From positions 1 through 41,629 of the IMG/VR virus record IMGVR_UViG_3300024254_000006: DNA of 41,629 nucleotides; one strand, given 5' to 3'. The position numbers and the translations under genes are program-made. The stretch is from a virus. Its lineage: Duplodnaviria > Caudoviricetes. The notes under the pieces were generated by a model. The model was not told the DNA's origin. It saw only the letters and a program-made list of their open reading frames with translations, and did no database searches. This document shows, one piece after another, positions 1 through 41,629 of this stretch. Position 1 is the first letter of the stretch, and the number at the start of each line of letters is the position of its first letter.

Positions 1-127
1 TTCTCGGACCGGCGGACGGGAGCACGTTATTGCGAAGCTCAGACCCAGAAAATGACTGCGCATGGTACAGCATGGGGCCTGGATACGGATGTGCGCTCGT
101 CGTTCCTTATCAGGGCGCAAGCATGAC
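1..127. repeat. Terminal direct repeat (copy 1), indicating a circular contig
   Basis: 1-127 is identical to 41503-41629; 127 is a common maximal assembler k-mer; a reading frame runs through the join. Confidence 0.95.
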
Positions 128-221
128 GCGCTTTGGCGAAGGCGACGTCGTGACATGGTTGAAATTGCAAGCGAAGCAAGGCGGGCCAAGCAGCATCGAC
201 GTGATCGTTGAGTTCGTGTAA
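1..221 (+). CDS. 3' part of the origin-spanning hypothetical protein (beta-rich)
   Basis: Ends ...IDVIVEFV-TAA; the stop abuts the AGGAG RBS of the next gene. Confidence 0.8.
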   Translation, partial: LGPADGSTLLRSSDPENDCAWYSMGPGYGCALVVPYQGASMTRFGEGDVVTWLKLQAKQGGPSSIDVIVEFV

Positions 222-231
222 GGAGCACACT

Positions 232-852
232 ATGAGATTCGCGCGAGAAATAATTGTGGGCCTGTTTTTATTGCTAGGCGTGAGCTTGATCGCCAATGGG
301 CAGCTTCAACAGTCTGGCGGACCTGGCAGCACAGTCACGGCGAACATCGGCACGACCAACGGGCTCGCGCTCGATGCCACGCTAACCAGCGGCTCGCAGA
401 AAACAAAACTGGTTGATTCCGGCGGCACGAACCTTGCAACGATTTCTGCTGGCGGCGCGCTAAAAACCGATGGCTCCGCGGTGACGCAACCGGTCAGCGG
501 GACTTTTTGGCAAGCTACGCAGCCGGTAAGCGGCACGGTCAACACTGTCCGGAAGACAGCGTGTGGCAATACCGTCGCGTCTCAGGCGCTCGCCGCGGTC
601 CCTACTTCCCCGACCGTCGTATTCTCCGCGACGACCTGCCTCGAGGCCGTCGTGATGAACAACACGACCGGCGCCCCGCTTACCGTCACGGTCACAGATA
701 ACGCAGGAACGCCGATCAATGACGTGCTGACGTTCTCGATTCCCGCGAATTCTCAACTGATTCAGCCGCTCTTTGGCGTGGCATTTACCAGCGGCATGAA
801 GTGGACGGCCTCGGGCGCTGGAGTGACCGGCGCGGCCATCGGCTATCAATGA
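232..852 (+). CDS. Signal-peptide-bearing fibre/spike-like protein
   Basis: AGGAG RBS at 221-225; N-terminus MRFAREIIVGLFLLLGVSLIANG; TQPVSGTFWQATQPVSG repeat of phage fibre type; beta-rich C-terminal domain. Confidence 0.7.
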   Translation: MRFAREIIVGLFLLLGVSLIANGQLQQSGGPGSTVTANIGTTNGLALDATLTSGSQKTKLVDSGGTNLATISAGGALKTDGSAVTQPVSGTFWQATQPVSGTVNTVRKTACGNTVASQALAAVPTSPTVVFSATTCLEAVVMNNTTGAPLTVTVTDNAGTPINDVLTFSIPANSQLIQPLFGVAFTSGMKWTASGAGVTGAAIGYQ

Positions 853-1304
853 GACGTGACCTGAAAATATCGGCTGTCGCGGCCCTGGCGATCATAGTTT
901 GGCTGATCGCGTTCGGAAGTTCGCTATCGGATGCGCAGTCGAACGTCTCTGCGCCGATCACAAAGTTCAGTTGCTTCGTTCAAGGTGTCACCGCGACCAC
1001 GCAATGCCAGGCCGCACCGGCGGCGGGGCTTCGCGCCTATGTCACCGATGTCTCGCTTTCAAACGAGGCTGCGACCGTCCAGACGATCGATGTGGTTTTC
1101 GGAACGAGCACTAACTGCGGCACTGGCACAACTGCGCTGACGCATAAATTTCAGATGGGCACCGCTGCGACGACTACTTCGCCGCAAGTGATCGAGGTCG
1201 ATTTAGTCTCGCCGCTTGTTCCGACGGCCGCGAATGCGATTTGCGTCCGTCCGTCCGCGGCAACCGCATTTGGAGCAACTTTGACGGGGTACATAGCGCC
1301 ATGA
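849..1304 (+). CDS. Signal-peptide-bearing beta-rich protein (4 Cys)
   Basis: ATGA overlap with the previous stop; MRRDLKISAVAALAIIVWLIAFGSSLSDA|QS. Confidence 0.7.
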   Translation: MRRDLKISAVAALAIIVWLIAFGSSLSDAQSNVSAPITKFSCFVQGVTATTQCQAAPAAGLRAYVTDVSLSNEAATVQTIDVVFGTSTNCGTGTTALTHKFQMGTAATTTSPQVIEVDLVSPLVPTAANAICVRPSAATAFGATLTGYIAP

Positions 1305-1678
1305 CATCAGCAATCGGCAATCAATCCGGCCTAGTCGTCTGGCTGGTTTACTTTCTCGCGAAGGCTGGCATCGCGGCGTTTTTGCTGGCTGGATTGTATT
1401 TTGTTCTTAGCCATATTCCCGAACGCGGAAAGAAGTTCCTCGAGGGAGTTTTCAGCGATGGCGGAAACCCTTCCTTTTCGCGCGTGGCGACAGCGGTGCT
1501 GCTCACTGCTTGCCTATGGTGGGATACCTACTTTCTTTACAAGATGAAAGCTCTACCGGACTTCGGCGGGCAGATTGCTTTCGTGACTTTGATTTACGGT
1601 GTGAACGTCGCGGGGTCGACGGTCGCTAAGTTCTCGAACGCCGCAACTGCGGACGCGAACAAACAACCTCAACAGTGA
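1301..1678 (+). CDS. Multi-pass membrane protein, possible holin
   Basis: ATGA overlap; about 3 hydrophobic segments; FSDGGNPSFSRV segment of a kind seen in phage membrane proteins. Confidence 0.55.
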   Translation: MTSAIGNQSGLVVWLVYFLAKAGIAAFLLAGLYFVLSHIPERGKKFLEGVFSDGGNPSFSRVATAVLLTACLWWDTYFLYKMKALPDFGGQIAFVTLIYGVNVAGSTVAKFSNAATADANKQPQQ

Positions 1679-3432
1679 GCCAAAAGATAGAACGCAAAAG
1701 CAAATCGATTCCGACGCATCCGGCCGACGTCTATGCACGCCAGGCCGCGAGCGGGGAATTGGTTTGCTCGAAGTGGGTACGCCTGGCGGCACAGCGGCAC
1801 TTGCGGGATCTGAACGAGGCGCACCGCCGCGGCCTGCGATTCGATACCGCGGCCGCGCAGGACGTCCTCGACTTCTTTTCGCTCCTGCGCCATTCCAAAG
1901 GCGAGTTTGCGAAGCAGGAATTCGTCCTCGAGCCCTGGCAGCAATTCATTTTGTGGGTACTGTTCGGCTGGCAGCGAGCCGACGGCACGCGCCGCTTCCG
2001 TTCGGCCTATGTCGAGGTAGCGCGCAAGAATGGGAAATCGACACTCTGCTCCGGCATTGGGCTCTATGCGCTCGTGGCCGACGGGGAAGAAGGCGCCGAA
2101 GTCTATTGCTGCGCCACGAAGAAGGATCAGGCGAAGCTCGTTTTCGTTGAGGCCGAGAAGATGCGCAAGGCCTCGCCAGGACTTAGCAAGCGGATCGAGT
2201 CCTGGCGCAATAATATGTGCGTGCCGGTCACTAACTCCAAAATGGAGCCGCTCGGCGCCGACTCGGACACCCTCGACGGGCTAAACGTATCCTGCGCGAT
2301 CGTGGACGAGCTCCACGCGCACAAGTCGAAGTCGCTCCTGCAGGTCATCGAGACTGCGACTGGTTCCCGGCGTCAGCCGATGATCTTTAAGATCACGACC
2401 GCGGGGCACGATCGCGAGTCCGTCTGCTGGGCCGAGCGGGAACGCAGCACCGCGATCCTCGAGGACATCAAGCAGGGCGACGACGTCTTCGCGTTCATTG
2501 CCTGCCTGGACGAAGACGACGACTGGCATGACGAGAAGAACTGGATCAAAGCCAATCCTAACCTTAACGTATCCGTAAAGCTCGAGACGCTTCGCGAGGG
2601 CGCGCGCAAAGCGGATCAGCAACCCTCTTCCCTGAATGGCTTCCTTCGCCTGCATCTGAACGTCTGGACCAATCAGGAACATGCGGCAATCAAGATCGAT
2701 CAATGGAACCAATGCGTCGGCCTCTCGCTCAAGGGAACGGACGCCAAAGTGCTGCGCGACGATATGTTGAAGCGTCTCGAGGGCCGTCCGTGCATCATCG
2801 CGGTCGACCTTTCCTCGACGCAGGACATCACCGCATCACTCAAACTCTTCCCGCCGGATTCCGAAGACGAGCCCTTTATCTGTATCCCTGATTTCTGGCT
2901 TCCTGCGGATAACGTCGAGGAAATGATGGACAAATGGCGCTCGACGCAGGCGTCTTATGACGTCTGGGCGCGCGAGGGATTTCTGCGCCTAACTTCTGGC
3001 GACGTGATCGACTATGACGAAATCAAGAGCCAAGTCCTAGCCGACTGTAAGCGCTACGACGTGAAGGAAATCACCTTCGACCCTTGGAATGCCACGCAGT
3101 TCGCGAATGATCTGCAAAAAGAAGGCATCCACGTCGACAAGTTGGTGAAATTCCCGCAGACCGTGGCTATGTTCGCCGAGCCGACGAAGAGGCTGCTCGA
3201 GACCATGATTCCAGGGAAAAAGATTGCACATTTAGGGAACCCGGTTCTCCGTTGGATGGCTTCGAACCTTGTGGTCAAGGAAGACAATAACGGGAACAAG
3301 AGGCCGGTGAAGAAGGCTCACGCCGCGAAGATCGACGGCATGGTCGCGCTGATCATGGCGCTCGGTCGCACGATCGCGAATCCACCGAAGGCTGCATCGG
3401 TTTATGAGACGCGAGGCGTGCTGACGCTGTGA
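1675..3432 (+). CDS. terL: Terminase large subunit
   Basis: Walker A VARKNGKST, Walker B IVDELHAH, nuclease motifs VDLS and KIDGMVALIMA. Confidence 0.97.
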   Translation: MSQKIERKSKSIPTHPADVYARQAASGELVCSKWVRLAAQRHLRDLNEAHRRGLRFDTAAAQDVLDFFSLLRHSKGEFAKQEFVLEPWQQFILWVLFGWQRADGTRRFRSAYVEVARKNGKSTLCSGIGLYALVADGEEGAEVYCCATKKDQAKLVFVEAEKMRKASPGLSKRIESWRNNMCVPVTNSKMEPLGADSDTLDGLNVSCAIVDELHAHKSKSLLQVIETATGSRRQPMIFKITTAGHDRESVCWAERERSTAILEDIKQGDDVFAFIACLDEDDDWHDEKNWIKANPNLNVSVKLETLREGARKADQQPSSLNGFLRLHLNVWTNQEHAAIKIDQWNQCVGLSLKGTDAKVLRDDMLKRLEGRPCIIAVDLSSTQDITASLKLFPPDSEDEPFICIPDFWLPADNVEEMMDKWRSTQASYDVWAREGFLRLTSGDVIDYDEIKSQVLADCKRYDVKEITFDPWNATQFANDLQKEGIHVDKLVKFPQTVAMFAEPTKRLLETMIPGKKIAHLGNPVLRWMASNLVVKEDNNGNKRPVKKAHAAKIDGMVALIMALGRTIANPPKAASVYETRGVLTL

Positions 3433-4721
3433 AGTCCTCACGGTGGCAAGGATTTAAGTCATGGCTCGGCTTCCGCGCCGACGCTGGTGGCGGCCAGGCC
3501 ATCAATCCTTTCGACGATCGCTATTACGCGAACTATGCAAGCTATGGAACGGCGTCTGGGCAAAACGTCTCGCCGGAATTGGCGATGCGCCTGGCCGCGG
3601 TATATGCCTGCGTCCGAGTCTGCGCGGAGACAATTGCATCACTGCCGCTGATTGTTTATAGGCGGCTGCCAGATGGCGGGAAAGAACGCGCGACAGATCA
3701 TCCGTTGTACGAAGTCCTGCACGATAGGCCGAACCAATGGCAGACATCGCTCGAATGGGTCGAAATGAATCAGGCGCATCAGGAGCTGCGCGGCAATTCG
3801 TTCAATATCATCCAGTCCGGGCCGCGAGGCGCGATCGATGCTCTGATTCCGATTCACCCGGACCGCGTGCAAGTATTCAGATTGCCAAACGGCCGACTTC
3901 GGTATCAAGTCCGCGACTGGTACACCGGCGAGCTACAGAACTATGCGCAGGAAGAAATCTTTCACCTTCGCGGGATGTCCTCAGACGGAATGCTCGGCAT
4001 GAGCACAGTTTCCCTGGCGCGCGAAACTATCGGCGTTGGATTGGCACAGCAAGAATATGCTGCGCGCTTCTTAGAGAACGATGCGCAGCCGCGTGGAGTG
4101 CTCGAGCATCCCCAGACGATGAGCGAGGAAGCTTATAAGCGCGCAAAGAAAAGCTTTCAGGAATCGCAAACCGGAGCGAATCGGCATAAGACGGCAATTC
4201 TCGAAGAGGGCATGAAGTACACAGCCATCGCCCTGAATAACAAAGACTCGCAGTTCCTAGAGGCGCGGGAATTTACCAGGGCGGAGATCGCGAGCCTTTT
4301 CCGCGTCCCGCCTCACAAGATCGGCGATCTGACGAAAGCGACGTTTAGCAACATCGAGCAACAGTCGATCGAATTCGCAACGGATTGCGTTCGCCCGCGC
4401 GCCGTGCGATGGGAAAAGCGAATCAACATTGACCTGATCGATCCGCTGGACCTGGATACCGACGAATATTTCTGCGAGTTCCTGCTTGACGGGTTGCTCC
4501 GCGGCGACATGAAGAGCCGGTATCAGTCCTATATGCAAGGTCGAAATGCAGGATTCCTGTCCGTCAATGACATTCGCCGCATGGAAAACCTCAACCCGAT
4601 AGGCGCAGACGGCGACGAATACCTGCGGCCGTTGAACATGGTTCCCGCTGGAACGGCTGACCCGAACGCAACTGTCGACGATGTGGCCTCACAGGAAGAT
4701 GCTACCTCGCTAAACGGATGA
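3429..4721 (+). CDS. Portal protein, HK97 family
   Basis: AVYACVRVCAETIASLPL, DSQFLEAR, FRVPPHKIG, NIEQQ motifs. Confidence 0.96.
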   Translation: MKSSRWQGFKSWLGFRADAGGGQAINPFDDRYYANYASYGTASGQNVSPELAMRLAAVYACVRVCAETIASLPLIVYRRLPDGGKERATDHPLYEVLHDRPNQWQTSLEWVEMNQAHQELRGNSFNIIQSGPRGAIDALIPIHPDRVQVFRLPNGRLRYQVRDWYTGELQNYAQEEIFHLRGMSSDGMLGMSTVSLARETIGVGLAQQEYAARFLENDAQPRGVLEHPQTMSEEAYKRAKKSFQESQTGANRHKTAILEEGMKYTAIALNNKDSQFLEAREFTRAEIASLFRVPPHKIGDLTKATFSNIEQQSIEFATDCVRPRAVRWEKRINIDLIDPLDLDTDEYFCEFLLDGLLRGDMKSRYQSYMQGRNAGFLSVNDIRRMENLNPIGADGDEYLRPLNMVPAGTADPNATVDDVASQEDATSLNG

Positions 4722-4740
4722 AAATTCGCTGGGGGAGATT

Positions 4741-5643
4741 ATGAATAAGTATCAACGCATTCGCGGTGAATTCTACGGCAAGCCGTGGGCGATTCTGCCT
4801 GACAAGCTGCATCAGATTACGCAGCTTTTACAGTTCGCGGCCGAGGGCGGAAAGTTCACCGACGAAGAAGTCCGCGAGCGCATCGGCGCCGGACCTCGCG
4901 TCACTCCCAAAACTCCCGGCATGGTAGCGCTGATTCCTATTTACGGCGTCGTATCCAATCGCATGAACATGATGAGCGAGATCAGCGGCGGAACATCTGT
5001 CGAGAAATTGACATCATCCTACCGTGCCGCCCTGAGCGATACGAATGTGAAGGCGATCGTGTTTGACGTTGACTCGCCTGGCGGTTCGGTTGACGGCGTT
5101 CCAGAACTGGCCGACGAGATTTATTCCTCACGCGGGAAGAAGCCGCAGATAGCCGTAGCGAATACGATGGCGGCGAGCGCAGCATATTGGCTGGCAAGCG
5201 CGGCGGACGAGCTCGTCGTCACTCCCAGCGGTGCGGTCGGCTCGATCGGTGTATGGGGCGCACACGAGGATTACTCGAAAGCGCTCGAGCAGGAAGGCGT
5301 GAAGGTCACTCTGATCAGCGCAGGGAAGTACAAAGTCGAGGGCAATCCCTATGAGCCGCTATCCGAAGAAGCCAGGAACGCGCTGCAGGCCGACGTCGAC
5401 AATTTTTATTCCATGTTCGTTAATGCCGTGGCAAAGAATCGCGGCGTGGCTTCCTCGGCGGTTTCCGACGGCTACGGTCAAGGCCGAATGGTCATGGCCT
5501 CGCTGGCCGTCAAGCAGGGCATGGCCGACAGCGTCGCCACGCTCGATCAAACGCTGGCGCGGTTCGGAGTGAGCACGTCAACGAAACGCATGACCGCTTC
5601 GGTCGCGAATGATCTGCGCGAAAGAGAACTCGCACTCTACTAA
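4741..5643 (+). CDS. Prohead protease, S49 (SppA-like)
   Basis: DVDSPGGSV, MAASAAYWLAS, GSIGV, AGKYK; lies between portal and capsid. Confidence 0.93.
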   Translation: MNKYQRIRGEFYGKPWAILPDKLHQITQLLQFAAEGGKFTDEEVRERIGAGPRVTPKTPGMVALIPIYGVVSNRMNMMSEISGGTSVEKLTSSYRAALSDTNVKAIVFDVDSPGGSVDGVPELADEIYSSRGKKPQIAVANTMAASAAYWLASAADELVVTPSGAVGSIGVWGAHEDYSKALEQEGVKVTLISAGKYKVEGNPYEPLSEEARNALQADVDNFYSMFVNAVAKNRGVASSAVSDGYGQGRMVMASLAVKQGMADSVATLDQTLARFGVSTSTKRMTASVANDLRERELALY

Positions 5644-5652
5644 AAGATATTT

Positions 5653-5710
5653 CGTCGCTGTCGGGTAACTGGCAACGGCAGAATGCGCCAAATTACGCCC
5701 GCAAGGGCGT
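5653..5710 (+). promoter_or_regulatory. Two hairpins in the capsid leader
   Basis: Imperfect stem GTCGCTGTC/GGCAACGGC and ACGCCC-GCAA-GGGCGT (GNRA loop) before the capsid RBS. Confidence 0.45.
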
Positions 5711-5752
5711 CGGCGGCGTCGTGTAACTAAAAACTAAAAAGGAGCATTGGAC

Positions 5753-7054
5753 ATGTCGAATACAAAAGCTTTGTTTCAACGCAAAGCTGATTTGACGAAG
5801 CAAATGCGTGCCCAGCTCGATAAGGCGCGCGCCGAAGATCGTGGCCTTACCGAAGAGGAACGGGCAGCGTATGAGAAGAATGTGACCCTTCTGGCTTCAC
5901 TGGAAGAGGATCTCAAGCGGGAAACGGCTCTCTTGGAAGTGGAAAAAAGCCTCATTCCGATCAACGATTCGAATGCGGGCGCGGCCGCTTCGGCTGGAGC
6001 GGCGAGCAAGGACGCGAGCAAGTTCTCGTCTTTCGGTGAACAGCTCATGGCCATCGTGCGCCACGAGCGGACCGGCGGGCGTCACACCGATCAGCGGCTC
6101 TTCGCCGCGGCGTCGGGCGCCAGTGAAGCGGTTCCTTCCGATGGCGGCTTCCTTGTGCAGAAGGATTTCTCAACCGAAGTCCTGAAGCGCTTGTATCAGA
6201 CCGGCGAGATTTCTTCCCGCGTTCGCCGCGTCGCGATCAGCCCTGGCGCAAACGGCCTGAAGATGAACGCGATCGACGAGACGAGCCGCGTCGACGGTTC
6301 GCGGTGGGGCGGCGTGCTGGCGTACTGGCTGAATGAAGCCGATGCGCTGACCGCAACGAAGCCGAAATTCCGCCAGATCGAACTCAACCTGCAGAAGCTC
6401 GGCGCCGTGTACTATGCGACCGACGAAATCCTGCAGGATGCTTCCGCACTCGAAGCCGTTTTCACCGAAGCATTTTCGGAAGAAATGGGCTTCAAGCTTG
6501 AAGAAGCGATCATGAACGGTGACGGCGTTGGAAAGCCTCTCGGCGTTCTGAACAGCGGCGCGGTCATCACTGTCACGCATGACTCTGGCGATTCTGGCGC
6601 AACTATTAGCACGAATGACGTGCTTCTGATGTGGCAACGGCTATGGCCTCGCAGCAGGCAGAGTTCGGTATGGTTCATCAACCCCGACGTCGAGGCAAAA
6701 CTCTATCCTCTGACCTTGGGCAGCGGAACCGCCGTCCAATTGCTCTACACGCCGCCAGGAACTCAGGGAAACCAGTATGGCAAACTGCTTGGCCGGGACG
6801 TCATCCCGACCGAGCATCAGGCGACACTCGGAACCCCTGGCGACATTGTTCTGGCCGATCTGAGCACCTACGTCATGATCGACAAGGGCGCGCCGCAGCA
6901 GGCCGCTTCGATGCACGTCCGCTTCCTCAACGATGAAATGACCTTCCGCACAACCTATCGCTGCGACGGTCAACCGTGGTGGAACAAGGCGCTCACGCCG
7001 AAGAACGGCAGCAATACTCAGTCGCCGTTCATTCAATTGTCTACCCGGTCGTAA
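5753..7054 (+). CDS. Major capsid protein, HK97 fold, with N-terminal delta/scaffold coiled coil
   Basis: AGGAG RBS; coiled-coil N-terminus; DGGFLVQ, GDGVGKPLGVL, LLGRDVI. Confidence 0.95.
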   Translation: MSNTKALFQRKADLTKQMRAQLDKARAEDRGLTEEERAAYEKNVTLLASLEEDLKRETALLEVEKSLIPINDSNAGAAASAGAASKDASKFSSFGEQLMAIVRHERTGGRHTDQRLFAAASGASEAVPSDGGFLVQKDFSTEVLKRLYQTGEISSRVRRVAISPGANGLKMNAIDETSRVDGSRWGGVLAYWLNEADALTATKPKFRQIELNLQKLGAVYYATDEILQDASALEAVFTEAFSEEMGFKLEEAIMNGDGVGKPLGVLNSGAVITVTHDSGDSGATISTNDVLLMWQRLWPRSRQSSVWFINPDVEAKLYPLTLGSGTAVQLLYTPPGTQGNQYGKLLGRDVIPTEHQATLGTPGDIVLADLSTYVMIDKGAPQQAASMHVRFLNDEMTFRTTYRCDGQPWWNKALTPKNGSNTQSPFIQLSTRS

Positions 7055-7116
7055 AACTCTTTCCGGGCGGCTGAGGCTGGCCGCCCTCCAAAAATTTCAA
7101 AAAGGAGCTACGCAAA

Positions 7117-7608
7117 ATGCAAGGATCAGTGATTGCAGAGCAAGCACACGTTGTAAACATTTTGCCGCCCGTCGATATTACCGGCGGCAAGGTGTCGCAA
7201 GCCTTCAATATGAAGAATCATCATCACGCTACGATTCTTCTGCAAATTGGAGTCTCCGCGGCGGCCTTCACAAAGATCATCGTGGACTATGGAACGGCAA
7301 CGGCAGCAGTCGGAACACCTATCGCCGGGGCGACAGCCATGCCATTTTCGATCTACAAGCAGGAAACGGCTGGCGCGGACTCGGACGTTCTCGGCGCGCG
7401 CACGGCAGTCCTGGCGGCTGGCTATACGCCTTCAGCCAACGACGGCATTTTCTACGTCATCGAAATCGATGCGCAGGAATTGCCCGACGGGAATCCTTAC
7501 GTGCAATTATCGCTGACGAACGGCTCGAACAGCGTCATCGCAAGCGCGGTTGCAATTCTCTCTGGACCGCGGTTCGCTGGCGCGACTCAAGCAACGGCGA
7601 CAACTTAA
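7117..7608 (+). CDS. Putative head decoration protein
   Basis: Follows the capsid gene, strong RBS, beta-rich; function inferred from position. Confidence 0.55.
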   Translation: MQGSVIAEQAHVVNILPPVDITGGKVSQAFNMKNHHHATILLQIGVSAAAFTKIIVDYGTATAAVGTPIAGATAMPFSIYKQETAGADSDVLGARTAVLAAGYTPSANDGIFYVIEIDAQELPDGNPYVQLSLTNGSNSVIASAVAILSGPRFAGATQATATT

Positions 7609-7675
7609 AAACCAAAAGGGAAAATGAGCGAGGGCGGCTCCGAGCAGGCACCGCCCTTCGCATTTCTATACTTTT

Positions 7676-7882
7676 ATGTTCATCGTGATGAAAGATGGCC
7701 CGAAGAAGGGCGAGATTCAGGAAATGAAGTACTTCGTTGCCCGCGATCTCATCATCGCAGGGCGCGCCGAGCAATATTCCTTCGAGGGGAATGTCGACCC
7801 GGCGAAAGAACCGGTCAAAGTCTTGCCTGCGCCGGTGTCCGCGACAGAAAAGCCGATTCAAGGAAAGAAAAAGAAGAAATAA
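7676..7882 (+). CDS. Small head-associated hypothetical protein
   Basis: GEIQEM..VARDLIIAGRA motif, Lys-rich tail; stop abuts the next start. Confidence 0.65.
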   Translation: MFIVMKDGPKKGEIQEMKYFVARDLIIAGRAEQYSFEGNVDPAKEPVKVLPAPVSATEKPIQGKKKKK

Positions 7883-8773
7883 ATGCCAGGACTCCGGATC
7901 GTATCGAGGACCGACACGAACAGCCTTCCGGTTACGCTCACTACGTTCAAAGATCACGCGCACATCAGCACGAACGATGACGATGTCATCATCAATACGT
8001 ATTTGGACGCCGCGCGTATCAAGGTCGAAGGATTCCTCGGGCGGTCGCTGATTAACAAGGTTTATGTGCAGACGTTCGACCATTTCCCGCGTCATCATCA
8101 TCACGACGGCACGCATCACGAACACTTCCATCGTGACCGACCGTCTCGCGCGCTAGAAATCAAGCTCGGGCGCTCTCCGCTCGTCAATGTCCTGCGAATT
8201 GAGTACCTCGATCTTAGCGGCGCAATTCAAACCATGCTGCCTCGCGTCGACAATGTCTGGCAGGCCGATACTATCTACATCGTCGGCAATCAGATCGTCG
8301 ATCCGAACGGCAATATTCAGGAAGTCGATTCAGGCGAAGAACAAGGCGGCGGCGATCCAAGCCATAGCGGCGATGACGAGCCGACCTGGCCGACAGATAT
8401 TGACCTGACAGTCGCAGACGGAGAAATCACCTGGCGCTGCAAAGGTCCGGCACCCGTAGGCGACTTCATCATCGACACGAACAGCGAGCCTGGCCGCATC
8501 TATCCGAACATCAATAAGAATAACTATTTCTGGCCTTTTACGCAGCGCGTGCCGAACGCCGTGCGCGTTTATTTCACGGCTGGCTACGGGGTTAACCCCG
8601 ACGACGTGCCGGGGCATTTCCAAACCGCGCTGATGATTTATGCAAAAGGTTTATATGACTTTCGCGACCCGCTTCTGACGACGCCAGGCGCGAAGCCGAC
8701 CGAACTTCCAAGCCATCTTCGAGACTTGCTTTGGGAGGATCGCATTCAGGATTTCAATCCCACGGAAGGATAA
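7883..8773 (+). CDS. Head-tail connector (HK97 gp6-like) with insertions
   Basis: PVTLTTFKDH..DDD..I..YLDAAR..VEGFLGRSLI; NAVRVYFTAGYG..DVP. Confidence 0.88.
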   Translation: MPGLRIVSRTDTNSLPVTLTTFKDHAHISTNDDDVIINTYLDAARIKVEGFLGRSLINKVYVQTFDHFPRHHHHDGTHHEHFHRDRPSRALEIKLGRSPLVNVLRIEYLDLSGAIQTMLPRVDNVWQADTIYIVGNQIVDPNGNIQEVDSGEEQGGGDPSHSGDDEPTWPTDIDLTVADGEITWRCKGPAPVGDFIIDTNSEPGRIYPNINKNNYFWPFTQRVPNAVRVYFTAGYGVNPDDVPGHFQTALMIYAKGLYDFRDPLLTTPGAKPTELPSHLRDLLWEDRIQDFNPTEG

Positions 8774-8789
8774 ATTTTAAGGAGAAAAT

Positions 8790-9584
8790 ATGCCACAGAT
8801 TTCGCAAGGTCAATTGACAATAATCCTCGATAAGCTCGCGCGCTTCGCGTCTGAGTCAGTCGGCGATCCGGAATTCAGCGCAGGCTTCAATGCGGGAATG
8901 GAGAAAGCCTCGACCGACGTGCTTTCCGGCGCCGGGGGCATTGCGACGTACCTGCTAACGCTGAACGACGAAGACATCGAAGCCGATTTGCTTCCGCCCG
9001 CGCGCGTAATCGACGAGACTCACCCGGTTCCTCCTGACGGTTTTTTGCTGGCAATTCCTGGCATCAATAACATGGTGAAAGCCATCGACACGCACCTCAA
9101 GGGCTACGGCTTCGCCGGGCTCGACGCATATCTGACCTCGCTGAATGGTTCAAACGGCATGACGCCAACGCTGCGCGCACACGGCCACTTCAAGAAATAT
9201 CTGAAGACGCTGTCAAAGCAAAATGCCTTTATCCCGGCGGACTTAGTCATCGCAACATTCAGCGAGACCGGCGCGGCCGCTGGCACTTATGCTCACGTCG
9301 CCGCCATCGACAAAACGGTCTATGCGGGCTCGAAGCTAGTCATCAAGAACGTGACCGCCCTGACGAGCTCGCCGGTCGTCTCCGTATTCGGAAAGAAATT
9401 TGACGGCACGACCGCAACACTGACGGCAACCTTGTCGACGCACACGATCAATCACGAAACCGATTTGTCGGACGTGGCGAAGGTCTATGTCGACGTCACG
9501 AACATCACGATCGCTTCCGGCGGCACCAATGCGGAAGAGTTCGAAGTCGTGGCGAAGTCTGATCGCGACGTTTCCGCAGCCTAA
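8790..9584 (+). CDS. Hypothetical protein in the neck cluster
   Basis: AGGAG RBS; 264-aa ORF; no family recognised. Confidence 0.75.
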   Translation: MPQISQGQLTIILDKLARFASESVGDPEFSAGFNAGMEKASTDVLSGAGGIATYLLTLNDEDIEADLLPPARVIDETHPVPPDGFLLAIPGINNMVKAIDTHLKGYGFAGLDAYLTSLNGSNGMTPTLRAHGHFKKYLKTLSKQNAFIPADLVIATFSETGAAAGTYAHVAAIDKTVYAGSKLVIKNVTALTSSPVVSVFGKKFDGTTATLTATLSTHTINHETDLSDVAKVYVDVTNITIASGGTNAEEFEVVAKSDRDVSAA

Positions 9585-9589
9585 ATAAC

Positions 9590-9973
9590 TTGGCTCTCAA
9601 TTCAGACGTCATCATCAACGGAACGAATTTCCGTTGGAAGGTTAAGCTCGCCAAGCCAAATCTTACCCGCGGCACTGCGGGCGGCGTGCGAAGTGACGAT
9701 GCCACCGTGTTCGCGGAGGTTTGGGCCGCTGTCGAGGCCTACTCCGCGACCACGTTTGGCAAAAAGGTCTATGCGGCGCAGCAAGAGACTTCCGAAGTCA
9801 CGCACATGGTCACGATCCGGTATCTCGACGGCTTGAGGTCCAACATGCTTGTCTGGTTCAGAGACCGCCAGTTCCACATCGAGGCAGTCGTCGACCCGGA
9901 CGAACAGCAAAAAGTTCTATTCCTTTTGTGCATCGAGCGCAATGATTCGGCGCTAGAGGTTCCGTCGGCATAA
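9590..9973 (+). CDS. Head closure/head-tail adaptor (SPP1 gp16-like)
   Basis: VWAAVE, THMVTIRY..G..SNM.V.F.DR.F.I.AV.DPDE. Confidence 0.88.
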   Translation: MALNSDVIINGTNFRWKVKLAKPNLTRGTAGGVRSDDATVFAEVWAAVEAYSATTFGKKVYAAQQETSEVTHMVTIRYLDGLRSNMLVWFRDRQFHIEAVVDPDEQQKVLFLLCIERNDSALEVPSA

Positions 9974-10458
9974 TGGCGAAAGCTGTCGAAGTTAAAATCA
10001 GCGGCCTGGCCGAGATTCAGGACAAGCTCGAGCACTTACCCATCAAGGCCTCACGGAAGATCATGCGGCGGTCGCTTCGTGAGGCGGCGCAAATCTGGCT
10101 GGACGAGATGAAGTCCAGCGTGCGCCAGGGGCCACATCATTTCAAGGGCGGCAAGGACCTCTTTGGCGTAATCGCAAAAACTCTCAGCATGAGGGTGTCC
10201 GCTAGGTCAGACGTCTCTGGATCGGCTGTCGTGGGCGTTCCCAAGAAGGTTTTTTGGGCCAGTTTCGTCGAATTTGGCACTAAAGTCCGTTTTCGCGGCA
10301 AAAAGAGCGGTGGCAAGCGGTCAGGTGCGACAACCGGCGAGATGCCTGCCTTCCCGTTTGCGCGACCGGCTTTCGAGGCCAAGAAGCAGGAAGTGCTCGA
10401 TAAATTTGTCGCTGACATGAAGCAATCGCTCGAAGAGGAAGGGATAAAGTTTCAATAA
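9973..10458 (+). CDS. HK97 gp10-family tail morphogenesis protein
   Basis: ISGLAEI..KL, FVEFGT, MPAFPFARPAF. Confidence 0.9.
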   Translation: MAKAVEVKISGLAEIQDKLEHLPIKASRKIMRRSLREAAQIWLDEMKSSVRQGPHHFKGGKDLFGVIAKTLSMRVSARSDVSGSAVVGVPKKVFWASFVEFGTKVRFRGKKSGGKRSGATTGEMPAFPFARPAFEAKKQEVLDKFVADMKQSLEEEGIKFQ

Positions 10459-10866
10459 ATGCTATGCGAGGGGCTTGTAGCTTTTCTGGCGGCGGACGGT
10501 CCAATCGCGGCGCTTGTCCTGACTCGCGTTTGGGCAAACCAGCTTCCGACTATCTCATCGCCTTCCGACCTTCCCGCGATTGTCTATCGCGAGGTTCACG
10601 GCGACGGCGAATTCTCGATGGACGGTCCAGATCAGCTTCAGTATTCGCGAATGCAGTTCAACTGCTATGGCAAGGTTTATGAGGACGCCAAGCGGGTTGC
10701 TCGCACGCTGCGACAGGAGCTCGAGCTTTTCACCGGCGCGCTATCTGATGGCACGGTGATTGAGCATATGCAGCGCGAAAGCGAAGTTGATATTTTCGAG
10801 GACGCGCCTTTCATTTACTGCACCGCAGTGGATTTCAAGATCACCTATCAGGATAGCGGCACTTAA
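10459..10866 (+). CDS. Tail terminator/completion protein (DUF3168-like)
   Basis: LPAIVY, RMQFNCYG.Y..A; position before the tail tube gene. Confidence 0.85.
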   Translation: MLCEGLVAFLAADGPIAALVLTRVWANQLPTISSPSDLPAIVYREVHGDGEFSMDGPDQLQYSRMQFNCYGKVYEDAKRVARTLRQELELFTGALSDGTVIEHMQRESEVDIFEDAPFIYCTAVDFKITYQDSGT

Positions 10867-10921
10867 AAAGTTTTTCCGGGGGTTCCCCTGGGAAAGTTTT
10901 GAACACTAAAAGGAGAAAACC

Positions 10922-11350
10922 ATGAGCCAAGCAGTATGTCCACGGGGAACGCAGCTCCAACGCGGAACGAATCCCCTAGCACCGACAGGTTACACCACTA
11001 TCGCCGAAGCGCGGAAAATTACCCGCACTGGAGCGAAGTCCGGTTTCGACAATGTGACGAACATGGACAGTGGAAATAACGAAGAGATGCTGCCGACGAT
11101 TTTAACGCCAGGCACAGTCGATTTCGAGATCAACTTCATACCGGGAGACGCGACGCAGCAAACACTCTTGGATGACTACAACAATCAAGTACTGAGTCCA
11201 TGGAAAGTCCAATTGCCGAACGCTCTTGGTGCCTGGACATTCAACGCATACGTCGAAAGCGAGGATTTCACCCTGGATTTCAGCAAGGCCGCGACAAAGT
11301 CGGTCAAACTGCAGATCACCGGCGGTGTTACCTGGACGCCAGGCGTTTAA
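10922..11350 (+). CDS. Major tail (tube) protein
   Basis: VTNMDS..EE.LP...PG.V.FEINFIP; LQITG; strong RBS; followed by a terminator. Confidence 0.88.
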   Translation: MSQAVCPRGTQLQRGTNPLAPTGYTTIAEARKITRTGAKSGFDNVTNMDSGNNEEMLPTILTPGTVDFEINFIPGDATQQTLLDDYNNQVLSPWKVQLPNALGAWTFNAYVESEDFTLDFSKAATKSVKLQITGGVTWTPGV

Positions 11351-11375
11351 TTTCGCTTAGGCGTTTAACGATTTC

Positions 11376-11411
11376 AGGGCGGGTCGATTCGTCGGCTCGC
11401 CCTTTTGTTTT
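11376..11411 (+). terminator. Rho-independent terminator
   Basis: GGGCGGGTCGA-TTCG-TCGGCTCGCCC followed by TTTTGTTTT. Confidence 0.85.
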
Positions 11412-11429
11412 ATATGGAGGCTTTCGCAA

Positions 11430-11957
11430 ATGGCAGGCAAGGTCGCAGCAATTAGACACAGGATAGCACCGTCGGTTCCGTTTTCTCTTGAGATCACAGA
11501 TTCATCCGGTTCGTTCAAGATCGATTTTCAACTGCGCTTCGACTTCAATGTCCTGGCGCGAATAGAGAAAGAAACCGGATTAAAGATGCTTGGCGGAATG
11601 GATATGTTCACGACGAAAATGTCCTCATCCGTTCTGAGCGCGATGCTTTGGGCTGCCGCAGCGGACAGCAATCCAGATTACGACAACGAAGAAGGCCTTC
11701 GCGCAATTCGTTCCTACCTAGACAAAGAAGCCGGGTCAAGAGCCTACGACGCATTGTGGGAAGCGTACATGCTCTTCCTGCCCAAAAAGGACGCCGATGT
11801 GCTGCGCGACCTCAAAGAAAAAGCGGACAAAGGTGAAGCGCCGCCGGAAAACCCTCCGACGGTCGAGCAGACGAGGACGTCGAAATCGGATGGCTCGACC
11901 TCTGGGCAATCGCAATCTACGACTTCGGAATTAGCGAACGCGAGTTCGGCGAGCTGA
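11430..11957 (+). CDS. Tail assembly chaperone (gpG-like)
   Basis: GGAGG RBS; lies between the tail tube and TMP genes; contains a slippery site. Confidence 0.8.
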   Translation: MAGKVAAIRHRIAPSVPFSLEITDSSGSFKIDFQLRFDFNVLARIEKETGLKMLGGMDMFTTKMSSSVLSAMLWAAAADSNPDYDNEEGLRAIRSYLDKEAGSRAYDALWEAYMLFLPKKDADVLRDLKEKADKGEAPPENPPTVEQTRTSKSDGSTSGQSQSTTSELANASSAS

Positions 11958-12211
11958 CATTCGCTGGATTCAGGGCGCTTGAGGAACGCCATAACGAGAA
12001 ATTTCGTCGCCAGCGTTTCTGCTCCGGGCTGATCGCGGCATCAATTGAAAACTACGCTATGACGCGCGGCGAGGATGCGCCATGGAAAACGGCTCTGGAT
12101 TACGTGCCCGAATGGGCGAAGAAAGAACCTCCAGCGGTTCCCGAAACTGACGACGAAATGATCGCTTCAATGGCCGCGTTCTTTGGATGCGGTCCAAGTA
12201 GACCTAACTAA
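11846..12211 (+). CDS. gpT-like -1 frameshift extension (G-T fusion), absent from the ORF track
   Basis: G GAA AAC at 11846-11852; the -1 frame is open to TAA 12209-12211, ending 1 nt before the TMP ATG (..WLDLWAIAIYDFGISEREFGELTF..). Confidence 0.85.
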   Translation, partial: GKPSDGRADEDVEIGWLDLWAIAIYDFGISEREFGELTFAGFRALEERHNEKFRRQRFCSGLIAASIENYAMTRGEDAPWKTALDYVPEWAKKEPPAVPETDDEMIASMAAFFGCGPSRPN

Positions 12212-12212
12212 T

Positions 12213-15200
12213 ATGCCAAACACACTCGGCTCAATCGTAGTTGACCTGCAGGCGAATACAGCCGCATTCGTCGAGGGGATGTCTCGCGCGTCATCGGCCG
12301 CAAAGAAGGCGGGCGCCGACATAAGCGAGTCTTTCTCGCGCCTTGGCGACCTGGCTGGAAGCGCGCTGGCTCCGTTCGGCGAAATCGGGCGAGTGATAGG
12401 CGATACCTTCGAACGTATCGGGGCAATGGGGTCGTCTGCCTCGCAGAGCATCGCCAAGGTTGCAGGCGGCCTGTCGCCGCTCGCTATCGGTGCGGGCGTC
12501 GCTGGCGCTGCGGTCGCGGCGTTAGACATCGCCGCTATAGAACTCACCATTCACTTCGCGGAGCAAGCCGCGAAGCTCGCCGTGCTATCCCAGCAGACCG
12601 GAGTTTCAGTCGAATCCCTATCCGCCCTTGGCTTCGTGGCGAAGCAATCCGGCGTCGATCAGGAAGTAATGACGCAAGGACTCACACGTCTAAGCAAGAG
12701 CCTGTTCAAAGCCGCAACGGATGCACCCGGCACGGCTAACGCTTATTCGCGACTTGGGATCGCCGTTCGCGATTCCGGCGGAAACGTGCGGGACGTCGGC
12801 GAAGTTTTTGGCGATGTCGCCGAGAAGTTCAGCCACATGGAAAAGGGAACGGTTAAGACTGCGCTCGCCATACAGCTTTTTGGCCGATCTGGCGCGCAAT
12901 TGATACCAGTCCTCAACGAAGGGAAAGAAGGCATCGCCGAATGGACGCGCGTTGCACAACTTTTCGGAATCGTTATCGATGAGCAGACCGCCGAGGCCGC
13001 TCACAAATTTGAGCAGACGACGAATGAAATGCACGCGGCGGCCGAAGGCCTAGGAATTCGGTTAATGAAAGACCTTTTGCCCACGCTGCAACTCATCGGA
13101 GACGAGATCATTAAGGCCTTCGAGAACAATCTCCCGGCGATGGATCGATTCGTAGATAAGATCGCATGGCTCGTAAAAACCAGCATCGCCCACGTTTACG
13201 AATTCGTTTCAATCCTGCAGCAGATAGGCCTGTTCTTCGATGCCATCGAAGTAGAAGCGAATCAACTTGGATTGACGATGCATGACGCCATCGTGGGAGG
13301 AATGCGTGGCGGCATGGCGGGAGCTGTCGCCGATGCTTCAAGCGGTGCAGCGAGAATGCAATCTATCTGGAAAAAGTTCGGCGATGACACCGCCGCCCTA
13401 TGGAAGAAAAACTCGGACTTCGTTCAGAATCTTACCGGCCCGCGCGCGCCATTCACGCCTATCCACGGTCGGGGTGGGACGAGCACTGACGTCGATACCA
13501 AGCCCGAAAAAGACGACACGATTCTGGAGCGTATCAAGGAAAGATTGGCGGCATTAGGACGCGAGGCTGACGAATGGCTGAAGATTGGCCAGGCGGGCAG
13601 CCAAGCAGAGCAATTGATCGCCGAAGCAGTCAAAAAGGGAAACGATGAATTCGGAAAACTCCGCGACCTGGCGTCAAAGGAAAAGAATCCAGTTCGACGC
13701 GCCGCGGCTTTATCTCTCGTAGATTCAAACGAAGGGCTTATCGAAGGATCTGCAGCCGCCGCCGTCTATGGCGCCGCAATCAAGGGCGTGGTTTCGGAAC
13801 TGGATAAGCAGCATCTGAAGCTCGAGGAAGAAGTGTCGGCTACCGAAGCGCTGACGGCCGCTTGGGGAACCGGTGAAGCCGCGGCCGCAATCGTTGCCGC
13901 GCATTTCGCAGATCAGGCCGCAAAGGTGCGTGTTCTAAAGGAAGCGCATGACCTGTTAGCCGCGAAGTTAGGAGAAGAGAACGCAGAGGTCAGGCAACTC
14001 GCTGAAGGCTATGCGCTGGCTTCTAAGGAACTCAAAGCAGACGAAATTAGTTATGCGGCAAAGGTTCACGCTGATCTAAACCTCGAAATTAAGAAGGCGA
14101 CTACTGCCTTTGACGATGAGCTGCCAGCGCTGCAGGCAATTACCGCGGCATATTTTGACACCGCCGCCGCCGCGAGGGCCGCGCAGGTAGAGCTAAAAGT
14201 TCAGCAGTTCAAAACAGCCAATCCTCTCGCCGACGAAGGCCAGGTCAATCGAGTCCGCGACCTAGAGAAGCAAAAGTCTGATCAGGCATTCCGCAATTCC
14301 ACCGTTGAACAGGCTTCAAAGTTCGATCTGATCCAGACCTATGACCTCGAGCTTCAAAAACTTTCCGAACTGCGGGAAGCGCTTCAAGAATATGGCAGAT
14401 CGACGCTGCTCATCGACGCCGCGATCTATGACGCCAACAATAGGATGATTCAACAATGGGATGCCGCGGTCGCTAAGGTGGGCACGTTCTCCCAGCGCTT
14501 CAAAGGCCTGATGAACGAACTCGCACTCGAGGGCCAAAACTTCAGCGGCAAGGTTTTCGATTCCTTTCACAAAGCGATTGACGATATGGAATCGCAGCTT
14601 GCCAAATTCGTTGTCACCGGCAAGGCGAACTTCAAACAGATTCTGCAGGGACTTGAAGAATCTATCGTTAAGGCCGGAATTCAGAGCGTCGTCGGAAAAG
14701 TGGCTGCCTCGATCGGCCTGAAGATTCCGGGCCTCGGGCCAAAGGCTGACGGCTCGGAGAACAATCCTTTCCATGTAATCATTGCAGGGAGCGGGGGACC
14801 TGGCGGCGGTGCGACTACGCCTGGAGGGATATTCGGCAGCGGTTCAGCCGGGGGCGGCATCTTTAGCGCATTGAGCAAGATTCCCGTTATTGGCGGGATT
14901 TTTGGCAAATTAGGTGGGCTCTTCGGCGGCGGCGAGCTCGGCAAGGCCGACGGCTCGCAGGCAAGCCCCTTCTACGTTATTTCCGCCGGAGGAGATTCGG
15001 GCGGCGGGGGCGGGCTGCTTTCTTCTCTCCTAGGCGGCGGCGATTCCGGAGGCGACGGCGGCGGAATCGGCGGTGCAATTGGCGGCATCGCAAGCATTTT
15101 CGGGGGCTTTCTGGCCGATGGCGGCGACGTGACGCCAGGCAAGGCCTATGTCGTCGGCGAAAAGCATCCTGAATTCTTCGTTCCAAAGTCAGCCGGTCGC

Positions 15201-15362
15201 GTGGCTCCGTCTCTAAAGGCTGGCGGCGATACAATCCATCACACAACCGTCAATTTCCATGTTCACGGCGTTAAGGATTACGACTCGTTCCGCCAATCGC
15301 AGGGCCAGATATACGCGAATCTACAGCAACAGGCTGCCATTGCGCATCAGAGGCATCGCTAG
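12213..15362 (+). CDS. Tape measure protein
   Basis: LGSIVVDLQANTAAF start; AIQLFGRSG..LIPVLN; C-terminal FLADGG.V..GK.YVVGE.HPE.FVP. Confidence 0.93.
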   Translation: MPNTLGSIVVDLQANTAAFVEGMSRASSAAKKAGADISESFSRLGDLAGSALAPFGEIGRVIGDTFERIGAMGSSASQSIAKVAGGLSPLAIGAGVAGAAVAALDIAAIELTIHFAEQAAKLAVLSQQTGVSVESLSALGFVAKQSGVDQEVMTQGLTRLSKSLFKAATDAPGTANAYSRLGIAVRDSGGNVRDVGEVFGDVAEKFSHMEKGTVKTALAIQLFGRSGAQLIPVLNEGKEGIAEWTRVAQLFGIVIDEQTAEAAHKFEQTTNEMHAAAEGLGIRLMKDLLPTLQLIGDEIIKAFENNLPAMDRFVDKIAWLVKTSIAHVYEFVSILQQIGLFFDAIEVEANQLGLTMHDAIVGGMRGGMAGAVADASSGAARMQSIWKKFGDDTAALWKKNSDFVQNLTGPRAPFTPIHGRGGTSTDVDTKPEKDDTILERIKERLAALGREADEWLKIGQAGSQAEQLIAEAVKKGNDEFGKLRDLASKEKNPVRRAAALSLVDSNEGLIEGSAAAAVYGAAIKGVVSELDKQHLKLEEEVSATEALTAAWGTGEAAAAIVAAHFADQAAKVRVLKEAHDLLAAKLGEENAEVRQLAEGYALASKELKADEISYAAKVHADLNLEIKKATTAFDDELPALQAITAAYFDTAAAARAAQVELKVQQFKTANPLADEGQVNRVRDLEKQKSDQAFRNSTVEQASKFDLIQTYDLELQKLSELREALQEYGRSTLLIDAAIYDANNRMIQQWDAAVAKVGTFSQRFKGLMNELALEGQNFSGKVFDSFHKAIDDMESQLAKFVVTGKANFKQILQGLEESIVKAGIQSVVGKVAASIGLKIPGLGPKADGSENNPFHVIIAGSGGPGGGATTPGGIFGSGSAGGGIFSALSKIPVIGGIFGKLGGLFGGGELGKADGSQASPFYVISAGGDSGGGGGLLSSLLGGGDSGGDGGGIGGAIGGIASIFGGFLADGGDVTPGKAYVVGEKHPEFFVPKSAGRVAPSLKAGGDTIHHTTVNFHVHGVKDYDSFRQSQGQIYANLQQQAAIAHQRHR

Positions 15363-15364
15363 AA

Positions 15365-16042
15365 ATGGCGTTTTTCGAACTCGAATTCCCAACAGCGATT
15401 TCATTCCGAGCGATGGGCGGTCCAACATTCAGCACCGAGGTCAAGGAAGGATATTCCGGGCAAGAACAGCGAAATCAGAATTGGCGAAATTGCTTAGGCA
15501 AGTGGACGATTTCGCTGATCACACCATTCGGCCAAGATCGTCAGCAGTACGTCTACCTGCTCGATTCGTTCTTTCTGGTAATTCGTGGCCGCGGCGATGC
15601 CTTTCGTTTCAAGGATCACAAAGACTTCCGCGCTCGCGGCGTGCAGATCGGCATGGGAGACGGCGCTACGACGGTTTTCCAGCTTCAAAAGACTTATCAG
15701 GTAGGCAGCCAAATCTATTTCCGCAAAGTTACCAAGCCGATTACGAGCGCAGTCACGGATTGGAAGGGCAATCCTCTTGCAGATTCCGTCACAATTTACG
15801 TCGCAGGTCTGCCGCTAGAATCCTCGCAGTTCGCCGTCGATGCCACGACAGGCCTCGTCACACTTACCGATGCTCCAGCGGATCGCGCTCTCGTTACCGC
15901 GGACTTCGACTTTCATCATCCAGTTCGGTTCGATGTCGATGACATGCAGCGGCAGATCGAAGAGTCTGACGTGCGCGGCGGAAATCCGATCATATCCCTA
16001 AACTCGGTGACTCTAGTGGAAGTTCGGCCGCCTCGATACTGA
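15365..16042 (+). CDS. Distal tail protein, DUF2460/TIGR02217 (RcGTA-like)
   Basis: FP..IS..A.GGP.FST, GQEQRN, RG...AFRFKD..D, GDG.TT.FQL.KTY, PVRFD.D. Confidence 0.9.
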   Translation: MAFFELEFPTAISFRAMGGPTFSTEVKEGYSGQEQRNQNWRNCLGKWTISLITPFGQDRQQYVYLLDSFFLVIRGRGDAFRFKDHKDFRARGVQIGMGDGATTVFQLQKTYQVGSQIYFRKVTKPITSAVTDWKGNPLADSVTIYVAGLPLESSQFAVDATTGLVTLTDAPADRALVTADFDFHHPVRFDVDDMQRQIEESDVRGGNPIISLNSVTLVEVRPPRY

Positions 16043-16044
16043 AT

Positions 16045-17283
16045 ATGGTTCCTTACATCTCTGAGGTCCAGCACGTCGGCCCAATTCTCGAACAGAGTTC
16101 GCCCGGAGCCGTGGCCGACGTCTCACAAGGTGATTACGTCTTCGTGGTCGGCATGGGGCGTCCGACGGCCTTTGCGCCAGAACTGGTAACCGGCGGTGCA
16201 AGTTCGGCATGGATCACTTCTTATACTTTTGCGACGCAGATATATGCATATCGCCGCGCCACGGCTGACGAAAACCTTAGCGTGCAACTCAGTTTTCCAG
16301 GCGGAGATCCGCCGATCGACTATGACGCGGAACTCTATCTAATCGTGGTCAAGGGCGCCACGCGGATCGATTCTGATGCCAACATCATCACCGTGCCCGG
16401 TTCTGACATTACGGTAGATGGTTTTTCGCTGCCCGGCAGTCCGCGGCCAGGAGATTCATTTCCAGCCGGGTCGACCATGGTTGCGCTATGGGTCATGTAT
16501 TCGCAGGACGGCTTCTCGTTAGCGCTTGGCGCTATTCAGGGCCAAGGCGGCTTCGAGGGGCACATTCCTGCAGGCTGGGCGGAAGTCGCAGGTTCCTTGC
16601 AGTCGGTTGTAGTTAGCATTGCTGGCGCGTTTGTGGAGTTCCCGCGCACCTTCGAATATAAAGGCACCGCCGGGGACTCATTTCTGACCGTAATCGATAA
16701 GGGCGGCGGCGGCGGCGAGAGTCGTAGAAGTAGCCGCGACTTGGCGCGCAAGAAATGGCTTGTATCACTGAAAACGCCAGCATCATTCCGCGGCAATCAA
16801 CAGCAGTTCGTCGATCTTCTCATGGCGTTCTTTATGACCTCGGCGGGAAAAGCCTATCCGCTTCGAGTGCGTGATCCCGTCGACTTCAAGGCCGAAAACG
16901 AAGCTCCGGTCCTGATCTCCTATCCCACTTATCAACTCGCGAAGCGCTATCAGATCGGCGGTCGCACGTACGTCCGCAATATCTACAAACCGATCACCGA
17001 TGCGGTTCAAGATTGGCAGGGCAATACCTTCGCAAATACGGTTCACATCTACTCAAACGGGACCGAAGTTTTTCCTCCCGCTGGCTACGTACTGGATGCG
17101 GAGACCGGAATTTTGACAGCTTACGGTCCTTCAATCACCGCCAGTTTTGAATTCGATTTTCCGGCGCGCTTCGATACGGATGAGCTCGCGCTTCAGGTCG
17201 AAGAATCTTTCGTCTCTGGCGGAAACATTATCGCCAGCGTGAGTTCATTGCCTCTGATCGAAGTGCTGCCGCCTGAATTCTGA
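16045..17283 (+). CDS. Second DUF2460 paralogue with a ~190-aa N-terminal extension
   Basis: The C-terminal half aligns by eye with 15365-16042 (KW..SL.TP, QQ.V.LL..FF, YQ.G...Y.R...KPIT.AV.DW.GN, P.RFD.D). Confidence 0.8.
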   Translation: MVPYISEVQHVGPILEQSSPGAVADVSQGDYVFVVGMGRPTAFAPELVTGGASSAWITSYTFATQIYAYRRATADENLSVQLSFPGGDPPIDYDAELYLIVVKGATRIDSDANIITVPGSDITVDGFSLPGSPRPGDSFPAGSTMVALWVMYSQDGFSLALGAIQGQGGFEGHIPAGWAEVAGSLQSVVVSIAGAFVEFPRTFEYKGTAGDSFLTVIDKGGGGGESRRSSRDLARKKWLVSLKTPASFRGNQQQFVDLLMAFFMTSAGKAYPLRVRDPVDFKAENEAPVLISYPTYQLAKRYQIGGRTYVRNIYKPITDAVQDWQGNTFANTVHIYSNGTEVFPPAGYVLDAETGILTAYGPSITASFEFDFPARFDTDELALQVEESFVSGGNIIASVSSLPLIEVLPPEF

Positions 17284-18209
17284 TGAAAACGGCCAGCCCC
17301 GGAATTTCAAGGCATCTGGCTCAGGGACAGACGACTCTCTGCGTCTTATGGAAAGTTACGCGCAAGGACAACACCGTCAAGGGTTTCACTTCGTTCGATG
17401 AAGACATCGTGCTTGACGGCGTGACTTATCTGGCCGCGACCGGCTTCGTGAATACCGCGACTTCCAACAAATCGGATTTGAGCGTCGATAATCTCGAAGT
17501 TACTGGGTTTTTGGACAGCGAGGCCTTAACTGAAAACGATCTTCGCGCTGGCCTGTACGACTCCAGTGACATTGAGATTCGTGTCATAAATTGGAAGAGT
17601 CCAGGGACATTCGGCTCAGTTCTGGTTCGCAAGGGAACGATCGGCGTCGTGAAAATGGTCAATGGAGTTTTCACCGCAGAGATTCGCGGCCTGACAAACT
17701 ATCTGACGACGCAGCTTGGCGCGACTCTCGGGCCGATCTGCCGCGCTGTATTCGGAAGCGGTCTGAATGGCATTGACCTAGAATCGCAGTACTTATGCAT
17801 GGTCGACGTCACTGCCTACCGGCAAACCGGATCTATCGCCAGCGTCACAAATCCAAGCGAAATACACCTGACGGCTGGCCTGCTAATGATCGGGTCAGCG
17901 ACCCCGGCGGTCGCGGCTCCGGACAATTGGTTTAACGATGGCGTCATCACGTTCACCTCGGGAAACAATAACGGATTGAGCTTCGAGATCAAGAGCTGGA
18001 CGGCAGCGGGCGGCGTTCTCACTTTTTACCTGCCGCTGCCGTATGCGCCAGCACCCGGCGACACATTCTCGATCGAGCCTGGCTGCAGCAAGACGACGGG
18101 AGATTGCACGAACAAGTTCAATAACATTGTGAATTTTCGCGGCGAGCCGTTCATCCCCGGCATGGATAGCTTCCTCAACGTGCCAGGGGCGGGAAGCGGC
18201 CTTGCATAG
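17283..18209 (+). CDS. Baseplate hub, DUF2163/BR0599
   Basis: W.VTRKD...GFT..D, DLRAGLYD, GC.KT...C..KF.N..NFRGEPFIPG. Confidence 0.92.
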   Translation: MKTASPGISRHLAQGQTTLCVLWKVTRKDNTVKGFTSFDEDIVLDGVTYLAATGFVNTATSNKSDLSVDNLEVTGFLDSEALTENDLRAGLYDSSDIEIRVINWKSPGTFGSVLVRKGTIGVVKMVNGVFTAEIRGLTNYLTTQLGATLGPICRAVFGSGLNGIDLESQYLCMVDVTAYRQTGSIASVTNPSEIHLTAGLLMIGSATPAVAAPDNWFNDGVITFTSGNNNGLSFEIKSWTAAGGVLTFYLPLPYAPAPGDTFSIEPGCSKTTGDCTNKFNNIVNFRGEPFIPGMDSFLNVPGAGSGLA

Positions 18210-18648
18210 AGCGGAGATCGTGGCGAAGGCGCGCGAATACGTTGGCACGCCATTTCACCAACAAGGTCGCGTAAAAGGCCGCGGCCTCGACTGCATCGGA
18301 ATTGTGCTGTGCGTCGGCGAGGATCTCGGTCTGCAATATCGCGACGGTCGGCCGATTCAACGTTTTGACTACATGAATTACGCGCTCTTTCCGGTGCTCG
18401 ATCAGATGCAGGCCGAGGCCGAAAAGAACTTCGTCAAAAAAGACCTGTTAACAATGAAGCCCGGCGACATCCTGACGATGCGCGCTCCGCATATGGTTCA
18501 TCACATGGCGATCGTTTCGGAGCTTCAGCATGGCCTCGGCATTATTCACGCTTACGGAGCAGTCGGTAAAGTGACGGAGCATTTGCTCGATGCTCGCTGG
18601 ACCGGCCGCGTCGCTGGCGTCTTCACATATTCAGGAGTTGACGACTAG
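18202..18648 (+). CDS. NlpC/P60 tail-associated peptidase
   Basis: AREYVGTPFHQQG..GLDCIG, PGDIL, H.AI, IIHAY. Confidence 0.92.
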   Translation: MHRAEIVAKAREYVGTPFHQQGRVKGRGLDCIGIVLCVGEDLGLQYRDGRPIQRFDYMNYALFPVLDQMQAEAEKNFVKKDLLTMKPGDILTMRAPHMVHHMAIVSELQHGLGIIHAYGAVGKVTEHLLDARWTGRVAGVFTYSGVDD

Positions 18649-18649
18649 C

Positions 18650-21205
18650 ATGGCAATGCTCGTCATAGCGGCTGTAGCAACCGCGATCGAAGTCGGATCG
18701 ACGATTTACCGGATGCTCCATCAGCCGAAGCTCCATCCTCCAGTCGGAGACCTGCAGATTTCCTCTGCGATCGACGGCGCTCCGATTCCGTTTGGCTATG
18801 GCCGCGTGAGAATTGCTGGCTCGCCTATCTGGACTCCGGGACTGAAGTCAGTACAAGCTGGCGTTCCTGGCGCTGGCGGATCGGGCTTTGGGGGCGCGAC
18901 GCAATTCCTCTTTTTCGCCGATTGTGCTTATGCCTTCTGCGAGGGACCGGGAACGATTCTGCGGATGTGGGGCGACTCGAAGCTGATCTATGACATAACG
19001 CCGACGACTTCTGAATTTCCGCCAGGGGATTTCCCCGCATGGTCCTCGACGGTGCTCTACAACATCGGCGACATTGTCAGCTATAGCAATCAAACCTATA
19101 CCTGCGAGCAGCAAAACATCAACATTCATCCTGGCCAGCCGCCCGCCGATACGGGCGACATTCTGTATTGGCAAGCGCTCGGAAGTTACGCAGTATTCGA
19201 CGTCAACAAGACCTACAATCCCGGCGACGTCGTCATCGAGACCGGCCAGCTATACGTAAACATTCAAACCACATCAGCGCCAGCGCACTCAGTCACCAAT
19301 GATCACTACTGGCAGCCGCTAACGAACTATTATGGCACTCCGACTTTTTATTCTGGGACGCAGGTACAGAATCCCGACCCGCTGATCCAGGCGAACGAAG
19401 GGGTCGCCAACACGCCAGCATTTCGCGGCCTTTGCTATGTGGTTTTCGAAAGTCTGCGGCTCGCTAACTTCGGCAATCGCCTTCCGAACTTGCGAGCTGA
19501 AATCGCTCTAGGGGATACCGTCCATCTGGCAGACGTGGTTCTCGATGTTTGCGAGCGCACCGGCATGGCTTCTTCTCAGGTCGACGTATCTCTGCTGACG
19601 TCCGAAAACATTTTTCCCGACGACATCGTACAGGGCTATGCGATCACACGCACCACGGCCGCATCAGAAGTCATCAAGCCTCTATTCCAAGCCTATTTCT
19701 TCGACGCCTGCGAATCGGATGGAACACTGCGCTTCGTTCCCCGCGGTTTGCCAGCCGCGCTGACGATTCCAGAAACAGACCTCGGACTCTTAGAGGATGG
19801 AGCAAAGGTCAAGCCGGAGCAGCTCGCGCAGGAGCAGGATCTGCCGCAGAATGTGACCGTCCTCTACAACGATCTGGCGATGGATTTCCAGCAGGGCAAG
19901 CAATTAAAGCAGAGAAATTCGCGCATCATCAAAACCAGACAGCAGCAAATCATCGAGCTTCCGATGTCGCTGGATGCAAAGTTCGCGCGCCAGGTCGCGG
20001 AAAAAACGCTCTGGCTCGCCTGGCTTGAACGCACAAGCTACACGGTGAATCTATGGCGGGCGCTATACATGCTGCTCGATCCGACGGACGTGATCGAATT
20101 CGTTTATGAAGGAAACACGTTCCAGATGCGCGCCGTCGACACGCTGCTCGGCCAGGGATTCGCGATAAAGATCGACGGCGTAGGGGACAACCAAAACAAC
20201 TATTTGTCATCTGCCGTGGGAGGAAGTAATAGTGGATTCATTCCTCAGCCGGTCCTGACAAACGCTCCGACGATACTCTTCCTTTTCGACGTGCCGCTTC
20301 TGCGCGATACGGATAGCAATCCGGCCGGGACCGGCTACTATGACGGACTCACTTCCGGACTGAAAGACTGGCCAGGCGGCGGAATCTTTAGATCAGTTGA
20401 CGATGCCAATTACGACACTGTCGACAGTTCCGCGATAGCGCTCAATTTCGGATATTCCACGAATGCGCTTGGCTTGCCGCGCAGTCCGTGGACGTGGGAC
20501 ACGACAAATACGCTCACGGTAAAAATGACGCTTGGGGCTTTGACCGGGACTTCCGACTTGAACGTCCTAAACGGCGCTAACGGCTTTCTAGTTGGCGCAC
20601 CGGGCAGATGGGAAGCTATCCAGGCGCAAAGCATCGTGCTGAATATGGACGGCACATATACGCTTTCGCGGCTCTTGCGCGGTCGTCGGGGAACTGAAGT
20701 CAATTCCGGCACACATGCCGTCGGTGATCTCGTCGTTGCTTTGCCAACTGGAATGAAGCACGAGACCGATGACCTCAGCGCGCTCAACAAACTTTTCTAC
20801 TACAAGGGCGTGACTTCAGGGCTCGATCTGTCCGCTGTAGCCTCGCAGCAATTTACGAACACCGGGAATGACCTGCGGCCATATGCGCCGGTTCACGTTG
20901 TCGGTGCCCGCGACGTGAATGCAAATCTAACGATTACTTGGATTCGTCGCACTAGGATGGGCGGGGAATGGATTGACAACATTGGTACGGTTCCCCTGTC
21001 AGAGGCGAGTGAACTGTATGATGTGGAAATTTTGAACGGCTCGAGCGTGATTCGAACTTTCTCAGACTTGGCAACGCCAACGGTCGATTATTCAGGCGTT
21101 CAGCAGGGAATCGATTTCGGCTCCGTGCAAGACGCCGTGTCTGTCAATGTGTTCCAAAAATCAGGTTTGATCGGGCGCGGATTTAGAGCGAGCGCGATAG
21201 TTTAG
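18650..21205 (+). CDS. Central tail/tip attachment protein (J-/megatron-like)
   Basis: GAPIPFGYGRVRIAG, PAFRGLCYVVFE.L.LA.FGNRLP, LSRLLRGRRGTE, WIRRTR. Confidence 0.9.
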   Translation: MAMLVIAAVATAIEVGSTIYRMLHQPKLHPPVGDLQISSAIDGAPIPFGYGRVRIAGSPIWTPGLKSVQAGVPGAGGSGFGGATQFLFFADCAYAFCEGPGTILRMWGDSKLIYDITPTTSEFPPGDFPAWSSTVLYNIGDIVSYSNQTYTCEQQNINIHPGQPPADTGDILYWQALGSYAVFDVNKTYNPGDVVIETGQLYVNIQTTSAPAHSVTNDHYWQPLTNYYGTPTFYSGTQVQNPDPLIQANEGVANTPAFRGLCYVVFESLRLANFGNRLPNLRAEIALGDTVHLADVVLDVCERTGMASSQVDVSLLTSENIFPDDIVQGYAITRTTAASEVIKPLFQAYFFDACESDGTLRFVPRGLPAALTIPETDLGLLEDGAKVKPEQLAQEQDLPQNVTVLYNDLAMDFQQGKQLKQRNSRIIKTRQQQIIELPMSLDAKFARQVAEKTLWLAWLERTSYTVNLWRALYMLLDPTDVIEFVYEGNTFQMRAVDTLLGQGFAIKIDGVGDNQNNYLSSAVGGSNSGFIPQPVLTNAPTILFLFDVPLLRDTDSNPAGTGYYDGLTSGLKDWPGGGIFRSVDDANYDTVDSSAIALNFGYSTNALGLPRSPWTWDTTNTLTVKMTLGALTGTSDLNVLNGANGFLVGAPGRWEAIQAQSIVLNMDGTYTLSRLLRGRRGTEVNSGTHAVGDLVVALPTGMKHETDDLSALNKLFYYKGVTSGLDLSAVASQQFTNTGNDLRPYAPVHVVGARDVNANLTITWIRRTRMGGEWIDNIGTVPLSEASELYDVEILNGSSVIRTFSDLATPTVDYSGVQQGIDFGSVQDAVSVNVFQKSGLIGRGFRASAIV

Positions 21206-21213
21206 GAGAAGAA

Positions 21214-21855
21214 ATGGCGACGCCCTACTTATCTATACCTCACATCGCGGCGGCTCAAAACTCCAAGGAAGTGACGGCCAATGATGCTTTTGACCGCTTT
21301 GACGCTTCTATAAATGCGCAAGCATCGATCGGGATGAGCGATGCGGATGTCACTGTAACGGCGGCTCAAATGGCCAGTGCTGGCGTGCTTCAATTTACCG
21401 GAACTCTGACGGCTGACCGATATGTAAACATTCCTGCCAGCGATCGGGCGTTCATCGTCAGAAACAGCACAATCGGCGGATTCAGTCTGATCGTGCAAGT
21501 AATCGGGGCGGCTGGAGCTTCGATCTCTGTACCGACCGCATCTCTCGCGGCGCTTTATTGTGACGCGGCGGATGTCATTGCAATTGGTGGCGGGGGTGGC
21601 GGCACTGGCGGCGGTGGCACTGGCGGGACTGGAAGCCTTACTGCATATGATGTGACGCCTACGCCAGCGATCGACGGCTCAACGGCGGCATTTACTTTCC
21701 CTAACGCGCCGAATCCTCCGAGCAGTCTCCAGTTTTTCAAAAATGGTAGGAAGCAGATGCAGGGAATTGACGGCACTCTCAGCGGCGCTGTCTGGACTTA
21801 TAACACGCCGCCAGCGATCGACGACGTTCACATCGCAGGTTCGTATACCTACTAG
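21214..21855 (+). CDS. DUF2793-like tail fibre/adaptor protein
   Basis: TPYLSIPHIAAAQNSKEVT.N.A...D N-terminus; Gly linker; small C-terminal beta domain. Confidence 0.7.
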   Translation: MATPYLSIPHIAAAQNSKEVTANDAFDRFDASINAQASIGMSDADVTVTAAQMASAGVLQFTGTLTADRYVNIPASDRAFIVRNSTIGGFSLIVQVIGAAGASISVPTASLAALYCDAADVIAIGGGGGGTGGGGTGGTGSLTAYDVTPTPAIDGSTAAFTFPNAPNPPSSLQFFKNGRKQMQGIDGTLSGAVWTYNTPPAIDDVHIAGSYTY

Positions 21856-21864
21856 GAGAATCTC

Positions 21865-24800
21865 ATGTTGAAACGGCTTTTCATTTTGGGCGCATTTGTG
21901 TGCCTCTTCGCGATTCAAGCGAAGGCTTCTAATGACGTCTACATTGCCGAGGCGAGTGCTGGCGCGAATACTGGCGCGGACTGTGCCAATCCCAAAGCGG
22001 CGGGGAGCTATTTCAACAACAACACGAACTGGACTAGCGGCACTCCGACGGGAATCCAGATCGGAAAGAATACCAACGTACACCTTTGCGGCGTGATCGC
22101 CACAACCCTGATATTCCAAGGAAGTGGAACTTCTGGAAACACGATAAATTTTATTTGGGAGACTGGCGCAAAGATCAGTCAGACATTTTGCGGCGCTGGC
22201 GGTGATGGCACCTGTCTCGATTTAAATGGTCAAAGCTGGATCGTCTTCAACGGCGGAACGGCTTGCGGTAGCAGCGTCTCAGAATCAACCTGCAACGGCA
22301 TCATCGAAGCGACGGCGAATGGCACGGTTTTAGCGAACCAGAGCAATAACCCGGCAGTGAAAGCCGACGGGTCAACGAATATCGAGTGGAAAAATATAGT
22401 TCTACGCAACATCTATGTGCGCACAGTGCCCAGCATCGGCGGTCCTTCCGATAATAACCCCTATGCGATTTCTCTAGCGCAGGCCTCTAGTTGGACAATT
22501 CACGATTCCAAATTCCACGATATGAACTGGGCGCTCTACATCGTCGCCTGCGGTTCTACGCCTTCGAGTCATTTCGACATTCACGACAATGATTTTGCAA
22601 ATTACAATCACGGCGTCGCCGTCGGCGTTTGCAACCAAACCGACGATGACATCAAGATTCACGACAACCATTTTGGGGCGACGGCCAATTGGGACGACCC
22701 GCCGCCAGCCGGGGGGAATGCCTACCATCACGACGGCATTCACCTTTACACGGTCGGCACAGGCCTCGTGACGAACGCCCTTATCTATAACAATCTTTTC
22801 GACGGCGATTGGGGAACACAAAACACGGCATTCGTTTATACCGAGGGCCATGCCTTTACGATGTGGCTATGGAACAATGTCGGAATTATTAAGCCTGGCC
22901 TGAATATGAACAACGGCGCATGGTCTGTCACGGTCGGCAGCTCCGGCACCGCGACGCTCTGGAATAACACTATCGTCGTTTTGGGCAGCGCGAATTTGAA
23001 TCAAAAAACGGAAGGCACAGCAACCGACTTTCGAAACAATCTTACCGTAGGCGGCGCGGCGCTGATCAGCTATCCAGCACAGACAGCCACGCACTTTGAT
23101 AACAACGTATGGCAAGGCACAGGCAATGTTTTTTACAACGGAGCTTTCGTCAGCTACTCGGTTTTCAAAGCTGGCCTGACAGGCGGAAGCGGTAAAGACG
23201 GCAACGGAATTTTCGCGAGCTCAGTTGCCGTCAGTTCGACTGGAACACTTAACACCGGATCGGTAGCGATCGGAGCCGGGGCGAATCTGACCTCGCTCTG
23301 CAGCGGGAATTTTGTATCGCTTTGCAGTGATACTTCATATGGCGGCCTACGGACGCCTTCCGCGCGTCCTGGCGGAGGCGCTTGGGATGCTGGAGCGGTC
23401 AATTCAGGAGCGTCTTTCCCGGGCATTCCTGCGATTACCGTCACACCGAATCCTTATGCATTCGCCAGTCAAAATGTCGGAAGTACCAGTTCGCCACACA
23501 CTTTCACGGTAACAAACTCCGGATCTGCGAACGTCATCCTCAGTCTCACAAAGTTTTACTCATTCTCAGGGACGAATCTTTCAGACTTCCTGCGCGCGGG
23601 CGGGAGTTGCACATTGGGAATGACGCTCGCTCCTGCCGCTACTTGCACAACCACGGTCACGTTTAGTCCGGGGGCGGCTGGCGCGCGAGCGGCGAGGCTG
23701 AATGTTTTTGGCAATGCCTCTGGCGCAGCCGACCTGACAGGCACAGGCGCCGTTCCTGGCGGCGCTACAAATAAAGTCAACGCAGCGACTGAGCTAAAAA
23801 ATCAGGCGCCCGTTCCAAATGGCGGACTCGGCCTTTCGACGGTCGCAAACCATCAAGTTCCGGTCGGAACGGCCACGGATACCTATACCGCGAAGACGCT
23901 TCCTGATTGTCAGGATACGGGCGGCAATCACCTTAACTTCACGCAATCTACAAACTTATTCTCATGCGGGGCAAGTTTAGGATCAGGAGCATCGGTAACG
24001 GGTAGTCCCTCGGCAGGCAATCTCGCGAAGTTTTCTGGCGCACTCTCAATCACGAATGGCGATTTATCCGGCGACGCTACGACTAGCGGAACTCTTGCAG
24101 TGACCGTCGTTAAAGTGAATGGAGTTTCCTATTCGTCAGGACCGTCTACGCACACTACGCCAGTTATCACGGCGTCAAATACTGCGACATACAAAACTAT
24201 TCCCGATTGCACCGACACAGGTGGGAATCACATCAATTACACGCAATCCACCGATTCCTATTCTTGCGGCACGAGCGGTGCTACCTCGGGCACAGTGACG
24301 ACAACTGGATCTCCGGCGAGCGGCAATCTCGCTAAATTCTCCGGCGCCAGCTCAGTAACGAATACAGACATTTCGGGAGATTGCACGACCTCTGGAACTC
24401 TTGCGATTACTTGCACGAAAACCAGCGGCTCTTCCTTCGCAGCGAGCGCGACGACGGACACGACCAACGCGGCAAATATCACTAGCGGTTCGCTGCCCGA
24501 TGCACGTATCTCGACCAATGTGCGGCGACGGGGGATCCCGTTTTCTATTGGAGTGCCCGGAGGGACAGCTCTCACGGTGGCCGCTACAACCACGGACTAC
24601 ATTACCGTGCCGATCGCTTGCACTATCTCAGGCTATAACCTGCTCATTGACGCCGGAACCATCACCGTCAAGTTCTGGAAAGTTGCAACGGGAACGGCGA
24701 TCCCGACGAGCGGCAACTCGATCTCGACCAGCGGCGTGGGAATTTCCAGCGGTACGGCGATCCATTCGACGACGACCAGCGACTTTACGACGACAACGGT

Positions 24801-24885
24801 GACGGCAAACGACATTATGGCGATGAATGTGACCGCAGTTGCGACCGCGGCCTATGTCAATGGAGTGCTCCAATGCGATCAGTAA
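21865..24885 (+). CDS. Large signal-peptide protein: beta-helix, Ig-like (choice-of-anchor D-like) domain and fibre-like repeats
   Basis: MLKRLFILGAFVCLFAIQAKA|; HDN/YNN/HHDGIH ladder; AWDAGA; FASQNVGSTS..FTVTNSG..CT..LAP..TC...VTFSP. Confidence 0.75.
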   Translation: MLKRLFILGAFVCLFAIQAKASNDVYIAEASAGANTGADCANPKAAGSYFNNNTNWTSGTPTGIQIGKNTNVHLCGVIATTLIFQGSGTSGNTINFIWETGAKISQTFCGAGGDGTCLDLNGQSWIVFNGGTACGSSVSESTCNGIIEATANGTVLANQSNNPAVKADGSTNIEWKNIVLRNIYVRTVPSIGGPSDNNPYAISLAQASSWTIHDSKFHDMNWALYIVACGSTPSSHFDIHDNDFANYNHGVAVGVCNQTDDDIKIHDNHFGATANWDDPPPAGGNAYHHDGIHLYTVGTGLVTNALIYNNLFDGDWGTQNTAFVYTEGHAFTMWLWNNVGIIKPGLNMNNGAWSVTVGSSGTATLWNNTIVVLGSANLNQKTEGTATDFRNNLTVGGAALISYPAQTATHFDNNVWQGTGNVFYNGAFVSYSVFKAGLTGGSGKDGNGIFASSVAVSSTGTLNTGSVAIGAGANLTSLCSGNFVSLCSDTSYGGLRTPSARPGGGAWDAGAVNSGASFPGIPAITVTPNPYAFASQNVGSTSSPHTFTVTNSGSANVILSLTKFYSFSGTNLSDFLRAGGSCTLGMTLAPAATCTTTVTFSPGAAGARAARLNVFGNASGAADLTGTGAVPGGATNKVNAATELKNQAPVPNGGLGLSTVANHQVPVGTATDTYTAKTLPDCQDTGGNHLNFTQSTNLFSCGASLGSGASVTGSPSAGNLAKFSGALSITNGDLSGDATTSGTLAVTVVKVNGVSYSSGPSTHTTPVITASNTATYKTIPDCTDTGGNHINYTQSTDSYSCGTSGATSGTVTTTGSPASGNLAKFSGASSVTNTDISGDCTTSGTLAITCTKTSGSSFAASATTDTTNAANITSGSLPDARISTNVRRRGIPFSIGVPGGTALTVAATTTDYITVPIACTISGYNLLIDAGTITVKFWKVATGTAIPTSGNSISTSGVGISSGTAIHSTTTSDFTTTTVTANDIMAMNVTAVATAAYVNGVLQCDQ

Positions 24886-25715
24886 TCAAATTTGTCGGCA
24901 TCCTGTGCTTAATCCTTGCCGGGGCTGCAATGTTTCCGCAGGGAGTGGAAGCATCTTTTGGGGCGCCATCGATTATTTGCGGCCAGGGCTTCAGCAGTTC
25001 AGCGCCGACGTGCTCTGGCGCGGGCGCCACATGCGCTAGTTCTGGAGATTTGGTCGTCATAAGTTTGAGCTACTACCAGTCTAGCGGCGCGCAGACGATC
25101 TCAGGCTGGAGCGACACTAACAGCGACAGTTTCACTCAAGACGCCGATTCCGCTACGGGAGCGAATAATTATCGGACCTACATGTTTCACACGGTCGCCA
25201 ACAGTTCGAGCTGCACCACATATACGGCGACGATCAGCGGAACGGTTTCGTTCGGCAATTTGAGTATTACCAAATCTTCCGGGGGAACTGGCGCGACTAC
25301 CGACGCGGTCGCGACTCCGCTGACGTTCTCGAGTAACGCAAACCCGCAGGTTGGTCCGAACCTGACTACCAGCCAAACCGGGGATTTGATAATCGCTATC
25401 GCAAATTGCGCGGAAGGGTCAAACGGATGGGGCGCTGGCAGCGGATATACACAGCTCGATACCACTTATAGCAGCAACGCATGGAAGACGGAATACCAGA
25501 TCGTCGGCGGGGCGGGAACCTACAATGCGACTTTCTCAAACAGCCAGACATGCTCTTTCGGCACGTCCATCGGGAATTTGGTCACTGTAGCTTATAAAAC
25601 AGGAGCGGCTACGCCTCGCTTCCGAAGCCATTCGAGCATTATCAGCTTCCATCCGCATAGCAGAAAGATTCCGTGGAGCGATCGGCGGCGTAGGCTGGAA
25701 ATGTCGAAAATATAG
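24873..25715 (+). CDS. Signal-peptide Ser/Thr-rich beta protein with a basic C-terminal tail
   Basis: MRSVIKFVGILCLILAGAAMFPQGVEA|; two GDL(V/I)(V/I) repeats. Confidence 0.7.
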   Translation: MRSVIKFVGILCLILAGAAMFPQGVEASFGAPSIICGQGFSSSAPTCSGAGATCASSGDLVVISLSYYQSSGAQTISGWSDTNSDSFTQDADSATGANNYRTYMFHTVANSSSCTTYTATISGTVSFGNLSITKSSGGTGATTDAVATPLTFSSNANPQVGPNLTTSQTGDLIIAIANCAEGSNGWGAGSGYTQLDTTYSSNAWKTEYQIVGGAGTYNATFSNSQTCSFGTSIGNLVTVAYKTGAATPRFRSHSSIISFHPHSRKIPWSDRRRRLEMSKI

Positions 25716-25718
25716 GAA

Positions 25719-26003
25719 ATGGACGATCTGACGCCGGAAGGAAGGCTTGCGGTCATAGCTCGCGAGGAATGCTACAAGCGATATGACAGCGTCGACGGCC
25801 GGTCTGCCATTCGCCGAAGCTATCCGCCGGATTATGCGGACTTTCGCGCGGTCTTCGAAGAGCCAGTCAAGATCTTGATTCTTGAAGCGAAGCTCGAAGA
25901 GGCAAGGCTTAAGCCTGCGAACGGCGCGCGCATCAAGAGAATTTTGGAAGAGTTAGGCGAATTGAAAGGAAAACAGAATGAGCTCGGTCACAACAAATCT
26001 TAA
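25719..26003 (+). CDS. Hypothetical protein
   Basis: ORF tightly packed in the operon. Confidence 0.6.
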   Translation: MDDLTPEGRLAVIAREECYKRYDSVDGRSAIRRSYPPDYADFRAVFEEPVKILILEAKLEEARLKPANGARIKRILEELGELKGKQNELGHNKS

Positions 26004-26343
26004 ACTTGAAAAAAGCAAGTCGAACGAATCCGCGGCGCAAGTTGCAGCTCGCCATGATGCCAACTTGGATGCTATCGACGCGGCGGCCGCTGGGGGTTCG
26101 AATAAATATGTTCAATTCAATGATGGCGGTGTGCTTGGCGGAAATAGCGCATTTCAATTCGACAAGGCGACCGGCATTCTCACGCTTGGCGGATTGAAGA
26201 TCGTCACTGGAACCGGAGATCCTTCGGGCGTCGTAGCGGCACCGGTCGGCAGCCTATTCCTTCGCTCAGATGGCGGCACATCCACGACGCTATATGTTAA
26301 AGAAACGGGAACGACGACTAGCTCTGGATGGGTCGCAAAATAA
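25978..26343 (+). CDS. Short fibre-like virion protein
   Basis: VQFNDGGVLGG and GTGDPSGVVAAPVGSLFLRSDGG..TLYVKE.G....GW motifs common in phage fibres. Confidence 0.7.
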   Translation: MSSVTTNLKLEKSKSNESAAQVAARHDANLDAIDAAAAGGSNKYVQFNDGGVLGGNSAFQFDKATGILTLGGLKIVTGTGDPSGVVAAPVGSLFLRSDGGTSTTLYVKETGTTTSSGWVAK

Positions 26344-26625
26344 ATGAATCTTCCGCCTAACGTCGAATGGACCGAAGCGCGCCTCGCGGTCTTCATGGAG
26401 CTCTCGCGATTGGATGACGAGTCGAAGCGATTGGCAATCCAGGGCGGAACTATGTCCGATAAGTTGGAAACGAAATTTGCGAAGGATTTGCACGAATGCT
26501 TCGCGGCGATCCGACGAACGAATAGGGAAGTCCAAAACGTGAGAGTTAAGGCAGCGGCGCTGGGTGGCACCGTCGGCCTACTAGTCACGGTATTGGTGGA
26601 AGTCGCGCGCCATTTCTGGAGATAG
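26344..26625 (+). CDS. Coiled-coil protein with C-terminal TM (possible lysis component)
   Basis: C-terminus AAALGGTVGLLVTVLV; abuts the previous stop. Confidence 0.6.
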   Translation: MNLPPNVEWTEARLAVFMELSRLDDESKRLAIQGGTMSDKLETKFAKDLHECFAAIRRTNREVQNVRVKAAALGGTVGLLVTVLVEVARHFWR

Positions 26626-26646
26626 GCAGCCGAAAGATGACAGAAA

Positions 26647-26844
26647 ATGGGGAACCTAACGGACGATCAGAAGCAGGTCATACGCAACACGCTCTCGCTC
26701 CTGGCAGACGAGCGCATTCGTGTTAGGCGAGAAATCGATGACAAAGTTGTTTCGACGATCAAGCTCGACGAAATTGAACGCAAATTGGGCCACACCTATA
26801 GCGATCTTCGACGGCTTTTGATCGAAGATGAGCAGACAAAATGA
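26647..26844 (+). CDS. Hypothetical protein
   Basis: ATGA overlap with the next gene. Confidence 0.6.
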   Translation: MGNLTDDQKQVIRNTLSLLADERIRVRREIDDKVVSTIKLDEIERKLGHTYSDLRRLLIEDEQTK

Positions 26845-27488
26845 TGGACCCTCGCGCCAAGGTTGAACTAGCTTGCGGCATTTTGTTCCTAGTCTCGGGT
26901 CTATTTGGTTTTCGCATTTGGCTCGAAGAACATGATGACAAAATGAAGGCGCAAGCCAGTATCGCAGCCGCGCAAAAGGCCTTCGACCAGCTCGCGGCAG
27001 ATCGCCAGACCCACGAGGCCGCAGACAAGGCGCGCGATGACGCTGCCGCGAAACAGATCGAGGCCATGCAAAAGCTCGCGTCACAGATCCAGACGCCAGC
27101 GCAGATCGCCAAATGGCTTCCACAACAGCTTCCCGGCGTCCCTCAGCCCATCACGATCACCGTTCCGCCTGCAACCTCGCAAAACCCCCAGCCCGACGCT
27201 ACCGCGTCGATTCCGCAAGTCGATCTGCCAATTCTGAGGGATGCAGTTGAAAAATGCCGGGAAGATTCTCTGAAGCTATCGACTTGTCGATCTGATCTAG
27301 CCTCACGCGATGCGCAAATGAAGATGGCGAATGCGCAGATCGATCAGCTCAAGAACGAGAAGAGCGCACTGCAGACCGAGCTAAAGGGTGGGACTTTTTT
27401 CACCCGGGTAAAACGAGCAGGGAAGTGGCTAGTGATTGGCGCTGGCATCGGCGCCGCGGCGATCTGCGCATCTGGCCATTGCAAATAG
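26841..27488 (+). CDS. Membrane-anchored coiled-coil protein, spanin-like candidate
   Basis: N-terminal TM, two coiled coils separated by a Pro-rich linker, hydrophobic C-terminus. Confidence 0.5.
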   Translation: MMDPRAKVELACGILFLVSGLFGFRIWLEEHDDKMKAQASIAAAQKAFDQLAADRQTHEAADKARDDAAAKQIEAMQKLASQIQTPAQIAKWLPQQLPGVPQPITITVPPATSQNPQPDATASIPQVDLPILRDAVEKCREDSLKLSTCRSDLASRDAQMKMANAQIDQLKNEKSALQTELKGGTFFTRVKRAGKWLVIGAGIGAAAICASGHCK

Positions 27489-27501
27489 GAAAGGAAAAGC
27501 T

Positions 27502-27663
27502 ATGTTCCAACACAACGAAGCACCGTTCCGCATCATCCTCGTCTGCGTCGCCATGGTGTTTTTCGGCTTCGCGGCGATCGCATGGAATCCTCCGGTCGAA
27601 CCCTATCGCGTTCGCTTGCTCGCCGCAGGAATGTTCTGTCTTTCGCTGAGTACGTTCTTTTAG
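27502..27663 (+). CDS. 53-aa two-TM protein (possible holin)
   Basis: AAGGA RBS; MFQHNEAPFRIILVCVAMVFFGFAAIAW..LLAAGMFCLSLSTFF. Confidence 0.6.
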   Translation: MFQHNEAPFRIILVCVAMVFFGFAAIAWNPPVEPYRVRLLAAGMFCLSLSTFF

Positions 27664-27815
27664 AACGGCAAAGGCGGGGTCGGGGAGCTCGGCCTCGCTG
27701 GATGCTCGAGCCCGTTGTAGAAGTCCGCTGCCACGCGCTGCGACACTGCGAGCGCAAAGAGTCCAAGGAACGCGACGACGAGCGCCAATTCTGTCAGATC
27801 GAATTTTCTAAGCAT
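27660..27815 (-). CDS. 51-aa secreted pro-peptide (below the ORF-track cutoff)
   Basis: GGGGG RBS; MLRKFDLTELALVVAFLGLFALAVSQRVAA|DFYNGLEHPARPSSPTPPLPF*; its stop overlaps the stop of the convergent gene. Confidence 0.7.
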   Translation of the reverse strand: MLRKFDLTELALVVAFLGLFALAVSQRVAADFYNGLEHPARPSSPTPPLPF

Positions 27816-27965
27816 CAAACCCCCAGTTTTTCTTCCTCAGGATTTTCTTCCGCATGGTGGCACTTCATGTGGCATTGCCTCAATTTTGACCGCTGCGTGT
27901 TCCCTATAAGTCGTTAATTCTGTTATGTATAGCGTTCGCTGAAATCTCAAAAGAAGGACTAGGGG

Positions 27966-28163
27966 TCACTCCCGTCCGCACTCTTTCGCTGTCAAGTGCC
28001 GCAATTGCTTCGGGCCAGCCGCATAACGAGCGCCGCGCCGGTCATGGCAAAGGTGAATGACGTCCCAATATCGTCCCCACGGCCCACGAGCCTCGACTTG
28101 GACATAGCATCCGTTACTTTCATCGTAGGCCACTTGCCCTGGCTTGAATTGCGGCTTCCTCAT
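27966..28163 (-). CDS. Hypothetical protein coupled to the integrase
   Basis: ATGA overlap with the int stop; GGAG RBS. Confidence 0.65.
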   Translation of the reverse strand: MRKPQFKPGQVAYDESNGCYVQVEARGPWGRYWDVIHLCHDRRGARYAAGPKQLRHLTAKECGRE

Positions 28164-29224
28164 TTGGCTCCGATCTTCTCGATCTCGATTGCCCGATGAT
28201 CCGGCGACAGGTGCGAGTAGCGCTCCGTCATGGTGATCGAATGATGGCCGAGAAAGTCTTTTACGCTATTGAGTGGCACGCCCGCCATCACAAGCCGCGA
28301 AGCAAACGTGTGGCGCAGGTCGTGCCAGCGGAAGTTTTCTATTCCGGCTTCCTTCACGGCATCTTCAAACCAGCGCCGCCAGTCCTTTTGCGTGTCGCTT
28401 TTAGTGTCAAGGCACACGTAAGGGAAGAAGGCGTTCACAATTTGAGATTCAAGGTCCGTTCCCCTCGTAACGACTAGCCTGTCGCGCATTTCCTTTAATT
28501 TATGAAGTGCAGCCTTTGCGCTGGAATTCAGCGTGATGTATCGCCGACCACTCTTCCCGTAAACCGTCAGCCGTCCTAGTTCCAGGTCCACGTTCTCCCA
28601 CTTCAAACTAAATTGCTCGCCGCGGCGCATCCCGGTATAAAGCGCCAGGTCAAGCTCTGGCTCACGCTCCGGACATTTCTCGCGTATCATCTTTCGCAGC
28701 CGCTCTTCCTCTTCCGGTCGCAAATATCGGTCACGGTGCGCATTTTCCTTAGACCGTTCCACGTCTGCGATTGGATTCGAGGGAATCAGTTTCATGCGCT
28801 TGCCATATTTGAAAATGCTCGATAGCAGGGAACGATAGCGATTAGTCGTCGATCCACTTAGACCGCGGTTGCGGAATTTTGCGAGCACGGTTTCGATCTC
28901 GGCCGGGTGGACCGCCGCCGCTTCCAAGTGGCCGAGTAGAGGGTAAAGGTGCTCGAGATGTCGCATGTCGGTGATTAAGGACGACGGCTTTAATCTCGAT
29001 CTTTTATATTCCATCGCGCGTTCGGCCAGGTCGCGGAAGGTCAGCCCTCTACCGCCGTACCTCGGCGGCACATATCGCCCCTCGCGGATCTCGCGCTTCC
29101 TGTCAGAGTAAGCCGTGATCGCCTCAGCCTTGCGGCCGATCCGCTCGCGGTGACGTTTGCCCTGGCGGTCGCAGTAGCTGATTCCCCAAACCCCTGATCC
29201 TTTTGGCTTTTCGAAGATTCCCAC
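28160..29224 (-). CDS. int: Tyrosine integrase
   Basis: TGMRRGE, K, HDLRHTFASRL, LGH, Y; N-terminal arm-binding beta domain; GTG start chosen from promoter geometry. Confidence 0.95.
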   Translation of the reverse strand: MGIFEKPKGSGVWGISYCDRQGKRHRERIGRKAEAITAYSDRKREIREGRYVPPRYGGRGLTFRDLAERAMEYKRSRLKPSSLITDMRHLEHLYPLLGHLEAAAVHPAEIETVLAKFRNRGLSGSTTNRYRSLLSSIFKYGKRMKLIPSNPIADVERSKENAHRDRYLRPEEEERLRKMIREKCPEREPELDLALYTGMRRGEQFSLKWENVDLELGRLTVYGKSGRRYITLNSSAKAALHKLKEMRDRLVVTRGTDLESQIVNAFFPYVCLDTKSDTQKDWRRWFEDAVKEAGIENFRWHDLRHTFASRLVMAGVPLNSVKDFLGHHSITMTERYSHLSPDHRAIEIEKIGAK

Positions 29225-29231
29225 AAGCAGG

Positions 29232-29260
29232 ATACTACGCCTAAAAATAGTGCTTGACAA
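29232..29260 (-). promoter_or_regulatory. Sigma70-type promoter, leaderless, for int
   Basis: TTGTCA-17-TAGTAT-7-GTG(29224). Confidence 0.7.
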
Positions 29261-29282
29261 GTATTAACAACGCTTGTAAATT
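29254..29282 (+). promoter_or_regulatory. Sigma70-type promoter, leaderless, for the HTH gene
   Basis: TTGACA-17-TAAATT-7-GTG(29290). Confidence 0.75.
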
Positions 29283-29289
29283 GCCGTCC

Positions 29290-29487
29290 GTGAGCAAACA
29301 ACCCCACATCGGAAAGCGCATCAAGGCCTACCGTCTGAGCAATCAAATGACGCAGACTCAGATGGGGGCATTTCTCGGATTAAGCCTAGGCACGATTGTC
29401 AGACTGGAATTCGGCAAACCCTGCACGGAACTAACCCTCGCGAAGATCGAAGCAAAACTCAAAGGAAGAGAAGCAACAGCGGCGTAA
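29290..29487 (+). CDS. XRE/Cro-like HTH regulator
   Basis: IKAYR....MTQTQMGAFLGLSLGTIVRLEFG; no peptidase domain. Confidence 0.88.
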   Translation: MSKQPHIGKRIKAYRLSNQMTQTQMGAFLGLSLGTIVRLEFGKPCTELTLAKIEAKLKGREATAA

Positions 29488-29555
29488 TCAACAATGTTTC
29501 CACAGCGCGCAAATTCGCCGTCATTTTCTAGTTTACATAATATAACAAGTGTTAA

Positions 29556-29903
29556 CTACGTTACCCTCTGCGCGTATTTCCTGCCCTTATTCTCCGCTTC
29601 CACCGCTCGTTTAACCCAAACAGGCATTCGCCGCTTCTTCGCTGCAGGCAACGGCAATCGTCCGGTCGCCACGTCGGATTCTGGACGTTCTGGCCGAGGA
29701 GCCGCGAACTGCTCCAGCCAGGCGGCCGATAATTCCTCAGCCCTGGCTTCGATAAAAGAATCCATCAATTGCATTAGAGCCTTCCGAAAGTTTGCCACGC
29801 GGTTCATTCGGCTGAGCCTGAATTCGGCCGTCTGTCCCTTGTTGATCGTTTCGAGATATTGGATGACGCGGCGGTGCCTTTCATCTGCAGTAAGCGGTTT
29901 CAC
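29556..29903 (-). CDS. Hypothetical helical protein in the control region
   Basis: AAGGGG RBS with GTG start; fills the gap between the HTH and RHH genes. Confidence 0.7.
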   Translation of the reverse strand: MKPLTADERHRRVIQYLETINKGQTAEFRLSRMNRVANFRKALMQLMDSFIEARAEELSAAWLEQFAAPRPERPESDVATGRLPLPAAKKRRMPVWVKRAVEAENKGRKYAQRVT

Positions 29904-30041
29904 TTTGGCCCCTTCAAATGTTTCGAATAGCCAAGATAATTGGGCCGATTCTGGGCAGCACTGGTACTTGGGTACTGAAAAAGTACGGTAATCGACAGGA
30001 CACCGGCAACAATGGCGATGAAACCTGAATGGAGGGTCGGC

Positions 30042-30458
30042 GTGGGGATTGAGATGAGGACGGTAAGCCTGAAATTAAGCGAACAGACCATGAAGCAGGT
30101 CGATGAACTGCGCGACGCTTTCCATCCTTTCACGGAAAACCGCAGCCAGGTCTTCCGCGTCGTCGTTGAAATCATGCATTCCCTGGTGTTCACGAAGGGA
30201 ACTCTAAAGTCGATCGTGGAACGGCTTCAAGGGATGCTTCGTAATAGTTCGTATTTTCAGACAGAGTTTGAATTTCCTGCGCACGCAGCGCCGGAAACGG
30301 GCGTGGGGTTGGCTGCGGATAATCTGGACGCTCGTCAGCCCCGCGTCATTTCGATCAGTCGCCGAGTGGCGGATGTGGTGGAACCGGGAACGGCGGCATA
30401 TACATCACCGTCCTTTCTGGGCGTTGTTCGCCCATTGTTCGCCGCGAGGATAGCATGA
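30042..30458 (+). CDS. Ribbon-helix-helix (CopG/Arc-like) regulator
   Basis: TVSLKLSEQTMKQVDEL......NRSQVFR; GGAGG RBS before GTG 30042 (start uncertain). Confidence 0.75.
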   Translation: MGIEMRTVSLKLSEQTMKQVDELRDAFHPFTENRSQVFRVVVEIMHSLVFTKGTLKSIVERLQGMLRNSSYFQTEFEFPAHAAPETGVGLAADNLDARQPRVISISRRVADVVEPGTAAYTSPSFLGVVRPLFAARIA

Positions 30459-31171
30459 ACAAAAAACTTCGGAGGCGTGTGGTGCATATCTCGACGTTGG
30501 CTTCGATTATCGCGGTACTTCTCGCCACGGGTTTTGTGTTGCGTGTTCCTGGCAGATCGATTTCTTGGACTGTTCCAGCCTATCTCATTGCCCAATTCTT
30601 CTTCGCCGTGATCGCGTGGTGGGGGTTGCAAAAGGTAGACGCACTCTCCGGGTCGTACATGAACTATTACGCGCTGTCATTCGGTTCCGTGCTCCTGCTC
30701 GCCGTTTTGGTCACGATTCGCATGGCCATGGTGCATCCGACGGGTTTGGGAATCTTTTTGTTAGTGGGCGCCGCCGCTCAATCGGCCGCGATCGCTTCCG
30801 TAATCTATTGGGAACTTCTCAAGGAATACGGAGGGCATGTCCCTGCGGCGTGCCAGATCGCGGCCTTTCAAGCCGCCGTGCTCGCGTTCTGCGGCGCGGT
30901 CACTCTCACCGTTACCGCTGCGAAAGTTGAAACGGAACTCTGGTCGGTATCCATGGCGCTCGGCATGTTCTGGAGCGCGATTGCTTTCCTCTCGTGGGGC
31001 TACGCACTCGGGATTACTCGAAGCCGCGGCATCTGGATTCACCTGAACAATTTTCTTCCTGCGTTTTTGGCGGTAGTGGCTTTCGCCTGGCTCGCTTTCC
31101 AACTGAGCGGAATACAGAGCGAGCTCTCGCGGCAGGAAGTGACTCAGGGCGTGGTCGTTTCTGAACAGTGA
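30455..31171 (+). CDS. Polytopic (~7 TM) membrane protein
   Basis: About 7 hydrophobic segments, no enzymatic domain; ATGA-coupled to the RHH gene. Confidence 0.8.
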   Translation: MNKKLRRRVVHISTLASIIAVLLATGFVLRVPGRSISWTVPAYLIAQFFFAVIAWWGLQKVDALSGSYMNYYALSFGSVLLLAVLVTIRMAMVHPTGLGIFLLVGAAAQSAAIASVIYWELLKEYGGHVPAACQIAAFQAAVLAFCGAVTLTVTAAKVETELWSVSMALGMFWSAIAFLSWGYALGITRSRGIWIHLNNFLPAFLAVVAFAWLAFQLSGIQSELSRQEVTQGVVVSEQ

Positions 31172-31184
31172 AAGGGGTGCAGTC

Positions 31185-31304
31185 GTGCAAATCGTTACAC
31201 CGGAAAACGCAAAGCTGATCGTTGAATTCGTCGTCGCTGCAGTTCTTCTCGTGGGTTTCATCGCGGCTGTGAATCTTTGCGTGATGGCCAAGGGGCGGCC
31301 GTGA
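31185..31304 (+). CDS. 39-aa single-TM micro-protein
   Basis: AAGGGG RBS; MQIVTPENAKLIVEFVVAAVLLVGFIAAVNLCVMAKGRP*; GTGA overlap with the next gene. Confidence 0.65.
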   Translation: MQIVTPENAKLIVEFVVAAVLLVGFIAAVNLCVMAKGRP

Positions 31305-32011
31305 ACATCATTAAAGAACGCCTCGATAAAATTGCAAACATCCCGCTCACGGAAGGATCGCATTCGCCAGATTCTCAGTTCTGCGTCATGGAAGCTGTCG
31401 CGTTCGTCGCTGGAGAAAAATGGAGCGACGCTCCTGAATGCGCCTGCCCGGTGATCGGTGCTTTTCTACGAGCGTGGAACGATGCACTTCCAAGTGACGC
31501 CGAGCGCGACCGACTTCTAAAGCCACTTATCCCGCGAATCGTTGGAACGAAAAATAAAGACCTTGAGGAAAAGCGTTCGCTGATGGCTGCTGATTGGCTA
31601 GTGAGAGTAAATACTCCCGCATGGCTCCGTCTTGCTGGACTGAATGATCAGGCTGCAGCACTGGAATCGCTTCCTGAAATCACGAGCATGGCGCAGGTTC
31701 CTTCTATTCGTGGGCCGATCGAAGCGGCACGGCGCGATGCGGCCGCAGCCTGGGACGCAGCCAGGGCCGCAGCCTGGGACGCAGCCAGGGCCGCAGCCTG
31801 GGCCGCAGCCTGGGCCGCAGCCAGGGCCGCAGCCAGGGACGCAGCCTGGGACGCAGCCAGGGACGCAGCCAGGGACGCAGCCTGGGACGCAGCCAGGGAC
31901 GCAGCCTGGGACGCAGCCAGGGCCGCAGCCTGGGAGAAATTGAAACCGACTGCTTCGCAGTTACAGCAATCCGCGCTCGAACTCATTGAGCGAATGATCG
32001 AGGCCGCATGA
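31301..32011 (+). CDS. Phage protein with AAWD/AARA repeats
   Basis: GSH..CVMEAVAFVAGE.WSD.P.C.CPVI..F...WND N-terminal domain followed by the repeat tract. Confidence 0.8.
   Translation: MNIIKERLDKIANIPLTEGSHSPDSQFCVMEAVAFVAGEKWSDAPECACPVIGAFLRAWNDALPSDAERDRLLKPLIPRIVGTKNKDLEEKRSLMAADWLVRVNTPAWLRLAGLNDQAAALESLPEITSMAQVPSIRGPIEAARRDAAAAWDAARAAAWDAARAAAWAAAWAAARAAARDAAWDAARDAARDAAWDAARDAAWDAARAAAWEKLKPTASQLQQSALELIERMIEAA
31745..31935 (+). repeat. 12-bp tandem repeat, ~16 units
   Basis: GCAGCC(T/A)GGG(A/C)C units. Confidence 0.95.
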
Positions 32012-32250
32012 CGCCCGCCGCCATTCGCGCAGCCCTCAAGCAGACGCACTTTTCGGTCATTTGCGATTCCTGCCACGGACGTCTATTCCGCAATGGCGTC
32101 TTGTGTGGCAAATGTGACGGCGAAGGCCGCGTATTGATTCCCGAACGGCGGATAACCGTGTACGTCTCGCCGCGGCTGCTTAGGTCCGCGGTAATTCTCG
32201 GCGTTGCGATTTGCTTGCTCATCGGTGCGGTGATTTCGATTTTGCGATAG
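32008..32250 (+). CDS. Zn-ribbon protein with C-terminal TM
   Basis: CDSCHG...CGKCDGEG; hydrophobic C-terminus. Confidence 0.7.
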   Translation: MTPAAIRAALKQTHFSVICDSCHGRLFRNGVLCGKCDGEGRVLIPERRITVYVSPRLLRSAVILGVAICLLIGAVISILR

Positions 32251-32271
32251 GTCAGAAAATAGGGGTGCGGT

Positions 32272-32793
32272 ATGTCATCAACAGCAATTGAGATTCTTCA
32301 GTCAGGGCCGTTCAGTCTTCGCGAAGTGGCGATCGAGAATTTCCAAGAGTTTTTCGACTCCATCGTCGAACAGAACGCCCTATCGCCCGAACAGCAAACC
32401 GCCCTAGGCGACGCCATCAAGAAATCAATCGAGAAGCGCGACCGGCTCGGCGCATTTCTGGAACGCCTCGAACTCGAAGCCGAACTACTGGCAAAAGAAG
32501 AAAAGCGCCTGGCGAGCCGTCGTCGGCAGTTTGAGCGAATTGGCGAGTGCTTCCGCGATTCGATTCACGCGCAGATGAAAGAGTGGGGAATCGTGAAGGC
32601 CGAAGGTCAGCGATTCACCTTTTCGGTGAAGAAGAATCCGCCATCGGTCGAGGTCACAGATGAGTCCGCCATTCCTCCGGAGTTCATCGACTACAAGCCC
32701 ACCGTCAATAAATCCGTTCTGAAACTGGCTCTGGCCGAAGGCGAAGTCCCTGGCGCGCGGCTCACGCAGAGCACTCGGCTGGAGATTAGGTAA
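32272..32793 (+). CDS. Siphovirus Gp157 family protein
   Basis: EEKRL..RR, F.FSVKKNPPSVEV.DE..IP..F, VPGARL.Q..RLEIR. Confidence 0.9.
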   Translation: MSSTAIEILQSGPFSLREVAIENFQEFFDSIVEQNALSPEQQTALGDAIKKSIEKRDRLGAFLERLELEAELLAKEEKRLASRRRQFERIGECFRDSIHAQMKEWGIVKAEGQRFTFSVKKNPPSVEVTDESAIPPEFIDYKPTVNKSVLKLALAEGEVPGARLTQSTRLEIR

Positions 32794-33006
32794 ATGCCTG
32801 ACAAAGAAATACGACTCCTGCAGAAAGAAGGTCAGCGCAACTGGAGTGTTTATTCCGGCGAGCTATATGACACAGAACTGATTTCAGATGAGGCATTGTG
32901 CGTCGTCGCTTCGATTCTTCTCGGAGTTAAGCCTAAATATTTGCGAACCGCAGAAGAATGGCGCGAGTACGAAAAAGTCCATGGATTAAACGAAGGAGAA
33001 AGATGA
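32794..33006 (+). CDS. Hypothetical protein
   Basis: Abuts or overlaps both neighbours. Confidence 0.65.
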   Translation: MPDKEIRLLQKEGQRNWSVYSGELYDTELISDEALCVVASILLGVKPKYLRTAEEWREYEKVHGLNEGER

Positions 33007-34055
33007 TGGCCACTCAAGTAACCGAACTAGCAACGAAATCGAAACTGGGAGTGCTCCAGGCAGTTGAAAAGGCTCTCCCGCAATTTGCAGGACGGCTTTC
33101 GAAGAATCTGCCGAATGGCATGACGCCCGAGAAGTTCATGTTTGGCGTCGGTACGGCGGTGCAGAAGAATCCTAAGCTGCTCGAATGCGAGCCAGGGAGC
33201 GTATTGCTGGCCGCCTATGAAGCCGCAGAGCTCGGGATCAACCTGAATCCATCACTGCAATTGGGCTATCTCATTCCCTACGGAAAAGAGGCGCAGTTTC
33301 AGCTCTCATACCGCGGGATGATTCAGAAAGGCTACGAATCCGGCGCGCTGCGAACTTTCTTTGCCGAAGTCGTCTATGCCAAAGACAAATTCGAAAGGCA
33401 ACTTGCTCCAAAGCGCAATCTCTTTCATGCGCCTGCGGACGGTGAACGCGGAGATCCGATCGGCGCATACGCCCTAGTTGAATTCAAATCCGGCGATATT
33501 GAATTCGAATACCTGACCAAAGAACAGATTGATCGGCACCGCGCGCACTCCAAACAGCCGGATAGCCTGATGTGGAAGAAGTTCTGGGAAGAGGGATGGA
33601 GGAAAACGCCCATCCGTGTTCTGTCCAAGCGCCTACCTTTGACAAACCCAGAACTCGAAGCACTTGCCGAGGCCATCGAGCGTGATGCAATTAACGACCG
33701 TGGGCCCGAGCCGACCGGCGCGATCCAGCTTGAACCAGGTTCCCCGCTCCTGACCACAGCGAAACCAACAGACGTTCTGCCTGGCATCTTTGTCCAGGTC
33801 GGCAAGAGCCTGACCGTAATCACCGGCCAGACCTATGACATCCGAGATGATCTTCCGAAAGTCGGCGCGAAATGGGATGGCAAGGCCCGCGTCTGGACTA
33901 TGCCAGCGGCTCGCACTCACGAACTCCTGACCATCTGCGAGGCCAAGCACGTCGGAGTGACTGAGGTCGACGATAACGGAAAGCCTTTGGCCTCGGCAAC
34001 GCCAGCGCGGGAACCGGGCGAGGATAACGAATCGCAGTTGAATTTCGGTCAGTAA
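33003..34055 (+). CDS. recT: RecT-family ssDNA annealing protein with an extra C-terminal domain
   Basis: NPKLLEC...S...A...AAELG, YLIPY..EAQFQLSYRGMI, VVY..D.F, K.LP. Confidence 0.9.
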   Translation: MMATQVTELATKSKLGVLQAVEKALPQFAGRLSKNLPNGMTPEKFMFGVGTAVQKNPKLLECEPGSVLLAAYEAAELGINLNPSLQLGYLIPYGKEAQFQLSYRGMIQKGYESGALRTFFAEVVYAKDKFERQLAPKRNLFHAPADGERGDPIGAYALVEFKSGDIEFEYLTKEQIDRHRAHSKQPDSLMWKKFWEEGWRKTPIRVLSKRLPLTNPELEALAEAIERDAINDRGPEPTGAIQLEPGSPLLTTAKPTDVLPGIFVQVGKSLTVITGQTYDIRDDLPKVGAKWDGKARVWTMPAARTHELLTICEAKHVGVTEVDDNGKPLASATPAREPGEDNESQLNFGQ

Positions 34056-34069
34056 AAAGGAGAAACCGC

Positions 34070-34573
34070 ATGAAAATCGAAGAAATAAAAAGGGACAAAT
34101 GCGCAGTATCTATCGAACCTCTCGCCTGTGTCGTGGATGAGGCCAAAGAGGTTTTGGGATACAAGGGTAGCAGTGCCACTTCATTCGAAGCCCCGTCGCC
34201 TCTAACAGAATTGTTGGCCCGCTTAGAGATTGAGCGTCTCAATGCCGCAGACGTAATTCGCTATCAAGCCGAAATGATCGCCGAATTGATGCTAGACCCG
34301 GACTATCAGCGAAGCAGACTCGACGCGAGCCGCGAATATCGGTTCTTCCATTACTGGAGCGAAGAAAAGTTGTCATCCTATTCGCAACCAATTCCTGAAT
34401 TTGTTTTGAACAAAGCCATACAGATCAAGAAGGAATGCCCTCGCGTCGAATTCTTTGTGCAATCGATTGAAGGAAATCCCGACCCTTTTCTGGTAGCCGT
34501 CCTCGGAAGCCGCGATGACTACGCCTATATCGAAGTATGGGAAGAGCCAAAGTTCGAAGGCCGGTTGAGATAG
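34070..34573 (+). CDS. Hypothetical phage protein
   Basis: AGGAG RBS; Y..PIPEFVL.KA, DPFL, YIEVW.EP.F. Confidence 0.75.
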   Translation: MKIEEIKRDKCAVSIEPLACVVDEAKEVLGYKGSSATSFEAPSPLTELLARLEIERLNAADVIRYQAEMIAELMLDPDYQRSRLDASREYRFFHYWSEEKLSSYSQPIPEFVLNKAIQIKKECPRVEFFVQSIEGNPDPFLVAVLGSRDDYAYIEVWEEPKFEGRLR

Positions 34574-34585
34574 GACCTAACGGTA

Positions 34586-34684
34586 ATGCGAATGATCTTT
34601 GAGCGCCTCATCGTTTTCGCTGCAGTCATCGTCGTGATTTTGAACTTGCTAAATCTCGCCATTACGGTCATGGACGCGAAATGA
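34586..34684 (+). CDS. 32-aa single-TM micro-protein
   Basis: MRMIFERLIVFAAVIVVILNLLNLAITVMDAK*; ATGA overlap with the next gene. Confidence 0.55.
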   Translation: MRMIFERLIVFAAVIVVILNLLNLAITVMDAK

Positions 34685-34854
34685 GGCCTTTCTGCAGCAG
34701 ATGCCGGAGGGCGCGCAAGGACAGGACAATTTGCAAGTGCTGTCAAAAAACTCTGTGCGTTCGATGTTTTCCGCTTCACTTCTGCGCGCTGGCTGCGCTT
34801 AGGGAACTTAAGGTCGGCTGTCCGGGCATTCGCTTTTATCAGAACCGCAAGTAA
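34681..34854 (+). CDS. 57-aa Cys-rich zinc-finger micro-protein
   Basis: MRPFCSRCRRARKDRTICKCCQKTLCVRCFPLHFC...; the stop abuts the next RBS. Confidence 0.6.
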   Translation: MRPFCSRCRRARKDRTICKCCQKTLCVRCFPLHFCALAALRELKVGCPGIRFYQNRK

Positions 34855-34865
34855 AGGAGCAACAA

Positions 34866-35090
34866 ATGCAACGAGTTGAACTTCTAGGCAAGCAAGGCGA
34901 GAACGTCGATCACGTTGAAATACCTTTCGACGCGCCTGACATCATCGCGCACGGTTCGCGCCATTTCGTTCGCGATGAAGTTCTGTTCTATCCAGGTCTG
35001 AAATACATCGAGGCCAGCGTGTTGCGCATTGAACTTCGCAAGGAAGGCGCGCGCGGCACGGCGGCGGATCGCAAGGCCACAGCCGCTTAA
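34866..35090 (+). CDS. Hypothetical protein
   Basis: AAGGAG RBS. Confidence 0.7.
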   Translation: MQRVELLGKQGENVDHVEIPFDAPDIIAHGSRHFVRDEVLFYPGLKYIEASVLRIELRKEGARGTAADRKATAA

Positions 35091-35226
35091 AAGGTTTCGA
35101 CTGGCGCACCCCTCAAACCCCAAGCGACACAGCCAGTCGAGAAAGCCGAGGCCGCGCCTCACAACCTGACATTGTTCCGGGCGCGGCTTACGGCGAAATT
35201 TTAGGAAAGGGAAAGAATTACAAAAA

Positions 35227-35856
35227 GTGCCTAAGCTTCCTTCAATCCAATTTTACCCTGGTGACTGGTTGCGCGATCCTGTCTCTGGTTTGTCTCTTTC
35301 CGCGCAAGGCCTTTGGCTTCGAATGCTCTTGATTTCGCACGACTCGCCACGCTACGGCTACCTCTGCTATCCGAACGGTACTCCTCTTCCTCCAGAAATC
35401 ATCGCTAGTAAATGTGGATGCAGTCTGGAGCAATACGAGACTCTTCTTGCGGAGCTAGACAGCGTAAACGTCCCGAGTCGTACCCCGTCAGGAACTATCT
35501 ACAGCCGAAGGATGATGCGCGACGAGAGACGTAGGGCACAGTACCGTAAATCTAAAGCTAAGAATGAGATAGAGGTGATTCCACATCGATTCCACACGAA
35601 TTCCACGCCTTCTTCATATTCAACTTCAAATATTAAAACATCCCCCCTACCCCCCGCTGCCGCGGGGGACTCGATTTTTCGATTTGATCGCTACGGCGAA
35701 GTCATCGTCGTTGAGATGGGAAGAAAGAAGCGACTCTTGTCTAAATCTGACTGGGATTCTCTGTCAGGAGCGAGAGCTGATGGCGTAGTAAAGAAACTTC
35801 AACAGCGCGGATTCAAGGCTTGGGTAGAGCAGCCGACGCTTATAGGAGCCAATTGA
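35227..35856 (+). CDS. Replication initiator (DUF1376/YdaU-like N-terminus)
   Basis: KLPSIQFYPGDWL.D...LS..A.GLW..ML; IYSRRM.RD; internal iterons. Confidence 0.8.
   Translation: MPKLPSIQFYPGDWLRDPVSGLSLSAQGLWLRMLLISHDSPRYGYLCYPNGTPLPPEIIASKCGCSLEQYETLLAELDSVNVPSRTPSGTIYSRRMMRDERRRAQYRKSKAKNEIEVIPHRFHTNSTPSSYSTSNIKTSPLPPAAAGDSIFRFDRYGEVIVVEMGRKKRLLSKSDWDSLSGARADGVVKKLQQRGFKAWVEQPTLIGAN
35578..35641 (+). other. Putative replication origin
   Basis: ATTCCAC x3 at 11-bp period (35578, 35589, 35600), then an AT-rich tract, inside the initiator gene as in lambda O. Confidence 0.65.
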
Positions 35857-35857
35857 G

Positions 35858-36271
35858 ATGACTCTTTATCAGGAAAAACTAAAAGATCCGCGATGGCAAA
35901 AGAGGCGTCTGGAAATTTTACAAAGAGATTCATGGACGTGTGTAGGGTGCGCAGGGACGGAAAAGACTCTCCATGTTCACCATTTCTGGTATGAAGACAA
36001 TCTCGACCCGTGGGAATATCCAGACAGATGCTTAGTTACACTATGTGAATCCTGTCACGAGCTTGTGCCATCAGGTTTCAACCTAACGCGCGTTCAAGCT
36101 CAACTATCTCACTGCGATAAAGTCGCAATTGATCGCAGTATCGTCCGGTCGATTTTACAACTTGCTCCAAAAGGCGACCCCTTCCGTTCCATTGCTAAAG
36201 AAATCGTTTCCAGTGTCCCGTTCTATCGAATTTTTCTGGAACACATAGAGAGTGGAGCGGCACCGCAATGA
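35858..36271 (+). CDS. HNH-type endonuclease-like protein
   Basis: LKDPRWQKRRLEILQRD.WTC..C......LHVHH..Y; LVTLCESCH. Confidence 0.85.
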   Translation: MTLYQEKLKDPRWQKRRLEILQRDSWTCVGCAGTEKTLHVHHFWYEDNLDPWEYPDRCLVTLCESCHELVPSGFNLTRVQAQLSHCDKVAIDRSIVRSILQLAPKGDPFRSIAKEIVSSVPFYRIFLEHIESGAAPQ

Positions 36272-36576
36272 ACACACAACCATCACTCTTCGAAACTCAA
36301 CCGCCGCCAGCACGATCGCGGCACTCCGACCCGTCAACTAGTAAAGCCGCGGCGAGAAGCGTCGACGCAAATCACCTAGAAGGGCTCGTCGTCGACGCTC
36401 TTCGAAGGCATCCGATCGGAATGACATCGCATGAAGTTGCTGCCTATCTCGATTTGTCGCTCGTAACCGTGAGTCCACGTTTCCGGCCATTGGTGAATAA
36501 AAACCTCATCATCGATTCCGGCGAGAAGCGCGCTGGCGTTGGATTTAGGAACTCGATTGTCTGGAAGGCGAAGTGA
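36268..36576 (+). CDS. Winged-HTH phage protein
   Basis: R.SDPSTS.AAA; GMT..EVA.......TVSPR...L...LI.DSG..R. Confidence 0.8.
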   Translation: MNTQPSLFETQPPPARSRHSDPSTSKAAARSVDANHLEGLVVDALRRHPIGMTSHEVAAYLDLSLVTVSPRFRPLVNKNLIIDSGEKRAGVGFRNSIVWKAK

Positions 36577-36577
36577 T

Positions 36578-37447
36578 TTGCTCGTTCAAATCAAAAACAG
36601 GTCAGAGAGGATAATACGAGTGTTTCCGATCAGGACTTCATTCACGCCGAACGATGATCTAGCATTCGTCGGTTATCCGCCAATGTTCAAACCAGGCGAT
36701 CGCAAAACTCCCGTTCATGTGAGCGTTGTTTTCAAATGGTGTCGCGACATGGCAGAGAAGATAGCGGCTTCATGGCGCGATCACTATGATGACGTTCTCA
36801 TCGGCGGTCCTGCTTACGGCGATTATGGCTCTGAATTTACGCCAGGAATGTATCTGAAACAGGGCTGCACGATCACTAGCCGCGGATGCGTGAAGCATTG
36901 CGGTTGGTGTCCTGAAAAAGATCGCGATCTCATTGAACTAGACATCAAGCCGGGCTGGATTATTCAAGACTCCAATCTTCTCGCATGTTCGGAGCATCAC
37001 ATTCGCGCCGTCTTCGATATGCTGAGAAAACAAAATCGGCCTGCTAAATTTTGTGGGGGGCTCGACAAACATTTTCTGAAACCGTGGCACCGTGAATTAT
37101 TTGATTCGATCAAGATCGACGAACTATGGTTCGCTTGCGATGTAACGCGCGATCTTCCCTGGCTGGAACGTGCCGCCGAAATACTTGACGGCATTCCGAT
37201 CGACAAACTTCGCTGCTATACGATGATTGGCTATGATGATGAGCCGGAATCGTTGGAAGAATCCGCGCGTCGCATCGAACGTGTATTCGAGCTAGGATTC
37301 CTACCGTTTTGCCAGCTCTATAAACCTGACAATTCTGTGAAAGTGTATCCGGCTGAATGGAAAGAGCTACAGCGAAAGTGGGCGAGACCGGCGGCTTATA
37401 GAGCGGCCAAGGTAACGCCTTGTGAGCAATCAGGGCTATTCGCATGA
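36578..37447 (+). CDS. Radical SAM-like protein
   Basis: TSRGCVKHCGWC (CxxxCxxC), GGP, D.NLLA; TTG start uncertain. Confidence 0.85.
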   Translation: MLVQIKNRSERIIRVFPIRTSFTPNDDLAFVGYPPMFKPGDRKTPVHVSVVFKWCRDMAEKIAASWRDHYDDVLIGGPAYGDYGSEFTPGMYLKQGCTITSRGCVKHCGWCPEKDRDLIELDIKPGWIIQDSNLLACSEHHIRAVFDMLRKQNRPAKFCGGLDKHFLKPWHRELFDSIKIDELWFACDVTRDLPWLERAAEILDGIPIDKLRCYTMIGYDDEPESLEESARRIERVFELGFLPFCQLYKPDNSVKVYPAEWKELQRKWARPAAYRAAKVTPCEQSGLFA

Positions 37448-37941
37448 TTCACTTCGTTTGCTTTGGTCGGCCTCAACCTCAAGGCTCGAAGACGCCCTGG
37501 CTGCCGCGCTACAAAGGCGGCGCGTTCGTGATCGGCAAGAGCGGCCAGCCAGTTATCGCCACGATGGACAGCAACAAAAAGCTGAAACCCTGGCGCCAGG
37601 AGCTAACACGCGCAGCACTTGAAGCCAATCGCGGCAACGTAATCGCCGAGAGAGAAATTCCAGTTTGCGTGCGGATAGAATTTTACTTGGCGAAGCCCGC
37701 CAGCACCCCAAAAAGAATCACCCGCCCGACCAAGAAACCAGACATCGACAAATTGACCCGGGCTGTCTTCGACTCACTCACAGGAACGATCGTCACGGAC
37801 GATTCGCAGATCGTGGAAGCCATGGTCGGAAAATGGTTCGGCCTTCCCGAGCGCGTTGAAATCTTCGTCGAACTCGCACAGCCTGCGCAGCCTTTGCTTG
37901 TCAGTAATTTCCAGTTTCAGGAAATGGGGCCTCGGCCATGA
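37444..37941 (+). CDS. rusA: RusA-family Holliday junction resolvase
   Basis: G.PQPQGSK, KPDIDKL.RAVFDSLTG....DDSQIV. Confidence 0.93.
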   Translation: MIHFVCFGRPQPQGSKTPWLPRYKGGAFVIGKSGQPVIATMDSNKKLKPWRQELTRAALEANRGNVIAEREIPVCVRIEFYLAKPASTPKRITRPTKKPDIDKLTRAVFDSLTGTIVTDDSQIVEAMVGKWFGLPERVEIFVELAQPAQPLLVSNFQFQEMGPRP

Positions 37942-37969
37942 GCGGCGCAGACGGGACGGAAGGGCACAA

Positions 37970-38308
37970 ATGAGAAAGCTGATGATCTGCACTTTATTCT
38001 GGCTATTCGCTCCACAGAGCCAGATGGTTGCGCCGAAGGTAGAGCACAAAAAGCGCACCGAGACTCAGGTGTACGACGAAGTGACGCGCTCATGTCCTGA
38101 TGGCTATGAAGGTCATTTTGTGGATATACAGGCGGGATTCGGCGGGAGCAGCGGCTACAACGGCAGCAATAATAATCTGGTGTTTTATCAAACCATTTTT
38201 GGTCCCGAAGCTGGATATACGGTCTGCTTCAAGAAAGAGTTCATGGATGAGATACGCAAGAATCCTGAATTGCTTGTGCAGCGTCCAGCGCCGCCTAGGC
38301 CAATTTGA
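37970..38308 (+). CDS. Hypothetical protein with a possible signal sequence
   Basis: MRKLMICTLFWLFAP short hydrophobic N-terminus; two further Cys. Confidence 0.55.
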   Translation: MRKLMICTLFWLFAPQSQMVAPKVEHKKRTETQVYDEVTRSCPDGYEGHFVDIQAGFGGSSGYNGSNNNLVFYQTIFGPEAGYTVCFKKEFMDEIRKNPELLVQRPAPPRPI

Positions 38309-38427
38309 AAGAAGGGCGATGGCCTGCGGAACCGGTTGCGCCAGTCTGCCTTCTCCGTTATCTGCGCCGAAGAAAACTTTCTGACCGGTCCCGCGATTTG
38401 ATAGTACGCGAAAGATGGGGGCTTTAA

Positions 38428-38865
38428 ATGGTAAATAAAAGACATGCAATAGCGATTGCATTTCCTTGTGCTCGAGCCGAGGAAACGATTCATCCCCGAT
38501 TCTGGGACAGAATGTGGTCGAAAGGTCATTCACTTTCAACGATCTTGACCGTCAACAAATGACTGACTTTTAATTCAGGGCGGCCAGTTTGGCACGCCTC
38601 GGTCGGGTTGCTTGATATAGCAAAAGGCAAGACGCTTCCAATTGGAAAACTGTCTGAGGTCAACAAACGCATTCTTATAGCGGCTTCAAAATCGATGCTT
38701 TCCGGCGTCGGACAAATTCCGAGCGTGGTTGAGTCTTTTCAGTTCGCTATCCATTATCGACGAAGCCTAACGGAAGAGGAGATTTGTTATTTGCCCGGGG
38801 AATGGTGCGCGCTTCCAGCAATTGACGAAGGTGGCTTGGGAGAACTCATCGAGCGCGATACGTGA
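38428..38865 (+). CDS. Hypothetical protein interrupted by an in-frame TGA (38560-38562): recoded or a pseudogene
   Basis: GGGGG RBS plus ATG; 44 codons, TGA, then the same frame continues into ORF 38608..38865. Confidence 0.55.
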
Positions 38866-39120
38866 AGCAGTCCCTAAAAATCAGCCAGCCAAAACATAGC
38901 GGGCTCCTGTCCTTTCGGTCAGGTTCGTAACTACGTCAACAGATTGGACTTATTTCTTGCGTAAATAGAAAGAATGCCGTACAAATTCACACAGAGCAGT
39001 TTCCCCCTGCTGGCTATAGCAGGCCGCCAGAAGTCGAGGCGGCGTAGCATTCCGCAAACAGGTCTCCAAAACATTTCAAACCGTAGATCGATAGGCATTA
39101 TCGGCCGATGCGATTCCGAG

Positions 39121-39369
39121 ATGTCCACGCCTCATCTCCATTTCAGCCCTGCGCAAACTGATGAATACATTCGAGCCGGGCGCCTGATTTGGGTCGTCGA
39201 TGGCGAATTGGCTCGCAAAACCTACCTGTTCGACGAAGTCAAAAAACCTCAAGTCAAATTCAGAAAGACAGGCGAATGGATTCCAATTCCTTCGCCGCCG
39301 CTGCCATCTGATGGCATTTTCAAAGACGGTTATTTCGGGCCTAAAAACAACGTCCTGCAGTTCGTCTGA
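39121..39369 (+). CDS. Hypothetical protein
   Basis: ORF after a structured intergenic region; start uncertain. Confidence 0.55.
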   Translation: MSTPHLHFSPAQTDEYIRAGRLIWVVDGELARKTYLFDEVKKPQVKFRKTGEWIPIPSPPLPSDGIFKDGYFGPKNNVLQFV

Positions 39370-39385
39370 ACAGGAAAGGATTCAA

Positions 39386-39562
39386 ATGCACATGCTTCAT
39401 GTAATTCTGATTTCGCTTTTTGTGGGGGCTCTGATCGGCGTCGCTGGATTCTATTTCGGCCACGGCTACGCGACTAAATATTGGGGAGAATTCGTCTCCG
39501 GGCTTCAAAAAGACAAAAGCAAGCTCGAAGATGAGCTCGCCAGGCTGAGACAAAGACTGTGA
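39386..39562 (+). CDS. Small TM plus coiled-coil protein
   Basis: AAGGA RBS; hydrophobic N-terminal half. Confidence 0.65.
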   Translation: MHMLHVILISLFVGALIGVAGFYFGHGYATKYWGEFVSGLQKDKSKLEDELARLRQRL

Positions 39563-39563
39563 A

Positions 39564-39938
39564 ATGCCGCGGTCTGCGAAAAACGCTTGCCAGGCTCCTG
39601 GCTGCACGAAGTCAGGGCCAGGAATGTATTGCGTCGAACATGCGCGGCTTCAGCTCGCCAATCGCCTCGAACGTGACAAAGAACGTGGATCAGCGCACTC
39701 ACGCGGCTACGACGCTCAACATCGCAAATGGCGTTTACTCATTCTCAGGCGCGATCCGCTTTGTAAGATTGCGCGACTCTGCGGCGGCTTTGCCCAATCG
39801 ACTGACGCCGATCACATCGTTCCAATCGAAAAAGGTGGGGCCAGATTCGATCTCGCGAACGGACAAGGCGCTTGCCATGCTTGCCACGCGCACAAAACTG
39901 CGACAGAAGACTCCTATTTTTCTCGTCACAAAAGGTAG
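39564..39938 (+). CDS. Terminase-associated HNH endonuclease (HK97 gp74-like)
   Basis: RGSAHSRGYD..H.KWR..IL.RDPLC, DHIVP...GG, N.Q..CH.CH..KT. Confidence 0.93.
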   Translation: MPRSAKNACQAPGCTKSGPGMYCVEHARLQLANRLERDKERGSAHSRGYDAQHRKWRLLILRRDPLCKIARLCGGFAQSTDADHIVPIEKGGARFDLANGQGACHACHAHKTATEDSYFSRHKR

Positions 39939-40030
39939 GGGTACTCAAATCTCTACAAATCGAACCCTATGAAACCCCCCTCTTACCTCCAAGCACACCG
40001 CCGCGAAATAGAAAAAATCGCGAAATTGCC
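39935..40030 (+). other. Putative cos region
   Basis: GGTAGGGG..CAAATCTCT ... CGCGAAAT pattern just after the HNH gene, as in HK97-like 3'-cos phages; the exact nick site cannot be determined. Confidence 0.55.
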
Positions 40031-40039
40031 GCAAGTCCA

Positions 40040-40471
40040 ATGGAATCAACAATCGTGACGGTGTCATACGATTTGATTATGAAATTCTGCAAAGCGATCG
40101 CAGTTGCAGAGGGTTACGGCAAGCCGGGCCCGACTTCGCACTCAAACAATCCTGGCAACATCACCGACGACGGCGATGTCGGATGCGGGTGCGTTGAAAC
40201 GCACGGCCGAAACGGCGCGAAGATCACGATTTACCCGACGCCAGATGCGGGCTGGGCCGCCCTAGAAAGAAAAGTCGGCCGGATGCTTTGCGGCGGCTCG
40301 CGCGTTTATAAACTCAACATGACGATCGCGGAACTTGCACTCAAATGGAGCGGTGATCCGAACTGGGGAATCAACGTCGCGCAGTGTTTGCAGGTTTCGC
40401 CGAGCACGACGCTCGCGGACCTCGTTTCGGATGATCCGAAATCCCAAGATTCGAAATGGCCAAATGGCTAA
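40040..40471 (+). CDS. NNPGNI-motif lysozyme-like protein, endolysin candidate
   Basis: AIAVAEG, NNPGNI, YPTP.AG..AL, TI......W; start could be 40079. Confidence 0.65.
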   Translation: MESTIVTVSYDLIMKFCKAIAVAEGYGKPGPTSHSNNPGNITDDGDVGCGCVETHGRNGAKITIYPTPDAGWAALERKVGRMLCGGSRVYKLNMTIAELALKWSGDPNWGINVAQCLQVSPSTTLADLVSDDPKSQDSKWPNG

Positions 40472-40652
40472 ATCAATTGTGATTCGCGCGTGGGCGTCGG
40501 TCGGAAACCACGGCAAACCATTTGTGACGACATATTCAGCGCATGAAGCCTGCGTCGGTCGATTCGAGATTTACGCAACTAAGGGCGACGCCAGGCGCCA
40601 AGCCGCGCGAGAGGACCTAGTCAAACGCTGCACCATCAGAGTGGAAAGATAA
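40464..40652 (+). CDS. Hypothetical protein
   Basis: Overlaps the previous stop and fills the gap. Confidence 0.55.
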   Translation: MAKSIVIRAWASVGNHGKPFVTTYSAHEACVGRFEIYATKGDARRQAAREDLVKRCTIRVER

Positions 40653-40664
40653 TCGGAGGTAATC

Positions 40665-40889
40665 ATGAAAGTACGTCTGCTTGAAAACGTGACTCACCAC
40701 GGATTGAACGGATGCGTCGGCCAGGTTCTCGATTTGCCGAAGGACGTCGCCGAAGACCTCGAGCGCCACGGTCACGCGACATTTGACCTCGCAGCAGAAG
40801 AGGTTCCGGCGGTCACTGAGCTGGAAGCGAAAGCGATCGAAGAGGAAGACGAGCCCGTCACCAAGAAAGCGAAAAAAGCTCACAAGTAA
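40665..40889 (+). CDS. Small hypothetical protein resembling 7676-7882
   Basis: GGAGG RBS; MKVRLL..GQVLDL..VA.DL...G.A; Lys-rich tail. Confidence 0.7.
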   Translation: MKVRLLENVTHHGLNGCVGQVLDLPKDVAEDLERHGHATFDLAAEEVPAVTELEAKAIEEEDEPVTKKAKKAHK

Positions 40890-41411
40890 ATGGCTCGCGG
40901 TCGCCGTCCACTCCCAAGCACCATAAAGAATTTGCGCGGTAATCCTGGCAAACGTCAGATCAACACGAATGAGCCGGTTTCACAACCAGGCGATCCAACG
41001 ATGCCGACAGGATTGTCGGATGCCGCGCAAAAGAAATGGCACGAACTCTTGGACGTCCTGCGCCCAATGCGCGTGCTAACGATTGCCGACGGGCTGAACC
41101 TCGCGGCGATCTGCTACACCTTCGACGTATGGATGAGCGCGAACGAAGACGTGAAGACGCTGGGAGTGATGGCCAAAGTCCCAGTGATGGGCCGCAAGGG
41201 AACGCTCGAAGAAAAAGAAGTCATCGGCTGGATAGTGAAGAAGAATCCAGCGGTCGCAGTCGCCAACGAGGCGCTGAAGACAATGAAGTCCTACATGGTC
41301 GAGGTCGGCCTGACTCCCGCATCGCGGTCGAAGCTGCACATCGAGAAAGAGAAGCCGGTCGATCCGGCTGACGCTTACTTCGAAAAAAAGCAGCCAAGGC
41401 ATGTCAACTAA
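40890..41411 (+). CDS. terS: Terminase small subunit, P27 family
   Basis: RGRRPLP...K.LRGNPGKR, P..LS..A...W, KNPAV, GLTPASRSKL. Confidence 0.95.
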   Translation: MARGRRPLPSTIKNLRGNPGKRQINTNEPVSQPGDPTMPTGLSDAAQKKWHELLDVLRPMRVLTIADGLNLAAICYTFDVWMSANEDVKTLGVMAKVPVMGRKGTLEEKEVIGWIVKKNPAVAVANEALKTMKSYMVEVGLTPASRSKLHIEKEKPVDPADAYFEKKQPRHVN

Positions 41412-41629
41412 ATGGAATGCCACGCGAAGATCAGACGCTTCACCGTCTCGACTGATGCATACACGGCGATCACCGCACCGTATGCCTGTTCCTATTTCGG
41501 AGTTCTCGGACCGGCGGACGGGAGCACGTTATTGCGAAGCTCAGACCCAGAAAATGACTGCGCATGGTACAGCATGGGGCCTGGATACGGATGTGCGCTC
41601 GTCGTTCCTTATCAGGGCGCAAGCATGAC
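41412..41629 (+). CDS. 5' part of an origin-spanning 103-aa hypothetical protein (41412-41502 joined to 1-221)
   Basis: ATG directly follows the terS TAA; reads MECHAKIRRFTVSTDAYTAITAPYACSYFGVLGPADGSTLLRSSDPEND..., in frame with ORF 30..221. Confidence 0.8.
   Translation, partial: MECHAKIRRFTVSTDAYTAITAPYACSYFGVLGPADGSTLLRSSDPENDCAWYSMGPGYGCALVVPYQGASM
41503..41629. repeat. Terminal direct repeat (copy 2)
   Basis: Identical to 1-127. Confidence 0.95.

Follow-up and report, generated by a model that had tools for sequence, protein, structure and literature searches.

A phage 7-TM protein with a predicted GPCR-type helix arrangement and its homology to a peptide-associated protein family of Terriglobia

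We report that the early operon of a temperate soil phage encodes a seven-transmembrane (7-TM) protein that is, as judged by sequence profiles, homologous to a chromosomal 7-TM family of Terriglobia. Since these bacterial relatives almost always adjoin a gene for an exported Pro-rich peptide, the phage likely senses such peptides. We tentatively propose, at a little under an even chance, that the phage 7-TM protein is an early sensor of host-type Pro-rich peptides and that a 51-aa gene of the same control region is an optional add-on peptide moron. The host is likely a member of the Acidobacteria and likely diderm.

The window, i.e. the whole stretch of DNA that was analysed (41,629 nucleotides), is a complete temperate phage genome of 41.6 kb. 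All the ORFs that a preliminary description had placed in its control region are present in the ORF list where they had been located, and the region is laid out as follows.

27660..27815, minus strand: putative secreted precursor of 51 aa, with a hydrophobic signal region and a C-terminal P-x-P-P-x-P-F
27826..28005, no strand: non-coding stretch, presumed attP, also conserved in phage G002; it contains GTGGCA repeats, an IHF-like site and an inverted arm
28160..29260, minus strand: tyrosine integrase (PF00589, E 3.6e-28; phrog_1)
29254..29487, plus strand: small XRE/Cro-like HTH protein (PF01381, E 2.6e-5), likely start GTG 29290
29556..29903, minus strand: helical protein of 115 aa, unannotated family with homologues common among related phages
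30054..30458 (ORF 30012-30458), plus strand: putative regulator of RHH-like type, at the head of the early operon
30455..31171, plus strand: 7-TM protein, predicted GPCR-type helix arrangement
31185..31304, plus strand: single-TM protein of 39 aa, homologue in G002, possible partner

Positions 26800-31770 are matched without differences by a single contig (depth about 31) from a public run that is possibly the source sample. The stop codon of the RHH-like gene overlaps the 7-TM ATG at 30455; homologues of the former begin at the equivalent of ATG 30054, and most homologues of the latter at the equivalent of GTG 30482. A sigma-70-like promoter (29254-29282) precedes the HTH gene and diverges from a weaker site that points leftward, the promoter scan having returned 3 sites vs 2.1 expected. 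We tentatively take the stretch 27826..28005 to be attP, with an IHF-like site inside it. Integration there would leave the peptide gene on one side and int with the 7-TM gene on the other; neither an attB nor a tRNA target for integration was found.

The absence of a CI/S24 repressor had been put forward as a sign of peptide control. The absence itself is real, as Peptidase_S24 is missing from the whole genome; nor was any TPR/RRNPP family detected among 30 ORFs searched with Pfam or 57 ORFs searched with PHROGs. However, S24 is carried by 0/22 related phages, irrespective of whether they have the 7-TM gene; it is a clade trait, and we thus rejected it as an argument.

The seven or so membrane segments anticipated for the product of 30455..31171 are recovered in a structure model consisting of seven helices and a short tail (pLDDT 93.7, pTM 0.89), which replaced a poor first model based on 12 close sequences (pLDDT 53.9). 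Among the 50 best structural matches listed, 49 are GPCRs or GPCR-like domains, with 172-202 residues aligned and Z-scores of 9.5-12.0, which lie below the level of about 13 under which the tool warns of a possibly common helical arrangement. Identities range from 5 to 12% and rmsd from 3.5 to 7.6 Å. With Foldseek, no match was obtained at E 0.001 or better, the matches being at E 0.1 or worse, and Ste2 appeared in row 11 of the list (E 0.21). The modelled arrangement of the seven helices thus resembles the GPCR type, at a level that helical bundles in general might also reach. Conserved residues on the predicted outer face (Y59, G177, W185, N189 and P193, in the numbering of the 229-aa form) include aromatic positions kept over 74 diverse members, and the phage clade has a conserved inner tail of its own after helix 7, Q212-x-E214-x-x-R217-Q218. 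Loop charges fit an N-out/C-in topology for the chromosomal family; those of the phage clade do not by themselves fix it.

Searches of Pfam, PHROG and NCBIfam with the window protein gave no family match, neither to a kinase domain nor to AgrB, and 74 clade members yielded only four single weak matches, one of them to 7tm_1 (E 0.004). One could assume that the protein is an ordinary membrane accessory, acting for example in superinfection exclusion or envelope modification, which descends from a receptor family and has lost peptide binding, the 51-aa ORF then being an unrelated moron with a coincidental Pro tail. The preliminary description had itself named membership of a known exclusion or transport family as an outcome that would speak against a receptor, and no such profile matched. 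Expression in lysogens is usual for exclusion genes, while this gene belongs to an early operon, and the retention of the outer-face aromatic residues also argues against such an accessory.

The window protein belongs to a diverse clade of 95 representatives that is apparently phage-borne; six of its clusters (P0013, P0017/P0237, P0035, P0036, P0038 and P0069) come from contigs of 40-47 kb. Its five phage loci comprise four lambdoid phages, with the gene in the early operon, and one Mu-like prophage, where it lies directly before the transposase. In one of the lambdoid phages, the complete genome G002, the protein is 72% identical to that of the window. The gene is found in 0/20 other related phages. 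Further loci were found neither with the close 7-TM alignment in a genome contig collection, nor with P0069 in a viral contig collection, nor by tblastn with two clade members in 50,697 GenBank phage records. Three false matches of the phage-clade profile were discarded, namely L057 (an ORF of 537 aa that resembles a flippase), L196 and L201.

The conserved partner of the phage 7-TM gene is the RHH-like gene, a homologue of which lies upstream in 4/4 lambdoid carriers and in none of the 20 other phages. The RHH label is a weak, pattern-level call that found no match in Pfam and to which ESM Atlas adds leads to RHH_1/RHH_6 scoring under 0.9. In the Mu-like element, the gene before the 7-TM gene has no detectable homology to the RHH-like protein, and the RHH-like profile retrieved nothing from 301 genomes in the order to which the host likely belongs. 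Downstream, the 39-aa TM protein has a homologue in G002 (E 0.0012), and small hydrophobic ORFs occupy its position in L001 and G433/G434. The product of 29556-29903, described earlier as an orphan and considered as a dedicated part of the system, was rejected as such: it has homologues in 6/20 related phages without a 7-TM gene and in L005, so that its gene is not tied to the 7-TM gene.

The chromosomal family is present in 70/201 Terriglobia genomes. Profile-profile comparison aligned it with the phage clade over 180 columns (probability 88.9%, E 2.4e-6, score 45.7), vs a score of 19.8 after reversal of the alignment and a maximum of 21.5 over 30 local column shuffles. The two clades are about 14% identical and fully separate in the tree, so that the class of ligand may differ between them. 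A Pro-rich precursor with a signal peptide lies upstream of the chromosomal 7-TM gene in 61/69 loci (L127 being excluded for want of an ORF match), vs 5/74 control ORFs. The preliminary description had suggested an acidobacterial link between such proteins and small PxPPxP peptides; this link is real, the precursor directly preceding the 7-TM gene in these 61 loci. When genes of the likely host order were chosen solely by similarity to the phage-clade profile, 14/15 loci had the precursor, and 8 of these 14 ended in P-x-P-P-x-P-W; class-wide, 12 of the 61 precursors have a P-x-P-P-x-P-aromatic ending. The chromosomal cassette is completed by a third gene for an N-anchored protein of 135-160 aa. 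A profile of 35 third genes found nothing under E 0.6 among the phage ORFs, and our literature search, which covered few subscription journals, found no printed description of this cassette.

Most chromosomal precursors lie 20-150 nt 5' of the 7-TM gene on the same strand, as would a cis-acting leader, i.e. a ribosome-arrest uORF with a signal peptide and a Pro-rich end, rather than a diffusible signal. We consider this highly improbable: many of these precursors contain several near-identical cores, which fits processing into several signals, and the phage peptide gene, which converges on the lysis genes, is followed by no annotated gene on its strand.

The 51-aa phage product has a hydrophobic N-terminus and a PxPPxPF C-terminus and, by hydropathy and a motif rule, fits the architecture of a signal peptide followed by a short C-terminal peptide. 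ORFs passing this signal-plus-Pro-motif rule arose 0.05 times per simulated window, the rule having been written only after the peptide had been seen, and the strict C-terminal motif occurs in 0/40 simulated windows. Among 11,357 phage ORFs, the peptide is the sole case of a P-x-P-P-x-P-[WFY] ending, and it ranks 2/956 among signal-like small ORFs scored with a matrix from host-order precursor cores. On the other hand, its blind motif score is 5.8 vs a chromosomal median of 19.3 (rank 53/956, or 348/11,357 when neither signal nor C-terminus is filtered for). An HMM built from 34 precursors did not list it at E 50, although 24/27 held-out precursors exceed 15 bits with this model. The peptide thus matches the chromosomal precursors by its signal region and C-terminal motif but not by HMM or blind motif, and carries the C-terminal half of the chromosomal core, the N-terminal half being missing. 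No sequence homologue was found for it. A complex prediction of the 7-TM protein (74-row alignment) with peptide residues 22-51 scored 0.01, a value that carries no weight either way.

The peptide gene sits in a slot of variable content, flanked by the lysis genes and the presumed attP; sister phages have unrelated small ORFs there, secreted or TM. This occupancy, the profile tests that do not assign the peptide to the precursor family and the post hoc motif rule are what one would expect of an unrelated ORF beside a membrane accessory. Set against the uniqueness of the C-terminal motif and the features of the 7-TM protein discussed above, they leave the accessory explanation quite improbable in our view.

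A fixed peptide-receptor pair in phages, as first suggested, is not supported by the distribution of the two genes: 4/5 phage 7-TM loci have no such peptide in the available sequence, only one of these four being a complete genome (G002), and the window phage is the sole carrier with a matching one. The gene upstream of the 7-TM gene is, in 5/5 phage loci, the RHH-like or another small gene and never a precursor. The expectation that 7-TM homologues would have peptide genes as neighbours is therefore borne out on chromosomes (61/69) and not in phages (1/5). A clear precursor occurs in 1/20 related phages without the 7-TM gene, namely G019 (87% complete genome), whose two-core precursor closely resembles host cores (rank 3/956).

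One would nevertheless wonder whether peptide and 7-TM protein of this phage are cognate ligand and receptor, both forming a dedicated, arbitrium-like lysis-lysogeny switch. Two rare genes do coincide in one genome, the peptide ending matches the precursors of those chromosomal genes that are nearest to the phage clade, and the high diversity of the 7-TM proteins would suit private signals. Yet beyond the carriers without peptide and the precursor of G019 without receptor, 2.6 kb separate the two genes, which are encoded on different strands and flank the presumed attP, and the clade-wide lack of S24 lends such a switch nothing. We judge it decidedly unlikely, and the pairing of peptide and 7-TM protein within phages is weak.

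Another hypothesis is host manipulation, in which the 7-TM protein, as a decoy or as a constitutive mimic, would drain the host peptide system or jam it and the peptide moron would target the host receptor, with no input to the phage decision. The third gene is indeed absent from the phage, peptide and 7-TM genes assort independently among phages, the G019 precursor is near host cores, and the phage agr genes of phiCDHM1 have been proposed to act on the host (PMC3901668). We regard this hypothesis as unlikely: the RHH-like gene travels with the 7-TM gene, which suggests a phage-side output, and the phage clade retains its own conserved inner tail.

We thus return to the sensor of host-type peptides. 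The phage would likely make the 7-TM protein early and likely sense Pro-rich signal peptides outside the inner membrane. Most carriers have no peptide gene, for which reason the default ligand would be host-made (eavesdropping) and the window phage would add its own, the 51-aa gene likely being an optional extra that supplies one such peptide. The precursor would be exported by Sec and trimmed to its Pro-rich C-terminal peptide. In an N-out/C-in topology, Y59, G177, W185, N189 and P193 would form a pocket, and the inner tail would relay the signal to the 39-aa TM protein or to the RHH-like protein. The output would tune early gene expression and plausibly the choice between lysis and lysogeny, a control by the 7-TM protein and peptide that we infer and propose here.

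A parallel can be drawn with arbitrium (AimP-AimR-AimX; Bacillus SPbeta/phi3T). In one review, the peptide-guided phage decisions described rely on cytoplasmic TPR receptors in Bacillota, and 96% of aimR homologues have an aimP-like gene with them (PMC11945551). Both systems are found in temperate phages with a short signal-peptide precursor, a putative one in the window, bearing a candidate C-terminal mature peptide, and with a candidate receptor among early control genes. Unlike AimR, which binds an imported peptide, the candidate receptor of the window phage is a 7-TM protein of the membrane in a likely diderm host, and the peptide, present in 1/5 carriers, is not adjacent.

Membrane receptors for peptides had been thought undescribed in phages, a view contradicted by the C. 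difficile phage phiCDHM1, which carries genes for AgrB, AgrD and AgrC, the last a membrane kinase (PMC3901668). It likewise has homologues of host peptide-signalling genes, a membrane receptor included, and not the host's downstream component. AgrC, a histidine kinase, is accompanied by AgrB, which acts as processing enzyme, whereas the 7-TM protein has no kinase or soluble domain, no AgrB-like neighbour and a deep clade of its own. With the Terriglobia cassette, the phage shares a homologous 7-TM protein and a peptide with a signal region and a P-x-P-P-x-P-aromatic end; it differs by non-adjacent genes, an RHH-like gene before the 7-TM gene, the absent third gene and a single-core peptide with half the motif.

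Eukaryotic GPCRs offer a last comparison. Fungal Ste2 is a GPCR paired with a multi-copy alpha-factor precursor, and the modelled seven-helix arrangement as well as the multi-core secreted precursors of the chromosomal family recall it; at the low identities and high rmsd given above, a shared fold is no proof of common function. Our literature search, with few subscription journals, found no GPCR-type 7-TM receptor in a bacteriophage. The broadest form of our proposal is that at least two types of acidobacterial phage have their own clade of GPCR-fold receptors reading Pro-rich peptides, the host's or their own, at the membrane and acting through an RHH regulator on lysis-lysogeny; we consider it doubtful.

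If true, phages of a diderm host would take peptide-guided decisions through receptors of a class related neither to AimR nor to AgrC. With a stand-alone GPCR-fold clade in phages, phage sensing would reach a dominant soil phylum and include a new class of receptor. The phage 7-TM protein would also offer a compact handle on a widespread, uncharacterised acidobacterial peptide system, comprising a receptor candidate of 229 aa, a short synthetic ligand and a single candidate regulator, and this handle may be used without isolation of the phage.

The 41,629-base window carries direct terminal repeats and is the whole virus record. Its gene order is lambda-like: terminase, portal, protease, capsid and tail genes come first, then lysis-type genes, the integrase and small regulators, and finally an early operon that extends to gp157, RecT and RusA. 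All the ORFs named in the preliminary description were found in it; those central here are:

27660-27815 (-), 51-aa putative secreted precursor (window peptide)
28160-29260 (-), integrase
29556-29903 (-), 115-aa orphan helical protein
30054-30458 (+), RHH-like gene
30455-31171 (+), 7-TM protein
31185-31304 (+), 39-aa TM protein

Judging from sequence matches, the host is likely a member of the Terriglobia (Acidobacteriota). The integrase matches five genome loci, the top four of them from Terriglobia, and the ESM Atlas clusters nearest to the 7-TM protein are for the most part from Acidobacteriota. The best integrase match (51%) lies in a Ca. Acidiferrales MAG (G003), at a locus that also holds a homologue of the window 26841-27488 protein; the placement of the host at order level, the set of host-order genomes and locus L054 all rest on this unpublished genome.

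The 7-TM protein has no match in Pfam, PHROG or NCBIfam; 12 close sequences and 95 representatives at 50% identity were collected. Its structure model, built from a 74-row alignment, displays seven helices (pLDDT 93.7, pTM 0.89). In a comparison with 48,161 solved chains, GPCRs or GPCR-like domains, among which we presumptively count LYCHOS, represent 49 of the 50 listed matches (Z 9.5-12.0, rmsd 3.5-7.6, 172-202 aligned), and the tool warns that Z below about 13 may reflect just a common helical arrangement. Foldseek found no match in PDB and BFVD at E 0.001. The model is thus consistent with a GPCR-type fold but does not prove it.

The computational evidence is solid that phage early operons contain this 7-TM clade and that the clade descends from a peptide-linked family. 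The phage profile gave weak matches (20-25 bits) to chromosomal genes; three out of four encode 7-TM proteins and are directly preceded by a Pro-rich ORF with a signal peptide. A profile built from two chromosomal 7-TM genes matched 79 places in 70 of 201 Terriglobia genomes. Seventy of these places were fetched and 69 were scorable; in 61 the 7-TM gene is preceded on its own strand by a precursor, mostly at 20-150 nt, and the same rule was positive before 5 of 74 control ORFs. One could see in such an upstream position a cis-acting leader, which we consider very improbable; the precursors often contain several near-identical Pro-rich cores. A third gene, N-anchored and of 135-160 aa, is present at many loci. 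A divergent chromosomal subgroup (L114, L115, L122 and L123) has single-core or spaced precursors, with a longer third gene of about 185 aa in L114 and L123. An alignment of the phage profile with the chromosomal one spans 180 columns at 14% identity, with a probability of 88.9%, an E of 2.4e-6 and a score of 45.7, versus 19.8 for the reversed control and a maximum of 21.5 among 30 local shuffles; a tree separates the two sets into two groups. Because of this precursor linkage and profile match, the earlier suggestion of acidobacterial 7-TM proteins beside small Pro-rich peptides holds.

The five distinct phage-clade loci with readable context are all viral: the window, G001 (locus L005), G002, one phage covered by the two records G433 and G434, and a Mu-like prophage on G448. 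The early region of this prophage (contig C125, L202:347-4958) comprises an HTH gene, two small unannotated genes, the 7-TM gene, which overlaps the transposase start, the transposase and MuB. Among 30 representatives looked up, six clusters are on contigs of 40-47 kb, the longest seen for this clade; contigs of the chromosomal family reach 562 kb. With the best 7-9 candidates per genome scored, the phage-clade profile had no strong match in 401 Terriglobia genomes and a single one in the 301 genomes from the likely host order. To clade members beyond the loci with read context, the "phage" label is applied by extrapolation.

On balance, we regard the window peptide as somewhat more likely than not a real member of the precursor family or a mimic of it. 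The ending P-x-P-P-x-P-[WFY], a motif which, like our filters, was defined only after the window peptide was known, occurs in this peptide alone among 11,357 phage ORFs and in 12 of 61 class-wide chromosomal precursors. Seventeen new loci picked solely by similarity to the phage-clade profile yielded 15 family members, 14 with a precursor, and eight of these precursors have that ending; when 956 signal-like small ORFs are ranked at the C-terminus by a matrix from their cores, the window peptide comes second. Other tests speak against membership. The window peptide goes unlisted at E 50 in a search with an HMM of 34 precursors, although this HMM gives 24 of 27 held-out precursors more than 15 bits. 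A blind motif search settles on the N-terminal core half, a part missing from the window peptide (score 5.8 versus a median of 19.3). Once the filters are removed, the window peptide ranks 348 of 11,357. Elsewhere in the window, 37970-38308 (+) encodes a 112-aa product that starts with a signal-like segment, contains two cysteines and ends in a Pro-rich stretch. It agrees with the loose precursor rule, has no Pfam match and no homologues in related phages.

The peptide gene is immediately preceded by a non-coding stretch of 120 nt that G002 shares. It has an inverted partner at 27994-28005 and a site that we assume to be IHF-like. This stretch may be attP, and the peptide gene would therefore lie in a variable slot between the lysis genes and attP. 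The slot contains small TM ORFs in G002 and a 148-aa secreted protein in the close carrier L001/L005 (8380-9305, L005 numbering), where the integrase is absent between lysis and control genes. The Pfam and PHROG scans revealed no endolysin among the ORFs that they covered in window 25719-27663; the equivalent site holds a lysozyme-like ORF in L001, by our own reading, and an endolysin in L180, the G433/G434 locus.

The proposed pairing of peptide and 7-TM protein is mostly absent from phages. We found no matching precursor in complete G002, whose 7-TM protein is 72% identical to that of the window, in a 16.8-kb stretch of L005, in the two records G433 and G434 together (67 and 69% complete) or in the 6.6-kb G448 contig. 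A dedicated arbitrium-like pair, although both genes are present in the window, is thus improbable in our opinion. A related integrase occurs in 27 virus records, none of which has the 7-TM gene. Twenty of them were read almost in full (767 kb, with some ends covered only in part over as much as 4 kb); they show no 7-TM gene and one clear two-core precursor, in G019. This precursor (L028:4305-4601 (-)) again occupies the slot that separates the lysis genes from the integrase, and has a signal peptide, two near-identical host-type Pro-rich cores and Cys pairs, in a phage without detectable 7-TM. Another reading, which we find rather unlikely, is that the 7-TM protein is a decoy or mimic directed at the host peptide system. 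Directly after the 7-TM gene of the distant carrier G433/G434, L180:10690-10920 (+) encodes a 76-aa protein that has a signal peptide, Pro in the N-terminal portion of its mature part, and two cysteines; it is a possible partner or ligand of another kind.

The RHH-like gene accompanies the 7-TM gene in four of four lambdoid carriers versus none of the 20 other phages, with an endonuclease gene between the two in G433/G434; block co-inheritance could also explain this. That the 7-TM protein is a membrane accessory independent of any peptide also seems improbable to us.

Regarding the control region, neither Peptidase_S24 nor, in scans of 30 ORFs with Pfam and 57 with PHROG, a TPR family was found, as first described. 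Peptidase_S24 occurs in 0 of 22 phages checked, so the missing CI/S24 repressor, initially read as a sign of peptide control, says nothing on peptides. The orphan protein can no longer be counted as a dedicated part of a peptide system, with homologues in 6 of 20 phages devoid of 7-TM. Together with its homologues (L005, L027, L033, L037, L038, L039 and L041) it forms an unannotated helical family of acidobacterial phages that lack S24. The gene is flanked by a small HTH- or RHH-like gene on one side and a divergent Cro-like gene on the other, and its product is a candidate component of an unusual switch. The 244-aa product of window 31277-32011 (+) contains a tandem repeat of the AAWDAARA type (phrog_8332, phrog_3416); in G002, a pentapeptide-repeat protein occupies the corresponding position.

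Our favoured explanation, still a tentative one, is that the phage 7-TM protein is an early-expressed sensor. Loop charges of the chromosomal family fit an N-out/C-in orientation, those of the phage clade on its own being ambiguous. The conserved Y59, G177, W185, N189 and P193 would then point outside and the conserved Q-x-E-x-x-R-Q tail would be cytoplasmic. Polyproline peptides can be held by aromatic residues, and the outward ones could grip such a ligand. A peptide gene is missing from most carriers, so that a peptide made by the host would usually serve as ligand, to which the window phage's moron would add its own signal. The third gene is absent from the window phage; the role of relay partner would therefore fall to the 39-aa TM protein or to the RHH-like protein. 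The whole chain, from export and processing of the peptide through binding and relay to an effect on lysogeny, is inferred.

Such a system would work like arbitrium and phage-borne agr while belonging to neither. The arbitrium receptor AimR is a cytoplasmic TPR protein and 96% of aimR homologues have adjacent aimP-like genes (PMC11945551), whereas the candidate receptor here would be a membrane 7-TM protein. A membrane peptide receptor, supposed at first to be undescribed in phages, has a precedent of another receptor class, because phiCDHM1 encodes AgrB, AgrD and the kinase AgrC (PMC3901668). A literature search, with most subscription journals outside its scope, returned no paper that deals with the 7-TM family or links a GPCR-like protein to phage lysogeny. 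A bold and, for the moment, doubtful hypothesis would be that acidobacterial phages possess a clade of GPCR-fold proteins that reads Pro-rich peptides and relays them via an RHH regulator to the lysis-lysogeny decision.
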